Shown here one piece after another: positions 1 through 64,000 of a stretch of DNA of 64,000 bases; positions within the stretch are counted from its first letter, which is position 1, and each line of letters starts with the position of its first letter. A program made the translations under genes and the position numbers. The stretch lies in IMG/VR virus record IMGVR_UViG_3300033068_001747. One strand, 5' to 3'. The DNA is from a virus (Duplodnaviria; Caudoviricetes). A model generated the notes under the pieces. The model worked only from the letters and a program-made list of their open reading frames with translations, made no database searches and was not told the origin of the DNA.

Positions 1-3000
1 CCTTAAATAATTTTAAAAAGTTTGTAGCATTAGGGTCTATATTTCTATAATATTCGTTTAATTGTAAATCGTTATAACCAAAAAAGTTAATTGCATTTAT
101 AATTGACTTATAAGATCCAATATAAGGATAGATTAGATGTTTCATCATCATCATTTCCTTTCTTTTCTTGTTAAGGTATAACCAATCTATACCACCTTCT
201 TCTATATCATATTGTTTAAATATAAACACATCTTCTGGTGCAATTAGTTTACCAACATTACCCAATTCAATCTTAAATCTAATATCCTCTTCTTCTGTCT
301 GACCATAAGTAAAGAATCTACCAATCTCTTTATCCACAACCTCAATACTAAAGTCTAAATAAGTCAAGTCACCACTTTTTGGATAATCTGTAATCACAGA
401 ACTTTCGGTATCTATAAAGTCAGTAGAATTAAAGAAATCTACTACTATCTGACCAGTATAAACCTCCCTAATTTTGAATAATGATCCATTATTATCAGAA
501 ATATATTGATTTCTCTGATTTTGATTATCTTTAAGATAAATTGCTATGTGTTGACCCGGTTTTAAACCTTTATCAACGAATGACTCTGTTGAATACTGCC
601 CTAATGAAATTAAACCTCTTTTATCAGGACCATTTACATCTAATGTTTGTAAATAAACTTGATTAAACTCAGAAGATTTGATAGTAAAAGAAATATCTTC
701 TTTCTTATATAATTGAAGTAATGAACGTAAAGCACCTTCATTATCAGATCTAAATCCTATAAATAGTTGTAAAGGTTCAACATCTGTTGAAATATCAAGT
801 TGATCATCAATATAACTCAATGGATATTCGATTCTATCAAATATTGTTTGTTGATATTCAGGAAGTGCTACCTTACTAATATCTTTGTTTGGTTCTTTAT
901 TTAAAACAACTGTAGGTAAAGGAGTTTGACCAATATAAGAATATGAACCAGTTGTTGTTCTTAACAATTGTTCACCAGAAAAATCATACATGAAGAATTG
1001 AGGTATATTATCCGAAAACCATTTAAAATAATATTTAACTGGAAAGTCAGTATTAAAATTCTCTCTTGGTCTTCTAAAGTAATCTCTGGTTTTTAACCAC
1101 ATATCATCTCTTTCTTTAAATGAAGGATGTAATGTTCCATACATATTATCTAATATAACTTCAGTTACAATTGTCTCAGTTGTTACCTCATTTTTTATCT
1201 CAACTAAAATCTCAACCAATTGGTTAAGTGAAGGTTGTAAAACCCAAATCGATTTTCTGTCAGGATTATAACATAATTTTGTAGTTGGTGCAACCAAACT
1301 ATTCATATAAACTAATTGATTAGTAATAGAATCAACAACAATAACTGAATTAGTATTTTGAGATGATAGATATATAGCACCATCATATTGATTTAATGCC
1401 ATATAACCATGATTTGCAATATTCACATCATTGATTACTGTCCCATCTAAACTCAATTTTTTAACTTTATTAGATGAATCTGAAATAGCCATATCACCAG
1501 TTAAATTATTAAAGATAATATCATTAAATGACTCTGTTGTAACAGATATAGTAGTAACTAAACCATTATCTATTTTATACAAGTTAGAAGAACCATAAAC
1601 GTATATAGACTCATTTACTGGTTCATATACAATAGTATCTATTGCACCGGAAACACTATAAGTTGTAAGTAAAGTTCTATTAGTTCCATCAATTCTTAAA
1701 ACATTATCAACAGTAACAACATACATATCTTGTTCAAACTCATTAAAAGTCATCTTACCGGTAGAACCATATATTGATGATATACTCTCATCCAAAACAC
1801 CATTAAATGTAGTAGAATAAAATATATGTACTTCAGATAAGTTACTATAAGTAATATAAACATCACCATTATTAGGATTTATCTGTAAGTCAACCGCATC
1901 TGAACTTAGAGAAAATGAAGTAAGTAAAAGATTTGTAGAAGGATCAACTATCCAAACAATATTTTTAGATAAACAATAAACATAATTGTTTACTGGGTTA
2001 TATTCCATCTTAATACTATCCGTATTACCTAATAATTCAATAGTAATAATATAATTTCCGGTATAAGAATCATGAACTACTAAATTATCACCATAAGATA
2101 AAATAGTATTAGATAATTGTATATACTTAATATCCACCAAATTAGTAGTAGAAGTATAATCTGTTATATTGTAAGTATTTGGATAAAAAAGTATATTAAA
2201 TTGAGTGTCATCAAATTGATATTGATTAAACTGACCACTAACACCAGTAGAACTAATTGCACCACAACCTGTTTGACCAAATCCTAAATTAAATGCAATA
2301 GTAACAAAAGGAGATTTGTCACATATTGTGTTATTATAATCCCAAAAAGGTCCCTCATAACTTAAATTAAGTACTAAAGGATCTAAATATTGAATATTAT
2401 ACTCAACATTCATCAATGGCCAATTCGTATTATTTATAGAGAATACCATACCAGTTGCAAATCCTTCTTGTTCAAATGAATATGATGATGTTGCTGAAAG
2501 TATAACTTCATTAGAAGTAACTAAACCACCAAGATTTCCTTTCATCTTTTTAGTTATAACATAATCAGACAACCCAGGTAAATTAACTTTACCAGTTGTT
2601 ATAGTATAATCAAATGCAACATCGGTTTGTTTAACATCAAATTTTAAAACACTATTTATATTTGTAACGATAAAACCATATTCTAATAAATCAGTTGCAT
2701 ATAAATCAACCCAAGATTGTAATGTCTTTGGTATATCTATGACAGAATAAGTTGATGTAGATAAAGTAGATGATGTTACACCAACTACAATATGATCTTT
2801 ATTATTGATATTTACATTTAATGTAGGACCCATATTATTAAAAAGAACTCTTGAGTGTTCAATAAAATAATTTGCAGTCGTACCAACTAAAACGTCACTT
2901 ATATCAACTGGAACATTAGGATATTCAGTTCTTACAACAATTGAATTGTAAAATAACGAATTGATAGGTAAACCTGAATTTGGCACATAAGTATATGCTA

Positions 3001-4672
3001 ATTCAACATCTAAACCTAACTTGTATAACGTAAGATAATTTCTTGTCAACCAATTTCTAAGAGTCTTATCAATTGTTCTAGGCATATCTAAACCAATTCC
3101 ACTATAAACATATGAAATTTCTTCCTCATAAACCTGATTATTTATAATCAACTTTAATCCATATTCATCTAAGTCAGTAAGTACTATACTGTATTTAAAG
3201 TTCTCTGAGTAATCATAATTAAATTCTGTAGTAAGTGTTTCATTTACTTCTAAAAGTCGCTCAAATGTTCTGTATTCAGTTCCCAAAGAGTTTGAAGCAT
3301 CAACTTGAGTATGATAAAAATTAACTTTAGCATATCTACTTGGATAAACTAAATCAGCTTTTAAATAACCTTTGTTATAATAAAGATCAATATTGAATAT
3401 ACTTAAATCAGTTCTATACTTTTCTGCAGCAGAAGCTAATGTAACCGAAGCCGATTGGGTATAACCAAATTCATAGTAATATTTTTCCTTTGTTAGATAT
3501 AATTGTGCAAAAAGTAAGGGCTCAACTGTTGTAGTTTCATTTACTTTTATATAAGTTGGATTAGACCAGTGTGTAGTATCTACTTTAGGAGTCAAATATT
3601 TAGTAGTATCATCAGTATAACTATGCGTATAAGCTAAAATACATTGATATAATCTACCTTGAAAGTATATTTGTTCATCTAACTCATAATGTTTAGTCGT
3701 ATAAATTGATTCAAAATCATAAATATCTGCAACGGTTAAAAAGTTTTCATTCAGAACTGAACCAACTATTTTAAATTCTTGTCCTGGTCTTAATAATCTT
3801 GGATAATGTAGATAATCACTTACCAATATTCTATTATCACCAGTTATATCCAAACCACCATCATACAATTTAGGTAAATCAGTACCTAAAACAACTTCTA
3901 TGATTAGATTAGAATCTACTGGTAAAACAGCTTGACTAACTGAATATTCAAAGTGCATAATATCAGTAATCTCTGGACCTTTAATAGTATAAGTACCATC
4001 ATTAGATTTACTATTTACAACATTTAGTTTTTTACCTTTGTAAACTTTGTCATAAAAATTAGGTTCACTCCAAGGTGATAAATTATTAACATAATTTGTA
4101 TCAATATAATTATAAACACCAATTGCATCAATACCAGAAATTGTTTTTCCAGAATATAAATTGTTGTCTGAATAATCATTAAAATATGTTGTTTCAAATG
4201 TCGAGTTATCTACCGTAGAAATAATTAAAATAGCATTCTTTTTAGTTCCAACAACAACAAACGTTTGATTTATATTAGTAAACTCTAACAAACTTTGATT
4301 AAATACAATTAAAGTTCCAACTGGAAATTTAGCCTCAAAGTGTTCACCATAAATCCATTTAGAATAAAAATCAGGATCGTTATTTACTGGTTCTATTTTT
4401 GTTATTTGTTGTGGAGATGAATTTACACATCCATAGTAGTGTAATCCATACTCATTAAATAACTGAAACTTATTAGTTCCTAAATCACCAGGTGATTCAA
4501 ATTCAAATTCAGGCATTCTCTCTAATGTATAAAGAGCAAATGTTTTAAAAGTATCATTTGAGTTTTCATCAAATAGAATATCCCCTTGAAATAGTTGAGT
4601 TGTTTCATCATATCTAAAGTTTAAGGAGTCCCCTTGTTTGTTAAAGAAATATAAATTTTCGTGACTAGACAT
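1..4672 (-). CDS. Very large virion protein, probable baseplate wedge (gp7/P2 gpI-like segment) with a beta-propeller-like region; runs off the left edge
   Basis: ATG at 4672 (MSSHENLYFFNKQG). The same frame at the left edge reads ...YPYIGSYKSIINAINFFGYNDL..., a wedge-like G-S/T-x-x-x-I...FGY motif. No stop-terminated ORF is listed here, consistent with an open frame. TTAATATATA upstream. Confidence 0.6.
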   Translation of the reverse strand, partial: MSSHENLYFFNKQGDSLNFRYDETTQLFQGDILFDENSNDTFKTFALYTLERMPEFEFESPGDLGTNKFQLFNEYGLHYYGCVNSSPQQITKIEPVNNDPDFYSKWIYGEHFEAKFPVGTLIVFNQSLLEFTNINQTFVVVGTKKNAILIISTVDNSTFETTYFNDYSDNNLYSGKTISGIDAIGVYNYIDTNYVNNLSPWSEPNFYDKVYKGKKLNVVNSKSNDGTYTIKGPEITDIMHFEYSVSQAVLPVDSNLIIEVVLGTDLPKLYDGGLDITGDNRILVSDYLHYPRLLRPGQEFKIVGSVLNENFLTVADIYDFESIYTTKHYELDEQIYFQGRLYQCILAYTHSYTDDTTKYLTPKVDTTHWSNPTYIKVNETTTVEPLLFAQLYLTKEKYYYEFGYTQSASVTLASAAEKYRTDLSIFNIDLYYNKGYLKADLVYPSRYAKVNFYHTQVDASNSLGTEYRTFERLLEVNETLTTEFNYDYSENFKYSIVLTDLDEYGLKLIINNQVYEEEISYVYSGIGLDMPRTIDKTLRNWLTRNYLTLYKLGLDVELAYTYVPNSGLPINSLFYNSIVVRTEYPNVPVDISDVLVGTTANYFIEHSRVLFNNMGPTLNVNINNKDHIVVGVTSSTLSTSTYSVIDIPKTLQSWVDLYATDLLEYGFIVTNINSVLKFDVKQTDVAFDYTITTGKVNLPGLSDYVITKKMKGNLGGLVTSNEVILSATSSYSFEQEGFATGMVFSINNTNWPLMNVEYNIQYLDPLVLNLSYEGPFWDYNNTICDKSPFVTIAFNLGFGQTGCGAISSTGVSGQFNQYQFDDTQFNILFYPNTYNITDYTSTTNLVDIKYIQLSNTILSYGDNLVVHDSYTGNYIITIELLGNTDSIKMEYNPVNNYVYCLSKNIVWIVDPSTNLLLTSFSLSSDAVDLQINPNNGDVYITYSNLSEVHIFYSTTFNGVLDESISSIYGSTGKMTFNEFEQDMYVVTVDNVLRIDGTNRTLLTTYSVSGAIDTIVYEPVNESIYVYGSSNLYKIDNGLVTTISVTTESFNDIIFNNLTGDMAISDSSNKVKKLSLDGTVINDVNIANHGYMALNQYDGAIYLSSQNTNSVIVVDSITNQLVYMNSLVAPTTKLCYNPDRKSIWVLQPSLNQLVEILVEIKNEVTTETIVTEVILDNMYGTLHPSFKERDDMWLKTRDYFRRPRENFNTDFPVKYYFKWFSDNIPQFFMYDFSGEQLLRTTTGSYSYIGQTPLPTVVLNKEPNKDISKVALPEYQQTIFDRIEYPLSYIDDQLDISTDVEPLQLFIGFRSDNEGALRSLLQLYKKEDISFTIKSSEFNQVYLQTLDVNGPDKRGLISLGQYSTESFVDKGLKPGQHIAIYLKDNQNQRNQYISDNNGSLFKIREVYTGQIVVDFFNSTDFIDTESSVITDYPKSGDLTYLDFSIEVVDKEIGRFFTYGQTEEEDIRFKIELGNVGKLIAPEDVFIFKQYDIEEGGIDWLYLNKKRKEMMMMKHLIYPYIGSYKSIINAINFFGYNDLQLNEYYRNIDPNATNFLKLFK

Positions 4673-4693
4673 TTAATTTTATTAAGTTTTGAT

Positions 4694-4703
4694 TATATAT
4701 TAA
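4694..4703 (-). promoter_or_regulatory. Late-type promoter motif TTAATATATA
   Basis: Exact motif 21 nt before the ATG at 4672; back-to-back with a + strand copy at 4721-4730. Confidence 0.6.
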
Positions 4704-4720
4704 ATTTTGAGTTCTTGATA

Positions 4721-4730
4721 TTAATATATA
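4721..4730 (+). promoter_or_regulatory. Late-type promoter motif TTAATATATA
   Basis: Exact motif upstream of the 4754 operon; recurs about 15 times exactly, just upstream of genes. Confidence 0.6.
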
Positions 4731-4753
4731 ACTAAAATTGATTTTTATAAAAT

Positions 4754-5347
4754 ATGAAATACTTAAAATTATTTGAAAGATTCTCAACATTTGAACATGA
4801 TTTTGGACAATTCAAAATTAAAGTGATTGAAGCAAGTCCCAATAATTATGATGGTGGAATACAAGTAGATTCTGCAACTATTGCTTGTGGTGATAGTGAA
4901 TACTACTTTGAATTACATACACCAGTAGGTGGTGAAGGAGAAGTACATGTAAAATACTTGGCATGTGAAAATGGTAATTCTGAATTTATTAACCAATTTG
5001 GTTTAGAAGAAGATTCATTTCTTAATGAAAATGAATTAAGTGAGTTTCTACAAGTAAATTCACCTGATTGTGTTGGATATGATACTGAAATTGATGGTTA
5101 TGAATTAGAAATTACTGATTTTAATCATGATGGTGGAATGGAATTAGGTACTATAGAAACTATTATAAATGGTGAAGAAATTCAATTTGAAATGATACAA
5201 GATGCTACTACAGGTTTTGGATTTGGAGTTGAATTTGATAGTGATAGAGATGAGAAAAAAGCAAGAGAAATAGGTTTTGAACTCACTGATGAAATAAGAG
5301 AGTACTTATTCAATGAATATGATAGAATATGTGCAGAAAAAAGATAA
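4754..5347 (+). CDS. Acidic hypothetical protein with MKYLKLFE N-terminal tag and an internal two-domain repeat
   Basis: ORF; duplicated segments YDGGIQVDSA...YFEL and HDGGMELGTI...QFEM. Confidence 0.75.
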   Translation: MKYLKLFERFSTFEHDFGQFKIKVIEASPNNYDGGIQVDSATIACGDSEYYFELHTPVGGEGEVHVKYLACENGNSEFINQFGLEEDSFLNENELSEFLQVNSPDCVGYDTEIDGYELEITDFNHDGGMELGTIETIINGEEIQFEMIQDATTGFGFGVEFDSDRDEKKAREIGFELTDEIREYLFNEYDRICAEKR

Positions 5348-5353
5348 ATAAAT

Positions 5354-5932
5354 ATGAAATACTTAAAACTATTTGAAAACTTCTCTGGTAAAATATCTGA
5401 GAACTTACAATACCACATAGATAACAACAAACCAATTGTGGAAAATGTATTTAGACCAGGATCAAATAAATACCTTGACCTAATCAAAGAAGCAAGACAA
5501 TTATTTGATAATAATCAAATTGAATTATCAGAATTAGACACTGAATTATATGAATCAACTGATATAGGAAGATTTGCAGAATATGAAGGTCAGATAGTTG
5601 CACTTGATTTACCAATGGAAACTATTGAAGAGTTAAATGAAGCAGAATACAAAGGTAGAGAAGTAAAGTTAAACTATCCGATGAGAGGTGGTACTAAGAA
5701 ATATCATGTTTTTGTTAAAAATCCTAAAACAGGTAAAGTTAAGAAAATTGCATTTGGTGATGTACACGGTGGTTTAACTGCTAAAGTAAGTGATCCTAAA
5801 GCAAGAAAAGCTTTTGCAGCAAGACATAATTGTGATATGAAGAAAGATAAAACTAAAGCAGGTTATTGGGCTTGTAGAGTAAATAAATATGGACACCTTT
5901 GGGGTGGAAAAACTTATCCTGGTTATTGGTAA
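5354..5932 (+). CDS. Tagged protein with a C-terminal DUF6321-like basic domain
   Basis: MKYLKLFENF start; EAEYKGREVKLN...KKIAFGD...FAARHNC...GYWAC resembles a conserved T4-like phage domain. Confidence 0.65.
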   Translation: MKYLKLFENFSGKISENLQYHIDNNKPIVENVFRPGSNKYLDLIKEARQLFDNNQIELSELDTELYESTDIGRFAEYEGQIVALDLPMETIEELNEAEYKGREVKLNYPMRGGTKKYHVFVKNPKTGKVKKIAFGDVHGGLTAKVSDPKARKAFAARHNCDMKKDKTKAGYWACRVNKYGHLWGGKTYPGYW

Positions 5933-5933
5933 T

Positions 5934-6320
5934 ATGAAATATATAAAATTATTTGAAGAACATAGTGATAAACAATCAGTAGTATCATTCTTACTAGACT
6001 TTGGTATGTTTATAACTTTGAATTTATCTAAAGTAGAGAATGAATCCATAGATGAACAATCTAAATCCGAATTATCAAAAATGTTATCAGAGTTAAGAAA
6101 GCCTCTAATAAATGGGAAAACATTCAGTGAACTAACACTAGATATAAACTCAATAGTAAACAATCCAAAGATTTTATCAGGACTATTCTCTCAAGTAAGA
6201 ACTCTATTGATTTATATAGAACCTAGGATTCAAAAATTTGTAAAAGACAGTGATAAGAAAAATATATGGTTAGATAAAATCAATAACTTTAAAGAAAGAT
6301 ATAAAAATATAGTAAACTAA
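5934..6320 (+). CDS. Hypothetical protein with MKYIKLFEE tag
   Basis: Start re-assigned to ATG 5934, 1 nt after the previous stop. Confidence 0.7.
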   Translation: MKYIKLFEEHSDKQSVVSFLLDFGMFITLNLSKVENESIDEQSKSELSKMLSELRKPLINGKTFSELTLDINSIVNNPKILSGLFSQVRTLLIYIEPRIQKFVKDSDKKNIWLDKINNFKERYKNIVN

Positions 6321-6589
6321 TGTTACCATTTAAAGAGGAAGTAATATCAACTAATGTATTCATTAGAGAGTTTAGTCAAGACACTGACTCTGGAGAGTTT
6401 ATGTGGCATCGTGATAGGGAAGATAGAATAATTGAATCTATTAGTGATACAGATTGGCAAGTACAATTAGACAATGAACTACCTAAAATTATTAAAGGTG
6501 AAGTATTTATACCAATGGGTGTTTACCACAGAGTTATAAAAGGAACTGGAGATTTAAAAATAAAACTAATAAAAAACCCTATTATCTAA
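6320..6589 (+). CDS. Small cupin-like protein
   Basis: WHRDRE...FIPMGVYHRVIKG cupin-type motifs. Confidence 0.6.
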   Translation: MLPFKEEVISTNVFIREFSQDTDSGEFMWHRDREDRIIESISDTDWQVQLDNELPKIIKGEVFIPMGVYHRVIKGTGDLKIKLIKNPII

Positions 6590-6600
6590 TAGGGTTTTTA
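6571..6600. terminator. Bidirectional intrinsic terminator
   Basis: aaaaaaccctatta-tc-taatagggttttt between convergent genes. Confidence 0.75.
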
Positions 6601-6782
6601 TAATTTAGTTCGTGACTAAATCTCTTACTTATAAAATCATTAAGTTTTATACACTTCTCAAATTGCTCTTGCGATTCAAGTTCTTTTACAATTCCTTGTA
6701 AGTATTCTTTAGTATAAACTTTTAAATTACGATTGTATAGTATTCCATTTGTAATTCTCTCAAATACGTTTTCTGCTCTCAT
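6582..6782 (-). CDS. Small hypothetical protein (UVR-like helical motif)
   Basis: Start re-assigned to MRAENV at 6782, directly after the gp47 stop; ELESQEQFEKCIKL. Confidence 0.55.
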   Translation of the reverse strand: MRAENVFERITNGILYNRNLKVYTKEYLQGIVKELESQEQFEKCIKLNDFISKRFSHELNYKNPIR

Positions 6783-6783
6783 A

Positions 6784-7911
6784 TTATTCTTTTTTAGAAC
6801 TATAGTTCTCGTTATAAATTCTAATAACCTCATCATACTCAGTTACTACTCCTTCTCTAAAAGTATCATTTTCATACTTTTGTTTGTTTATATACTCTTT
6901 TATATAATCAGCATAGTCAAGTTGTATAGAAATGTCTAATTTTTCTTCATCAAAATTTTCATCAGGTGTAGTATCAACCGCTTCATCAACTTTAGTAACT
7001 ATATCATCAATATAATCAACTGATGCGAATCCACTATTTTCTAATAAAACTTCTAATTTTCTTCTTAGTTTTCTATTACTAATAAGCAAATTGTTTGAAA
7101 TAGATAAATCAATATAATCCTTTGAATTTCTTAAACTATCTAGCCTCTCAACATCATTCTCATCAATAACATTGAATTTCTTAAATACTGGAGATACTTT
7201 ATTTTCTATAAATTCTTCTTCTTCGTTTTCAACATCTATTACGAATATTCCTTTTTGATCATTATAATCATTTCTATCCATTTGAAATATAGAACCAACA
7301 AATGTAAAATTTTGTTCACGTTGAACTATATGATAATGACCAGAATAAACTTTTCTAAAGCCTTTAAAGTCCTCAATATCAATCTTATCTGCGTTTCTAT
7401 GACCGGCCGATGTAAGATGTAATTTTGCACCATTTAAGTCAGAATGACAAAATAAATATTCACAATCTTTATTATTATTAATAATAGAAATTTGTTCCTT
7501 TCGATTGTCAATATACGGAACCATTAGTATATTAATTCCTTCAAATTGAATTTTAGTTGGAGTATCATAAATAAATATATTATCAATATGTTTAAATGGT
7601 CTAACAGAGTTTATTTCACCGGTACTTTTTGAATAAAGATCATGATTACCAATAATTATATGAAAAGGTGCAATTTTACTAATTTCCTCAACAATATCTA
7701 ATGTATAATTCATTAAATTTATAGGAATAACATTTCTATTGTCAAATAAATCACCTAAGTGTACTATAATATCACCTGGTTGCACTCTACTTTTAAGTAA
7801 TGGTATTAAAAAATCACTAAAATATTCTCTATGTACTTTAAACCATTTATCTGCATTATTGGGGTAACCTAACCCAATATGGGTGTCACCAATTAAAAAA
7901 ATTTTACTCAT
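6784..7911 (-). CDS. Recombination nuclease subunit, T4 gp47/SbcD/Mre11-like metallophosphoesterase
   Basis: GDTH, GDLFD, GNHD, HSD and SGHYH motifs. Confidence 0.9.
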   Translation of the reverse strand: MSKIFLIGDTHIGLGYPNNADKWFKVHREYFSDFLIPLLKSRVQPGDIIVHLGDLFDNRNVIPINLMNYTLDIVEEISKIAPFHIIIGNHDLYSKSTGEINSVRPFKHIDNIFIYDTPTKIQFEGINILMVPYIDNRKEQISIINNNKDCEYLFCHSDLNGAKLHLTSAGHRNADKIDIEDFKGFRKVYSGHYHIVQREQNFTFVGSIFQMDRNDYNDQKGIFVIDVENEEEEFIENKVSPVFKKFNVIDENDVERLDSLRNSKDYIDLSISNNLLISNRKLRRKLEVLLENSGFASVDYIDDIVTKVDEAVDTTPDENFDEEKLDISIQLDYADYIKEYINKQKYENDTFREGVVTEYDEVIRIYNENYSSKKE

Positions 7912-7952
7912 ATGTATAAGGACACTATATAATTTTTATATATAGTATAAAT

Positions 7953-7980
7953 ATTATAGTTAAAAAAAAATAAATGTTTA
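7953..7980 (-). promoter_or_regulatory. TAAAC-N17-TATAAT promoter (third class)
   Basis: TAAAC at 7980-7976 and TATAAT at 7958-7953, upstream of gp47. Confidence 0.5.
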
Positions 7981-8158
7981 TGATAAAATATGATAAAAAC
8001 TTTGTGTACTATCTATAGAAGAATTGACTAATAAAATTGATTCTGGATTAAATATATTAGAGGTTGCAGAAATATTTGAGTGTCATTGGAGAAAGATATA
8101 TAATTGTTGTAAAAAGAATAGTATTCAATATAAAAAGGGATTTTTCAAAGGAGTATAA
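7974..8158 (+). pseudogene. Frameshifted small HTH-like ORF
   Basis: MFMIKYDKNFV joins LSIEELTNKIDSGLNILEVAEIFECHWRKIYNCCKK if 2 nt are removed at tgtgta (about 8003-8008). Confidence 0.4.
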
Positions 8159-8273
8159 TATAGAAAAAAATCATTTTTTTATTATAATATATAGATATAG
8201 AGAATACAGAAAAATAAATATATAATTTAATAATTTGTTATTCAAGTTAAACAAAAAATAATGAAAAAAAGAC

Positions 8274-8897
8274 ATGCCATTACCTCACTTTACCCAGTTA
8301 CAAGGAGTAGGTTCACCTGGGGGACCGGGTACACTACCAGATGAAGTAGTATACTTAAACCTATTTGAGATAACATTTATATTACCTGTTATCTTACAAG
8401 CACAAGGTAGAGACCCAATCTTGTTGTTACAAAATGCAACTAAAATTTCTTTAAACTTAACAGAGTTTGAAGGTGTTGGTACTAAACAACAAAGATTCAA
8501 ATACTCTACAAGAGAGTTTGTTACAACTCCTACCAAAACTTCTGGTACGATTGCAATTCCTATTCAAGTAAATGTTAATCAACAAGGATCTATGGAGAAT
8601 TGGAATACTATGAAAGCTTGGTATGATTTAGTATTTAACTCACAAAATGGTGCTCTTCACTATAAAAGTGATATTATTGGTACTATTATTGTTAATCAAC
8701 ACGATAAAAAAGGTGTTGTTTTAAGAAGAGTAACATTCCAAAACTGTCAAATAACTAAATTACAAGGTTATGATCTAGACTGGTCAGCAAATAACATCAT
8801 TGAAACTGTGTTAGCAGATTTCACATATGATTACTTCATTGACGAGTACATTGATAATAACTTTACAATCAACCCACCGTTGGTTTCAGGTTACTAA
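8274..8897 (+). CDS. Tail tube protein (T4 gp19-like)
   Basis: FEITF, WYDLVFNSQNG..YK, NCQIT...LDWS, FTYDY tube-like pattern; adjacent to sheath and hub genes. Confidence 0.8.
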   Translation: MPLPHFTQLQGVGSPGGPGTLPDEVVYLNLFEITFILPVILQAQGRDPILLLQNATKISLNLTEFEGVGTKQQRFKYSTREFVTTPTKTSGTIAIPIQVNVNQQGSMENWNTMKAWYDLVFNSQNGALHYKSDIIGTIIVNQHDKKGVVLRRVTFQNCQITKLQGYDLDWSANNIIETVLADFTYDYFIDEYIDNNFTINPPLVSGY

Positions 8898-8915
8898 TAA
8901 CAACTATACAAAAAC

Positions 8916-8944
8916 AAAAAACTCATCTTTCGATGAGTTTTTTT
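8916..8944. terminator. Bidirectional intrinsic terminator
   Basis: aaaaactcatc-tttc-gatgagttttttt. Confidence 0.8.
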
Positions 8945-9037
8945 ATTTAAAGTAACAATGAGTGGAAACCCTCATCTGAACAACTACTAGTCTTGGTAAG
9001 CTGTTACCTCACCAACTAACTAATAACTGGTTTTACT

Positions 9038-9292
9038 TTAGAATTTTGGCATTTGCATATTGTTTGTCATATTTTGTGCATTTCGCATCATTGAACTTGT
9101 ATCCGGCATTGAACCTCTCTGAGATTCTTCTTCTTTCTTCTTATTACTATCTTCTTCTTCAAGAATTTCATTAACTAATTTAATATTTTCTTCAAGCATC
9201 CAAAATGGCCATAAATCCATTGCAGCTTCTTGTGTATGGAAGTGTTTCTGAAGTAATAATTTATTCTTTAATATATGCTTCAAAGGCATCAT
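9038..9292 (-). CDS. Small hub-assembly/tail-chaperone partner (gp51-like or GT-like C-terminal part)
   Basis: LQKHFH...MDLWPFWMLEENIKLVNE pattern; overlaps the end of the gp26-like gene. Confidence 0.55.
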   Translation of the reverse strand: MMPLKHILKNKLLLQKHFHTQEAAMDLWPFWMLEENIKLVNEILEEEDSNKKKEEESQRGSMPDTSSMMRNAQNMTNNMQMPKF

Positions 9293-10205
9293 GAATAACG
9301 AAAATACCTGACGTTCCGTTGGGAAATTGCATGTCTGTGGTAACCTCCTCACCACAACTACAAACTTTACCTAATTTTTCAATTCCGAATGTCATTTTAC
9401 CAATCGCAGCGTTTAAGAACTGGAATGAAATATCATCCATTTGTTCAAACTCTGTAAGTTTAGCTTTAATACCATCCATTGTAATAGATGTTCTTCCATT
9501 TAACATAAAAGGAATAATCTTTAAGAATGATAAGTTAGGAGCTTTCTTTTCATTATTTTCTTTAATGATATAATCAGTAAATGCTTTTTGTAATCCAATA
9601 TTTGGTGGTGTAACTTCAAATTGATGACCATTGATAGTCTTAAACGAGAATGAATTTGATGCAGGAGAATAAAATCTGTCTAACTTCTCATCTATTTTAT
9701 GAAATCTAAAGTTCTCTCTTTTTAGTTCAATTGCAACATCTTGACCACAAGTACATTTTGCATTAGCAGATAATGAATTACCTTGTTGGAATGTCAATTC
9801 TCTAATTAAGAAAATTAAATAGATTCTATCTTGGTCTTTTACTTCTAAGAAGGATCCTACTCTACCATCAGTATATTTAATTCTAACACATGCTTGTAAC
9901 ATATCATTCATTTTCTCAACAACATCATAAAAGTTATTATCATCAACCATTGAATAAGCTTGAATTTCTCTAACTTGTGCCGCTCTAACCATAAACATAG
10001 TTCCAACAGGATAGAATTTCCCACAAGGAAAGTCTCTAACATCAAAAGTTAAATACTGTAGATCACTTGTTCGATTACTTTCAATAACAGGTTCTACCAC
10101 GTTATCAGTAAATGTATTTTGAGTATTTTTTTTACCAGCTTCTAAATCACCTAAGTGTCTCATTAAGTAATCTTCTTCACTCATATCTTTATTTTTATCC
10201 GACAT
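9261..10205 (-). CDS. Baseplate hub / tail assembly chaperone (T4 gp26-like)
   Basis: PCGKFYP...DRIYLIFLIRELT...CTCG...CSCG Zn motifs; immediately downstream of the sheath. Confidence 0.7.
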   Translation of the reverse strand: MSDKNKDMSEEDYLMRHLGDLEAGKKNTQNTFTDNVVEPVIESNRTSDLQYLTFDVRDFPCGKFYPVGTMFMVRAAQVREIQAYSMVDDNNFYDVVEKMNDMLQACVRIKYTDGRVGSFLEVKDQDRIYLIFLIRELTFQQGNSLSANAKCTCGQDVAIELKRENFRFHKIDEKLDRFYSPASNSFSFKTINGHQFEVTPPNIGLQKAFTDYIIKENNEKKAPNLSFLKIIPFMLNGRTSITMDGIKAKLTEFEQMDDISFQFLNAAIGKMTFGIEKLGKVCSCGEEVTTDMQFPNGTSGIFVIHDAFEAYIKE

Positions 10206-10286
10206 AATTTAATTATTATTTTTTATTATATATTGACATAATCAATGTCTCTATTATATTAAATAATAACAATTTGGTTTAAAATA

Positions 10287-10316
10287 AAAAAAACCCTATA
10301 TTTCTATAGGGTTTTT
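10287..10316. terminator. Intrinsic terminator after the sheath gene
   Basis: aaaaaaccctata-tttc-tatagggttttt. Confidence 0.8.
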
Positions 10317-10333
10317 ATTATTTATTTAAGTGA

Positions 10334-13300
10334 TTATGCGTTGATGAAACCACCAGCAGCAATAGCACCAGTTCTTAAAATTGTAACATTATTTACAATG
10401 ATACCCATACCTTTGATTGGCTCTACATAAGTATCAAGAACTCCAATTTGACTATCGATAATATCAACAGTATTATTCTCATCATCCATTTTGTTGAAGT
10501 AGTTATATAAACCATTTTTGTTTACATAAGTTTCACAAATAACGTCAGCTCTTAATTTAATTTCAGCTCTAACATCAGGAGTATTGAATTTCCATTGGTA
10601 ATCAAGTAACATAGCAGCAAGTTCTCTTTCTAACTCAACTAATACTTCTCTCACGTGGATTAAAGATAATGCTGATTTATAGATAGTCAATGCAGTGTTT
10701 TCAGTCTCAATTACATATCCTCTGTTTCTTTTCAATACAATTGGATTCATTTGTGCACCATTTAAGAATTCAATATCAGTTGGATTGAAATCGTGTTCAA
10801 CACCAGCAATATTAGTAACTCTACCATTTGTAACACCAGCAGCAATTGTCCAAGGTGTAACAGAACTCACAATAGAAGTATGTTTTCTCATATAAGTTGT
10901 CGCAACATATGCAGCAGGTGGGAAATCTAATGGTCTACCATTATCATTTACTGTTACATAAGGAGTGAAATAACCTACTGATGATACTCCATTTCCATCA
11001 CCGAATGAGTAAAGGAATGCAGGATTACTTTCTGGATCACCACCTTTAGCAATAAATTCAGCTTGTAATACACCCTCAGAGTTTACGAAACTTGGAGAAG
11101 ATGAATTCTTGAATGATTTTAATGATGGCATATTGATGAAACCAAATACATTTAATCTCTCACCACAAATATCTACTAATTGTTGTTTTGATCTTTCTGT
11201 TAAACCTAAACCAAATCCGTCAACTAAATATCTAAAGTCAAATGCTTCTTTATTGACTAAAGATTTGAACAATGGTGTTCCTTTTGCAACCAAGTTTAAG
11301 ATTTGATTTTGTTTAGTTTCTGTACCATCAGGTAAAGAAGCTTGTCTAATTCTAAATCCTTTTAATGCAATACCTTTATAAGTAGTTGCATACTGATCAA
11401 CTGATGAATATCTTGTTGTTTGATAATCTAAGGCACCTGTTTCAGTATTAGTGTAAGGTGTTTTTAAGATTTTAGCATCACAAGTAATTTCAGCTAAACT
11501 TGTATCACCAGCATATTGTCTCTTGCTTAAGATTCTTGTATAATTTCTCATAAATGTTTGTCCTGGAGAAGCAGTAAAATCACTATTATCTGCCAATAAG
11601 AAATCACCAACTTTTACTTCAGTATATCTTGAACCATTTACTAAAATTTTATTAGGTACTTCAGTATATCCAGAAGGTCTTTCAATTTCAACTGTTTGTT
11701 TTAAATTAGCCAATTGAGATTGGACATTTAATTTATAGTTAGCAATTGTCTGAATTTCATTAGTCGAAACTAATTCAGAGTCTTTAAAACCAACTTCTAA
11801 ATTACCATCTAAATCTATAAACATTTGTAAGTAAGATTTCATTGCAGCATTTTCTAATGTATTGTACATAACTGTCACATTAGATAATTGCTCATAAGTA
11901 ACATTTTGAGAAACTGGATAAGCAAAACAGAATCCATTATCAAATCCTAAAGCATCAGCCAATTCAGCAGGACTTAGTGCAGGGTTTGGAGTATCTTGAC
12001 TTACTGTTAAAGCAGTAGTATTATTTACTGATTCAGGAAATAATATTTGATCTAAATCTTGTAAGTCTAAACTTGTCGAAGCAGTGTCTGCATCAATACT
12101 AGGTGTTTCAAACACAACATAATTATATCCAGCGTAAGGACTATTAAGATTGACTATTGTAGGATCAGGAGTAGCTTCACCATTTACAAATGTAACATTT
12201 ATAGTAGTCGTAGTACCAGTCTGAGCATCATAAAAATCATTTAAAGTATCGTTAGCAGCAGTAGTGTATAATCTATTTGAATAGAAATAATCACCATCAT
12301 TGATTAAACCATTATAGTATTTTTGGTAGAATGTTGAATATTTACCAACTACACCATCACTACTATTAGCTACACCATCTTGAGTAAATAACTTCTCACT
12401 ACCAAGGATAAACTCATTATCTACTTGATAGATTTTTAAAACACCACCATTTGGTCCAGAGATATAAGAAACGTCAGATAATCCAGTTTTTAATACTAAA
12501 GATTTATTTTGTGTTGCAGAAGTTACTACTTCAGTAACTGTCATAGTAGACAAGCTTTTCTTAGTACCAACACCATCAATAATCATTGTTCCTTGATCCT
12601 TATAAACTCCTAAGAATTCTTTAATCTTATTAAACATTTTGATTTTTCTCCATTGTTGATAGTTCTTAACATCAGAACCCGCAGTTCCCCAGAATGTCAA
12701 TCTAACATCACCTTGAGAATAACCAACAGTATTACTTAAATCCTCTACATAATAATCATGCACTAATGAATTAGTACCATAAGTAAAATCTAGATACGGA
12801 TGAACACCTTCTATATAAACACCATCAACATAACCAGAATCAACATATTCAATTAAATCTTCGTCTGGACTTATACAAACTCCGGTAAATGATGCAGTAC
12901 CAAAGAATGCTTGTTCTAGAACATTATATGTAATATAACCTAATACTAAATCAGATGATGCTACAGTAGGTAAAACATTATTTGCATAACTTGTAACACT
13001 TGAGATAACACCACTAGTATTTACTGTAAAAACAGTTGAATAAGTTGCCACTGAAGTTAAATATTTAAAATCAATTGATTTTACATTAAATGAATAAGTA
13101 CCTGCTGTTATAGGAACATATTGTCCACCAATAACCGCATAAGGATCAAAACTATCTATTGTACCTGCAAAATATTTAACATTCAATATAGACTGAGTAC
13201 CAGAACCTGTTATTGTATGATTATTATTCCCATGAATATCAGCAGTTTCACCAGTAGCAGTTTTAACATTTAGCAAAGCACCTTCAGTAAACCAAGCTGT

Positions 13301-14452
13301 TCTATATTGAGGTAATGAAACAATACCTGAAGTTTTTGGAGAACCAAATGCGTGACCATCTTGCTCAGCCAATCCATTAGTATCATTTGATGCAGTACCA
13401 AATAATGCCACAACATTTCCTGGTAAATCCAAAGGAGTTGCAGTAAACGGTACAGATTCAACAATAGTTTCTTTATATGATAAGAAATCAATTTCTTTTT
13501 GTTCAGAATCAACTAAAGTACCACCAATAAGGTCAACTAAACCAGTGTAGTAATCTTCTTCTACTAAGTCTGCATTAAATGCACAGTATAAACCAGTTGT
13601 ATCAGTACCTCTGTTTATTGTTGTTTCAATGAATATATTTCTTCCTTCTAAATCTCTAAAGTAAGGAATTAATGATAATCCTTCGTAGTATGCTAACAAA
13701 GTAACATTTCTGTCATTTGCAAAATTTCTCAATTGCTCTTTAATTAAACCATCAGAATTAAAATATTGACCCCATCTGTTATCAACCGCCAAGTTTTTGT
13801 AATCTGACCAGTCACCTGCGATCACAACAACATCAACCATATAATCAGATGCGTAATCTGATGCGTTAACGTAAGGTGGCATTTTTTCAACAGAACCATA
13901 CCATTCAAGTAATGTTCTATCAAATCCAGTAACTTGTGTTTTAATTGCAAATACTGTAATGTATCTGTCTGACAAGTTAGTAAAGCTTAAAGCTCTTTCT
14001 GAATAACCAGCGTTATTTTTTGTTAGATTAATGAAAGCCTCAGTATCTCTCTTCCAGAAACCAGTTGTATCAAAGAATCTTCTGTAAGGACCTTCTCTCT
14101 TAATATCATTAAGATTGTGTGCAGAAGAAGATAATGATTTATACTCAATAACATCTAATGTATCATCTGTCAACAATAAATTCATTGCATAAACAGGAGA
14201 TGATTCTAACATTTTTGAAACAGTTCTGTGGAAAAAAGATCCTTTTCTTTCCAAGTTTCTATCTAATTGACCATAAACCGTTTCTAAATCATTAACAGTT
14301 GTTAATCTAATCGGTGTATTAACAGGTCCTTTTTTAGAAACTCCTATTACAAGGTTAGTTATTCCTTCTACAGTAGGTGTGCTGAATACTGACTTGTCAA
14401 TTTCTTCGATGAAGATACCAGGTCTTTTGTATTTTCCAATTTGAATTGCCAT
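10334..14452 (-). CDS. Tail sheath protein (gp18-like), 1372 aa with large insertions
   Basis: N-terminal RPGIFIEEIDKS, GVSKKGPVNTP; C-terminal PWTIAAGVTNG, NPI, IHVRE, DDENNT..IID, VEPIKG. Confidence 0.92.
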   Translation of the reverse strand: MAIQIGKYKRPGIFIEEIDKSVFSTPTVEGITNLVIGVSKKGPVNTPIRLTTVNDLETVYGQLDRNLERKGSFFHRTVSKMLESSPVYAMNLLLTDDTLDVIEYKSLSSSAHNLNDIKREGPYRRFFDTTGFWKRDTEAFINLTKNNAGYSERALSFTNLSDRYITVFAIKTQVTGFDRTLLEWYGSVEKMPPYVNASDYASDYMVDVVVIAGDWSDYKNLAVDNRWGQYFNSDGLIKEQLRNFANDRNVTLLAYYEGLSLIPYFRDLEGRNIFIETTINRGTDTTGLYCAFNADLVEEDYYTGLVDLIGGTLVDSEQKEIDFLSYKETIVESVPFTATPLDLPGNVVALFGTASNDTNGLAEQDGHAFGSPKTSGIVSLPQYRTAWFTEGALLNVKTATGETADIHGNNNHTITGSGTQSILNVKYFAGTIDSFDPYAVIGGQYVPITAGTYSFNVKSIDFKYLTSVATYSTVFTVNTSGVISSVTSYANNVLPTVASSDLVLGYITYNVLEQAFFGTASFTGVCISPDEDLIEYVDSGYVDGVYIEGVHPYLDFTYGTNSLVHDYYVEDLSNTVGYSQGDVRLTFWGTAGSDVKNYQQWRKIKMFNKIKEFLGVYKDQGTMIIDGVGTKKSLSTMTVTEVVTSATQNKSLVLKTGLSDVSYISGPNGGVLKIYQVDNEFILGSEKLFTQDGVANSSDGVVGKYSTFYQKYYNGLINDGDYFYSNRLYTTAANDTLNDFYDAQTGTTTTINVTFVNGEATPDPTIVNLNSPYAGYNYVVFETPSIDADTASTSLDLQDLDQILFPESVNNTTALTVSQDTPNPALSPAELADALGFDNGFCFAYPVSQNVTYEQLSNVTVMYNTLENAAMKSYLQMFIDLDGNLEVGFKDSELVSTNEIQTIANYKLNVQSQLANLKQTVEIERPSGYTEVPNKILVNGSRYTEVKVGDFLLADNSDFTASPGQTFMRNYTRILSKRQYAGDTSLAEITCDAKILKTPYTNTETGALDYQTTRYSSVDQYATTYKGIALKGFRIRQASLPDGTETKQNQILNLVAKGTPLFKSLVNKEAFDFRYLVDGFGLGLTERSKQQLVDICGERLNVFGFINMPSLKSFKNSSSPSFVNSEGVLQAEFIAKGGDPESNPAFLYSFGDGNGVSSVGYFTPYVTVNDNGRPLDFPPAAYVATTYMRKHTSIVSSVTPWTIAAGVTNGRVTNIAGVEHDFNPTDIEFLNGAQMNPIVLKRNRGYVIETENTALTIYKSALSLIHVREVLVELERELAAMLLDYQWKFNTPDVRAEIKLRADVICETYVNKNGLYNYFNKMDDENNTVDIIDSQIGVLDTYVEPIKGMGIIVNNVTILRTGAIAAGGFINA

Positions 14453-14481
14453 ATTTTTTATTTTAATTTTTTAGTTTAATG

Positions 14482-14491
14482 TATATATTAA
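14482..14491 (-). promoter_or_regulatory. Late-type promoter TTAATATATA for the sheath
   Basis: Exact motif 29 nt before the sheath ATG. Confidence 0.6.
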
Positions 14492-14512
14492 AAGAAAAAA
14501 ATCATATTTTCT

Positions 14513-15043
14513 CTATTTTTGATTAACATTAGATATTTTTGTGATATTTTCCTTCATATCCTTTTCTATTCTCGCCAAATTATCTTTGTGTTTCTTCTCT
14601 GCAAATGTAAAATCAGTTTGTGTTTTAGTAACTTTCTTCAATAACTCTTGAATTTTCACATTGACTGCTTGTTTCGTAGTAGCATCTGTAGATAACTTTA
14701 ATTCCTCTTGATAATTTTTATTTTCTTGATCCATTTTTAACAAATCACTTTGCATTCTAGCCAAAGTTGAATATTCCACAAGAAATGGATTTCGATCTGG
14801 TCCGTTTTGAACTGCTTGATCTCCTAATATTCTAACTAATTCTCTTTCAAGTTGAACAGAATCTTTAATATTCTTATAAGCATTATCAATCTGAGGTCGT
14901 TTAGTTTTATAATCAGCTAGTTGTTTACTAAGATTTTCCATACTTTGTTTATTCATCTTAATATCAACTGGATCAGTTTCTTCAACCGGTATAGCAATAC
15001 CATCTGCTTCTAAAAATAATTTATAATTTTTTAAATGTTTCAT
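14513..15043 (-). CDS. Coiled-coil protein with MKHLKNYKLFLE tag
   Basis: ORF, heptad-rich. Confidence 0.7.
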   Translation of the reverse strand: MKHLKNYKLFLEADGIAIPVEETDPVDIKMNKQSMENLSKQLADYKTKRPQIDNAYKNIKDSVQLERELVRILGDQAVQNGPDRNPFLVEYSTLARMQSDLLKMDQENKNYQEELKLSTDATTKQAVNVKIQELLKKVTKTQTDFTFAEKKHKDNLARIEKDMKENITKISNVNQK

Positions 15044-17679
15044 TATTGTTTTTTAATTTGGATTCCTGTTTTAGATCTTACCTGTGTTTTTGCAGGTTTA
15101 TTACCTGCTTGTAAAATAACAGCATCTAATTTTGGTTCAGTAGTATTATCAATAGTATAAACTTTTTTATCTTTACTATAAACTAACCAATAAATGTCAG
15201 AAATGTCTTTAAATATAGGTTCAGTTACTTTACCATCATTATCAACAGAAGAAACTTTTATTGTATTATTTAACTTGAAAATATCATTAAACTCATTTAC
15301 TTTAATCATAGTATATTTAGGAGGTAAAGTACCATCTATAGCCAATCCCATTTCAAATGTACCCTTAGCTATATCTTTTTGAGTACCATTCATCTTATTC
15401 AAGTATTTATTTCTATAATAAGGAATTAAAGTATATGACATATAGATTTCACCATTTGAAACCTCATGAATTAAAAATGTTCTTTGTCTTCTCTTACCTT
15501 CCTCATTTGTATAAGCAATTGTAAAAAATGTATTAGGTTTTAAATCAACTCCTTTAATAGGAGGAGCAACTTTACCTAATTCTAACTCTAATTTCTGTTT
15601 AGAACTCTCTAATGTTGCAGCATCTGCTAAATCTTTCTCATCTAATACTGCCATTGCAGTTTGATTATTAGTTCCTGCACCATCACCGAAATATGAATCA
15701 ACAAAGCCAGCAACTTTACCTCTCTCATTACCAGATTTATACAGTTTCTCACCATCTAATATATCATTTATAAATTTATTAAATTGAAGACCTGCGTTAG
15801 GTCTGATTTCCCAATCTCCAGGATTAGAATAATCAGGATTAGTTACCTTTGGTAATCTTAGATTAGCATTCTTAGTAAACAATACCTGATATTTACGATT
15901 CTTTCTTATATCATTAACTGCTTCTTCCCAAGCATCAAACAATTTATTATTTCTATAAGGACCATTTCTACCACTATCACCATCAGAACCACCACCAAAT
16001 GAAGTATATTCAGATAATGTATTTGTATCAACCTTCTCACTTCTTTTAGTAATTGTTTGAACAGTATATAACTTATAAGCTTTTATGAAAAGATTCATTA
16101 TTTCAATGATAGGGTCTAAACTCATAGTTATACCCTCAGGATTTTCCTTTTTCTTAGCTTCTAATTCATCTCTTAACTTAGTAGTTTCCTCTTCTGAGAT
16201 AGTAAATGCTCTAACCTCTTTACAATTTTCATTAAAGAAGTCTAATATTTTCTTAGTAGAATCGGTACTATCACCTTGTACTTCTTGCTCATCATTTGTA
16301 GTTTGATTCTCAACTGGCTTCTCATCAGGTTTACCGGAAGGTAAAATATTTTGTGCTTCTAAAAACGTAAAATAAGAAAGTACCGACTCTTTTTTAACAG
16401 TAACAATAGGCACTTTATTTATCTCTTTTAAAGTAGATACAAATGTTTGTAAAGGAACTTTTAAATCTCCTAAACCACCATATAAGTTCTCTTTTTCAAA
16501 TTGAGATGCTCTTTTAGAAAATCTCGCAATTTTCTCAGCAATAATAACTACTTTATTTCTATCTGATAAAACCTCAATACCTTCATTATAAAGTCTATCC
16601 TTTTCTTGTATTGTTGCCTTTTTATCACCAACCAAATATCTATTTATCTCATTATAAAGATTTTTTATAAGTTCTTTATTTTTACTATCGTTAGAATTTG
16701 TTGCAATATCATTAATTAAATTATAATCAACTGAAATACCTTTTTCCTTAGGTGAAATTAATACTTCAATATCTTTTCTCAATTTATTAAAAGCTTGTGT
16801 TAAGTGATCTTCACCAACAACTGTTTTACCTCTATCTGCAGCACCACCAGTACCAAATGAGTCAGCACCTTCCATAAGAAGAACCATTCCTGAAGGAAGT
16901 GATTGATCATTATTGGTAAATTTAGCTAACTTAGTATTTTTGGTTCTTATTGTGTCAATATCTAATCGATTAGGGTTTTTAGTATTATCACTTTGAATTA
17001 AACTTAATTTATCACCATTCACGGTAGTATATGTTTTCTTTGTTTTACCGTTAGCACCTGTTGATGAACCAGTACTAACTTTCTTATAATTTGCTAATAC
17101 CAAAGCAAGTGCTTTTAGATTTTTAACCATTAAACCATACGAATTAATGTTACCATCTGTACCTTTTTCTTCAGTAGTTTCTGTAGAATTTTGATCTTTA
17201 AATTGGTTTAAGAAATCTCTAAACTTTTTAAGTTCCTCTAGTAAAATCTCTTTTTTATCTAGATTTTTCACATCATTAACTGCTTTAATTGCACCATCTG
17301 TTAATCCTATCAACTCAGATACAGGATGACCATTTTCCACCGCAAATATCAACTCCTTAAAGAAAGAGGATAAAGTTATTCTAAGTAATAATAACTGTTG
17401 ATCACCATCTAGAGAGAATACAACAGATTGGTCTAAAAGATAATCAAATTGCTCTCTTAACCTTTCTGTCAATTTTTTAATTTGCCCAACTTTTCTAGCA
17501 ATTCTTGCTTTTCTAATGATATGATTGATTAGACGTCCTAATAAAGAGTCATTCCAACCAACATCATTTGCAAATGGACCACTATTAAATTCAGCTTCTT
17601 CGTTTATTGACTTGATTTTATTTATAGAGTTAGAGTTTTTCTCTCTAAGAAAATCCTCTCTTTTATTCAAATATCTCAT
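15043..17679 (-). CDS. Large tagged virion-associated protein with a LysM-like insert
   Basis: MRYLNKREDFLRE start; KTYTTVNGDKLSLI...IRTKN...LPSGMVLL is LysM-like. Confidence 0.6.
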   Translation of the reverse strand: MRYLNKREDFLREKNSNSINKIKSINEEAEFNSGPFANDVGWNDSLLGRLINHIIRKARIARKVGQIKKLTERLREQFDYLLDQSVVFSLDGDQQLLLLRITLSSFFKELIFAVENGHPVSELIGLTDGAIKAVNDVKNLDKKEILLEELKKFRDFLNQFKDQNSTETTEEKGTDGNINSYGLMVKNLKALALVLANYKKVSTGSSTGANGKTKKTYTTVNGDKLSLIQSDNTKNPNRLDIDTIRTKNTKLAKFTNNDQSLPSGMVLLMEGADSFGTGGAADRGKTVVGEDHLTQAFNKLRKDIEVLISPKEKGISVDYNLINDIATNSNDSKNKELIKNLYNEINRYLVGDKKATIQEKDRLYNEGIEVLSDRNKVVIIAEKIARFSKRASQFEKENLYGGLGDLKVPLQTFVSTLKEINKVPIVTVKKESVLSYFTFLEAQNILPSGKPDEKPVENQTTNDEQEVQGDSTDSTKKILDFFNENCKEVRAFTISEEETTKLRDELEAKKKENPEGITMSLDPIIEIMNLFIKAYKLYTVQTITKRSEKVDTNTLSEYTSFGGGSDGDSGRNGPYRNNKLFDAWEEAVNDIRKNRKYQVLFTKNANLRLPKVTNPDYSNPGDWEIRPNAGLQFNKFINDILDGEKLYKSGNERGKVAGFVDSYFGDGAGTNNQTAMAVLDEKDLADAATLESSKQKLELELGKVAPPIKGVDLKPNTFFTIAYTNEEGKRRQRTFLIHEVSNGEIYMSYTLIPYYRNKYLNKMNGTQKDIAKGTFEMGLAIDGTLPPKYTMIKVNEFNDIFKLNNTIKVSSVDNDGKVTEPIFKDISDIYWLVYSKDKKVYTIDNTTEPKLDAVILQAGNKPAKTQVRSKTGIQIKKQ

Positions 17680-17728
17680 TATGATATAAAAAATTTTTTA
17701 GTATATATATAAAATAATAAGTATCATT

Positions 17729-17759
17729 TTTGTTATTTCAAAAATTATAAGTATATTTG
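17729..17759 (+). promoter_or_regulatory. Bacteroidetes primary-sigma promoter TTTG-N19-TATATTTG
   Basis: TTTG at 17729-32 and TATATTTG at 17752-59, upstream of 17776. Confidence 0.7.
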
Positions 17760-17775
17760 TAAAAAGAAATAAAGT

Positions 17776-18348
17776 ATGAGTTTATTCAATATCAATAAAG
17801 TAATATGTCTTAATCTAAAATCAATGGATCAAAGACAACTGTTTATTGCATCAAGATCGTTTTCAATCGATTTTGAAGCTCTTTTGACTTACAAGAAACA
17901 AAGATGTTTAAAATTGTGGATTTGTCAAGAGATTGGAATGACTATTGCTGTTGAACAACAAGATGTAAATAAGTTTACAGGTGAGTTACTTGAAAAAGAG
18001 TTCTACTTCTTTCCAGAAGTTTGTCCTGTAACAAAAAAAGAATGGGATAGAGTATTTAAAATGAAACCTATGGTACCTACTAAGATTTCTAGAGATATAG
18101 ATACTTTAAATTTTTATCTACACTACCTTGAACAAGGATACGATATTAGAATGCCTTCTTTAGATAGAAAAATAGAACATATAAGAAATAATCAAGAAGA
18201 AACCAAAGAAGATAAGGTTAAATCAAAAAGTAAAAAAGAAATTACTTTAGAAATCGATAAAATCTTAGATAAAGTAAATGAAAGTGGTTTAAACTCTTTA
18301 ACAAAAGAGGAAAAGAATTTTCTAGACGATGTATCAAAAACCAGGTAA
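17776..18348 (+). CDS. Hypothetical protein with C-terminal DUF6576-like domain
   Basis: EIDKILDKVNESGLNSLTKEEKNFL. Confidence 0.7.
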   Translation: MSLFNINKVICLNLKSMDQRQLFIASRSFSIDFEALLTYKKQRCLKLWICQEIGMTIAVEQQDVNKFTGELLEKEFYFFPEVCPVTKKEWDRVFKMKPMVPTKISRDIDTLNFYLHYLEQGYDIRMPSLDRKIEHIRNNQEETKEDKVKSKSKKEITLEIDKILDKVNESGLNSLTKEEKNFLDDVSKTR

Positions 18349-18365
18349 ATCACCTGGTTTTTTTT
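18336..18365. terminator. Intrinsic terminator
   Basis: aaaaaccaggt-aaatc-acctggttttttt. Confidence 0.75.
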
Positions 18366-18377
18366 ATATATACTCAT

Positions 18378-18875
18378 ATGAAAAACTTAAAATTATATGA
18401 GAATTTTTCCGGTAAAATAAAATATACTAAACCCGAAGATCTTGATACACAAGAAGTTGTTGAGTTAGTTGGAATTTTATTTGAATTAAAACCTACTCTA
18501 CCAGATGAATTTCCTAACAAAGATTTATCACCTTTAATCAAAAATGAGGTATCTTATCTATCTGATGATGATAGATTTAATATCGTAGTTGGGTTCAGTG
18601 AAAATGATGTTTATGTAAACAAGGAAGGTGAACTGGTCTCTGGTAAATATAAAACAATATTTAAGGTAAATATCAGTAGAACCGAAAAAGAAAGTTTTAA
18701 ATTATCAGAAGTTAAAGAATACATTCTTTTAACATCACAATTAGTTGAAAAAACTTATGATAAAGTTAAAATGTTAGTTAAGATAAATGAAGAGAAGTTA
18801 TCGATGGAAGATTTTGAGAAATTATCAGATAATGATGAAATAGAAGAAATAACATTTCTTATAAAAATATACTAG
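18378..18875 (+). CDS. Tagged hypothetical protein (paralog family A)
   Basis: MKNLKLYENF; SYLSDD...FKLSEVKEYIL. Confidence 0.7.
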   Translation: MKNLKLYENFSGKIKYTKPEDLDTQEVVELVGILFELKPTLPDEFPNKDLSPLIKNEVSYLSDDDRFNIVVGFSENDVYVNKEGELVSGKYKTIFKVNISRTEKESFKLSEVKEYILLTSQLVEKTYDKVKMLVKINEEKLSMEDFEKLSDNDEIEEITFLIKIY

Positions 18876-18878
18876 TTT

Positions 18879-19457
18879 ATGAAGTATTTACAAACACATG
18901 AGGGGTTTATCAATAAAGTTAAAACATTTATTAAAGATAAACTTAAAGAACAAGAACCAAATACAGAAAATAATATAACTGGTTCTAATGAAAAAAAAGA
19001 TAAATTTAGAGAATTTGTAATGGATTGTATTACTTATCTACAAGATGATTTTAATATAGATATTAAATTTGTTGAAAATTCAGTTGAAAGAGGATATAAA
19101 GGTGAAACAATATTTGGTGAATTAAAAACCGAATCCAGAGTTAAAATACTAAAACAAGTTAGACAAGGTGACCAGAATAAAATAGAGGAAAATCAATTCA
19201 TTATTGATGATGTTAGAGATCAACTTTTATCTATGGTAGAACTGGCTTTAAGACATTATAATATATTAGATGTTTATTTTGTTTACAGAGGTGAATTAGA
19301 AACAATTGAAAATGATAACCCATTTACTGTAGCCACAGGTATTGCATTAGATATGCTTAAACCGGGAGAACCTCAAAAAGTAAATAAAAAAGATTTTGAA
19401 AAATTACCTTATGATACAATAACTTCCGAAGTAAATGTCATATTCAAACTATTATAA
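18879..19457 (+). CDS. Tagged hypothetical protein (paralog family A)
   Basis: MKYLQTHEGF; DCITYLQDD...FIIDDVRDQL. Confidence 0.7.
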   Translation: MKYLQTHEGFINKVKTFIKDKLKEQEPNTENNITGSNEKKDKFREFVMDCITYLQDDFNIDIKFVENSVERGYKGETIFGELKTESRVKILKQVRQGDQNKIEENQFIIDDVRDQLLSMVELALRHYNILDVYFVYRGELETIENDNPFTVATGIALDMLKPGEPQKVNKKDFEKLPYDTITSEVNVIFKLL

Positions 19458-19484
19458 AAAACCGAGATTTATCTTGGTTTTTTT
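19456..19484. terminator. Intrinsic terminator
   Basis: aaaaaccgaga-ttta-tcttggttttttt. Confidence 0.7.
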
Positions 19485-19598
19485 ATTTATTTTCATTTTT
19501 TTAAAATCATAATCTCTATTTTTTTAGAAAAATTAAAGAAAAAGAAAAACAATGTCAGAAGCTAAAAAATATATATACTCGTAAAAAGATCATTCAAA

Positions 19599-19889
19599 AT
19601 GGGAATTAAAGAATTAAAGTATAACGATAAATCTATCACAACAAAATCAGAAATTTTAAAGAAGTTAAAAGAGTTTGGATTCAATTGGCTAATTGATTCT
19701 GAAGTTGAAGATGCTATTGTAGAAATTAAGAAAGATACTTTAATTTGGCATGAAGGTATTTATAAATTCGGAAATTGGCACTACGGCATATTTAAAAATG
19801 GAGGATTCTATGGAACGTGGGAAAATGGTATTTGGGAGAAAGGAGTCTTTAAGGGAACTTGGAAGAGCGGTTTGAACAAACCTATCTAG
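19599..19889 (+). CDS. Small protein with G-x-W/F repeats (beta-solenoid-like)
   Basis: WHEGIYKFGNWHYGIFKNGGFYGTWENGIWEKGVFKGTWKSG. Confidence 0.65.
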   Translation: MGIKELKYNDKSITTKSEILKKLKEFGFNWLIDSEVEDAIVEIKKDTLIWHEGIYKFGNWHYGIFKNGGFYGTWENGIWEKGVFKGTWKSGLNKPI

Positions 19890-19909
19890 ATAAAAATAAT
19901 TACTTAACT

Positions 19910-20365
19910 ATGAAAAGAAAAAAAACTTTACTGAAAGAAATTGGAACTAAAATTATTTATGACAACAATACAATTATAATTAGCAGAGAAGGAAATGAAT
20001 GGTTCTTTGAAATAGGAAAAGAGTTAACGACAGATTTAGGAGAGGCAGTTTCATTATTATTAAGAAATTGTGATGCAAATGACCCAATTTGGCAACTTGA
20101 AATTAGAGATATAGATACTAGTAATTTATCACCAGAAAAAAGTTTATATTGGCTAACAGGTGGTGAAAGAGAATGGAAAACTTTAGAACATTATAATAAA
20201 CCTTGGTGTGATTGTTATTTAGATTTTCAAGAAGAATTTGGATTTTTAATAGTAAGTATTATAAATAAATCCAGAACTTTAGAAGAAATGAGAAAACACT
20301 TTATAGAATACTTAAATCTACCAGTACTATATGATTTTGCACTCAGTAAAAAGTTATTAAGATAA
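19910..20365 (+). CDS. Hypothetical protein
   Basis: Start re-assigned to MKRKK at 19910. Confidence 0.6.
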   Translation: MKRKKTLLKEIGTKIIYDNNTIIISREGNEWFFEIGKELTTDLGEAVSLLLRNCDANDPIWQLEIRDIDTSNLSPEKSLYWLTGGEREWKTLEHYNKPWCDCYLDFQEEFGFLIVSIINKSRTLEEMRKHFIEYLNLPVLYDFALSKKLLR

Positions 20366-20370
20366 AAATT

Positions 20371-20401
20371 AAAAACCTATCATAAAAGATAGGTTTTTTT
20401 T
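20371..20401. terminator. Intrinsic terminator
   Basis: aaaaacctatc-ataaaa-gataggtttttttt. Confidence 0.75.
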
Positions 20402-20417
20402 ATTTATATATAGTACT

Positions 20418-21272
20418 ATGAGAGCACATTTCTTTGACCTTAACAGTTTAATTACTATGAATAGTAAAGTTTGGATAGTTAGTAAACTAGATCCTAATAA
20501 ACCCTTACTAAGAATATCTAAATCAGAATTTAACCTTTTAAGAAAAGGTGTTTATAGAAAAGATAATATCAAATTTGATATGGCTGGTGAATCTTATTGG
20601 TTCAGTGAAGAACTTTTAAATAGAATTAAAATCAAAGCAAAAAATGCTAATGTAGATGTATCTCAATTGGCATTCTCAATGCAAGAATTTATGAGTAAAG
20701 ATATTATTGATAATAATGACTTCACAATTCACTTAGAAAATATAAGACATCTTAAAAATAGTCAAGACGATATATATGTTATTTGTTCCAAAAACTCTAA
20801 AAGAAGTTATGAGTCACTAATTGAAAAATTAGAGGAAAAACTATTAGAGTTTGGTTTAAAAATTAAAAACTTCTATTACATATCAGAAACATTCTATAAC
20901 AGAGATAGAGACGATATAATAAACAAAAAAGTAAAATTAGTACTCCAACACATAATTGGTTTAAAAACCGATAATATGAAGTTCACAGAAGAAGAAATAA
21001 CTAAATATGATGAAGTTTCTTTATACGATGATGATACTAACACAATTAAATTAGCAAAAGGTGTAAATGATATACTCCAATTCTTAGTAAAAAATAGTGA
21101 AGATAGTGTTAAAGACAAGGTAAAAGAAATCCTTAAACAAAATGAGTGTGAACTAATCATAAATCAGGTTACCTTTAATAAAGTAAATACATTTATAAAA
21201 ACAAAAATAGAGTTAAGTCTTTCTAAAATTATCAAAACATTTGAAAGTTTCAATTACAAAAATAATATATAA
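20418..21272 (+). CDS. Degenerate HAD-superfamily protein
   Basis: FFDLNSL (motif I variant), VICSK, K, LYDDD; ends in KIIKTFESF. Confidence 0.55.
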   Translation: MRAHFFDLNSLITMNSKVWIVSKLDPNKPLLRISKSEFNLLRKGVYRKDNIKFDMAGESYWFSEELLNRIKIKAKNANVDVSQLAFSMQEFMSKDIIDNNDFTIHLENIRHLKNSQDDIYVICSKNSKRSYESLIEKLEEKLLEFGLKIKNFYYISETFYNRDRDDIINKKVKLVLQHIIGLKTDNMKFTEEEITKYDEVSLYDDDTNTIKLAKGVNDILQFLVKNSEDSVKDKVKEILKQNECELIINQVTFNKVNTFIKTKIELSLSKIIKTFESFNYKNNI

Positions 21273-21275
21273 TAT

Positions 21276-21863
21276 ATGAAAAATATTAAAACATTTGAAT
21301 CATTCTCCGAAGGAGAAGAAATAAACGAATCTTTAGGAGGAATAATAAAATCAGTAATAACATTTCCATTTACAGTAATTGCCCTACTAGGAATGCAATT
21401 TGTAAATGGTAGAACAATATCAAAAGTAATTAGAGAAAGACTTTTAGATATTTATGCAAATATTGATACACTAATAGCAACTTTAGAAAATATTCTAAGA
21501 AAAACTGATATTACTGATGTTGAAAAACGAAAAGTTCTTTCTAAATTAAAAGACTTAAAGAAAGTTAAAGAGAAATACCCAACTTTACAAAGTTACAAAC
21601 AAGAGGTAAGTAAAAAAGTAATTTTTTATAACTTTAAAAATAGAGATTATTTGAGAAATCAAATTTGGGAATATGAACCTAGACAAATGAGTGCAATGCA
21701 AGTAGCAGCAGAACTAACAAAAGTTTATAAACTTATAGAAAGAGGTGATGTAACTGGAGAGGTTGCTGCACGTGAACCTATTAGAAATAGATTTCAAGAA
21801 CGTTTAAATGGTCTGATAGGGGGAAATGCACCCGAAGAACAAAATCCAGACGGACAAAGATAA
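21276..21863 (+). CDS. Tagged protein with a hydrophobic segment
   Basis: MKNIKTFESF...INESLGGIIKSVITFPFTVIALLG. Confidence 0.7.
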   Translation: MKNIKTFESFSEGEEINESLGGIIKSVITFPFTVIALLGMQFVNGRTISKVIRERLLDIYANIDTLIATLENILRKTDITDVEKRKVLSKLKDLKKVKEKYPTLQSYKQEVSKKVIFYNFKNRDYLRNQIWEYEPRQMSAMQVAAELTKVYKLIERGDVTGEVAAREPIRNRFQERLNGLIGGNAPEEQNPDGQR

Positions 21864-21894
21864 AAAAAAGACTAACAAATGTTAGTCTTTTTTT
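21862..21894. terminator. Bidirectional intrinsic terminator
   Basis: aaaaaaaagactaac-aaat-gttagtctttttt. Confidence 0.8.
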
Positions 21895-22519
21895 ATTTTT
21901 CATCTTTCCTACTCATCGCATTCTTAATCAATTCGTTTAGATCTCGATTGTTTGTAACTAAACCATCTGAAGATGTATTATCAACTTGACTCTCTGCTTC
22001 AGCTTGTTTAACTTCAGGATTTTCAATTTCATTATACCCTAAATCCTTTCTTAATGTTTTATAGAATTTCTCTAATTCAGTTCTTTGATTTGATAAAAAT
22101 TTACCATTCTCTCTAATCTGACCAATTGTTTGATTGACAACTTCATGCATTCTTGCTGCATTATCACCATTATCAACTTGTCTTAATTGAGATAAGAAGT
22201 TTTTTCTAGTCATCTTTGATAAGAAAATTGCTTCTGCATAAACCATAGCATCTTCTCTCATCTTATTTCTAATATAAGAATGTTCTTTTAATTTTGGTAT
22301 ATCACTTAGATATAAATCAACCAAAGACTCTAATACATCCATTGATTGTTGTGTAGCAACAGTTAAGTCAGCATCATAATCATATATCTCGATTTCACCT
22401 AAATCAGGTAAATCTTCTGGCTTTGCTAAGTGTAGAGAAATGTCAAATTCCGAGTTTTCTGACTGGATTTGATCGAATTCATCTTGTAGTCTAATTCTTT
22501 GTTCTTCACTTTTTGACAT
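21893..22519 (-). CDS. Probable terminase small subunit (gp16-like)
   Basis: ARMHEVVNQTIGQI and C-terminal VTNNRDLNELIK resemble T4-like TerS motifs; head-to-head with TerL; start re-assigned to 22519. Confidence 0.55.
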   Translation of the reverse strand: MSKSEEQRIRLQDEFDQIQSENSEFDISLHLAKPEDLPDLGEIEIYDYDADLTVATQQSMDVLESLVDLYLSDIPKLKEHSYIRNKMREDAMVYAEAIFLSKMTRKNFLSQLRQVDNGDNAARMHEVVNQTIGQIRENGKFLSNQRTELEKFYKTLRKDLGYNEIENPEVKQAEAESQVDNTSSDGLVTNNRDLNELIKNAMSRKDEK

Positions 22520-22539
22520 AAGTAAACGGTTTTTTACAA

Positions 22540-22547
22540 TATATATA
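22540..22547. promoter_or_regulatory. Palindromic TATATATA late-type element between TerS and TerL
   Basis: Only candidate promoter in the 51 nt divergent gap. Confidence 0.5.
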
Positions 22548-22570
22548 AAAAAAGTAAAGTCCAATTTATC

Positions 22571-24715
22571 ATGGCAAAAGAAATATTAGAAAAACAGATG
22601 ATATTTACCACTAGATTGGTAGATGAAGCATCAGATAAATTAAATGATGGTATCGTTATAAAGAGATTCCAGAACCCTTGGTTAAAATCTGAAGTAGGTC
22701 TAAGAAGAGCAGGGGTTTCATTTAGAATGTCTCCTGAAGAACAGGAAGAATATATTAAATGTGCACTTGACATTGATTACTTTGTTGAAAAATATTGTAG
22801 AGTGAAGAGAGAAGACGGTTCAATTGGTGAAATATTTCTTAGAGACTACCAAAAAGAAATACTACACAATTTTATCAATAGTAGATTTAATATCTTAATG
22901 GCATCTCGTCAGGTTGGTAAAACAATCTCTGCATCAATTTTCATGTTGCATACTATTCTATTTAGCAATGACAAAAATATAATGATTGTTGCAAATAAAG
23001 GTGATACTGCAGTTGAGATTGTAGATAAAATCAAATCTATTTACACATTATTACCATTCTTCTTAAAACCAGGTATTAAAACTTGGAATCAAAAATCACT
23101 AACATTTGAAAATGGTTGTAGAATAAAAACATCTGCAAGATCTAAAACGCCTGCAATCGGTTTTACCATTGACGTACTTTATCTTGATGAGTTTGCACAT
23201 ATCCCTTCAAATATTATAGAACCTTACTATACTGCTGCTTATCCAACAACCGCCGCTGTACAAAACTCAAAAATCATTATTACATCAACACCAAATGGTA
23301 TGAATCTATTTCATAAGTTACTAACTGATGCAGAAAGACCAGAAGGAGACCCACTTAAAAATAACTATAAAGCAATGAGGGTTTACTGGCATCAAGTACC
23401 AGGTAGATTTGTTACTTATCTAAGATTAAACAATCATAGATTATATGATCATGGAGTGACTAAAGAACAAATATTTGAACAAATTAGAAGTATATTCCCA
23501 GAAGAAGTAACAAAATCAAAAATGTATTGGAACATCGACTTTCAAAAAGATATTATTGAGGTTTATAATAATGAAAGATGTACTGATGAAGATGTTAAAA
23601 ATCTAACCTTTATTGATTCCAAAGGGTTTGAAGTTCCTTTAAGAGCAGTTGGTGAGATGACAACTTGGAAAGAAGAAGCAGTAAAAGATATTGGTGGAGA
23701 AGATGCATTCAACCAAGAATATGGTTTAAGATTTATCAACTCAAGTAAATCGTTATTAAATGAAGCAATTATCGATAATCTTTTGAACAATAAAAAGAAT
23801 TATAAATTTGAAGAAATATTTGAGTTTGAATCAAAACTTAGATTTAGTTATAAAGATTTAAGATGGGTTGACGATGATGACGTATTTATACCAATCAATA
23901 GAAAAGATGATAAAATTGTTATATCAGTCGATATATCAGAAGGTTTAGGACAAGATTATTCTATTATGAACATATTTAAAATCGCTAAAAAAGATATGGA
24001 TTTAATCGAAGCACAAAAAGCTAGTTATAAATCTGTTACAGATTTTATCAGATTAGAACAAATTGGTTTATTTAGAAGTAATCTAATTTCAGTTAAACAA
24101 TTGGCAGAAATACTTTATATACTAGCATTTGAATATTTTAATCCAGATAATGTTAAGATTGTTTTAGAGTTAAATAACTACGGAAATACTTTACTAGCAG
24201 AATTACCACATGTTTTTGATGGGAATAATCAGTATGGATCATCTATATTCTTTAGATACAAACATAGAGCAGATGCAACTGAAGAAAAAGTAGGTTTAAA
24301 GGTTGGTGAGAATAAAAATATGATGGTTAAAGATTATCAGGATTTAATGATTTCTAAAGGTTTCACAATCAATAATGAGGAGACTGTTAGAGAAATAACA
24401 ACATTTGTTAAACACACTACAACATCAGGAAATACAAGATATGCTGCAGACGTTGGACATGACGACTGTGTAATGACTATTGTAAATGCAAGTAGTGTTT
24501 TTACAAAAAATGATTTTAAAGAAATGGTTGAAGACACTATACAAAAAGATCCTACATTTAAAAATTATGTTGAGGATTGTTTAAAAAACTTAGAATATAC
24601 AGAAACAGTTGATTATTCTCAATTATTAAGTGTTAGAAGAAAAATTCTAAATAGAAATAAAATAGTTAGTGATAGTAATACAACCGGTGTAAATTGGTTT
24701 AATGCACCAAAATAA
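22571..24715 (+). CDS. Terminase large subunit (T4 gp17-like)
   Basis: LRDYQ, ASRQVGKT (Walker A), LYLDEFAH (Walker B), TSTPNG, VDISEGLGQDYS, GHDDCVM. Confidence 0.95.
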   Translation: MAKEILEKQMIFTTRLVDEASDKLNDGIVIKRFQNPWLKSEVGLRRAGVSFRMSPEEQEEYIKCALDIDYFVEKYCRVKREDGSIGEIFLRDYQKEILHNFINSRFNILMASRQVGKTISASIFMLHTILFSNDKNIMIVANKGDTAVEIVDKIKSIYTLLPFFLKPGIKTWNQKSLTFENGCRIKTSARSKTPAIGFTIDVLYLDEFAHIPSNIIEPYYTAAYPTTAAVQNSKIIITSTPNGMNLFHKLLTDAERPEGDPLKNNYKAMRVYWHQVPGRFVTYLRLNNHRLYDHGVTKEQIFEQIRSIFPEEVTKSKMYWNIDFQKDIIEVYNNERCTDEDVKNLTFIDSKGFEVPLRAVGEMTTWKEEAVKDIGGEDAFNQEYGLRFINSSKSLLNEAIIDNLLNNKKNYKFEEIFEFESKLRFSYKDLRWVDDDDVFIPINRKDDKIVISVDISEGLGQDYSIMNIFKIAKKDMDLIEAQKASYKSVTDFIRLEQIGLFRSNLISVKQLAEILYILAFEYFNPDNVKIVLELNNYGNTLLAELPHVFDGNNQYGSSIFFRYKHRADATEEKVGLKVGENKNMMVKDYQDLMISKGFTINNEETVREITTFVKHTTTSGNTRYAADVGHDDCVMTIVNASSVFTKNDFKEMVEDTIQKDPTFKNYVEDCLKNLEYTETVDYSQLLSVRRKILNRNKIVSDSNTTGVNWFNAPK

Positions 24716-24764
24716 AAATATATTTTTTTATTCTTAATATATAAATCATAAAAAAATATAAACA

Positions 24765-24902
24765 ATGGAACATCCAACTTTTAAAACTAAAAGTAGTACT
24801 GATGGTGTAAATTATATTTTAATGAAAATGATTGAAGATCATTATGCAGAAAGAGGATTTAGAACTAGTAAATCATATGATGGAAGAGTATTGCAAACAT
24901 GA
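24765..24902 (+). CDS. Small hypothetical protein (45 aa)
   Basis: MEHPTFKTK...VLQT; TTAATATATA at 24734 and a terminator downstream. Confidence 0.45.
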   Translation: MEHPTFKTKSSTDGVNYILMKMIEDHYAERGFRTSKSYDGRVLQT

Positions 24903-24928
24903 TTGGTTTAGAATAATCGTAGACTAAT

Positions 24929-24964
24929 AAAAAAAAAAGACATCTTTAAGATGTCTTTTTTTTT
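24929..24964. terminator. Bidirectional intrinsic terminator
   Basis: aaaaaaaaagacatc-ttaa-gatgtctttttttt-type hairpin. Confidence 0.8.
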
Positions 24965-25247
24965 ATTCATTCACTTCCATAGTGACTGAGAGTCCCGCCG
25001 ATTTTAGTAAATTCTTCATTTCTGAAATGGTTTCTAAATCACCATACTTAACATCACATTTACCATTATTATGAACAATATGAGCACATTGTGTTGCTTG
25101 TTCGTATTCATGTTTACAAACTTTCATAAGACATTCAATAACCCAATCAAATGAGTTATAATCGTCATTATGAAGTATTAGTTTGTAAGGTTTAGATAAA
25201 ATCTCCTGTACTTTAGACTGTGTTTTCTTCTTAGTAATAGTTGGCAT
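24963..25247 (-). CDS. clpS: ATP-dependent Clp protease adaptor ClpS
   Basis: LILHNDDYNSFDWVI...QCAHIVHNNGKCDVKYG, Bacteroidetes-type ClpS. Confidence 0.85.
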   Translation of the reverse strand: MPTITKKKTQSKVQEILSKPYKLILHNDDYNSFDWVIECLMKVCKHEYEQATQCAHIVHNNGKCDVKYGDLETISEMKNLLKSAGLSVTMEVNE

Positions 25248-25250
25248 ATC

Positions 25251-25763
25251 TTATTTGAATATTTTTGTTGTTTTGTTCTTTACGTCTATTATAGTAATTC
25301 GACAGTCAATTGTTTTAGCCCATTTTTCAAATTCTTCTAAATGTTCATATCTATCATCATACATAATAAACTCTTGAGGATCAATTTTTGAAATCAATTT
25401 CTCAAATAATCTTCTTTTAAATGTAAAAGTATCACCACCAGTGTTTAAATAAACTGCATCAAATGCCAAGTTTAAATCATCTAAAATAACTTCTACTTCA
25501 GGTCTCAACTTTTCAACACGACCGGTTGCCAAAATAACATAGTTATCTGGATCAGAAACTACTTTTAAATATTCTTGATAAACATAAGGGTTTACTGTAA
25601 CTGGGAAAATATCCATATCTAAACTTTCTGGTTTAGACCACCAACCTCTATGTGGATACTCTACACCAAACTTCTCTCTCCATATAATTTTTCCGTCTTC
25701 ATGTTTTACTGTGTTACATAAAGTATCATCAAAGTCAAAACATACTAATTTCTTTATTCCCAT
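25251..25763 (-). CDS. HAD phosphatase, Swiss-Army-Knife RNA-repair type (HAD_SAK_1-like)
   Basis: FDFDDTL, GWW, LATGR, FK, YDDR..H. Confidence 0.75.
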   Translation of the reverse strand: MGIKKLVCFDFDDTLCNTVKHEDGKIIWREKFGVEYPHRGWWSKPESLDMDIFPVTVNPYVYQEYLKVVSDPDNYVILATGRVEKLRPEVEVILDDLNLAFDAVYLNTGGDTFTFKRRLFEKLISKIDPQEFIMYDDRYEHLEEFEKWAKTIDCRITIIDVKNKTTKIFK

Positions 25764-25780
25764 ACTTGTATTTATTTTTA

Positions 25781-25788
25781 CAAAGATA
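25781..25788 (-). promoter_or_regulatory. TAnnTTTG (TATCTTTG) host-sigma promoter
   Basis: Upstream of the HAD-clpS operon. Confidence 0.6.
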
Positions 25789-25828
25789 TATATAATTTTT
25801 TAATATATAATAAAAAATAAATAAAAAT

Positions 25829-26242
25829 ATGAAAATTGATTTTAGAAAAATTGCTATTTTATTTTTACTAATATCTTCTACCGGATTTGGACTTACCTGG
25901 TATCTAGGTGGTTATGATTCATCTAAACAAAAAGTTAAGCAACTTGAAGAAGAATATAAAAAATTAGAGCGAGAAAAAGCCGCAGCGGATGCTAAGGTAG
26001 CAGCTTGGAAAGAAATATACGAACAAAAAGATGCTAAAGATAAAAAATTAGCAATTGAAGTAGGTAATGCAAAAGCAGCCGCTAGAATAGCCAAAGAAAA
26101 TGCAGAGAAAGCTAAACAAGATCTATCTAAACTTCAAGGTGGTATGGAACAAACTAGAAAAGAAATTGAAGAACTAAAAAATAATCCAAAGGTTCTAACT
26201 GATGATGAACTTTTAGAAGAACTAATAAAAAATACAAAATAA
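25829..26242 (+). CDS. N-anchored coiled-coil membrane protein (i-spanin-like topology)
   Basis: N-terminal hydrophobic helix then an Ala/Lys-rich coiled coil; TTAATATATA at 25800. Confidence 0.55.
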   Translation: MKIDFRKIAILFLLISSTGFGLTWYLGGYDSSKQKVKQLEEEYKKLEREKAAADAKVAAWKEIYEQKDAKDKKLAIEVGNAKAAARIAKENAEKAKQDLSKLQGGMEQTRKEIEELKNNPKVLTDDELLEELIKNTK

Positions 26243-26245
26243 GAT

Positions 26246-26755
26246 ATGAGAAAATTATTCACAATATTACTAACATTGATTTCTATGACAATGTTTTCAC
26301 AGCTTACACAACCAATTAAATATCCAAGATTTGAAATAGATTCACTTGGACAAAAAGTTGTAACAATGACTATACCACAAGCAATGAAACTTAATAATAA
26401 CTCAAACATACTAGAGAAGTTTGAGAAGTTACAAGCCGAAATGAAGGATTATGAAGATATTTGTATAAAAGTAATCAATGATAAAGAACAAGTAATTGCA
26501 AAATTAGATGTTGTTATTACTAAACAAGATGGTCAGTTAGTTGCAAAAGATGAAAAGATTAAAGCCTTACAAGGAGAAATACTTGCATGGATGGAAAAAA
26601 ATCATGTTTTGGAAACACAATTAGCCAATAGACAACAAGTAATTGATGAAAAAGATAAACAACTAAAAAGACTTAAAACTAAGATGGTTATCACTGGAGT
26701 AGGTGGTTCAGTAGTAATAGTTGGATTATTATTAGGAGTTTTAGGAGTTTTTTAA
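26246..26755 (+). CDS. Exported coiled-coil protein with a C-terminal hydrophobic anchor
   Basis: Signal peptide ...TMFS/Q; coiled coil; C-terminal MVITGVGGSVVIVGLLLGVLGVF. Confidence 0.6.
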   Translation: MRKLFTILLTLISMTMFSQLTQPIKYPRFEIDSLGQKVVTMTIPQAMKLNNNSNILEKFEKLQAEMKDYEDICIKVINDKEQVIAKLDVVITKQDGQLVAKDEKIKALQGEILAWMEKNHVLETQLANRQQVIDEKDKQLKRLKTKMVITGVGGSVVIVGLLLGVLGVF

Positions 26756-26816
26756 AAAAGTAAAAAAATGGCTTTTTATTCTTAATATATAAATCATATA
26801 AAAAATAAATATAAAC

Positions 26817-27347
26817 ATGAAACACGTTAAAGCATTTGAAAGATTTCGTATTCAAAAAAATAGAGAAGAGATTATTAAAGAGTCTGTTTTCCAAGTTAAC
26901 GATCTTTATAAAGTAAAAACTATGATTGATTTACCTCAGTCTTTAATCAACGCTTATGTTAAAAAAGTAAAAGATACTACAGGTAAAAATTTACGTCAAT
27001 TCTTTGGAGACGTGGATATTGCAGAAGAAATCATTAAATATGTAACTACAACATTTTTAGATGTAGATAAAATCCCTGGTGGTGCAATAATGGGTGGACA
27101 AACTCAAGCACAAACTCAAGGTCAAGGACAAGTTCAAGTTCAAACTGAACCTCAAGGACAACCTCAGGCACAAACTGAACCTCAGGCACAAGCTCAAGTA
27201 CCTGCACAAGGTGAAGTTCAACCACAAGGACAACCAGAAGGAGAATTTGAAGAGCCACAAGCACAAACTCCAGTTCAAGGTCAAGCACAAGCTCCTGCAC
27301 AAGGTGAAGAGGGAGAAAATGAAGAAGAAGAGGAATTACCACTTTAA
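26817..27347 (+). CDS. Tagged protein with Q/P/E low-complexity tail
   Basis: MKHVKAFERF; QAQTEPQ/QGQ repeats; TTAATATATA at 26782. Confidence 0.75.
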   Translation: MKHVKAFERFRIQKNREEIIKESVFQVNDLYKVKTMIDLPQSLINAYVKKVKDTTGKNLRQFFGDVDIAEEIIKYVTTTFLDVDKIPGGAIMGGQTQAQTQGQGQVQVQTEPQGQPQAQTEPQAQAQVPAQGEVQPQGQPEGEFEEPQAQTPVQGQAQAPAQGEEGENEEEEELPL

Positions 27348-27355
27348 TCATAATT

Positions 27356-27384
27356 AAAAAACCACTCAAATGAGTGGTTTTTTT
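27356..27384. terminator. Bidirectional intrinsic terminator
   Basis: aaaaaccactca-aa-tgagtggtttttt. Confidence 0.75.
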
Positions 27385-27724
27385 ATTTTACATACTTTGT
27401 AAGTATAAAGTCTCTTCGTATTGTCATTAGTAAATTAAACATATCTTCATCATCAGTTTTATAATACTTAATATGTTTATTGATAATATCTAAAGTTAAA
27501 TCATGCTTGTTATAATTTATCCAATCTTCTTTTATATAAAGTGGCATATTAGAAATATCACTAATCTTTTCTTTTTCTTCCTGAATGAAATAATAAAATT
27601 CGTCCTTTTCTAATATAATAGAGGTTAAACCCAAAATCCAATGATTTCCATAATCACTTAAAATAGATATGATTTTAAAATCACCAAAATTTGAACTAAA
27701 AGAATTTAATTCTAAATTATTCAT
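27383..27724 (-). CDS. Hypothetical protein with C-terminal RD-motif
   Basis: Ends IRRDFILTKYVK. Confidence 0.6.
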   Translation of the reverse strand: MNNLELNSFSSNFGDFKIISILSDYGNHWILGLTSIILEKDEFYYFIQEEKEKISDISNMPLYIKEDWINYNKHDLTLDIINKHIKYYKTDDEDMFNLLMTIRRDFILTKYVK

Positions 27725-28334
27725 TATTATAATTATCTAAAAATTTTCTTTCCTCTGGTGTAAGATTTTCAATCCCAACAGAACTAATTCTATCTAAAAT
27801 TTCATCAATATTGAATTTAACCGAATTTCTTTTCTTAATCTTTTCAATATCAGACATTTCTTCTTTCAATCCACCAAAATTACCTTTCTTTAGATCTTCT
27901 ACTTTAAGACCAAATTTTTTCTCAAACTCTTCACGAGAAAAAATCATACCCATTACATTCACAACATCATTTATTTCATGTTTATAGAAAATCTCTACAC
28001 CCATAATAATATCCTCAATCAATGTCTTCTCAGCAGAATCTGATGTATAAATACACTTATCACCTTTAAATACGGCAATATCCTTTCTATCCATCAAATA
28101 AACAATATTTATCGAACCAAGATTATCTAATTCAGTCATAACACTAACAGTGTTATTGATACGACTATTAAAACTAGTCTTATGTGTATAAATATTATCC
28201 AATATTCCTTGGAAAATATCATTTATTTCCTTTTTGTAATTTTTTTCTTGATAAATATCTAGAACCTTTCTTACTAAATTATTAAGAATATAACCTAAAC
28301 AAATACCACCAAGTAATATCATACTATATACCAT
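27717..28334 (-). CDS. Membrane-anchored protein with C-terminal DUF6576-like domain
   Basis: N-terminal TM; NIDEILDRISSVGIENLTPEERKFL. Confidence 0.7.
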   Translation of the reverse strand: MVYSMILLGGICLGYILNNLVRKVLDIYQEKNYKKEINDIFQGILDNIYTHKTSFNSRINNTVSVMTELDNLGSINIVYLMDRKDIAVFKGDKCIYTSDSAEKTLIEDIIMGVEIFYKHEINDVVNVMGMIFSREEFEKKFGLKVEDLKKGNFGGLKEEMSDIEKIKKRNSVKFNIDEILDRISSVGIENLTPEERKFLDNYNNE

Positions 28335-29478
28335 AAACTGATTTTCTAATTTTTACTAATAAACTATTTATAAACTTTTCATCTACCTTTTCTGGTAAAT
28401 TTGAAGCTTTAAACAAAGCATCTACTTCTTTAATTTCTTTCTCAACGTGATCGATCAAGGTTTGTAAATCTACTTCACCTCTTCTAATTGCAAGAAGTTC
28501 TTGTGCATTTGGTCTTTTAACTATAATACCTTTACCCTCTGCAATTTCTCGTGCCATATCCATCAATCTTCGACAATGTAACATGTTTTTACCATCAATT
28601 TGTTGACCGTGTGATTTAACATCAACCCATCTTTGAAGATTTCTCTTTTCTAACCATTCTTCATACTCTCTGTAGTCTTTACAGTGTTCAGAGTAACCAT
28701 CTTTGTTATAAACAATATTACACAATGATACTTCTCCTTTTGGAATTGAGGACAATCTTAATTGATTTGATATACCATAATTAGGAGTTTCTAAACCTTC
28801 ATCACCTACCTTAACTAAACCTTTGTAAAATCCTGGTTTATCATTGTAATAAAGTGCATAAACATCTTTGGCATGTGGAACATTGGCTAAACCAAACATC
28901 CTAACATCATATTTGATACCAAATAATTTATATAAAAATCCACCTTTATATTCAGAACCATATTTTGACTTCTTAAAAGGAATTGTTTTTTCACCGTCAA
29001 TAACATAACAGAAATCAAGTAAATCTTTACGAGTTACTTTATCTCTCTCCCAGTTTTGTTTTTTATTCTGACCTTTGGCTTTACCAATTTGAGCTCTAGC
29101 ATATCCACCAAATGAATTTGCACAGATTTTAGTAATAAACTTATCTTTATTCTCTAAGATTAAATCAAAGATAGGATCTTTATAAATAATACAATCTTCT
29201 GGAGTATTAAGTAATTCTAAAACTGTTGGATTATTACTAGCCAATAATTCTAAAAACCTACGTATCTCATAGATAACAATATCATTATTATCATCATTTA
29301 TTTGTTGTTTGTATTTAAAACCTAAAATATCATCCATTGGTTGTATAAATACACCAGCAAAGTCAGTATCGGATGTCTCTATATTAGTTCCATAAGCATG
29401 TGAACCCCTAATCACTAAGAAAAGTGGTATCGCACCTGGAGACCGTTCATTTATAAGTTGTAGTAATTGTTCTTTCAT
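28324..29478 (-). CDS. Pol-beta-family nucleotidyltransferase (RlaP/YcgL-like, RNA repair)
   Basis: GSHAYG...SDTDFAGVF, YEIRRF..L...NP..LELL, GKNMLHCRRL, LLAIRRG. Confidence 0.85.
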   Translation of the reverse strand: MKEQLLQLINERSPGAIPLFLVIRGSHAYGTNIETSDTDFAGVFIQPMDDILGFKYKQQINDDNNDIVIYEIRRFLELLASNNPTVLELLNTPEDCIIYKDPIFDLILENKDKFITKICANSFGGYARAQIGKAKGQNKKQNWERDKVTRKDLLDFCYVIDGEKTIPFKKSKYGSEYKGGFLYKLFGIKYDVRMFGLANVPHAKDVYALYYNDKPGFYKGLVKVGDEGLETPNYGISNQLRLSSIPKGEVSLCNIVYNKDGYSEHCKDYREYEEWLEKRNLQRWVDVKSHGQQIDGKNMLHCRRLMDMAREIAEGKGIIVKRPNAQELLAIRRGEVDLQTLIDHVEKEIKEVDALFKASNLPEKVDEKFINSLLVKIRKSVYGI

Positions 29479-29499
29479 CTTTATTATATAATTTTTTTA

Positions 29500-29507
29500 C
29501 AAATATA
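29500..29507 (-). promoter_or_regulatory. TAnnTTTG (TATATTTG) host-sigma promoter
   Basis: 21 nt upstream of the nucleotidyltransferase ATG. Confidence 0.6.
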
Positions 29508-29529
29508 GTGAAAAAAACCAAATGTTCAA

Positions 29530-30873
29530 CTATTTAAACTTCTTTTTTAATTCACTTAAATCTAATAGATACATATCCTTTGGATCAGTATCTTCTAATA
29601 TTTTAATTTCTTCTTTTTTAGCAGTGAAGTCTTGCTTCATTTTTTCAAATAATTCTTTTGTTAAAGAATAAATTGGCATTCTTAATAAATAATCAAATGA
29701 GTCATCTATTTTTTCTAACCCTAAATTTTCAATACCAACAACAATTTCTGTTTTAGATACATTATTTATCTTTAACTTCTCATCAAGAATCGCTTTAATA
29801 AATCTACCTCTATTACTTAGTATCTTTAAGTCTTTATTAAGTTTATCTAATGTATGTTGCTTTCTCACATTGTAATAAGCTAGTCTAAACTTAGTAAAAT
29901 ATTCAATAATCTCTTCGGATGTTTCAAATATCTTCAATTTACCATACTCATCAAGTGTTGTAAATATCTCAGTTGATGATTCTTCTAGTTTTAAAAGCTT
30001 TATTAAAGCAGTATCATCTAAACTTTCTAACGAAGCTCTATTAAACTTTATTGTATAGTCAACATTATCTTTACAATTATCATCATAAGAAACAATATCC
30101 TTATTATCAACTAGTTTATCCAATATTTCTTCATACTTTTCATATGTCATAGAAGGTGGTAATTCACTTATCTTAACAGTTGAAGTATTTACTTTTTGAA
30201 ATCTACCTCTTATAATCCATCTTTTAGGATTTTCTTTATCTTGTATGAATTCACCTGTAAACTCATTTAGAGAAGGTTTAATACTAGATAATTTTTTTCC
30301 CTCAATAACTCTCACACAACTATCAATAATGCTTTTAATGTCTCTATTTAACACATTAGAAGCAAATCCAACCGCAATTCCTGAGGAACCATTTAATAAT
30401 ACCGTTGGAATAATTGGTAAAAAGTATTTTGGTTCTATTGATTCACCTTCTTCTTCCTTATAATCAAGTAAGTCAAAATCTTTGTAAATCAATCTAAAGT
30501 TCTCACTTAATTTTGTCCCAATATATCTTGCCGCACCAGGTTGTGGAGAACGCAATGAACCAAATTGTCCGTCTTCTTCTAAAAGTGGTGCATTATTCTT
30601 AAATTTTTGTGCCATTGTAACAATAGCATTTTCTAATGAAGTATTACCGTGATGATAAAAAGCATCAGATGCAACTTTACCCGCTAACTGGAATACTTTT
30701 ATATTTTTCTCAGTACCATTTCTCCAAATTTGATTAGAGATATGAATGATTTTTCTCTGTGTTGGTTTGAATCCATCAACAACAGATGGTATTGCTCTTC
30801 CTTCAATTGAGTACATTGCGAACTCTTTATACTCATTTGATAAGAAATCGGAAATCGTTTTTTCTGTCATCAT
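29530..30873 (-). CDS. Type IIA topoisomerase subunit A (T4 gp52-like)
   Basis: RAIPSVVDGFKPTQRK, YHHG, GQFG, AARY (catalytic Tyr), NGSSGIAVGF; start re-assigned to 30873. Confidence 0.93.
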   Translation of the reverse strand: MMTEKTISDFLSNEYKEFAMYSIEGRAIPSVVDGFKPTQRKIIHISNQIWRNGTEKNIKVFQLAGKVASDAFYHHGNTSLENAIVTMAQKFKNNAPLLEEDGQFGSLRSPQPGAARYIGTKLSENFRLIYKDFDLLDYKEEEGESIEPKYFLPIIPTVLLNGSSGIAVGFASNVLNRDIKSIIDSCVRVIEGKKLSSIKPSLNEFTGEFIQDKENPKRWIIRGRFQKVNTSTVKISELPPSMTYEKYEEILDKLVDNKDIVSYDDNCKDNVDYTIKFNRASLESLDDTALIKLLKLEESSTEIFTTLDEYGKLKIFETSEEIIEYFTKFRLAYYNVRKQHTLDKLNKDLKILSNRGRFIKAILDEKLKINNVSKTEIVVGIENLGLEKIDDSFDYLLRMPIYSLTKELFEKMKQDFTAKKEEIKILEDTDPKDMYLLDLSELKKKFK

Positions 30874-30914
30874 AATTTTATATATAGTAAAAAATAATCT
30901 TTGTTTTTTCCACA

Positions 30915-31586
30915 ATGAATAAACTTAAAAAATATAATGACTTTCTAATCTTAGAAAAATATGATAAAAACATCACAAACTATCTAAAAAGTATTGGTGT
31001 AACAGATAAAGAAGAACTTAAAAAACAAGTTTCTTTATCTAAACAAGGTCACTTAGGTACTTACCTACACTCTAAAGGTGATAAATTTACTTTTGGTATA
31101 CTTAAAGCTATCTTTAAAGATGCAATAGATGCAAAAAAGAAAACCGCATTAAAGAAAAATATCTTTAATTTATTACCTGTTGCAATTCCTTTATCGTTAG
31201 CACCATATTTCCCTATTTTAGCACTTGTTGGTACAGTATTTGGTTCATCTAGATTTGTACATAAGATATTTGATACAATATTTGATTATTTAGAACCACA
31301 ATCTAAATATGTAGATTTCCTAAAGAAAACTATCGATACTTATATGATGTTACCAGAAGGTAATGTCCCTTTAAAAGATAGATTCTCTAGAGCATTTGTA
31401 GTATCAGATAGATTGATTGAAGCACTTAAACCTGAAGTAGTAAATTCATTTACAACTTTTATAAGTGAGAAGATGGATAAAGAGGATGATGATAAACTAG
31501 TACCCGATCACTATATTGAAAACGAACTAAAGATGTATCTTAATGATAACTTTGATATAGATCCGGAAATACCTTTAAAGAAATAG
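30915..31586 (+). CDS. Tagged hypothetical membrane protein
   Basis: MNKLKKYNDFLILE; central hydrophobic hairpin. Confidence 0.7.
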   Translation: MNKLKKYNDFLILEKYDKNITNYLKSIGVTDKEELKKQVSLSKQGHLGTYLHSKGDKFTFGILKAIFKDAIDAKKKTALKKNIFNLLPVAIPLSLAPYFPILALVGTVFGSSRFVHKIFDTIFDYLEPQSKYVDFLKKTIDTYMMLPEGNVPLKDRFSRAFVVSDRLIEALKPEVVNSFTTFISEKMDKEDDDKLVPDHYIENELKMYLNDNFDIDPEIPLKK

Positions 31587-31595
31587 AAATAAATT

Positions 31596-31766
31596 ATGGA
31601 ATTATTATTAAAAAAACTAGGAATTGAAAAAGTCAAAGTTATAGATAATAGTTTTGACGAAATCTACGAGAAATATACCCAGAAAGCAAAAGAGCAAGGG
31701 TTTTATGGCGAACTTAAATTCATTAAAGAACACTCAAAGGTTATGATCTACGTAGTTGTTAGTTAG
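31596..31766 (+). CDS. Small hypothetical protein (56 aa)
   Basis: MELLLKKLGI...YVVVS, read directly from the sequence. Confidence 0.5.
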   Translation: MELLLKKLGIEKVKVIDNSFDEIYEKYTQKAKEQGFYGELKFIKEHSKVMIYVVVS

Positions 31767-31914
31767 ATTTTTTAACACATAAAATAAAAATACCTGTTAA
31801 AAATATTATAAACGAACTAAATACAGTAAGCTGTACTTCCTCAAAATAATTCATATCAACCAATACACCTATTAGTAAAGAAACCACCATTAAAATATAA
31901 CCAAATACCTTCAT
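31759..31914 (-). CDS. Small two-TM membrane protein (51 aa)
   Basis: MKVFGYILMVVSLLIGVLV...VFSSFIIFLTGIFILCVKK; TTAATATATA at 31920-29. Confidence 0.55.
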   Translation of the reverse strand: MKVFGYILMVVSLLIGVLVDMNYFEEVQLTVFSSFIIFLTGIFILCVKKSN

Positions 31915-31966
31915 ACTTTTATATATTAAGTTTAATATATAACTAAGTTAAAAAAATATTAAACCA

Positions 31967-32551
31967 ATGAAGAAACTATTATCATTTTTTTTATTTATGA
32001 CAACAATAATTAGTTATTGTCAAGTTGTTAGAGATAGTGTATTAGTTAAAACTGACATTTTTGAGGTAAGTTACTCAGAAAAATTTGAACAACCATTGAG
32101 AGTTAAGTATCGTGTACTTTGCCAAGACGGTAAAGCATCAAGACAAGGTATGGACTTCTATACAGAAAAAGATTATATAACTTCAGATGAAAAAGATTAT
32201 GAAAATAATATTTATGACAAAGGACATTGTGCACCTGCAGCTGATTTCAATTGTGATAAAATAATGTTATTAAAAACATTTACTTACTTAAATTGTGCAC
32301 TACAAGATCAATTTTTAAACAGAGGAACTTGGAGATTACTAGAAGTACACGAAAGAGAGTTAGCAAAAAAATTCATAGTAGATGTTGAAATAAAACTTAT
32401 ATTCTCGGATAAATCAATTAAGTTACCAACTGGTGCAACCGTACCAGATGCGTTTATTAAAACCATAAAGTATGATGGTAAGGTTGAAAAGTATTACTTT
32501 ATCAACGAAAAACCAAAATCTAATAACTATACCCTTTACTTAGTAAAATAA
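31967..32551 (+). CDS. Exported DNA/RNA non-specific endonuclease (NucA/Serratia type)
   Basis: Signal peptide; YDKGHCAPAADF, TFTYLNCALQ...LNRGTW..LE, VPDAF.K. Confidence 0.9.
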   Translation: MKKLLSFFLFMTTIISYCQVVRDSVLVKTDIFEVSYSEKFEQPLRVKYRVLCQDGKASRQGMDFYTEKDYITSDEKDYENNIYDKGHCAPAADFNCDKIMLLKTFTYLNCALQDQFLNRGTWRLLEVHERELAKKFIVDVEIKLIFSDKSIKLPTGATVPDAFIKTIKYDGKVEKYYFINEKPKSNNYTLYLVK

Positions 32552-32580
32552 AAAGAGACTCAATTGAGTCTCTTTTTTTT
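32550..32580. terminator. Bidirectional intrinsic terminator
   Basis: aaaaagagactc-aatt-gagtctctttttttt. Confidence 0.8.
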
Positions 32581-33811
32581 ATTCAAATTCAGATTGTAAT
32601 ATCTTAACTACTTCTCTTATTGTTTCTTCTTCTAAATCAGTTTGTTTAACAATTAAATTAAAGTCTGCTTTTAAAACACTTTTTGCAGTATCATAACCAA
32701 CTTTTTTAAATTCATCAATAATCCAACCATCAATTTCATCGGAGAAATCTTCTAGTAAAACATCTTCATTGTGTTCAACATCAGAAAAGACATTTATTTT
32801 ATAACCAGTTAGTTTGCTTGCCAATTTAATGTTTAAACCACCTTTACCAATAGCCAAAGAAATTCCTTCAGAAGGAACTACAACATTTGCAGTTTTTTTC
32901 TCTTCGTTTATCTCTGCATTTGGTTTACTTTGTCCTAATGCTCTCATTATATACAATGATTTATTAGTAGTATAAGTGATAACATCAATATTCTCATTAT
33001 TAAGTTCTCTTACAATAGAGTGAATTCTACTTCCCTTAACACCTACACAAGTACCAACAGGATCAATTCTATCATCATAAGACTCAACAGCAACTTTTGC
33101 TTTATATCCAGGTTCTCTAACAACTGCTTTAACAGTAATTAAACCATCGAATACCTCAGGTATTTCAAGTTCAAATAATTTCTCTAAAAATTTATTTGAT
33201 GTTCTTGATAAAGTCATATAAAGTTTACCATTTTCAATAGAAACATTTTGTAAGATTGCTCTAATTGAATCTCCTTTTCTAAAGAAGTCACCAGGTATCT
33301 GTTCTGTTTTAGGTAAAACAAATTCATTACCTTCATCATCTGTTACGATAACTTCTTTTCTTAAAATTTGGTAAACTTCACAAGTGAAAATCTCACCTTC
33401 TCTATCTTTATATTTTTTGTATAAGTTTTCTTTACCTAAATCCAAAATTTTAGATTTAAGTACTTGACGAATTGATGAAATTGAACGTCTACCAAAATCA
33501 CCAATTTTAATTTCATCAGCAAATTCTTCACCAACTTCAAAACCAGATTCAATTTTATTTACATCAGTAAATCTAATATGAATATTCTCATCAAATTCAT
33601 CATAACTGTCTTCAACTACAAGTCTATTTCTCCAAATTTCTAAATCTCCTTTATTAGGGTTCACAATAATATCAAAGTTTTCAGATGAACCATATTTTTT
33701 AACAATAATAGTTTTAAAAACTTCTTGCATTACTTTAATCATTGACTCTTTGTCAATACTTTTTACGTCTTTTAACTCAGAAAAAGACTCTATTAGATTT
33801 ATATTATCCAT
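32579..33811 (-). CDS. nusA: Transcription termination/antitermination factor NusA (Bacteroidetes type)
   Basis: FGRR, S1 domain, REPGYKAKVAV, DPVGTCVGVKGSRI, AIGKGGLNIKLA; C-terminal DTAKSVL...TDLEEETI. Confidence 0.95.
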   Translation of the reverse strand: MDNINLIESFSELKDVKSIDKESMIKVMQEVFKTIIVKKYGSSENFDIIVNPNKGDLEIWRNRLVVEDSYDEFDENIHIRFTDVNKIESGFEVGEEFADEIKIGDFGRRSISSIRQVLKSKILDLGKENLYKKYKDREGEIFTCEVYQILRKEVIVTDDEGNEFVLPKTEQIPGDFFRKGDSIRAILQNVSIENGKLYMTLSRTSNKFLEKLFELEIPEVFDGLITVKAVVREPGYKAKVAVESYDDRIDPVGTCVGVKGSRIHSIVRELNNENIDVITYTTNKSLYIMRALGQSKPNAEINEEKKTANVVVPSEGISLAIGKGGLNIKLASKLTGYKINVFSDVEHNEDVLLEDFSDEIDGWIIDEFKKVGYDTAKSVLKADFNLIVKQTDLEEETIREVVKILQSEFE

Positions 33812-33878
33812 AGTATTTATATTATATTTTTATTTGTATTCAAATAATACAATTATGTTTAAAATAAAAAAAGATGTA

Positions 33879-34700
33879 CTAAACATCTTTTTCTTCTTTT
33901 TTTCTCTTCCACAACAACCAAAGCCACTGAAAAAGAGGGATAAAAATCACACCCATAAACCACTCCCAGTTGCCGAGCATAAAGTCTTTGACACTGGAAC
34001 CCAGGTTAGACTTGACTTTTATCTTTCGTTCAAAGACGGTAATATCTTTAAAATAATCATTACCATCTTCTTTTATTCTAATTTTTACATTAAGTTTTAA
34101 ATTATTTTCACCTCCTTGTAAAGGACTTACACTCCAAGCCCATTCCGTATATCCTTCATCATCTATATTTTGAATATCCGTTGATAATGGAGTTATTTCA
34201 AAATCTTTTTTACTTGATAATAAACTAGCCGACATTATTGGCGAAACCGTTATTGACTCTACTTTAACAGAATCTAAATTATCAGATATAGGAATCTCTC
34301 TATCACCTACTAATAAAACTGTTTTATCATTTTGTTTTGTTATTCTAACTTTTACAGAGTATTCTTGACCAACTTCCATTTCACTTGGAACTGAATAAGC
34401 AATTAAACCCTTTGGTCTGACTTCTTTAACCGGTTCAGATTTAGTAATTTGTTTAGTTTGTTTCTTTTTATCTGAAACTTTCCTAGTTTCATTTTTTTGT
34501 GGTATAAAATCAGGTTGAACTAATTTAGCTTCACTGACAATAATTTCATCTTTAGAAACCACATAATTAAGACTATCTTCGACAGTACTTTCATCAACAA
34601 CTTTTACTACAGGTGGTTCAGATTTTGGGTTTTCACTAGTTACATTTGTAGATTTACAAGAAAATAGTATAAATAAAAAAAGAAAGAATATATATCTCAT
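33879..34700 (-). CDS. Lipoprotein with a beta-rich domain and C-terminal TM helix
   Basis: Lipobox ILFSC; C-terminal WEWFMGVIFIPLFQWLWLLWKRKK. Confidence 0.7.
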   Translation of the reverse strand: MRYIFFLFLFILFSCKSTNVTSENPKSEPPVVKVVDESTVEDSLNYVVSKDEIIVSEAKLVQPDFIPQKNETRKVSDKKKQTKQITKSEPVKEVRPKGLIAYSVPSEMEVGQEYSVKVRITKQNDKTVLLVGDREIPISDNLDSVKVESITVSPIMSASLLSSKKDFEITPLSTDIQNIDDEGYTEWAWSVSPLQGGENNLKLNVKIRIKEDGNDYFKDITVFERKIKVKSNLGSSVKDFMLGNWEWFMGVIFIPLFQWLWLLWKRKKEEKDV

Positions 34701-34726
34701 AATCTATATATTCTTTCTTATATCTT

Positions 34727-35149
34727 CTATTTTAGAACTTCACTAATTTTATAATCTCTAAAACTCTGAACATCAATGTCTGTAGGTTTTACTTCGTAAA
34801 ATGTTAAAGAAATCATTTTCATATACTTTTCAGTTTCTTCTTCATTTGCATCTGGATGTAGAATGTTTTCAGTATCACCCCAACCACTTTTTTTAATAGG
34901 TCCATACTTTTCAACTAAAGACTCATTAAACTTCTCATACTCTTCAATATCAACATTTAATATGTCTTCTAAATCATATGAATAATAACTAAGTGAACTT
35001 GTTTTAAACTCCTGTTTATTCAACTCCTTTACCTTTGCTTCTGCATCTTCTTTTGAGAAACAAATCAATTCTGGATTTCCTCCTTCTGATTCTGAATAGA
35101 TATTATCATCATATTCATACCCTTTTTTTACAATTACGTGTGCTTTCAT
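34727..35149 (-). CDS. Hypothetical protein with C-terminal RD-motif
   Basis: Ends FRDYKISEVLK. Confidence 0.65.
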   Translation of the reverse strand: MKAHVIVKKGYEYDDNIYSESEGGNPELICFSKEDAEAKVKELNKQEFKTSSLSYYSYDLEDILNVDIEEYEKFNESLVEKYGPIKKSGWGDTENILHPDANEEETEKYMKMISLTFYEVKPTDIDVQSFRDYKISEVLK

Positions 35150-35152
35150 ATT

Positions 35153-35653
35153 TTATTTTAATAAATCGTTAATTTTTTTATCTCTAATGTATTGTGTTTT
35201 TAAATCTGCTAATGACATATCCCAGTCATTTTTAATGTCATTTATTCTTGATAAATTTAAGAATTGTTCTTGATAGTTTTTCAAATCCAAACTCTGAGTG
35301 TCCTCTTTATATAATCGATAAACATAATCAAAATCTTTCTCATTATAGTAATTACCATCAATAATAAATATAATTGGTAAGTCTGTTACTTCACGAATTG
35401 AACTTAATAAATATTTTATATGACCATCAGGAACTACTGTTAGTAATAAATCAACTCTAAATAAAAAGTTTGGCAATATTTCAGATATATCTGTTGATGT
35501 GATGGCAATTTTTGAGCATTTAACATGAATATTACTATTTACACCATCTAGAAATAAACAATTATGACCCATAAGATCATAATAATCTATTAGTTTACTA
35601 ACTACATAATTATTTTCATTTAGAAATAAATTTACTTTACCAATGTCTAACAT
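35153..35653 (-). CDS. Hypothetical protein with C-terminal RD-motif
   Basis: Ends IRDKKINDLLK. Confidence 0.65.
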   Translation of the reverse strand: MLDIGKVNLFLNENNYVVSKLIDYYDLMGHNCLFLDGVNSNIHVKCSKIAITSTDISEILPNFLFRVDLLLTVVPDGHIKYLLSSIREVTDLPIIFIIDGNYYNEKDFDYVYRLYKEDTQSLDLKNYQEQFLNLSRINDIKNDWDMSLADLKTQYIRDKKINDLLK

Positions 35654-35654
35654 T

Positions 35655-36257
35655 TTAATACTTTTGAACTATTTCCTTATATGACATAAAAATGAATAAG
35701 GCAGAAAATAATGCCATAATTATACTAGATGTCATAAGTGATACTATTAAAAGTAATGAACTTGCAACAATAGAAATATATCCATTGATTTTTCTACCTA
35801 AAGAAGGTTTAGTCAACCATTGACAAATTGCCTTACAAATTCGACCACCATCCATTGGGTAAATAGGTAAGATGTTAAAGATAAATAAAAACATATTTAT
35901 TTGTGCAAATACATCTAACCCTAAATAATGCCCTATAAGATAAAGTGCTAAGTTCGATAAAGGACCTGCAGCAACAATTAAAATTGTCTGATTATAAGGA
36001 GAATAAGTAGTATCAATTGCAGCGGCACCATTTAGTAAGTCTAAATAAACATGCTCTACATAATGATTAAATTTCTTAGCAACTGCGGTATGTGCTAATT
36101 CGTGTACCAAAACTGCGGCAAAAATAGATAAAAAGTAATCTAATGCAGTAGTAAGATTACCAAATTGTAGTAAGAATAAAGGAAGTAAAATAAAGAACCA
36201 ATACTTTAAGTAAACAGGGGTTCCCATAAAATCAAATAATTTGAACGAGTTTTTCAT
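35655..36257 (-). CDS. Site-2 protease (peptidase M50)
   Basis: HELAH, AAGPLSN, FNILPIYPMDGGRI; start re-assigned to 36257 behind TATCTTTG (36279-86). Confidence 0.88.
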   Translation of the reverse strand: MKNSFKLFDFMGTPVYLKYWFFILLPLFLLQFGNLTTALDYFLSIFAAVLVHELAHTAVAKKFNHYVEHVYLDLLNGAAAIDTTYSPYNQTILIVAAGPLSNLALYLIGHYLGLDVFAQINMFLFIFNILPIYPMDGGRICKAICQWLTKPSLGRKINGYISIVASSLLLIVSLMTSSIIMALFSALFIFMSYKEIVQKY

Positions 36258-36374
36258 ATATATTTTTAGTTTAAAAAGCAAAGATATGGAAAAGTAAATG
36301 ATATTAAAAAATTATTTTAAATAAACTTTTATACACTTTATTTATATCAACTTAATAACTTTTAAATTAAAATT

Positions 36375-37112
36375 ATGGATTTTGGAAAAGATTTTAGAAA
36401 ATATGCTTTAAGTGAGGGTATTTCTTCTATGAATTTACATTACTTTGAAAAAGGATTAGTAGAGAATAGTATGACACCATACATTCTTGAAGAAAGAGAA
36501 ATGAGGGTAACGCAGATGGATATTTTTAGTAGACTTATGCGAGATCGTATCCTATGGGTTGCTGGTGTTGTAAACACACAAATGTCAACTGTAGTTCAAG
36601 CTCAATTGATGTATTTAGATTCAGTTGAAAATAAAGACATCACAATGCACGTTGATTCACCAGGTGGTTCAGTATTAGCTGGATTAGGTATGGTTGATGT
36701 TATGAGATATATCAACTCCGATGTTGCAACAATCAATACTGGTATGGCCGCATCAATGGGTTCTATTCTTTTATCATCAGGAACTAAAGGGAAACGTTCT
36801 TCTTTGAACTTCTCTAAAGTAATGATTCACCAAGTTTCTTCAGGTGCATCAGGACACGTTGAAGATAATCGTATTTCTCAAATGGAATCAGAAAAATACA
36901 ACTACGTTCTTTTCAAAATGTTAGCTGAAAATAGTGGTAGACCTTTTGATGAAGTTTTAGAAAGTGCTAGAAGAGATAAATGGTTAAACTCACAAGAAGC
37001 TTTAGACTTTGGATTTATTGACGAAATTATCATCACTGATAAAGCAACACCAATTTCAACTTATCTTGAAGGCTTTGATGATTACTACACAAAAGAAATC
37101 TTAAAGAAATAA
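36375..37112 (+). CDS. clpP: ATP-dependent Clp protease proteolytic subunit
   Basis: DIFSRLMRDRI, DSPGGSV, AASMG (Ser), MIHQ (His), RDKW; Bacteroidetes-like N-terminus. Confidence 0.95.
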   Translation: MDFGKDFRKYALSEGISSMNLHYFEKGLVENSMTPYILEEREMRVTQMDIFSRLMRDRILWVAGVVNTQMSTVVQAQLMYLDSVENKDITMHVDSPGGSVLAGLGMVDVMRYINSDVATINTGMAASMGSILLSSGTKGKRSSLNFSKVMIHQVSSGASGHVEDNRISQMESEKYNYVLFKMLAENSGRPFDEVLESARRDKWLNSQEALDFGFIDEIIITDKATPISTYLEGFDDYYTKEILKK

Positions 37113-37115
37113 ATT

Positions 37116-37141
37116 AAAACCCACTGAAAAGTGGGTTTTTT
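37116..37141. terminator. Bidirectional intrinsic terminator
   Basis: aaaacccact-gaaa-agtgggtttttt. Confidence 0.8.
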
Positions 37142-37142
37142 A

Positions 37143-38534
37143 TTATGAACATTCTGGACAATCAACTTGACCACCATCACATACATCACAAAAGACTGAA
37201 CCACCACCGTGACATACAGGACAAGGCTCACTACTAGCATCCCCACCAGAACCATCACAATTAGGACAATCAATTTCCGAAGCCCCATTACATTCTGGAC
37301 AATCAACTTGACCTTCACCTGAACACACAGGACAAGGTTCATCATCATCATAAGGACCACCATCAGTATCAGTTAGTTCAATATAACCACTAAAAGTACG
37401 ATTAGATATAACACCAGTTTTTGGATTATAATACTTCATAGTATCCATATAAGGATAAGGACTATATTCACCTTTCTTTAAAGTAATAACTACCTCTGAT
37501 TCTCCATGATCTAATTCTACACCGTCTTGAACCAATGGGGTTGTTGAACTGTAATTCTGAGATTCTTTATGATAATATCCTTTAGAATCACAATACTCTA
37601 TAAATAAAAGTATATCTGGTGTTCTAATTATATAAATTCTATCCATAATACGTCTACCTTCATCATCTAACCAAAGAATTGCTCTACCAGCAATCTTTGA
37701 AGAATCTTCTTCACTCAATAAAATTACCATTGATACTCTTTCTGGATTATTGACATAAATATCAAAGAAATCTTGACATCTATCATAACGCATACAAGAT
37801 CCGCCTAAAGATCCAGACTCTGCCTCATAATTATCTACCAAATAACAATGTTTTATATCCTCTCCTTTAATTTCTTTAAATCTTGAGAAGACATCAGTTT
37901 CCATTTGTAAAACCTTCTTATATTGATCAACAAATTTTTCAATTTCTACATCAGTAAACTTTTCACCTAATTTTGTTAGAAATGCTCTAATAAATCTTCC
38001 AACATTCACATCAGTATTTCTTATTGATGCGAAATCTTTAACCAAATTACTCTTAGGTGTAATACAATCAAAAGTATTTGAACCTGAACCAAATTGGAAA
38101 ACAACCATTGTTTCCCCATTATTATACATATACTCCCAAACACCACTAGGAGATATTTCAGATAGTTCTTCTAAAGTAAAAATTTTTGTAATCTTACCTC
38201 TTTCCCCATTTCTAGGTTCTCCAAAATTGTGTATAAATCCTCTTGCTGCCTTGGATAAGTTATCATAAATAGCACCCTTACTCAAAACCTTATATTCTAC
38301 TTTATCAATCTTATCTTGTGGTTTAAAAAACACACTGTCAATTTTATCTTTATTTACATCAATATAGTTTCTATCAATGTCTTTATCTTCACCTCTAAGT
38401 GAAATAAGTTTATTTGCAATAGGAGAATCTATTTTATTTAAGACTTCCATAAAATTAGTAGTAAATACAATTTTAGCTTCTAAAATCAATTCTAATTTAC
38501 TTTCTGTTATATAATCATAGTAGTTTGTAATCAT
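37143..38534 (-). CDS. Paralog family B: conserved SCM/GRAILW/MDRIY/PYMDT domain plus 6 CxxC DnaJ-type Zn motifs
   Basis: GSCMRY, GRAILW, MDRIY, YPYMDTMKYY; CxxCxGxG repeats. Confidence 0.75.
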   Translation of the reverse strand: MITNYYDYITESKLELILEAKIVFTTNFMEVLNKIDSPIANKLISLRGEDKDIDRNYIDVNKDKIDSVFFKPQDKIDKVEYKVLSKGAIYDNLSKAARGFIHNFGEPRNGERGKITKIFTLEELSEISPSGVWEYMYNNGETMVVFQFGSGSNTFDCITPKSNLVKDFASIRNTDVNVGRFIRAFLTKLGEKFTDVEIEKFVDQYKKVLQMETDVFSRFKEIKGEDIKHCYLVDNYEAESGSLGGSCMRYDRCQDFFDIYVNNPERVSMVILLSEEDSSKIAGRAILWLDDEGRRIMDRIYIIRTPDILLFIEYCDSKGYYHKESQNYSSTTPLVQDGVELDHGESEVVITLKKGEYSPYPYMDTMKYYNPKTGVISNRTFSGYIELTDTDGGPYDDDEPCPVCSGEGQVDCPECNGASEIDCPNCDGSGGDASSEPCPVCHGGGSVFCDVCDGGQVDCPECS

Positions 38535-38560
38535 TACTTATATATTAAATTAGTATCATG

Positions 38561-38587
38561 AAAAAATCCCTCATTTGAGGGATTTTA
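38561..38587. terminator. Intrinsic terminator
   Basis: aaaaaatccctc-attt-gagggatttt. Confidence 0.7.
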
Positions 38588-40018
38588 TTATCTAAATTCT
38601 TCACAATCTGGACAAGTGATTTCCTCATCACCATCACATTTTGAACAGGTTTTCTTACCTTCTCCACCACAAGTTGTGCATTCACTACCATCAATCTCTC
38701 CATCTCCATTACATTCGATACAAACTTCTTCACCGTCACCGTTACAAGTAGGACATTCTATAACTTCTCTATCATTACAAGTTCTACAATCTGAATGACT
38801 CCACTCACCATCTGTATCTTCTAAATAATAAAAGAATCCAGTATCTTGTCTATTATTTGTTATAATTCCAGTTGCAGGATAGTAATACTTCATTGTGTCC
38901 ATATAAGGAAAGTTTTCATGACCTTTTCTCAATTGTATTTGACAATATAATCTTTCTTCTTTACCATCAGGTCCAACACCATTATAAGCAGAACCACTAT
39001 TATTATTTCCTTTATACCACCAACCATTATCTGAAGCATATTGTCTAAATAACTCAACATCAGAATCATTATTAGTATAAACTCTATCCATTACTTTTTT
39101 ACCGTCTAAACACTCCCAAAGAATAGCACGACCAACAATCATATCCTCATCTTCTACTGCTTTAAAAATAACTAATGAAACAGTATCATTATCTGTATAA
39201 GGTTCTAACCAACTTGAGTCGGCTTCAGCCATACAAGAGTTAGATAAAGTACCACTAGGATCATAATAATTATCATATTGATATTTATCATATATTTCTC
39301 TACCAGTAACCTCAGCAAATAAAGAGAATTTATCATTAAATTTATCTACTTGTGCTTTATATAAGTTTACAAAGATTTCAATATCTCTAGCAGTAAATTT
39401 TGCAGTATCATCATCTTTAGCAGCTAACGCTAAAAGCGCATTCATTGATCTACCAACTCTAACATCTTGACGATTTTTTGACCAAACTAATTTGTGTCTA
39501 TCATCTACTGGTCTTAATTTTTCTAAATTGAAAACACCTTGACCACCACTAGGGAATTTTAACCAAACCCAAGTTTTACCAGATTTTTCAGAAACTATTT
39601 TTTCAACAACCTCACCAACTTCTGTTGATGCTGGTCTGTAAACATCTCCTTCTGGAACATATCCTAATCTTGCAAATATTTTAGTATTAGCCTCACCGTG
39701 TGTTAGCCAACCACCATTATTACCAACAAAACGATATAGTTCTTTTGGATCATTTAAAATTTCTTGTGCTTTTCTATCTGGTGTAAAGAAAACATAATCA
39801 TTTCTCTTTGGATCTATATCAAAGTAGTTAGCAACTACAGGTAAATCTTTTTTCTCTAAATCTAAAATCTTCTTAGCAACTGGATTATCTATCTTACCTA
39901 ATACTTTTTTAAAGTTATCCGAAAACATAACATCAGATTCCAAAAGCATTTCAATCAACTGAGACTCTGTTATCAAATCATGTGATTCTGTTATAAAATC
40001 AATATATTTTTTTAACAT
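38588..40018 (-). CDS. Paralog family B, 6 CxxC motifs
   Basis: NSCMA, GRAILW, MDRVY, FPYMDTMKYY; CxxCxGxG repeats. Confidence 0.75.
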   Translation of the reverse strand: MLKKYIDFITESHDLITESQLIEMLLESDVMFSDNFKKVLGKIDNPVAKKILDLEKKDLPVVANYFDIDPKRNDYVFFTPDRKAQEILNDPKELYRFVGNNGGWLTHGEANTKIFARLGYVPEGDVYRPASTEVGEVVEKIVSEKSGKTWVWLKFPSGGQGVFNLEKLRPVDDRHKLVWSKNRQDVRVGRSMNALLALAAKDDDTAKFTARDIEIFVNLYKAQVDKFNDKFSLFAEVTGREIYDKYQYDNYYDPSGTLSNSCMAEADSSWLEPYTDNDTVSLVIFKAVEDEDMIVGRAILWECLDGKKVMDRVYTNNDSDVELFRQYASDNGWWYKGNNNSGSAYNGVGPDGKEERLYCQIQLRKGHENFPYMDTMKYYYPATGIITNNRQDTGFFYYLEDTDGEWSHSDCRTCNDREVIECPTCNGDGEEVCIECNGDGEIDGSECTTCGGEGKKTCSKCDGDEEITCPDCEEFR

Positions 40019-40079
40019 TATTATAATATAATTTTTTAGTATATATTATTATTTCATTCTCAAAAATCTACTTTTAACG

Positions 40080-40106
40080 AAAAACCCATCTATTAAGATG
40101 GGTTTG
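40080..40106. terminator. Intrinsic terminator
   Basis: aaaacccatct-atta-agatgggttt. Confidence 0.65.
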
Positions 40107-40335
40107 TAAATATTGCTCTTATTTTTCTCTTTCTAATAACTTGCCTAGAAAGTTTATAGTAATTTTTCTGAATACCAGAATATAAAGAAGTAAAGTCCAA
40201 ATTGATAGGTTCAACACCGGATGAATAACCACCAGATACTAAACTTCCAGTAAGACGAGGTTTCTGAGTGGTAACTACTCTGTTACGACGAGCTTCTAAT
40301 AAATCCTGATATATCTTTTCTAATTCTTCTTCCAT
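40093..40335 (-). CDS. Small hypothetical protein, variant C-terminal motif
   Basis: IRKRKIRAIF near the C-terminus. Confidence 0.55.
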   Translation of the reverse strand: MEEELEKIYQDLLEARRNRVVTTQKPRLTGSLVSGGYSSGVEPINLDFTSLYSGIQKNYYKLSRQVIRKRKIRAIFTNPS

Positions 40336-41045
40336 TACTTCGTAGTTGCTCTTCTAAATAAACTTAACATTAAGTTATATGTTATTTTAAATTCTAAGTT
40401 TAAAGAGTCCCAATCCCACTTACAATCTTTTCTTTGATAAGCAGGTAATGCTTGATATGTTAGTTTACTCCAAATAAAATTAGCCGCAGTAAAGTCAGTT
40501 ATTCTACCATATCTTGCGATTTGTGCAGCAAACATAGGTATTCTGATTGAATGATAAAATGATTTAATCGCAGTACGATATTCATCTTCAATCAATAATT
40601 TTTTCTTACATTTTACCCAAGAGTTAGAACTAACGTGTGAGGTTGCATGTCTTAACTTAGCTAAATTTATTTTGAAATCAAACTTTTTATCTTCTTTTAA
40701 CTTAGCCCAATCTGGTGCAAAAATACACTCAAGATTATTCATACGATGCCATTCTAAATCTTTCTTAAATCTATCTGGAGTATAAATGTGAATATTATAT
40801 CGAATAGTACGAGTCTGTAAATTATATGAAAACTCGTCTTGTACGGTCTTCTTTAATTCAATTGCTTCAACCGAATTATTAGCAACCATTATAATATCCC
40901 AATCAGATGCAGCGTCATAAGTACCATATACTTGTGAACCAAAGATATAAACATTGAATACACGACTTGGATGTATCTCAGCAATTTTTATAATATCTTC
41001 TACTTTAGGAACCCATCTAAAGGTTGCGGGTAATAACTTTACCAT
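40335..41045 (-). CDS. Pol-beta-family (minimal-type) nucleotidyltransferase with helical C-domain
   Basis: IFGSQVYGT...SDWDII; KSFYHSIRI. Confidence 0.75.
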   Translation of the reverse strand: MVKLLPATFRWVPKVEDIIKIAEIHPSRVFNVYIFGSQVYGTYDAASDWDIIMVANNSVEAIELKKTVQDEFSYNLQTRTIRYNIHIYTPDRFKKDLEWHRMNNLECIFAPDWAKLKEDKKFDFKINLAKLRHATSHVSSNSWVKCKKKLLIEDEYRTAIKSFYHSIRIPMFAAQIARYGRITDFTAANFIWSKLTYQALPAYQRKDCKWDWDSLNLEFKITYNLMLSLFRRATTK

Positions 41046-41050
41046 ATTTT

Positions 41051-41584
41051 TTATTTTAATAATTTATTTAATTTTTCTTCTCTTATTTGTGATACTGTCA
41101 TAAAGTAATCTTTAACATCTAACCAAAATACTTGTATAATAACAGTCCCGAAGTCTTCAATATCATTTAACTTTAATTTAATTATCCAATCATCATTTAA
41201 CTCTTCTATACCAATTACATCAAACTCAGATCCTTTATCAATATTTTGAACAAATTTTTGATGTATGTAATTTTTACTATTTACAACTTTATTAAAATCA
41301 TACTTGAAATCTTTCTGTGCTATAATAATTTCACCTATAATTGGTAGTGTATATAAGCTTTTATCAAATTTCCATTGACCACCCAAAATTTTTGTCTTTA
41401 CAAAAACTACCCACATAAAAATTAAAAATATTCCACCAATACCAAAAAATATCGTTGAGGTAAATTGTATCATAACGGCAGATAGTCCTACTAGTAAAAG
41501 AACTAATAGAACTCTATTATCTTTAGATAACCACCTATCAAATAAATATATTTTGTTTTTTAACATGCTAGATATAAAGTACAT
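41051..41584 (-). CDS. Two-TM membrane protein with C-terminal RD-motif
   Basis: Two hydrophobic helices; ends IREEKLNKLLK. Confidence 0.65.
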   Translation of the reverse strand: MYFISSMLKNKIYLFDRWLSKDNRVLLVLLLVGLSAVMIQFTSTIFFGIGGIFLIFMWVVFVKTKILGGQWKFDKSLYTLPIIGEIIIAQKDFKYDFNKVVNSKNYIHQKFVQNIDKGSEFDVIGIEELNDDWIIKLKLNDIEDFGTVIIQVFWLDVKDYFMTVSQIREEKLNKLLK

Positions 41585-41937
41585 TCGTTACTATTTAAAA
41601 CCTTATTTATTTGTTCTTCTCTCCTATAAGCTCTCATTTTATCAATAATCATTTGATAATATGAAAGTAATTCACTTCTTAAATCTTCACTTCTAAATCT
41701 ACTACGTTTAATATAACCTAATTCATCAATTATATCTTGATAGGTCATAATAGGTTTAGTAGGATTATCAGTAAGTAAAACTATACTACGACTGTTTGGG
41801 TCTGAATATATTGTAGTTAAATCTTCACATAATATATCATTCACCACTTTCGACTGTCGTAAACGTGGTCTATCATAAGGGGGTACTATCTCTTCTAATA
41901 ACTTAAAGGCGGAGCCATGTCGATGTATAATTTCCAT
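41560..41937 (-). CDS. Hypothetical protein with C-terminal RD-motif
   Basis: RREEQINKVLN; TATCTTTG ends 4 nt before the ATG. Confidence 0.65.
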   Translation of the reverse strand: MEIIHRHGSAFKLLEEIVPPYDRPRLRQSKVVNDILCEDLTTIYSDPNSRSIVLLTDNPTKPIMTYQDIIDELGYIKRSRFRSEDLRSELLSYYQMIIDKMRAYRREEQINKVLNSNECTLYLAC

Positions 41938-41941
41938 TTAA

Positions 41942-41949
41942 CAAAGATA
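41942..41949 (-). promoter_or_regulatory. TAnnTTTG promoter, likely leaderless mRNA
   Basis: TATCTTTG followed by 4 nt and then ATG. Confidence 0.6.
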
Positions 41950-41996
41950 GTGTATTTTTTTTTATTTATTTAATTTTTTGTTTCAATTATTTTTTG

Positions 41997-42004
41997 TACT
42001 TTTG
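41997..42004 (+). promoter_or_regulatory. TAnnTTTG (TACTTTTG) promoter for the tRNA
   Basis: Upstream of the tRNA; a TATATA element also lies at about 42027. Confidence 0.5.
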
Positions 42005-42041
42005 TAAAACAAATAAGAAATCTACTATATATAGTAGTAAC

Positions 42042-42117
42042 GGTCTCATAGCTCAGGGGTCAGAGCGTCGGTCTCATAAACCGGGGGTCGTAGGTTCAAA
42101 TCCTACTGGGACCACCA
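42042..42117 (+). tRNA. tRNA with CAU anticodon (elongator Met or Ile2), CCA encoded
   Basis: GGTCTCA/TGGGACC acceptor, GCTC/GAGC D stem, TCGGT-CTCATAA-ACCGG anticodon arm, GTAGG-TTCAAAT-CCTAC T arm, ACCA end. Confidence 0.93.
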
Positions 42118-42138
42118 ATAAAAAATAAAAATGTTACA

Positions 42139-42477
42139 ATGGAATTAAATGATATTAAAAAAGATTTGTATAAATCTAAAGCAATGGCAAAATTTTCGCA
42201 CTATGTTAGTGGTAACCTTTACTATACAGTAGAGTTATCTGACGGTGTTTACCAATTTCCTATTGCAACAGTTGAAACTTCATTAGAGTATATACACCCT
42301 GAAAATCAAGGTGTATATGACGATGAACCAACAATCGAAACATTACAGTTATCTTCTGACTTAGGTACAACTACTTTTGAAGTTGAAATGAAAGGTTCTG
42401 ATTTAAACAGGTGGATCGCCAAAGCTGTAAGTAATGGTGAATTTACTAAAATTCGTGAAGTTGTGGTTACTGAGTAA
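42139..42477 (+). CDS. Hypothetical protein
   Basis: ORF between the tRNA and a terminator. Confidence 0.65.
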   Translation: MELNDIKKDLYKSKAMAKFSHYVSGNLYYTVELSDGVYQFPIATVETSLEYIHPENQGVYDDEPTIETLQLSSDLGTTTFEVEMKGSDLNRWIAKAVSNGEFTKIREVVVTE

Positions 42478-42500
42478 TACAACTTTACTTATTGTATATG

Positions 42501-42529
42501 ACCCTTACTTGAAAAAGTAAGGGTTTTTT
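42501..42529 (+). terminator. Intrinsic terminator
   Basis: acccttactt-gaaa-aagtaagggtttttt. Confidence 0.8.
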
Positions 42530-42555
42530 AATAACAAAAAATTAAATCAGAAAAA

Positions 42556-43734
42556 ATGAAAATAGATATAAATAAAATAAAAACAACACCATCAGAATTA
42601 GGATTCAACTTCTGTGTATTCGGAAAACCATCTGATGAAATTATAAATTGGTGCAATCACTGGAATTTAAAAATGGAAGATTCTGGTAAATACACAAATA
42701 TTATCTTAAATGATGATACTAAAATCTCTGAAATATTTAATCAACCTAATAAATATGATTATATAGATGGTTTTAGTCCAAACTTAAATAAGCATTTACA
42801 CGTTGGACATTTCTCTAACCTTGTACTAGCTAATGCTTTTCAAAAATTAGGACTAGGAAGTAAGTTTATTGCAATTTTTGGAGATACATTAGAAGGTTCA
42901 GTTCAAAAAGATGATGCTTTAAAATCATATTTTGAATATTGTAAAAACTTTAACTATAATGTAGATGAAATATTCTTTGCATCAGAAATGAAATTAAAAG
43001 ATGAAAGTTTATTAAAAGAAGGTGAAGGTACATACGAAGGTTCTAAAATATTCGATTTAGCAGACGAAAAATTAGTTGGTATAAAAAGTACTGGTTCTAC
43101 ATCTTACTTTTATCAAGATGTTGCTTTAGCAAGTAAATTAAACTCTTCTACATTGTATTTGACCGGTGCAGAACAAGATAATCATTTTAAATCGTTGAAG
43201 AAATTATTCCCAAAAACAAATCACATTGGTTTAGGTTTAGTTCAATTAGACGGTAAAAAAATGTCAAGTAGTGAAGGTAATGTTATTTACATGACCGAAT
43301 TTATAAATAGTTTACTACCATTATTCAATAATGATATAAAGTTAGTTTATAATATTATTGCTGGTCAAATACTTAAATCCAACACAACTTCAAGTAAGTC
43401 AATAGATACAAAGTTGATTGGTAATCCAAAATTATCTTTAGGTTTATATTTAAGTTATACTATGGCACATATTAAAAGCTGTGGTGTTGAAGTACAAGAA
43501 AAACAAGATTTTTATTCTAAACAACTAGAGTTTGCAGAGTTAAAAGCTAAATCTAATTTATCACCAAATATATTATTTGATGCTCTAATAAATCACTGTA
43601 AAAATATAAACAAGTTGTACGAAGTTTTGTACATAAAAGATAATGAAACAAATAAAAAGTTATTCTCTGACTTATTGACAGATTTACATATAGGTATGAA
43701 GAAAATTGGATTATTTCCAGTTGATAAAGTATAA
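42556..43734 (+). CDS. argS: Shortened arginyl-tRNA synthetase-like protein
   Basis: SPNLNKHLHVGH, KSTGSTSYFYQD, YLTGAEQDNHF, GKKMSSSEGNVI, GLYLSYTMAHIKS. Confidence 0.8.
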   Translation: MKIDINKIKTTPSELGFNFCVFGKPSDEIINWCNHWNLKMEDSGKYTNIILNDDTKISEIFNQPNKYDYIDGFSPNLNKHLHVGHFSNLVLANAFQKLGLGSKFIAIFGDTLEGSVQKDDALKSYFEYCKNFNYNVDEIFFASEMKLKDESLLKEGEGTYEGSKIFDLADEKLVGIKSTGSTSYFYQDVALASKLNSSTLYLTGAEQDNHFKSLKKLFPKTNHIGLGLVQLDGKKMSSSEGNVIYMTEFINSLLPLFNNDIKLVYNIIAGQILKSNTTSSKSIDTKLIGNPKLSLGLYLSYTMAHIKSCGVEVQEKQDFYSKQLEFAELKAKSNLSPNILFDALINHCKNINKLYEVLYIKDNETNKKLFSDLLTDLHIGMKKIGLFPVDKV

Positions 43735-43761
43735 AAAAAGTCCTTGAAAAAGGACTTTTTT
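43733..43761. terminator. Bidirectional intrinsic terminator
   Basis: aaaaaaagtcctt-gaaa-aaggactttttt. Confidence 0.8.
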
Positions 43762-44266
43762 ATTTTATTTTTATATTTTCAAGGTCTTTGATAATATCAT
43801 CAATATACTTATTGTATTTTGTTGCATTTACATTTCTTTTTATAGAACTCTCAAAGAAATCTATTATACCTTCAACTTGTGAAGATATTTCTTCTGTTTT
43901 TTCTGATATATAAGGCATTCTAATATCTTCTCTTTCATAACTATCAAAAAATTCAGGGAATCTTTCAATAACTTTTTTTGCTGTTTCTTCTTCTTTACCT
44001 GGTTCACACTTAACTAAAAATCCTCTATCATAAGGTTCACCTATCAATTTAAGACCTAATCTTCTTAGTAATTTTTCAGCAAAGTCATAATCAACATCAC
44101 GACCTTCAGACCAGATAATTATTTCACCTTTTTGATATATTGGTGATCTTAATGACATAGTTTCTAAATTAGTAACGTCAATTGTTTCATCAGTATTTCG
44201 GGTTCTATAATCTGAACCACTTTGGTGAGCCGGAACGATACCTTCAAATAATTTTATGTATTTCAT
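43760..44266 (-). CDS. Tagged protein with a subtilase-prodomain/I9-like segment
   Basis: MKYIKLFEG; YQKGEIIIW...FLVKCEPGKEEE...YERE. Confidence 0.55.
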   Translation of the reverse strand: MKYIKLFEGIVPAHQSGSDYRTRNTDETIDVTNLETMSLRSPIYQKGEIIIWSEGRDVDYDFAEKLLRRLGLKLIGEPYDRGFLVKCEPGKEEETAKKVIERFPEFFDSYEREDIRMPYISEKTEEISSQVEGIIDFFESSIKRNVNATKYNKYIDDIIKDLENIKIK

Positions 44267-44352
44267 AACTTATATATTAAATTAAATTTCTCAAAATATA
44301 TATTATTAGTTGTTATATATCATGATGTTGCATGAAAATCAATATATAAGTA

Positions 44353-44595
44353 ATGTGGTATGTTTATATAGTAGAATGTAATGACTCAACTCTTTATACG
44401 GGTATTTCCAACAACGTGGAAAAAAGAATTGAAACTCATAATAAAAAGAAAGGTGCTAAGTACACAAAAACAAGAACACCTGTAAAATTAGTTTATCAAC
44501 AATCTTTTGAAACAAAATCTTTAGCATCAAAAGAAGAATGGAGAATCAAACAACTAACAAGAAATCAAAAAATTCTTTTAATAAACCAAAAATAG
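44353..44595 (+). CDS. Stand-alone GIY-YIG nuclease (UPF0213/YhbQ-like)
   Basis: WYVYIVEC.D.TLYTGIS...R...HN..KGAKYT. Confidence 0.88.
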   Translation: MWYVYIVECNDSTLYTGISNNVEKRIETHNKKKGAKYTKTRTPVKLVYQQSFETKSLASKEEWRIKQLTRNQKILLINQK

Positions 44596-44599
44596 TTTG

Positions 44600-44607
44600 T
44601 ATATTTG
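44600..44607 (+). promoter_or_regulatory. TATATTTG promoter, likely leaderless mRNA
   Basis: Ends 5 nt before ATG 44613. Confidence 0.6.
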
Positions 44608-44612
44608 CCATT

Positions 44613-45473
44613 ATGAAAACAATATTTCTGGACATAGATGGTGTATTAAACGTAGATTATGCAGATAGAGACCAATTTGGTCATATCTTCAGAGACGAGT
44701 ATGTCCAAAATTTAAAAGAAATTATTGAAAAAACTGGAGCCAAACTTGTTATATCTTCTACTTGGAAAGATAAAGGAATAGAACGAATGTTAGATTTATG
44801 GAAAGAACGTAATTTACCTGGTGAAATTATTGATATAACACCAGATTGTGTAGAAGTATGTGAGAACACTAACATAGTTTATTACGACCAAGTAAAACGA
44901 GGACATGAAATAAAACTTTGGTTAGATAGACACCCAGAAGTAACTCAGTATGTTATACTAGATGATATACAAGACTTTTTAGATGAACAACAAGTACATT
45001 TTGTAAATTGTTCAACAGGAGAACCTGTAAAACCTTGGAAATTAGGAATACCAGGATTAAAAGAAGAATGTAAAATTAAAGCAATAAATATATTAAACAT
45101 GAAAGATAAAATCGAATTCGCAGAATTTTTAGATATCCAATCAAAATTGGAAATCAAAGTAGGTGTTATTAAAACAGTAACAGATGTACCTAAATCAGAT
45201 AAACTTATCAAATTAGAAGTTGATTTTGGGGAAGATGAATTAAGAACTGTTGTAACAAACATTAAACCTTCATTAGGTGAATACTACGTAGAACAACTAA
45301 CTGGTGCAAGTTTACCATTCGTAACTAACTTAAAACCTGCTAAAATGATGGGTATTGAGTCAACTGCTATGATTATGCCAGGATTTTACGAAAATACAAG
45401 TAAGGTACTTGACTGGACAGGTAAATTATCTTTATCTACTATTGATTCTAAACCAGGAACTTCAATTCTATAA
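44613..45473 (+). CDS. HAD_SAK_2-like phosphatase fused to a Trbp111/CsaA-type tRNA-binding OB domain
   Basis: FLDIDGVL, ISSTW, RGHEI..WL, YVILDD; then LEIKVG...SDKLIKLEVDFGE...NLKPAKMMGIESTAM. Confidence 0.8.
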   Translation: MKTIFLDIDGVLNVDYADRDQFGHIFRDEYVQNLKEIIEKTGAKLVISSTWKDKGIERMLDLWKERNLPGEIIDITPDCVEVCENTNIVYYDQVKRGHEIKLWLDRHPEVTQYVILDDIQDFLDEQQVHFVNCSTGEPVKPWKLGIPGLKEECKIKAINILNMKDKIEFAEFLDIQSKLEIKVGVIKTVTDVPKSDKLIKLEVDFGEDELRTVVTNIKPSLGEYYVEQLTGASLPFVTNLKPAKMMGIESTAMIMPGFYENTSKVLDWTGKLSLSTIDSKPGTSIL

Positions 45474-45838
45474 TGAAATTAGTTAAAGTAGGAGATTTAA
45501 TTCATAATCACCTCGGTAGAAAGCCTACCGAGGTTTCCTATGTTATGGTAGATACAGAAAATAAATACTATAAAAAAATACTAAATAATAAAGAATTTGT
45601 AGATAAATATTCTATACAGAAATGTAAAGGTATTGTAAATCAAGAACCAGCTACTGTAGATTTATTAGAAATAGATCAAATAGTTACAAGCAACCAAAAT
45701 GCAGGATTTATATCTTTACAAAAGACATCAAAAATTATTGAGATTATTGATAATCTAATTATTACAGACACAAACCTTTTTATAGTTGATGATATAAGTT
45801 TCTATAGAGATAAAATTTTAACTAAATTAGGAATATGA
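45473..45838 (+). CDS. Hypothetical protein with C-terminal RD-motif
   Basis: Ends YRDKILTKLGI. Confidence 0.65.
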   Translation: MKLVKVGDLIHNHLGRKPTEVSYVMVDTENKYYKKILNNKEFVDKYSIQKCKGIVNQEPATVDLLEIDQIVTSNQNAGFISLQKTSKIIEIIDNLIITDTNLFIVDDISFYRDKILTKLGI

Positions 45839-46224
45839 TAAAAACACAAACAGGGTATATAAGTTATGACCAGGTATCATTTATTGTACCGGCATATAGT
45901 AAACTCTTAAATATACTATATGCAAATTCACAATATACAATTTTATATGAATATGACCCAGAACAAACTGAAACTAAAACATTTGTAATACAACCTTGGG
46001 TAGATCATGATGGTACAAGTATGTACTATCCACCATATGGATTTAATTATTGGGGAACTATAACATATACAGAACCAATACTATCTTCACACACACAAGG
46101 TATGGGTTCAAATACAAATATGACATTAAATTTGATCAATAATACAAATTTTTTTCATATCTTTGTACAAGAAATTTTATCTACTGCAGAAATGAGAGAT
46201 AAAAAAATTGAAGAAATAATTTAA
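45835..46224 (+). CDS. Hypothetical protein with C-terminal RD-motif
   Basis: Ends MRDKKIEEII. Confidence 0.65.
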   Translation: MIKTQTGYISYDQVSFIVPAYSKLLNILYANSQYTILYEYDPEQTETKTFVIQPWVDHDGTSMYYPPYGFNYWGTITYTEPILSSHTQGMGSNTNMTLNLINNTNFFHIFVQEILSTAEMRDKKIEEII

Positions 46225-46255
46225 AGGTAGATATGTTACTTTTATATATAGTAGT

Positions 46256-47032
46256 ATGAAAGAAAATATCAAAATTGATATAAACAATAAATACTTTTGT
46301 TATATATTAGGATTACTATGGGGAGATGGATACCTCTACAAAGGAAGAGTTGGTATATCAATGATTTCAGAAGATTTAGACCCTCTAGTAAGCATTTTTA
46401 GTCATATAGGAGATTGGAAAATATGTAAGTCTTCAAGAAAAGACTATAAAGAACAAACAACTCTTAGAGTCTCAGATAAGAAACTGTATACTTTTTTAAC
46501 TAGTATGGATTTTGATATAAAGTCAAAAACATCACCAAATAAAATTTTAAATATAATAGAAGAACATAACTTTAAATATTTTTTAAGGGGATTTTTTGAT
46601 GCAGATGGTTGTTTCTATATAAACAAGAATACTAGACAATGTATAATTACATCAAACTATTCACAAAACTGGGACTTTTTATCTAATTTTTACTCTAGTA
46701 AAGGATGGAAACACTCAATAGGTAAACAAATTAGTAAAACAGGAAGCAGATCATTTATTAGAATAACAAATAAAGATATATTAAAATTTGGAAACTTTAT
46801 ATATAATGGTGACCCCTTTGGAATAGAAAGAAAATATAACAAGTTTATAGATATAGAAAAATCATATATTAAAAAAAATAGAGTAGGACATAATAAAAAA
46901 TCTATTTATATAGAGGATATTCAATATGATAGTATATCAGAGGCAGTCTTACTAACAGGTATAAATAGAGAAGTTATAAGATATAGATTAAAATCAAAAA
47001 AATTTAATTATAGATACAATGAAGAAATTTAG
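46256..47032 (+). mobile_element. Free-standing double-motif LAGLIDADG homing endonuclease with C-terminal HTH
   Basis: YILGLLWGDG and FLRGFFDADG; C-terminal YDSISEAVLLTGI...IRYRL. Confidence 0.85.
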
Positions 47033-47483
47033 TTTAATAAATGAATCAAAATCAAAATTTAGCATAGGTATTGACATACACGGTGTTATCGATGCACTTC
47101 CAGAATTCTTTGCCTTTTTAGCAGACTCTGTTATAAAAAATGGTGGCGATGTACACATCATAACTGGAGGCGAGTGGAACGATAAACTTGAAAAACAATT
47201 AGGTAATATAAACTATACACATAAATTTTCAGTTTATGATCACTTATTAAAAACAGCAGAAACTTTAGGTGAAATCGAATTTCCTGATGGAACAATTCAA
47301 AAGAAATTTGATGATGTTCTATGGGATTCTACAAAAGCCGAATACTGTAAAGAAAATAATATCAATCTTCATATTGATGATACATTATGTTATAATGACT
47401 ACTTTACTACACCATTCGCTAGATTTTGGTCACATAATGGTAAACAAAAAGCATCACACAAAGATATTAGACATTTAGACTAA
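47019..47483 (+). CDS. HAD-like protein
   Basis: IGIDIHGVI, IITG, KAEYC, HIDD. Confidence 0.6.
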   Translation: MKKFSLINESKSKFSIGIDIHGVIDALPEFFAFLADSVIKNGGDVHIITGGEWNDKLEKQLGNINYTHKFSVYDHLLKTAETLGEIEFPDGTIQKKFDDVLWDSTKAEYCKENNINLHIDDTLCYNDYFTTPFARFWSHNGKQKASHKDIRHLD

Positions 47484-47508
47484 ACATTTTTTAATTCTTC
47501 TATATAAT
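47481..47508 (+). promoter_or_regulatory. TAAAC-N17-TATAAT promoter
   Basis: TAAAC at 47481-85, TATAAT at 47503-08, ATG at 47513. Confidence 0.5.
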
Positions 47509-47512
47509 TCAC

Positions 47513-48481
47513 ATGGAAGAATTAAAAATTATAAGTCTATTCTCTGGATATGGTACCCAAGAATTAGCATTAAAGTATAGTGGTATTAAATACCGTAATG
47601 TTGCAAACTGTGACATTCTTAAATCAGCAAACGAAGCTTATGACTCTTTACACACTACCGAAGAAGGTAATTTAGGAGACATTTCAAAAGTTGATGAAAA
47701 AACATTTCCTCATTGTGATTTTTTAACATACTCTTTCCCTTGTCAAGATATATCTATATCTGGTGTACAACGTGGTATTGAAAGAGGAACTCGAAGTGGT
47801 TTGTTATACGAAGTTGAAAGAATCGTAGAACATAATAAGCCAAAATTCCTTTTAATGGAAAATGTTAAAAATCTAGTTTCAAAAAATCATATCAAAAAAT
47901 TTAATGATTATATTGACAAACTTAACTCTTTAGGTTATGGTTCTGCTTGGATGGTACTTAACGGTGCTGACTTTGGATGTCCTCAAAACCGTGAGAGAGT
48001 TTTTATGTTTTCAGTATTAGGTGAAACCTCTTTAGAAGTTTCTAATAAAATGATGGGAGTTCACAATCATAAAAAATCTAGAGTTTCAATGAGACCATAT
48101 GTTGAAGAAACGGTAGATAATAGTTTATTTATCACACCACCTTATGAGATAAATACTCCTAAAGTAAGTTCTGTTTGTAAAATGGTGGCTAGAAGAAGTG
48201 ACTTAAAATACGACCAAGCTAGAAGAATTTACTCTATTGACGGTTGTTCACCTTGTTTAACTACATCAGGCTCACCACAAATTATGTTAGATGATAAAAG
48301 AATTAGAACTCTAACAGCTAGAGAAGGTTATCGTTTTATGGGAGTTAAAGATAATGATATAGATAAACTACTAACTACAAGTTTAACAACTAAACAACAT
48401 GTAGCTTTAGCAGGAAACTCAATATGTGTTCCAGTAATGCAAGCAATTTTTGAACAATTTTTCACAGATTATATGAATTAA
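47513..48481 (+). CDS. DNA (cytosine-5) methyltransferase
   Basis: LFSGYG, FPCQD, ENV, PQNRERVF, R.LT.RE..R.MG, AGNSI. Confidence 0.93.
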   Translation: MEELKIISLFSGYGTQELALKYSGIKYRNVANCDILKSANEAYDSLHTTEEGNLGDISKVDEKTFPHCDFLTYSFPCQDISISGVQRGIERGTRSGLLYEVERIVEHNKPKFLLMENVKNLVSKNHIKKFNDYIDKLNSLGYGSAWMVLNGADFGCPQNRERVFMFSVLGETSLEVSNKMMGVHNHKKSRVSMRPYVEETVDNSLFITPPYEINTPKVSSVCKMVARRSDLKYDQARRIYSIDGCSPCLTTSGSPQIMLDDKRIRTLTAREGYRFMGVKDNDIDKLLTTSLTTKQHVALAGNSICVPVMQAIFEQFFTDYMN

Positions 48482-48505
48482 AAAAACCCACTTTCGAGTG
48501 GGTTC
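48479..48505. terminator. Intrinsic terminator
   Basis: aaaaaacccact-ttcg-agtgggtt. Confidence 0.75.
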
Positions 48506-48506
48506 T

Positions 48507-48716
48507 TCATTTTCCGATATTTAATACTAGTTTCCATTCACCAGCAGTTGTTTGACCTATAACTTTATAACTTCTAATAGATTCCATTCTGACAAATCTA
48601 AGTATTTTACTCAATTTATCATGAAACATTTCTTGTGACTCTCCATTTTCGAACCACTCAAGTTTGTATTCTATAAATACATCTTTATTTTCATTAAATT
48701 TTTTCAAGTACCTCAT
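48507..48716 (-). CDS. Small tagged protein
   Basis: MRYLKKFNEN. Confidence 0.65.
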   Translation of the reverse strand: MRYLKKFNENKDVFIEYKLEWFENGESQEMFHDKLSKILRFVRMESIRSYKVIGQTTAGEWKLVLNIGK

Positions 48717-48767
48717 ATTATTTTAGTTATCCTATATATAAATAAAATATATGAAAAATATTACTTT

Positions 48768-48914
48768 TTAAGATTCTACATCATTTTTCTTTAAAAAATC
48801 AACAATTATTCTTTCAAATAACTTATTTTTATCGTAACCAACTAGATCAAGATGTTCTTTATAACGCTCTATTATTTCGTTATCTAATGTTAGATATAAA
48901 TTTGCTCTTTCCAT
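48768..48914 (-). CDS. Small ribbon-helix-helix-like protein (48 aa)
   Basis: MERANLYLTLDNEIIERYKEHLDLVGYDKNKLFERIIVDFL. Confidence 0.55.
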   Translation of the reverse strand: MERANLYLTLDNEIIERYKEHLDLVGYDKNKLFERIIVDFLKKNDVES

Positions 48915-48948
48915 ATATTTATATATATAATAAAATTAGATAAAAGTT

Positions 48949-49242
48949 ATGATGTTTAAAATAGTTAATCAATCATTATATTTATGTGATAATATAGGTA
49001 ATCTTGGAAGAAGAATAGCAGAGAATGTTGCCTTTGGTACTTATGACGATTCACAAAAGATTTTTTTAATAACTAACATAGATGGTAAATTAGAAACCAA
49101 AGATATAATGGGTAATAACATTAGAGTTTTATCTCAAGGAGTATTAGAAGCAAGATTCTCAGGAACAGACATTTTAGTTCGTAAAAGAGACGGTAAAAAC
49201 GTTCTAATAGATAAAATGGGTAATATCAAAAGATATTTTTAA
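48949..49242 (+). CDS. Small beta-repeat hypothetical protein
   Basis: Repeated D-x-[IM]-G-N units. Confidence 0.6.
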   Translation: MMFKIVNQSLYLCDNIGNLGRRIAENVAFGTYDDSQKIFLITNIDGKLETKDIMGNNIRVLSQGVLEARFSGTDILVRKRDGKNVLIDKMGNIKRYF

Positions 49243-50852
49243 ATTATTCTTAAATACCTTGGTGTAGAATCAAAAAGATCCGTTTGAATAGAAAGTGCAT
49301 ATCTCATAATACCAGTAATCGCAATATTTGCATCAGTTGGCTCTTCTGACTGAAGAATTGCAAGTGCAACCAATAATTGAATTGATTGTAATTTAGATAT
49401 TAATCTATTCTTAATATTATTTACCTCACTACCTTCTTCTAAGTTACTATACATTTTACTAGCAGCACCACTTTTATTTTTTGTAGATAATTGATCTATA
49501 AGATTGGGTACTAGATCTAATAAATCATTATGTGCTGATAAAATCATATCTCTCAACTCATCTTCAGACTTTGTAACTAATCTAGAATATAGATCAATAT
49601 TTAAGCCATATCTAGTAATAAATCCATTTCTTTCAAAAGATGAAATAATAGAATTAAGTGTTATTTTACCGTGTCTTGAAGATCTTCCTAAAATATCACC
49701 ATCAATATTTCTAGCTTTTCCAGTATCAGAAGAATCAAAAACTATATCTCTGGATGAACTTTCTACTTCTCCTACATCATTAGTTCCTTCAGACATCCAA
49801 ACAGATTTAACTCTTAATTTAGATGCAATACCTTTTAACGGATCATCAGTTATAATAAACCTATCAATTGTAAAATCAGGTAGTTTTTTATTTAACTCTT
49901 TATTAACAATAATCCTATCACCTTCTTTAAATTTTTTAAGTGATACAGGAATAAGTTGATTACTATCAAAATAATGGTCTAATAACTTAACTAAACCACC
50001 TATAGAAGTTTGAGATTTTATTTGTCTATTGATTTCGGATAACGATCTTTCAACAACGATATAAACATCTGCTGGACAAAATTTAGAGAAATTAACTTTA
50101 GAGTTAGATAATTTTTTTAATTCATTATACTTTTTAACAATGTTAACAACAGGTGAAATAGGGTCATTATTAGATTCAAGAAAAACTAAATACTTTCTAT
50201 TATTATTTACTCTTGGAAATATTCCTTTAAAATCAATTAAAATATCAGGGACTCTAATAAAAGTATTTAACCAATCTCTATTAGTTGATAAACTATCTAT
50301 CATCTCACGTGTTAAAGTAAACTTTGGATCTAAATAAATACCAATTCTTTTAAATACTTCATCATTTTTATTAACGTAATTTTCCCAAAAATCAATAACT
50401 CTTTCCTTATCCATTATCTCACCAGGATATCTTAATCTAAATGCAATAAATAAACATTGTATCGCCTCATACTTTCTTGTCAAAACACCAGGTCCTACTG
50501 CACCAAACTCAGAAGTTTTTGTTACTTGATTTAGTTTAAATCCTTTACTACCAGAAAATAAAACATCATCATATTTCGTATGACCAGGTGGCTTAGTAAA
50601 TACTTTCCTTGCCTTATCAGAAGAATAATGATTATTTGTACTAATTGCATCAGCTGCTTTGGCAGGTGTAATCTTTTTACCATCCACCTTCACAGTAGTT
50701 ATGTTTTTTTCACCTTCACCTTTAATTGAAAGTTTTGCTGGCTTTTCTTTTAGTTTTTTAACTAATATATCTCCACGTTTTTCACCACCTCGATCTTTAT
50801 CTAACTCGGTTAAATTAAGCTCAACTTCTTCAAATAATTTTAAGTATTTCAT
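49239..50852 (-). CDS. Tagged protein with a PD-(D/E)xK restriction-endonuclease-like motif
   Basis: MKYLKLFEE at 50852; YE..QC, KFCPADVYIV...LIPVSLKK. Confidence 0.55.
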   Translation of the reverse strand: MKYLKLFEEVELNLTELDKDRGGEKRGDILVKKLKEKPAKLSIKGEGEKNITTVKVDGKKITPAKAADAISTNNHYSSDKARKVFTKPPGHTKYDDVLFSGSKGFKLNQVTKTSEFGAVGPGVLTRKYEAIQCLFIAFRLRYPGEIMDKERVIDFWENYVNKNDEVFKRIGIYLDPKFTLTREMIDSLSTNRDWLNTFIRVPDILIDFKGIFPRVNNNRKYLVFLESNNDPISPVVNIVKKYNELKKLSNSKVNFSKFCPADVYIVVERSLSEINRQIKSQTSIGGLVKLLDHYFDSNQLIPVSLKKFKEGDRIIVNKELNKKLPDFTIDRFIITDDPLKGIASKLRVKSVWMSEGTNDVGEVESSSRDIVFDSSDTGKARNIDGDILGRSSRHGKITLNSIISSFERNGFITRYGLNIDLYSRLVTKSEDELRDMILSAHNDLLDLVPNLIDQLSTKNKSGAASKMYSNLEEGSEVNNIKNRLISKLQSIQLLVALAILQSEEPTDANIAITGIMRYALSIQTDLFDSTPRYLRII

Positions 50853-50900
50853 ATTTGTATATATTAAGTTTTTCACACTAAAAAAATAATATATACAAAT

Positions 50901-52298
50901 ATGAACAATAAATTATCAAAATACGAACAATATCTTTTAGAACAAGATATACAAATGTTATCAGAAGCAAAAATTGTATTCGACGACAAATTTAATGCAC
51001 TCCTTAAAAGAATAAAAACACCAATTTCTAAAAATTTAAGAATGTTAAATGGAACTGAAGTTGATACAAATTATAATTATATCACATTTGATGTAGATAA
51101 AGAAGATAAAGTTTTCTTTATTCCAGATGATAAAGCCAAAAAAGTAGATGATCCATACACATTAAAAAAATCAGATATGAATATTGGTAGATTTGTAAGA
51201 GCAATTCTAACTAAAGCAGGACACGAAGTTAATAATAAAGAACTAGAAGAATTTGTAAGTAAATATAAAGCATCTATTCTAGTAGAAAAAGAATCTTTTA
51301 AAAGATTTGAAATAGTTAAAGGTGATGATATAAAATACTGGTATAATCTTAATCAGTATTATAGAGGAGATGGTACATTAGGTTCTTCTTGTATGAGATA
51401 TGCAAAATGTAGAGACTTTTTAGACATATACTCAAGAAATCCTGAAAGATGTTCTTTGATAATCTTAAAATCAAAAGGAGACGATTATAAAATAACCGGT
51501 AGAGCTTTACTTTGGTTAGATGATAAAGACAGAAAATTTATGGATAGAGTATATATTGAAGATTCTTCAGATACTCAACTATTTATTGATTATGCAATTG
51601 ATAACGGATTCTATTATAAGAAAAATCAAACTTATCAAATAGGTGATCCTATCATGTTTAATGGACAAGAACTAACTAAAGAAGATAGTTGGATTTACAT
51701 TACTTTAGAAAACGGTGGAGAATTTAGCAAATATCCTTATATGGATACTGTCAAATATTATACTCCTTATAGAAATCTACTAACAAATAACTGGACAGAT
51801 TCATACGAATATGAACTAACCGATACCGAAGGTGGTAATGGTTCTTGTTCTAACTGCGGTGGTTCGGGAGAAGTAGAATGTGAAGATTGTTGTGGTTCAG
51901 GAGAATACAGATGTTGGAGATGTGAAGGTGAAGGTGAAGTAGAATGTAGAGAATGTGATGGTTATGGAGAAGTAGATTGCCATGTTTGTGATGGTCATGG
52001 AGAAGTCGAATGTCCAGTTTGTGATGGTTATGCAGAAGTAACTTGTCCTCAATGTGATGGATCTGGTGAGTTTGAAGAAGGTCCTTGTGACAATTGTGAC
52101 TCATCAGGTAAAATACCTTGTTATAATTGTGAAACTGGTCAACTTACTTGCCCAGAATGTGAAGGAAGTTGTAAAGAAGAATGTGAAGATTGTGAAGGTA
52201 AAGGACTAGAAGAATGTACCTCTTGTGACGGAGATGGAACAACAGAGTGTCAAGAGTGTGGTGGAGATGGAAGAATAATATGTTATGAATGTAGTTAA
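50901..52298 (+). CDS. Paralog family B with 14 CxxC Zn motifs
   Basis: GSSCMRY, GRALLW, MDRVY, YPYMDT; 14 CxxC. Confidence 0.75.
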   Translation: MNNKLSKYEQYLLEQDIQMLSEAKIVFDDKFNALLKRIKTPISKNLRMLNGTEVDTNYNYITFDVDKEDKVFFIPDDKAKKVDDPYTLKKSDMNIGRFVRAILTKAGHEVNNKELEEFVSKYKASILVEKESFKRFEIVKGDDIKYWYNLNQYYRGDGTLGSSCMRYAKCRDFLDIYSRNPERCSLIILKSKGDDYKITGRALLWLDDKDRKFMDRVYIEDSSDTQLFIDYAIDNGFYYKKNQTYQIGDPIMFNGQELTKEDSWIYITLENGGEFSKYPYMDTVKYYTPYRNLLTNNWTDSYEYELTDTEGGNGSCSNCGGSGEVECEDCCGSGEYRCWRCEGEGEVECRECDGYGEVDCHVCDGHGEVECPVCDGYAEVTCPQCDGSGEFEEGPCDNCDSSGKIPCYNCETGQLTCPECEGSCKEECEDCEGKGLEECTSCDGDGTTECQECGGDGRIICYECS

Positions 52299-52303
52299 AT
52301 TAT

Positions 52304-52822
52304 ATGATATACTTAAAAAAATTTAATGAGTCTAAAAAGCTCACAGAAGATGATATTACTTATTCAGTATTAGAAATATTGGATGAGGGGTTTACTTTTA
52401 ATGGAAATGCTTCTACATTTAACTTTAATTCTCAAATGAACATGATTTCATTTGTTAGAAGATGTGATACTAATAAAAATGAAATATTACCAGGTGAACG
52501 TAAATATGCAGATCCTCGTGATAAAGGAAGATGGATTTTAGCAGTAACAGGAATTCAAAGAAATGGTGACTATTCGGGATTTCAATATGGTAATGTTTGG
52601 AGAAAAAGAAACTATGAAATTCCTAAAGAACAAGAATACCTACGTAATATAGGATTTGAATCTGCAATTAAATTATTAAGACTAACTGATTATAAATACG
52701 TAACCTTATCAATACATTCAATACCAGGTGGATCTTGGAAAGAACCATTTTTTACAACAACAGAGTGTATTAAGTTTCAATTCAGTAATAATTTTGATGT
52801 TTCACCAATATCAGAAGATTAA
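52304..52822 (+). CDS. Tagged hypothetical protein (family A-like N-terminus)
   Basis: MIYLKKFNES...EILDEGF. Confidence 0.65.
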   Translation: MIYLKKFNESKKLTEDDITYSVLEILDEGFTFNGNASTFNFNSQMNMISFVRRCDTNKNEILPGERKYADPRDKGRWILAVTGIQRNGDYSGFQYGNVWRKRNYEIPKEQEYLRNIGFESAIKLLRLTDYKYVTLSIHSIPGGSWKEPFFTTTECIKFQFSNNFDVSPISED

Positions 52823-52847
52823 ACTTTTTAACTTTTTTTCATAAAAT
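52820..52847 (+). promoter_or_regulatory. TAAAC-N17-TAAAAT promoter
   Basis: Ends 4 nt before the DHFR ATG. Confidence 0.5.
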
Positions 52848-52851
52848 CTTT

Positions 52852-53358
52852 ATGATAACAATAATAGCTGCAGCAGGAGAAAATAACTCTCTAGGTAAAG
52901 ACAACGACTTAGTTTGGCACTTACCAGACGACTTTAAAAGATTTAAACAACTTACATCAGGTAATTATATACTTATGGGTAGAAAAACATTTGAAAGTTT
53001 TCCTAAACCATTACCTAATAGAAAACATTTAATTATAACAAGACAGGAAAACTATTCTGTACCTGAAAATTGTTTTGTTTTTGATAGTATTTCTAAAGCA
53101 TTAGATTTTATTCCATTTACTGGAACTATTGAAAAACCAACTACAGATGTTTGGATAATTGGTGGTGGAGAAATCTATAAACAATCAATGGAAATAGCAG
53201 ATAGAATTGAACTAACAAGAGTACATTCCGAATTTGAAGCAGATACTTTCTTTCCAGAAATTGGTAAAGAATGGGAATTAGTAAATGAAGAACATCATAG
53301 TTCTGATGAAAAACACAAATACAATTTTACATATTTAACTTATGACAAAAGAATATAA
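52852..53358 (+). CDS. folA: Dihydrofolate reductase
   Basis: LVWHLPDDFKRFK, MGRKTFES, PLPNR, IIGGGEIY, ADTFFP. Confidence 0.95.
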   Translation: MITIIAAAGENNSLGKDNDLVWHLPDDFKRFKQLTSGNYILMGRKTFESFPKPLPNRKHLIITRQENYSVPENCFVFDSISKALDFIPFTGTIEKPTTDVWIIGGGEIYKQSMEIADRIELTRVHSEFEADTFFPEIGKEWELVNEEHHSSDEKHKYNFTYLTYDKRI

Positions 53359-53602
53359 AAAACAAATTGTAAAGGATTATCTTATCAAGCTAGAAAAGAA
53401 TCAAGCTAGAATTATAATAAATGGAATTGATGATTTTAGTGATCATCCTTTTAGACCTTGGGTTAAAATATTTTATAGTGTTATAAAAAGAAAAAATAAA
53501 TTATACACTAAAGTAAATAAAGTATGGTCTGAATATGGGACTTTTGATAGTTTATTTATCTCTGAAATTAGAGACCAACGATTAAATGATTTAGGTGTTT
53601 AA
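53342..53602 (+). CDS. Small protein with C-terminal RD-motif
   Basis: Ends IRDQRLNDLGV. Confidence 0.6.
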   Translation: MTKEYKKQIVKDYLIKLEKNQARIIINGIDDFSDHPFRPWVKIFYSVIKRKNKLYTKVNKVWSEYGTFDSLFISEIRDQRLNDLGV

Positions 53603-54291
53603 CGACGACCGTAATTTTTCACTTGTTGTTGAGTTCTATTATCTTTATCAGATGCTGCAAAATATTTAATTACATTTGGATCTTTAAAATTATCCATCAG
53701 TTTACTATTTCTTAGACTATGATCTCTAAGATCTAATCTTTTCATATGATGATAATCTCCAACGATTCTTTTAATATTCAATTCTGGATTTTCTTTATAT
53801 AACCAATAAGGAACTTTAACATAGAAAAACCCTTCTTTTTCAGGAACTTCTCCTAAAATAGCAATTTGTGAAGTTGGCAAAGTACCTTTATGAAAAGTAA
53901 CAGAGTAAGGTCTAGCATTATCTATAAAAGTTGCAGTATCTGCAGCAAATTCTTTAATATTTAAAATTTCAATTGACTTTTCATTTTGTTTAGTAATAAA
54001 GTAAGCTGCAATTATTGCTCTTTCATCTGCCAAATAAGTAGCTTTATTAAAATCAAACTCTATATCGTCTCTATAGATATGTTTATCCAATGGTTTATAC
54101 TCTGCATAAAACTCGGTAGGTTTTGTATACCACTTATGTTCTGGCTTATCAATTCTATAATAGGAAATATAACCTGGCTTATCAGGATTTAATATAAATA
54201 TTTTCTGACCTTTATCATTGATCCATTTTGTACCAAATTCTGGTAACTCCTGTGTTGATTCAAATATCTTAAACTTTTTTAGAAACTGCAT
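53599..54291 (-). CDS. Tagged hypothetical protein
   Basis: MQFLKKFKIFES at 54291; TTAATATATA at 54311-20. Confidence 0.65.
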   Translation of the reverse strand: MQFLKKFKIFESTQELPEFGTKWINDKGQKIFILNPDKPGYISYYRIDKPEHKWYTKPTEFYAEYKPLDKHIYRDDIEFDFNKATYLADERAIIAAYFITKQNEKSIEILNIKEFAADTATFIDNARPYSVTFHKGTLPTSQIAILGEVPEKEGFFYVKVPYWLYKENPELNIKRIVGDYHHMKRLDLRDHSLRNSKLMDNFKDPNVIKYFAASDKDNRTQQQVKNYGRR

Positions 54292-54342
54292 TATAAAAAT
54301 TACTTTTTTGTATATATTAAAAATTAAATGTAACTTTGTAAA

Positions 54343-54624
54343 ATGAGAAATAAATTTGACCTTAATAAACCTGTTTATCATAAATCTTATGGTAAAATGA
54401 CTATCGAACGATACTTAGAAGCCAATTTAGATGAACCAGATACAGAAAATCAATATGATTGTGAGTATGGTTATGAAAATATCTGGGTAGGTGATAGACC
54501 AAAATTTAAAAGAAATACATCACTTTTTAAAGAATCAGATTTAATGTCAGAAGAAGATTACAACGCTTGGTTACTATCAAATAAAAGAGAAGAAACATTG
54601 AAAAATATATTAAAAGATACCTAA
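54343..54624 (+). CDS. Small protein with C-terminal RD-motif
   Basis: KREETLKNILK; TAACTTTG at 54331-38 ends 4 nt before the ATG. Confidence 0.65.
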   Translation: MRNKFDLNKPVYHKSYGKMTIERYLEANLDEPDTENQYDCEYGYENIWVGDRPKFKRNTSLFKESDLMSEEDYNAWLLSNKREETLKNILKDT

Positions 54625-54656
54625 TTTTAATATATAATGAAAAATAAATTCCTACG

Positions 54657-55040
54657 ATGAAAAAAACACTAATCAATTGCAAGATTACTTATCAACAAGA
54701 ATCACTTAAAAACACTTTAACTGCAATTTTTTATGAACATTCGAGGAATAAATTTATTAAACTTCATGGTAAAATCTCAACAGAACTAACTCAAGATTTA
54801 CATCACAGAAGTTCACACATTTCACAACTAGATTTTACCAACTTCAAAGAAGATGTAGAACCAACAGAAGAAGAATTAGTAAAAATTTATCAAGAACTAC
54901 TTTCAAAGAAAAATTCTGGTAACTCTTTAAGATATAAAGTATCTAAACTTGAAGACTTTGAAATAAAAGCATTTGAACTTTTATCAGAAAAATTAACTTC
55001 ATATTTTAGAAATGAAAAATTAAATTCTATTGGAGTTTAA
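54657..55040 (+). CDS. Hypothetical protein with C-terminal RD-motif
   Basis: Ends FRNEKLNSIGV. Confidence 0.65.
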   Translation: MKKTLINCKITYQQESLKNTLTAIFYEHSRNKFIKLHGKISTELTQDLHHRSSHISQLDFTNFKEDVEPTEEELVKIYQELLSKKNSGNSLRYKVSKLEDFEIKAFELLSEKLTSYFRNEKLNSIGV

Positions 55041-55066
55041 ATTTTTTATTTCGTATATTTGTTATT

Positions 55067-55444
55067 ATGGAAGAAATAATAGGAAATATGGAACATACAG
55101 AAGTGAGTAGAACACTTATTGACCGAATACTTGGTCGAAAAAAAGACATTGATAAGATTGTTAAAGTTAGAAAACAAATCATTACAATTAAAAAAAGTTT
55201 TAATGATGCTAAACTAACTAGACGTGTAGGTACATTTGATAATGTATATTATAAAATGTTTACCTTAATGAACGAAAGTGTAATGGATGAAAAATTAGTT
55301 TATATGAACTTAGGCGGTGAAATACTATTAAAGAAACTAACTGATACAAGAGACGAACTTGTCGAACTTTTGAAGAGTGTCATCGATATATCAGATATAC
55401 AGAAAGAGATTAGAGAAGATAAACTTAAATCAATTGGAATATAA
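55067..55444 (+). CDS. Hypothetical protein with C-terminal RD-motif
   Basis: Ends IREDKLKSIGI; TATATTTG at 55054-61. Confidence 0.65.
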   Translation: MEEIIGNMEHTEVSRTLIDRILGRKKDIDKIVKVRKQIITIKKSFNDAKLTRRVGTFDNVYYKMFTLMNESVMDEKLVYMNLGGEILLKKLTDTRDELVELLKSVIDISDIQKEIREDKLKSIGI

Positions 55445-55773
55445 TGGATAAAACAAGTGAAATAGTTTTCAACGGAAAGTTTGAAAAAGGTATGATCTTT
55501 CAAGAAATGTTGACATTTTGGCTAGGTATATTAGATATAACCGATGATGGTGTAATAATTACATTACAAGGTAATCGTATTAAGGAAATGAAACTAAAGA
55601 AATATACCAAAGATGAACTTATTACTTTTATGAAGTACGAAACAATTGATAATAAGTGTTGGTTAGATTATAGAAGTACTGAACCTGATAGAGTACGAGA
55701 TTGGTTTATACAAAAAGTAGAACACGATTCAATAGAAAATCGAAGAGATATAAAAATTGATTTATTGACATAA
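55444..55773 (+). CDS. Hypothetical protein with C-terminal RD-motif
   Basis: Ends RRDIKIDLLT. Confidence 0.6.
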   Translation: MDKTSEIVFNGKFEKGMIFQEMLTFWLGILDITDDGVIITLQGNRIKEMKLKKYTKDELITFMKYETIDNKCWLDYRSTEPDRVRDWFIQKVEHDSIENRRDIKIDLLT

Positions 55774-55875
55774 AAAAATAAAATCCACTAAACAAAAGTG
55801 GATTTTTTTATATATATCAAGAACAAATTAAAAATATGGACTGAATTAGCTTTCGGTTCAAAAAAAAAATTCTTT

Positions 55876-56751
55876 ATGCAAAACACTTTAATGTACAATT
55901 CTCTAGTTCAAAAACTAAGAGAATTTTTTTTGGAAAAAAACTTCGTAGAAGTTCCAACACAACCTAGATTATCAATCTTAGCAGCTTGTGAAAACCCTCA
56001 CTCTGTTGCTACCTATGAATGGAATGGCTTAGTATGGCCTTTACCACAAACAGGACAAATGCACTTAGAAGTAGAACTTCTTAAAAATCCACAATGGGAC
56101 GGTGTATTCTGTATAACAACTTCTTACCGTGCTGAGAAAAATCCAATCCCTGGAAGACACGAAACAATTTTCCCAATGTTTGAATTTGAATCAAAAGGTG
56201 GAATCGAAGAATTGAAAAAACTTGAAGCTGAACTTTTAGTTTACTTAGGATTCGGAGAACCAGTTGAAAGAAAATATGACGATTTATGTGAAGAGTACGG
56301 TGGTGTACAAATCTTAGAAGACGAACATGAATCAAGAATGTGGAAAGAATTAGGACATTGTGTTTCTTTACAACAATTTCCACTAAGAACAAATCCTTTC
56401 TGGAATATGCTACCAGTTGGTGACGGTACATTCAACAAAATTGACATTATCTTATTCGGTCAAGAAACAATAGGATCTGCAGAAAGAAGTTGTGATGTTG
56501 CTAGAATGAGAGAACTTTTCCATACAATTGAAAATGGTGCTTATGCTGCTAAATTATTTGAATTATTTGGTCAAGAAAGAGTAGAGAAGGAATTAGAAGA
56601 CTTCTTTAGTTTAGATTTCATACCAAGATATGGTGCAGGAATCGGTCTAACAAGATTAGCAAGAGCAATGGAACTTCTAATCGAAGATAATCAAAAAGTA
56701 GCAGAAGAGTTAAATCTTCTAAATAAAAAAGTTACAGAAGTATATTCATAA
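55876..56751 (+). CDS. Class IIb aaRS catalytic-core protein lacking the anticodon-binding domain (AsnRS-like)
   Basis: LREFF...FVEVPT (motif 1), QTGQMHLE, YRAE...RH...F..FEFE (motif 2), ETIGSAER, GAGIGLTRL (motif 3). Confidence 0.8.
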   Translation: MQNTLMYNSLVQKLREFFLEKNFVEVPTQPRLSILAACENPHSVATYEWNGLVWPLPQTGQMHLEVELLKNPQWDGVFCITTSYRAEKNPIPGRHETIFPMFEFESKGGIEELKKLEAELLVYLGFGEPVERKYDDLCEEYGGVQILEDEHESRMWKELGHCVSLQQFPLRTNPFWNMLPVGDGTFNKIDIILFGQETIGSAERSCDVARMRELFHTIENGAYAAKLFELFGQERVEKELEDFFSLDFIPRYGAGIGLTRLARAMELLIEDNQKVAEELNLLNKKVTEVYS

Positions 56752-56753
56752 AA

Positions 56754-56781
56754 AAAAAGAGAGACGAAAGTCTCTCTTTTT
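56754..56781. terminator. Intrinsic terminator (copy 1 of a direct repeat)
   Basis: aaaaagagagac-gaaa-gtctctcttttt. Confidence 0.8.
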
Positions 56782-56826
56782 CATTTTTTAATAATAATAT
56801 ATAAGTTATAAAAAAAAAATGAAAAA

Positions 56827-57312
56827 ATGATTTATTTAAAAACTTTTGAAAAATATTCGGTTACTGAAGCAAATTTTAAAGATAAGCTTTACAATGCAAG
56901 TACCATTATAACTGGAAAGCCAATGACTTGGGAAATAAACAAAGAAAAAAATGAAAGACTTACTAGAGAAGTTGCACAAATTCTTATAGATAGAGGATAT
57001 AATCTAAATGAAGAAGGTGGAACTATGACAGATGGTTCAGAAATTTGGTCACTTCAAGATCAAGGAATGCAACCAATTGTCTTTAAAGCCAAACCTGATT
57101 ACTATGATAAAAGCATATTACAAATTGTAGTTAGTTTTTATTTCCCAAACAGAGAACATAGTGGTGAAAGTGAAATAATTGATATAGATGAAAATGACTT
57201 AGAAAGAACTGCAGATAAAGTATCAGAAGTTCTTGAAAGACTTAGAGCATTAGGTCATAGAGGTAATACATTTAGTAAACAAGGTAGTATTAAACTTCGA
57301 CTTGAAGACTAA
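56827..57312 (+). CDS. Tagged hypothetical protein
   Basis: MIYLKTFEKY. Confidence 0.7.
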   Translation: MIYLKTFEKYSVTEANFKDKLYNASTIITGKPMTWEINKEKNERLTREVAQILIDRGYNLNEEGGTMTDGSEIWSLQDQGMQPIVFKAKPDYYDKSILQIVVSFYFPNREHSGESEIIDIDENDLERTADKVSEVLERLRALGHRGNTFSKQGSIKLRLED

Positions 57313-57313
57313 T

Positions 57314-57341
57314 AAAAAGAGAGACGAAAGTCTCTTTTTTT
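57314..57341. terminator. Intrinsic terminator (copy 2 of a direct repeat)
   Basis: aaaaagagagac-gaaa-gtctctttttt. Confidence 0.8.
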
Positions 57342-57762
57342 ATTTTTTATAACTAATCATTAAACCTAATCCCCATAGACTAGTATTCTCAACATTATCT
57401 TTAATAACTTGTTCTAATTTATAAAATTTGAAACCATTATGACTATCATCAGTATTAAAAAAAACTTCACCAACTTGACCATTTCCCGAAAAATTATCCA
57501 ACTCATATCTTCTTTCTAACATCTGTAAAAATGGAATATAATAATTCTTTACATCATTCCAATAAAATAGATCATATTCTTCTTGCCTTGGTAAATTAAG
57601 ATTTATCTTAAAAACTCTGATGTCTTTTCTCCAAGTATCTTCATAAACATCAATCTCATATCCCTCATCCAAAAGATAAGCTAAAGAGCTATTACAGAAA
57701 TCTTTTAACTCTTCTACTTCATCAGGTTGTAAATCTTCATTAAATCTTTTTAAAAATCTCAT
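57340..57762 (-). CDS. Tagged protein (paralog family A)
   Basis: MRFLKRFNE; FCNSSLAYLLDEGY...FYWNDVKNYYIPFL. Confidence 0.7.
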   Translation of the reverse strand: MRFLKRFNEDLQPDEVEELKDFCNSSLAYLLDEGYEIDVYEDTWRKDIRVFKINLNLPRQEEYDLFYWNDVKNYYIPFLQMLERRYELDNFSGNGQVGEVFFNTDDSHNGFKFYKLEQVIKDNVENTSLWGLGLMISYKK

Positions 57763-57780
57763 ATACTATATATTAAGATT

Positions 57781-57963
57781 TTATTTTAATAACTTATCAA
57801 TCTTTTGATCCCTAATATAAGCTAAACTATTTCTATAAATTTTTTCAATTGTATTTTGTGGATCATAACCATACTTCTGTAAATCCATAATTTGTTCTCT
57901 TGTTAAAGGTAAAGTAATACCATTACAAACTACCATATGGTTATCATCAAACTCTATTTTCAC
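57781..57963 (-). CDS. Small protein with C-terminal RD-motif
   Basis: Ends IRDQKIDKLLK. Confidence 0.6.
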   Translation of the reverse strand: MKIEFDDNHMVVCNGITLPLTREQIMDLQKYGYDPQNTIEKIYRNSLAYIRDQKIDKLLK

Positions 57964-58763
57964 TATTTCTCTTTATTTTTATATATGGAATATGGATCCC
58001 ATTTCTCATCATACCAAAAAGTTCTACCTGTATTATCTTTACAAGATAAACCTTTCTGATAAAAAACCCACTTCTTAAATTCTTCATAATCAGAATCAAA
58101 TGGATTAGTCCAATCTGACAACTGACCACCATTTAAGGTATAAGCTTTAATCGGAATATCTCTACAAAAGTCTAATATATCTGGATTCTCCATAATAATA
58201 GTTCTAGCACATTCAAATGGGTTTACATTTATGTAATAAAGAATTGTAGAACGTAAATAATTACCAATTCCATTGAAATACTTTTGATCTAAAAGAGCTT
58301 CACAAATTGGTTTATCAAATGCTTTTAGTTTTAAGTTTACTAAAACATTTCTTTTAAATTCATCAAATTGTTTAGTAGGATCTGGTCCACGTTTTACACC
58401 AGTAAAAGCACCTAATCGGTATTTTGGTCCCATATATGAACCATAAAGTAATAAAGAATTACCATCATCTGTATCTAACCTCATTCTAACAAACTTGGTA
58501 TCATTCCAATTTTCAGTGGGAACAAATTTCCAATTTCCAGACATACCCATAAATACAGAGAAGTCTAATGTTTTTGTATCATTTTTAGTTTTTAACTGTA
58601 GTTCTTTACCAAAAGAATTGGCGACTACTTCAAAATTTTCAATCAACTCTGAGTCGATTGGGTTATTACCTTTTTCAACGTGATATAATTTTGTAAACTT
58701 TCTTTCTTTTGAATGATGATTTATATAATCACTCATAATTCGTAACTCAGGTCCTTCAGGCAT
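57963..58763 (-). CDS. Fpg/Nei DNA glycosylase, NEIL1-like (zincless finger)
   Basis: MPEGPE, GKEL, GMSG, H2TH LLDQKYFNGIGNYLR, GRTFWY, no C4 zinc finger. Confidence 0.9.
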   Translation of the reverse strand: MPEGPELRIMSDYINHHSKERKFTKLYHVEKGNNPIDSELIENFEVVANSFGKELQLKTKNDTKTLDFSVFMGMSGNWKFVPTENWNDTKFVRMRLDTDDGNSLLLYGSYMGPKYRLGAFTGVKRGPDPTKQFDEFKRNVLVNLKLKAFDKPICEALLDQKYFNGIGNYLRSTILYYINVNPFECARTIIMENPDILDFCRDIPIKAYTLNGGQLSDWTNPFDSDYEEFKKWVFYQKGLSCKDNTGRTFWYDEKWDPYSIYKNKEK

Positions 58764-58930
58764 ATTCTTTTTATTTTTTCTCTTCGTTTATTTTTTCTCA
58801 TATTTTTCTTAGCTAACTTCTTTAATCTATAAGCCATAACATGATAAGACGATAATGTTTCATCATCTAAATATGTTTTATCACCTATCAGATCAAGATG
58901 ATCAATTATTACTGGTTTATATTCTTTCAT
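58733..58930 (-). CDS. Small basic protein, variant C-terminal motif
   Basis: KRREKIKRICLK. Confidence 0.5.
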   Translation of the reverse strand: MKEYKPVIIDHLDLIGDKTYLDDETLSSYHVMAYRLKKLAKKNMRKNKRREKIKRICLKDLSYEL

Positions 58931-59373
58931 TTGAATAAATCTTTTATTATAAAATCTCTTTTAATACTTAATGGTAATAAGTTTATAATTTGTTTTTTAC
59001 TAACTATCTTAGCGGCTGTACCAAAACTACCATTAAAGTTATATAATTCGGTTAAATCATTTCTCAATGAGAATCCATATGCAGTTTTCTTAGTTTTATT
59101 AAAATTATCTTGTAAATAAACCTTATCAACTACATTATTTCTAACCATAATCCAAATTATATATTGTTCATTAAATACCAATTTCCAATGTGAATCTTGT
59201 TTTGGATGTATTTTTTTTTCTTTTACCTGAACATACCTACCTGTTTTATTATCAATTACATGCTTAGTAGTATGATCATCCAGTATCATAGCTTCTCCAT
59301 CATTATATGGATTTGGCTTATGAAAAGGTATTTTAGTAAATCCTAACTCTCGTAACTTTTTAGTTGCATTCAT
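58927..59373 (-). CDS. Hypothetical protein with C-terminal RD-motif
   Basis: Ends KRDFIIKDLFK; TATATTTG at 59378-85 ends 4 nt before the ATG. Confidence 0.65.
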   Translation of the reverse strand: MNATKKLRELGFTKIPFHKPNPYNDGEAMILDDHTTKHVIDNKTGRYVQVKEKKIHPKQDSHWKLVFNEQYIIWIMVRNNVVDKVYLQDNFNKTKKTAYGFSLRNDLTELYNFNGSFGTAAKIVSKKQIINLLPLSIKRDFIIKDLFK

Positions 59374-59392
59374 AAAACAAATATAGTAATAA

Positions 59393-60040
59393 TTATATAA
59401 AAATTAAATTATTTCGCTTAATATCTCTATTAATTTTACTACAAAGTGGACGTAAGTTTGTATAATGATTTAATTTAATTATATCTTCCTCTGTTTTAGC
59501 AGAGGATATGGGTATAATGTGATCTATATCCCAACCATAATTAAACTCTCCATTATATAAACCTCTATTTTCCCAAGTCATCCAACACTCAAATTTACCT
59601 TCTATATAAATCATAAATTCTGTAACACTACAACCTAATATAAATTCAGTCTTTGAATTTTTTCTAATACCTTTTCTCTTAAAAGAATTACTTACTAAAT
59701 TTCTAGCTAACTTATTAAATCTAAAAAAATCATCTTTAATTTTCTCTCTGTATTCAATTCTTCTTTTCTCTTTATTCTCTTCCTTTTCTCTATATTTTTT
59801 AAGATAAAGTATTTTCTCCTCTCTATTAATGATACTATACTCCTTTACTTTACTTAATTTATATTCTCTATTATTTCTATACTTCTCCTTCTCCTTCTCA
59901 CTATCATAGTACTTTTCTTTATTATATAGATTATGACAGGTTTTACAATTTGGTCTAATACCATCTTTATACTTTTTACCAATCGGAAATAAATCAAAAC
60001 TCTTTTCAATATTACATGTCTTACATACCTTTGTTAACAT
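59393..60040 (-). CDS. HNH endonuclease with N-terminal Zn finger
   Basis: CKTC...CKTC; WDIDHIIPIS...NHYTNLRPLC...N. Confidence 0.85.
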   Translation of the reverse strand: MLTKVCKTCNIEKSFDLFPIGKKYKDGIRPNCKTCHNLYNKEKYYDSEKEKEKYRNNREYKLSKVKEYSIINREEKILYLKKYREKEENKEKRRIEYREKIKDDFFRFNKLARNLVSNSFKRKGIRKNSKTEFILGCSVTEFMIYIEGKFECWMTWENRGLYNGEFNYGWDIDHIIPISSAKTEEDIIKLNHYTNLRPLCSKINRDIKRNNLIFI

Positions 60041-60170
60041 TTTCTAATTTTATTTTTTCTCTTCTAATATATTTTTTCTCACAAGATTTACAATTTCTAT
60101 TACAGAATTTTTTATTTGGTCTACCTATAATATTATTATAACAGTTTCTATACTCACACTTTCTATCCAT
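60021..60170 (-). CDS. Small Zn-finger protein (49 aa)
   Basis: MDRKCEYRNC...RPNKKFCNRNCK, overlapping the HNH start. Confidence 0.55.
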   Translation of the reverse strand: MDRKCEYRNCYNNIIGRPNKKFCNRNCKSCEKKYIRREKIKLENVNKGM

Positions 60171-60184
60171 ATACTATATATAAA

Positions 60185-60212
60185 TAAACTTGTCCTACCT
60201 TTTTAATATAAA
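60185..60212 (+). promoter_or_regulatory. TAAAC-N17-TATAAA promoter
   Basis: Upstream of trxB. Confidence 0.45.
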
Positions 60213-60226
60213 TTAAAAAAAGATGT

Positions 60227-61156
60227 ATGGAAAAAGTTAAATGTATTATTATAGGATCAGGACCTGCAGGGTATACCGCCGCAATTTATGCAGCAAGAGC
60301 AAATATGAAACCTGTTTTATATCAAGGGATGCAACCTGGTGGACAACTAACAACAACTAATGAAGTTGAAAATTATCCTGGATTTCCAAATGGAATAACA
60401 GGACCAGAAATGATGCAACAATTTGAGGAACAAGCTAAACGATTTGGAACAGATATAAGAGATGGTTTTGTAACTAAAGTAGATTTTAGTGGAGACATTA
60501 AAAAAGTCTTTGTAAACGAAAAAGAAATACATTGTGATACTGTTATCATATCTACAGGAGCCACTGCTAAGTACTTAGGATTAGAATCAGAACAAAAATA
60601 CCTTACTTTAGGTGGAGGTGTTAGTGCTTGTGCTATTTGTGATGGATTCTTTTACAAAGGTTTAGATGTAGTTGTAGTTGGAGCAGGGGATTCTGCTTGT
60701 GAAGAAGCTCACTACTTATCAAAAATCTGTAATAAAGTAACTATGTTAGTAAGAAGTGATTTTAGAGCTTCTAAGATTATGGTTGATAGAGTTAGAAATA
60801 CTGAGAATATAGAAATACTTTTAAATACTGAAACTATAGAAGTTTGTGGTGACGGTCAAGTAGTAAATAAAATCATTGTTAAGAATAGTAAAACTGAAGA
60901 AGTATCTGAAATACCTGCAGCTGGATTCTTTTTAGCGATTGGTCATAAACCAAACACAGATATATTTAAAGATTATTTAAAATTAGATTCTGTTGGATAT
61001 ATTGTTACTGAACCAGGAAGTACAAAAACAAATGTAGCAGGAGTATTTGCGGCAGGTGATGTTGCGGATCATGTTTATAGACAAGCTATTACTGCTGCAG
61101 GAACAGGTTGTATGGCCGCTTTAGATGCAGAAAGATACTTAGCAAGTTTGGAATAG
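60227..61156 (+). CDS. trxB: Thioredoxin reductase
   Basis: GSGPAGYTAA, GGQL, CAICDG, GAGDSA, GVFAAGDV, RQAITAAG.G. Confidence 0.96.
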   Translation: MEKVKCIIIGSGPAGYTAAIYAARANMKPVLYQGMQPGGQLTTTNEVENYPGFPNGITGPEMMQQFEEQAKRFGTDIRDGFVTKVDFSGDIKKVFVNEKEIHCDTVIISTGATAKYLGLESEQKYLTLGGGVSACAICDGFFYKGLDVVVVGAGDSACEEAHYLSKICNKVTMLVRSDFRASKIMVDRVRNTENIEILLNTETIEVCGDGQVVNKIIVKNSKTEEVSEIPAAGFFLAIGHKPNTDIFKDYLKLDSVGYIVTEPGSTKTNVAGVFAAGDVADHVYRQAITAAGTGCMAALDAERYLASLE

Positions 61157-61160
61157 TAAA

Positions 61161-61610
61161 ATATATTTTGTAATTTTACATAAAGGCTCGTTCGCACCCA
61201 TGCACATAGGCCACTTAAATATAATTGAAAAAGCTGAAAGAATTTTCGGTAAAGGAAATGTTATAGTTGCAATTGGAGTAAATCCCGATAAAAACTATTT
61301 AGAAAGACAAGATCCAAAAGAACTTGAAAAGACTATAAATCGTCCTGTTATTACTTATGCTAAGTTTCTACACGAACTTGTAGAAGATTATGAGAAAGAA
61401 GGTTTAAAAGTAGTTATAATCAGAGGATTAAGAAATGGTACTGATTTAGATTATGAAGTAAATCAATTTAGATTTATAAACGACTTTAAGAAAGATATAA
61501 ACGTAGTTTATATTACTTGTGACCAAGAATTTGAACATATTTCTTCTTCTGCAATTAGAAAGATTGAACAATTTGGTGGACCAGATATGGTAAAAAAATA
61601 TCTTTTATAA
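61161..61610 (+). CDS. coaD: Phosphopantetheine adenylyltransferase-like protein; start codon uncertain
   Basis: GSFAPMHIGH, IIRGLRN..D..YE, HISSSAIR; homology extends upstream of the first ATG (61200). Confidence 0.7.
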   Translation: MYFVILHKGSFAPMHIGHLNIIEKAERIFGKGNVIVAIGVNPDKNYLERQDPKELEKTINRPVITYAKFLHELVEDYEKEGLKVVIIRGLRNGTDLDYEVNQFRFINDFKKDINVVYITCDQEFEHISSSAIRKIEQFGGPDMVKKYLL

Positions 61611-61813
61611 TGGTAGATTATATCGGTTGGTGTGAAGAATGTGCGGAGTTTAAAACTATAGTGATAGATACTGAAAAAAATTATAAAACTTCATATCACG
61701 AAGCAACATTTATGTGTAGTGAATGTACACAAAAACAAATAATAGAGAAAAGAGATAAAAAATTAAACCAGTTACTAAAACGTAGCTGGTTTGATAAATT
61801 ATTTAGAAATTAG
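61610..61813 (+). CDS. Small Zn-ribbon protein with RD-motif
   Basis: CEEC...CSEC; KRDKKLNQLLK. Confidence 0.6.
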   Translation: MVDYIGWCEECAEFKTIVIDTEKNYKTSYHEATFMCSECTQKQIIEKRDKKLNQLLKRSWFDKLFRN

Positions 61814-62252
61814 CAAATCTTTTAATTCTTTTTAGAAGGGTATCAGGTGTTTTATCTGTAACAGTTATATCAATAACCCTAATCATACCTGGTTTTATTT
61901 TATCCTTAACTATAGAATTAAGTGAGTGACCAATCCAGGCTTGTTGTGTAGAATATGAACCATATTTGACTCCTTTCGAGTATTCATAGAAATAAATTCT
62001 TGAAACATCATAGTCTTTATCAAGCCTTTTAAGAAAAGGAATAATATAATCCTTTACATTATCCCAATTAAATAGTTTATCGTTAGTATGTAAAGGTAGA
62101 TTTCTTTCATTAGGATTATTAGAAATAATAACTGAAAACGTATTCTTTTTATCTTCACCTGTCATAACTACCTCAACTTGAAAGTCTTCTTGATCTAATA
62201 AATAAGCTAGATTTGTCTCACAATAATCTATAAGTTCATCCCATTTTCTCAC
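61803..62252 (-). CDS. Paralog family A protein lacking the N-terminal tag
   Basis: YCETNLAYLLDQ...FNWDNVKDYIIPFL; GTG start. Confidence 0.65.
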   Translation of the reverse strand: MRKWDELIDYCETNLAYLLDQEDFQVEVVMTGEDKKNTFSVIISNNPNERNLPLHTNDKLFNWDNVKDYIIPFLKRLDKDYDVSRIYFYEYSKGVKYGSYSTQQAWIGHSLNSIVKDKIKPGMIRVIDITVTDKTPDTLLKRIKRFANF

Positions 62253-62254
62253 AA

Positions 62255-63313
62255 TTAAACATTTCTTTTATTTGAAAGATAATCAGTATAATTTGCTACA
62301 ATTGAATTTACTTTTTTGAAGTCACGTGGAGTTTTACCAGTAAAATCAACATCTAAGTAAAATAAAAATTCAAAGAAATCTAAATTATATTTATTTATAT
62401 CTCTTACAAGATTTTTATTATTTAAAACCTGAATTATTTTTTCTTGTGTGATTTTATCATTCATATCTTTTAGATAACCGTTCTTGATCATCCATTTTTT
62501 TAGACCGTGAAATCTAACATAAACCTCCGCAGGTGAAGTTAAATACTTAGTATCTTTTTTATCATCAAACATTCCAGAAAACTGATTTTTGAAATCATCT
62601 TCTGCCTCTTTAAATACCTTTTTACCTTCTTCATCATGAACATCCTCATATTTAACATCCACTGCTAATTCAACTAATTTTCTAGAGTAAAAGTCAATTT
62701 TTTCTTGTAATCTTTTCTTACCTTCAGGAGTTCCTAATACAATGTCCTTATCTAAAATATCAACTATATTTGTAAGTTCACTATAATCTTGACTATCAAA
62801 TTCATCACCTCCTAAAATATCATCAACTAAATGTCTAAGTTCATGAATAATGATATGAGGTGCAGCAAATGAACTAAGTTTCTTCTCATCAATTATAATT
62901 GCAGTAACTAATTGCATTTTCTCATTAAAGTGTCTAAAGTAACAAGCCATAGTACCTTCATTCTCACCAATTATCTCCATTGTCTTACTATCAACACAAA
63001 CAAACTTTATATCTTTAACAATAGATATGACTTTTTGTTTTTTGATAGAGTCAATATTATTAGTTGTTTCAATATCTTTGATTAGTTCTGCTCTAATCTT
63101 TTCAATAAAAGCACTCTCACTTTTTGAAGGTTGATTATTTATATCGTTTATTGTAGCATCTATTTCCTTACCTGTCATATGAGGTAAAGTTTTCTTACCA
63201 AAATAATGATTTATCCCAATTGCAATAGCTAATCCAACAATAAGTTGTTTCCAGGTTACTTCAACCTCGTTTTTTTCATTGAGTAACTCCTCACTAGATT
63301 TAATATGCTTCAT
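62255..63313 (-). CDS. Tagged, membrane-anchored zincin metallopeptidase-like protein
   Basis: MKHIKSSEELLNE at 63313; TM LIVGLAIAIGI; HELRH; downstream PAEVYVR. Confidence 0.65.
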   Translation of the reverse strand: MKHIKSSEELLNEKNEVEVTWKQLIVGLAIAIGINHYFGKKTLPHMTGKEIDATINDINNQPSKSESAFIEKIRAELIKDIETTNNIDSIKKQKVISIVKDIKFVCVDSKTMEIIGENEGTMACYFRHFNEKMQLVTAIIIDEKKLSSFAAPHIIIHELRHLVDDILGGDEFDSQDYSELTNIVDILDKDIVLGTPEGKKRLQEKIDFYSRKLVELAVDVKYEDVHDEEGKKVFKEAEDDFKNQFSGMFDDKKDTKYLTSPAEVYVRFHGLKKWMIKNGYLKDMNDKITQEKIIQVLNNKNLVRDINKYNLDFFEFLFYLDVDFTGKTPRDFKKVNSIVANYTDYLSNKRNV

Positions 63314-63337
63314 AGTGTATATATTAAAATTTATTAT

Positions 63338-63345
63338 TATATTTG
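63338..63345 (+). promoter_or_regulatory. TATATTTG host-sigma promoter for leuS
   Basis: 31 nt upstream of ATG 63377. Confidence 0.55.
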
Positions 63346-63376
63346 CAACTAAACTTGAATTAAAAATATAAATAAA

Positions 63377-64000
63377 ATGAATGATAATTATAAATACGTA
63401 ACTGTTATGTTTCCCTACCCTTCTGGTAGTGGATTGCATTGTGGACACTGGTACAATTATGCAATTATAGATAGTTACTGTAGATACTTGAGATATAAAG
63501 GTGAACAAGTTTTTCAACCATTTGGTTATGACTCATTTGGTTTACCTGCAGAAAACTACGCGAAAAAAGTGGGTAGAGACCCACGAGAAGTTACTTACGA
63601 AAATATAGAAAACTTTAGAGGACAGATGAAAAACATGGACACTCAATATGAGGAAATGTTGATTACTTCTGATCCTAACTACATTGAATACACACAATGG
63701 TTGTTTAAACAATTGTATGATAAAGGATTGGCTTATAAAAAAGATGGTGAAGTTGACTTTTGTAATAGTTGTGAAACCGTATTGGCTAGAGAACAAGTAA
63801 AAGATGGTAAATGTGATAGATGTTCAAATGAAGTTGAAAAGAAAACATTGAACCAATGGTATTTTAAAATCACTGATTATAAAGAAAGATTGATTGCAGG
63901 TTTGGACCATATAGATTTCCCTGAATCTACCAAGAAAGCTCAAAGAAATTGGTTGGAAAACCAACATGATTGGTGTGTATCAAGACAAAGAAGTTGGGGT
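63377..64000 (+). CDS. leuS: Leucyl-tRNA synthetase lacking the CP1 editing domain (partial, runs off the right edge)
   Basis: Manual translation: MFPYPSGSGLHCGH, GYDSFGLPAENYA, TQWLF, CNSCETVLAREQV...CDRC, QWYFKITDY, QRNWLENQHDWCVSRQRSWG. Confidence 0.9.
   Translation, partial: MNDNYKYVTVMFPYPSGSGLHCGHWYNYAIIDSYCRYLRYKGEQVFQPFGYDSFGLPAENYAKKVGRDPREVTYENIENFRGQMKNMDTQYEEMLITSDPNYIEYTQWLFKQLYDKGLAYKKDGEVDFCNSCETVLAREQVKDGKCDRCSNEVEKKTLNQWYFKITDYKERLIAGLDHIDFPESTKKAQRNWLENQHDWCVSRQRSWG

Follow-up and report, generated by a model that had tools for sequence, protein, structure and literature searches.

The window, a 64,000-nt stretch of phage DNA (G000:C1:32001-96000 of the phage record), ends within a gene for a half-size leucyl-tRNA synthetase (LeuRS) that has no CP1 editing domain and spells nearly all of its own leucines with one rare codon. 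To our knowledge it would be the smallest natural LeuRS. The first 208 of its 418 codons lie at 63377..64000 on the plus strand, and the open reading frame is complete at 418 aa, with its stop at G000:C1:96633 (L002:1378-2634), 633 nt past the window. The source record of the window is 132 kb long and is a fragment of a phage genome. This gene probably encodes a functional, minimal, editing-free LeuRS of huge phages whose synthesis is insulated from a shortage of charged tRNA-Leu. Its codon restriction, its linkage to tRNA-Leu genes and the way related synthetases avoid their cognate amino acid tell more about its function than its size does.

The HIGH signature reads HCGH at residues 21-24 (63437..63448, plus strand), with H21, G23 and H24 at least 90% conserved. 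The ZN-1 module is kept (63761..63823, plus strand); its four cysteines C129, C132, C146 and C149 align to ZN-1 of the Thermus thermophilus and Mycoplasma mobile enzymes, and C129, C146 and C149 are at least 90% conserved. QRNW, residues 189-192 (63941..63952, plus strand), is the last motif ahead of the CP1 insertion point, while DWCVSRQRSWG, residues 198-208 (63968..64000, plus strand; D198, R203 and R205 invariant), is the first motif past it. Only the five-residue linker LENQH (63953..63967, plus strand) stands between them, in a block modeled with pLDDT 91-96. Our re-reading of the plus-strand frame at 63377-64000 agrees with a preliminary description of this DNA on both the junction and HCGH. 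Its claim that the whole CP1 domain is absent was borne out as well, with five residues in place of about 194 in T. thermophilus LeuRS, to which query residues 195 and 197 align at positions 226 and 420. The nearest full-length relatives carry 153-606 residues of CP1 where LENQH stands, and a Pfam search of the protein returned no PF13603 (CP1) match. CP1 might have appeared later in the gene, or the junction might have been misassembled. Followed to its stop at 418 aa, the full gene contains no CP1, and misassembly is excluded because the junction persists in 26 distinct members of the family, the most divergent at 59% identity. These members (59-95% identity, about 410-430 aa) share WLEN[Q/L]H-DWC[V/I]SRQR and PIP-x5-DT.DTF and end inside the helical domain.

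The loss is not limited to CP1, the only missing domain named at first, as ZN-2, the leucine-specific domain and the C-terminal domain are gone too. The part of the gene outside the window carries PIPIEGETDTMDTF, in which ZN-2 is replaced by five residues, and the tetrapeptide NQGE at the site of the leucine-specific domain. GGSEHACMH in the same part supplies His253 and His257 of the leucine pocket, KMSKS is at residues 295-299, and the helical domain spans residues 311-417. The protein ends about 86 residues short of its full-length relatives, without the C-terminal tRNA-elbow domain, the last helix of its model being residues 413-417. The leucine-specific domain is likewise absent in the nearest full-length relatives. 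What is kept (Rossmann core, HIGH, KMSKS, leucine pocket, ZN-1 and helical domain) is all that is needed for making leucyl-adenylate and holding the acceptor end. The pocket residues D52 (the Asp52 equivalent), H253 and H257 are invariant or nearly so, and the HIGH and KMSKS signatures are kept across the family and 91 aligned LeuRS sequences, with HCGH, HIGH, HVGH and HLGH all occurring among relatives.

The protein scores 369 bits with the NCBIfam model leuS_bact (TIGR00396), versus 145 with metG (MetRS) and 130 with ileS. The leuS_bact score lies under the curated cut-off of 548.4 because domains are missing, and no Pfam Anticodon_1 match was found. An AF2 model has pLDDT 94.6 and pTM 0.93. 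Its best PDB match by both sequence and fold is M. mobile LeuRS 3ZIU (E 7e-78; TM-score on query 0.92), all other bacterial LeuRS structures rank next, and the 45 best Foldseek matches are LeuRS without exception (45/45). The helical bundle 311-417 of the model aligns weakly to T. thermophilus residues 729-767. Family proteins have pI values of 5.5 to 8.4 and net charges of -2 to +3 over the last 120 residues. Replacement of the lost tRNA-binding domains by extra positive charge was considered and rejected, as neither pI nor net charge showed anything consistent.

Canonical bacterial LeuRS (T. thermophilus 2V0C/1H3N, Escherichia coli 4AQ7) have the catalytic core, HIGH/KMSKS, leucine pocket, ZN-1 and probably the post-KMSKS helical domain in common with the phage enzyme, which differs in CP1 (5 versus about 194 residues), in ZN-2 (5 versus about 57) and in the loss of the last 86 or so residues. 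M. mobile LeuRS (3ZIU, about 637 aa) shares the bacterial-type core with ZN-1 and, like the phage enzyme, has a short peptide in place of CP1 and a tetrapeptide in place of the leucine-specific domain, GKDG there and NQGE here. It is active and error-prone without CP1 or the leucine-specific domain (PMC3643597, PMC3553970), and its GKDG restores charging to E. coli LeuRS from which the leucine-specific domain has been deleted (PMC3643597). The phage enzyme is about 220 aa shorter, has a CP1 linker of 5 instead of 9 residues, and lacks the ZN-2 region (3ZIU chain residues 275-356 are unmatched), the N-terminal helix and the C-terminal tRNA-elbow domain. It is also viral and not cellular, with its own leucine codons limited to one rare codon. 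Natural CP1 loss, for which the preliminary description named M. mobile, extends beyond that species: at least nine further CP1-less clusters at 50% identity were found among those of the 150 best hits that were aligned. Five CP1-less LeuRS (P0139, P0147, P0168, P0232 and P0237) have ZN-2 inserts of 50-59 and C-terminal tails of 80-91 residues. M. mobile-type CP1-less LeuRS (about 610-640 aa) retain ZN-2 and the C-terminal domain, whereas the phage enzyme has neither. LeuRS has lost its proofreading repeatedly, in viral and other metagenomic lineages as well as in Mycoplasma. How a near-minimal class I core without a C-terminal domain holds and recognizes tRNA-Leu is a question that bears on models of synthetase evolution by module addition and on the engineering of small or orthogonal LeuRS/tRNA pairs.

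A trans-editing gene could compensate for the lost domain. Profile searches for CP1 found no candidate in the 132-kb record or in five near-complete relatives: no CP1-like domain was detected elsewhere in the record, and no free-standing CP1 exceeded the cut-off in the relatives (at least 97% complete), the weak matches falling only inside IleRS-like ORFs. No neighbor gene that might act as a tRNA-binding or editing partner in trans is shared beyond the closest clade. The preliminary description had also suggested that this LeuRS belongs to a set of minimal phage synthetases that trade fidelity for size or evade host inhibition. Further reduced synthetase-like genes are indeed present in the same genome, but a general trade is not supported, since IleRS in the same phage group retains its CP1 editing domain.

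Leucine codon usage sets this gene apart. TTG accounts for 24 of its 26 leucine codons versus 10% genome-wide (p = 2.7e-22), and TTA makes up 61% of leucine codons in the phage. LeuRS is the sole TTG-restricted ORF among 125, and an unbiased scan of every ORF for every amino acid returned it as the top real outlier here, and the same held for LeuRS in the complete 476-kb relative G008. The LeuRS mRNA thus shuns the main leucine codon of the phage and uses TTG, the rare codon of a dedicated C34 tRNA. Base composition and recent transfer were ruled out as causes because the non-leucine GC3 of the gene (0.149) matches the genome mean (0.148); every other A/G codon pair is also normal. Most relatives have the TTG bias, which is kept even where synonymous sites are saturated (18/18, 19/19 and 20/20 leucine codons). 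L056 uses CTG for 19 of its 20 leucine codons and has a tRNA-Leu(CAG) gene just upstream. Six sub-lineages (L044, L046, L051, L054, L058 and L061) keep many TTA codons, and in four of the six the preference for TTG is slight or absent.

Several related synthetases lack their cognate amino acid altogether. The CP1-less LeuRS of the 735-kb phage LR756501 contains no leucine in 508 aa, and the IleRS of LR745206 and of G007 contain no isoleucine in 735 and 742 aa; IleRS without isoleucine still has CP1. An ArgRS-like ORF in this window has no arginine in 392 aa, where 15 would be expected. Such total avoidance is not universal, since no synthetase turned up when the complete genome of the relative G008 was scanned for ORFs entirely free of one amino acid. 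Theory associated with Elf et al. 2003 and with Alves and Savageau 2005 reportedly predicts that, under limiting charging, the isoacceptors for rare codons remain charged, and that enzymes which counter a shortage should steer clear of the amino acid or codon in short supply. Compared with that theory the phage case is extreme and gene-specific, with 92-100% use of one rare codon or zero cognate residues, and it concerns viral synthetases in place of cellular biosynthetic enzymes. The codon restriction and the leucine-free LeuRS, isoleucine-free IleRS and arginine-free ArgRS-like protein are direct genomic evidence for a testable principle, namely that an enzyme which relieves scarcity of a charged tRNA is so built that it can be synthesized without relying on that tRNA.

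The genomic surroundings of LeuRS in several relatives are rich in tRNA-Leu. At L047, L056, L057, L058/59 and L060, same-strand tRNA arrays with many tRNA-Leu genes precede LeuRS by 16-1300 nt; the L056 array has seven tRNA-Leu genes in a row, and the CP1-less LeuRS of LR756501 comes after five. The order at L060 is a leucine-rich leader ORF, MKTTLSLSLSLSLSLSGWTNRAM, an intrinsic terminator, a Leu/Ser tRNA array and LeuRS, while at L068 a 22-codon ORF with seven leucines is followed by a terminator and a tRNA-Leu array. In the window, an AT-rich, divergent intergenic region of 63 nt (63314..63376) separates the LeuRS start from an upstream minus-strand gene (start codon 63311-63313; protein start MKHIKSS). 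Neither a leader peptide nor a T-box would fit in this region, and no leucine-rich small ORF was found upstream of this LeuRS. Rfam searches detected no T-box or leucine leader family, tRNAs being the only matches, and no family at all was matched in L002, the locus of this gene. We found no tRNA-Leu gene in the 132-kb record, which as a fragment is silent on the whole phage. Fragments of close relatives also held few tRNAs, and two close relatives have weak tRNA-like matches about 600 nt downstream of LeuRS, a position occupied here by an ORF.

Related phages encode 74-76-nt tRNAs with leucine anticodons and no long variable arm. Human mitochondrial LeuRS is editing-defective and paired with a tRNA-Leu lacking the long variable arm, and it retains a degenerate CP1 fold and the C-terminal domain. 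That pair resembles the phages with short tRNA-Leu, but the phages keep long-armed tRNA-Leu genes as well. A73 is present in 31 of 32 tRNAs with leucine anticodons, a weak signal since A73 is common in these phages anyway. G1-U72 was considered as a leucine-specific identity mark of phage tRNAs and rejected, as many non-leucine tRNAs of LR745206 have it.

We infer from these features that the enzyme charges tRNA-Leu, mainly that of the phage itself, and would add leucylation capacity in a cell flooded with AT-rich, TTA-rich phage mRNA. Post-transfer proofreading would be absent, with clean-up left to pre-transfer hydrolysis or to the host LeuRS. Because demand for the TTG-reading tRNA would be low, the enzyme could still be made once the common-codon Leu-tRNA is exhausted. 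Such insulation would avert a collapse in which Leu-tRNA shortage blocks synthesis of the very enzyme that relieves it. In some relatives, leader-peptide/terminator elements and tRNA-Leu arrays would switch the gene on when leucine codons are read slowly. The codon restriction would also fit positive feedback via the dedicated tRNA in place of insulation. Adjacency to tRNA-Leu arrays in relatives and purifying selection point indirectly to leucylation of tRNA-Leu as the probable activity. The absent C-terminal domain counts against charging, since the T. thermophilus and E. coli enzymes no longer aminoacylated once it was deleted (PMC3561953). The sub-threshold leuS_bact score, the missing Anticodon_1 match, the fragment record without tRNA-Leu, the lack of a conserved neighbor gene to supply a tRNA-binding module in trans, and the six TTA-using sub-lineages, four with little or no TTG bias, also count against an insulated, functional LeuRS.

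A wider proposal, which we rate somewhat short of probable, is that the enzyme is part of a shortage-responsive leucylation module run by the phage. Leucine-rich leader peptides and terminators would sense slow reading of leucine codons, and transcription of phage tRNA-Leu genes, including the 74-76-nt species, would then be released. A LeuRS stripped of the readers of the variable arm and elbow (the leucine-specific and C-terminal domains) could serve such short tRNAs, perhaps as a pair partly orthogonal to that of the host. Its mRNA would be insulated by using only the rare codon of a C34 tRNA or, in the 735-kb phage, by having no leucine at all. Huge-phage synthetases without their own amino acid (leucine, isoleucine, arginine) may then reflect a design rule for a self-starting translation system. 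These findings suggest that huge phages actively manage translation capacity during infection. Al-Shayeb et al. 2020 (PMC7162821) report huge-phage genomes with as many as 15 synthetases and 67 tRNAs each, the genome type of LR745206 and LR756501, and suggest that the synthetases charge phage tRNA variants. The main text, as searched, describes no domain loss, missing editing domain, codon restriction or cognate avoidance (PMC7162821), and we found no paper on a half-size LeuRS family of huge phages.

It is unlikely that the protein is a LeuRS-derived paralog that does not charge tRNA and uses leucyl-adenylate or tRNA-Leu binding in a regulatory or other non-translational role. Precedents exist in Sulfolobaceae LeuRS-I, which makes leucyl-adenylate and binds tRNA-Leu but cannot aminoacylate, and in haloarchaeal LeuRS2; both are extra LeuRS copies whose editing domain is disrupted and whose C-terminus is divergent (PMC9437257). 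Loss of a domain on which charging depends in T. thermophilus and E. coli LeuRS, and a score under the NCBIfam cut-off, would agree with such a role. LeuRS-I and LeuRS2 are archaeal-type, full-length and cellular, are unlinked to tRNA-Leu arrays, and have no reported codon self-restriction. Against such a role, the phage family keeps ZN-1, KMSKS and the helical domain under strong purifying selection and is physically linked to tRNA-Leu arrays and leucine leader ORFs. M. mobile LeuRS lacks both CP1 and the leucine-specific domain yet is active, and restriction of the gene's own leucine codons makes most sense if the product relieves Leu-tRNA shortage.

Less likely still, the enzyme could replace a host LeuRS or tRNA-Leu species disabled by the phage or by host defense, a role that may overlap with that of an insulated, charging LeuRS; it is equally doubtful that CP1 loss serves to remove the target of editing-site inhibitors. 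Structural neighbors of the model include AgnB2 (5AH5, agrocin-84 self-immunity) and editing-site benzoxaborole complexes. Total cognate avoidance in related synthetases implies that the cognate aminoacyl-tRNA can be nearly absent when they are made, and interception of host translation by huge phages is proposed by Al-Shayeb et al. (PMC7162821). The analysis turned up no gene for an inhibitor, toxin or nuclease, however, and IleRS retains CP1. A blocked host LeuRS would stop the reading of TTG too, so restriction to one isoacceptor points to limiting capacity and not to an enzyme knock-out.

An assembly artefact or decaying gene fragment, for which only the unusual length and one relative with a premature stop (L063) could speak, has next to no chance of being correct given agreement in junction and length among 30 independent IMG/VR loci and over 120 protein clusters, dN/dS of 0.03-0.14 (pairs with unsaturated dS), a compact and confidently modeled fold, and gene DNA detected in runs from at least 14 studies. 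The IMG/VR proteins are 59-95% identical and 410-442 aa long with two exceptions, L060 (487 aa, a C-terminal extension) and the truncated L063 (263 aa). The protein clusters (75-97% identity), from JGI, ENA, NCBI and Logan, are all about 418 aa long. At 50% identity the half-size family forms a single cluster, represented by P0122. The catalytic motifs are among 131 invariant positions of 418, and flanking genes diverge much faster than LeuRS. Metatranscriptome contigs from four studies, about 90% identical, cover the gene in part; the runs were selected with this gene, contigs give no ranking of expression and DNA carry-over is possible, which makes these contigs no basis for a conclusion on transcription. 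The gene was taken from the start to be a phage gene, and its relatives do sit in complete or near-complete phage genomes of 452-735 kb. LR745206 (634,780 bp) has a 68.6% identical copy, and LR756501 (735,411 bp) has a distant one (35% identity). Records carrying the family include phage records up to 519 kb and unclassified contigs up to 649 kb, and copies 92-96% identical (P0004, P0063, P0074) are found on unclassified contigs of 635-649 kb.

The half-size leucyl-tRNA synthetase (LeuRS) gene, here called mini-LeuRS, starts on the plus strand at position 63377 and runs to the window edge at 64000. The window covers bases 32001-96000 of an IMG/VR record of 132,473 bp. Downstream DNA showed that the complete ORF has 418 codons (L002:1378-2634 on the locus holding the whole gene) and ends at G000:C1:96633 of this record. 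Its translation has a HIGH motif in the form HCGH (residues 21-24), a four-cysteine ZN-1 knuckle (C129-C149) and the order QRNW (189-192), LENQH, DWCVSRQRSWG, the last ending at the window edge. This agrees with the preliminary description, in which the CP1 editing domain was read as wholly deleted between these motifs. Since the ORF is complete at 418 codons without CP1, the domain does not appear further along the gene.

Alignment to Thermus thermophilus LeuRS places residues 195 and 197 opposite 226 and 420 (CP1), jumps over 436-487 at about 209-218 (ZN-2), places 290 and 295 opposite 578 and 637 (leucine-specific domain) and ends near residue 780, the C-terminal domain being absent. A 91-sequence alignment sets mini-LeuRS against its closest full-length relatives: it lacks an N-terminal stretch of about 30 residues and a C-terminal tail of about 86, and has five residues each in place of CP1 (153-606 residues) and ZN-2 (about 57). 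These relatives are also without the leucine-specific domain, so its loss is not peculiar to the phage form. HIGH, KMSKS (295-299), the leucine pocket (D52, H253, H257) and the ZN-1 cysteines are kept and conserved, as is a helical bundle at 311-417 seen in an AlphaFold2 model. The model has a compact fold predicted with high confidence (pLDDT 94.6, pTM 0.93); its top Foldseek match is Mycoplasma mobile LeuRS (3ZIU, TM-score on query 0.92), and structures of other bacterial LeuRS rank next. The NCBIfam family leuS_bact scores 369 bits, far above other synthetase families and under the curated cut-off of 548 bits. As a LeuRS core, mini-LeuRS is complete, conserved and well folded; CP1, ZN-2 and the C-terminal domain are missing.

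More than 120 protein clusters, each of about 418 aa, are 75-97% identical to mini-LeuRS, some of them on contigs of 635-649 kb. IMG/VR holds 30 loci (59-95% identity, records up to 519 kb) with ORFs of 410-442 aa, except at L060 (487 aa, with a C-terminal extension) and L063 (263 aa, shortened by a premature stop). A copy 68.6% identical occurs in LR745206, an uncultured phage genome of 634,780 bp in GenBank. The CP1 junction WLEN[Q/L]H-DWC[V/I]SRQR and the ZN-2 junction are kept throughout the family, 131 of 418 alignment positions are invariant, and dN/dS is 0.03-0.14 for pairs with unsaturated dS, while flanking genes diverge far faster. DNA of this gene comes from wastewater, freshwater, groundwater and bioreactor metagenomes of at least 14 studies. 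Mini-LeuRS represents a genuine gene family of huge phages that is under selection.

In IMG/VR the record carries a provirus label and a completeness rating of 60%. For its close relatives, which are fragments, the rating is 15-30%; complete genomes of related phages span 452-735 kb and have terminal repeats. Because CheckV rates a 180-kb fragment of a close relative as 30% complete, the record was probably trimmed from the genome of a huge lytic-type phage, about 600 kb in size, and the provirus label is doubtful. Al-Shayeb et al. 2020 (PMC7162821) place the largest huge-phage genomes in the Mahaphage clade, with Bacteroidetes as predicted hosts; in its main text, up to 15 synthetases per genome are reported and synthetase domains are not described. 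Downstream of the LeuRS neighbourhood, the minus strand encodes the C-terminal portion of an ATPase of the Clp/Hsp100 type, with the motif GARPLKRAIQ (L002:6748-6999, G000:C1:100747-100998).

Mini-LeuRS is restricted in its own leucine codons: 24 of 26 are TTG, which makes up 10% of leucine codons genome-wide (TTA, 61%). It is the sole leucine-codon outlier among 125 ORFs (p = 2.7e-22) and an unbiased scan that crossed all ORFs with all amino acids ranked it as the strongest real signal in this genome and likewise in the complete relative G008 (476 kb). Its other codons are ordinary (non-Leu GC3 0.149; genome mean 0.148). The restriction to TTG is held in relatives with saturated synonymous sites (18/18, 19/19, 20/20 and 28/33). 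Other lineages favour other codons: the LeuRS of locus L056 uses CTG for 19 of 20 leucines and is immediately preceded by an array that includes tRNA-Leu(CAG), that of L062 uses CTT and CTG except for three TTG, and representatives P0123 and P0126 shun TTA and favour CTN. A minority of LeuRS lineages have no such bias. Common to the restricted genes is that the main leucine codon of the phage is avoided and a rare one used instead, usually one that a dedicated C34 tRNA reads. Such restriction may insulate the mini-LeuRS mRNA against a shortage of Leu-tRNA.

The record itself encodes only tRNA-Met (two copies) and tRNA-Cys. In relatives, mini-LeuRS is tied to tRNA-Leu genes, and in distant family members it lies directly downstream of tRNA-Leu-rich arrays on the same strand. 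Seven consecutive tRNA-Leu genes precede it at L056 and five at L058, where 22 nt separate the last of them from the start codon; at L060 the distance from tRNA-Leu(CAA) is 16 nt, and L047 and L057 are arranged similarly. In the 735,411-bp phage genome LR756501, the LeuRS ORF (L068:2486-4012) has five tRNA-Leu genes and an ORF for a GIY-YIG endonuclease ahead of it.

Some arrays are preceded by leader ORFs. At L060, a 23-codon ORF, MKTTLSLSLSLSLSLSGWTNRAM, and an intrinsic terminator (L060:2224-2352) precede a Leu/Ser tRNA array and then LeuRS. TTG, TTA and CTA, the leucine codons of the leader, correspond to the anticodons CAA, UAA and UAG in the array that follows. Folding of the region is stronger than that of shuffled sequence (z = -3.6), and ACCGGG at the end of the ORF can pair with the 5' arm of the terminator, as in classical attenuators. 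Upstream of the LR756501 array, a 22-codon ORF with seven leucine codons representing all six types is followed by a terminator with a 13-bp stem (L068:807-941; terminator 912-941). No leader element was found by sequence reading, ORF search or Rfam in the 63 nt upstream of mini-LeuRS in the window.

We propose that mini-LeuRS would charge tRNA-Leu without post-transfer editing and could thereby add leucylation capacity during infection. The chief counter-argument to charging is that T. thermophilus and Escherichia coli LeuRS become inactive when their C-terminal domain is deleted (PMC3561953). Since mini-LeuRS has no such domain, a non-charging LeuRS paralog remains a live rival, if an unlikely one. 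A bypass or immunity synthetase is a slim possibility and does not exclude a charging role. An assembly artefact as the source of mini-LeuRS is excluded.

CP1 loss in LeuRS is known in the searchable literature from M. mobile (PMC3643597, PMC3553970), and no paper on a phage LeuRS without CP1 was found in the literature searched. The mini form is a single cluster (P0122) in our library of 50%-identity representatives. Among the closest matches are at least nine further CP1-less clusters (P0126, P0133, P0139, P0147, P0168, P0231, P0232, P0237 and P0248), all keeping ZN-2 and eight of the nine also the C-terminal domain. The LR756501 LeuRS (508 aa) has ZN-2 and lacks CP1, the leucine-specific domain and the C-terminal domain. 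CP1 loss is therefore recurrent and extends beyond M. mobile. P0123 (530 aa, 56% identity) combines the mini scaffold with a reduced CP1 of 120 residues still matching the Pfam profile PF13603; its gene has phage-like surroundings and adjoins a GIY-YIG endonuclease.

A trans-editing gene had also been suggested as worth seeking. PF13603 had no match in the 132-kb record and none above cut-off in LR745206 and five relatives at least 97% complete. The sole weak matches lie inside IleRS-like ORFs of 735 aa (L004:901-3108, LR745206) and 742 aa (L093:889-3117, related phage G007), which keep their own CP1 with the motifs WTTQPWT and GTGLVH. Thus these phages have not dropped proofreading generally and the loss is specific to LeuRS; a general trade of fidelity for size, as first suggested, is not supported.

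Many arrays mix long-armed tRNA-Leu (81-92 nt) with leucine-anticodon tRNAs of 74-76 nt without the long variable arm. Rfam scores the short ones as good tRNAs (51-60 bits), and all but one have A73. The leucine-specific domain prefers tRNAs with a large variable-arm loop, and the C-terminal domain touches the tRNA elbow and long arm. The occurrence of arm-less tRNA-Leu genes alongside the loss of both domains is suggestive of a possible connection. At 341-421 kb of LR745206 (L005, L010, L011 and other loci) and 218-272 kb of G008, tRNA sizes are switched both ways: leucine-anticodon tRNAs of 74-76 nt without the long arm occur with 82-90-nt forms of normally short tRNAs (Lys, Asn, Gln, Glu, Ile, Thr, Met, Arg, Pro, Cys), which usually adjoin a copy of normal length that shares their anticodon. 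ARAGORN also predicted four-base anticodons (gtag, acat) within the arrays (LR745206 407364-407437, G008 257917-257989); these tRNAs may read frameshifts or be otherwise odd.

Several synthetases avoid their cognate amino acid altogether. The LR756501 LeuRS has no leucine in 508 residues, conserved leucine positions being substituted (e.g. GNIHMGH, FGMPAEN), and the two IleRS-like proteins, 73% identical to each other, contain no isoleucine. A 392-aa ORF in the window (42556-43734, plus strand) lacks arginine entirely against an expectation of 15 residues, and no other amino-acid absence in the record is as strong; its putative identity as ArgRS comes from a weak Pfam match to the catalytic domain PF00750 (20.6 bits, under cut-off). 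This ORF has a tRNA-Met gene shortly before it (42042-42117). Beyond the window, a GluRS-like ORF of 280 aa starting MVTRVAPSPTGFFHLG (G000:C1:103263-104105, plus strand) uses GAG for 13 of 21 glutamates, against about 24% genome-wide (p = 9e-5).
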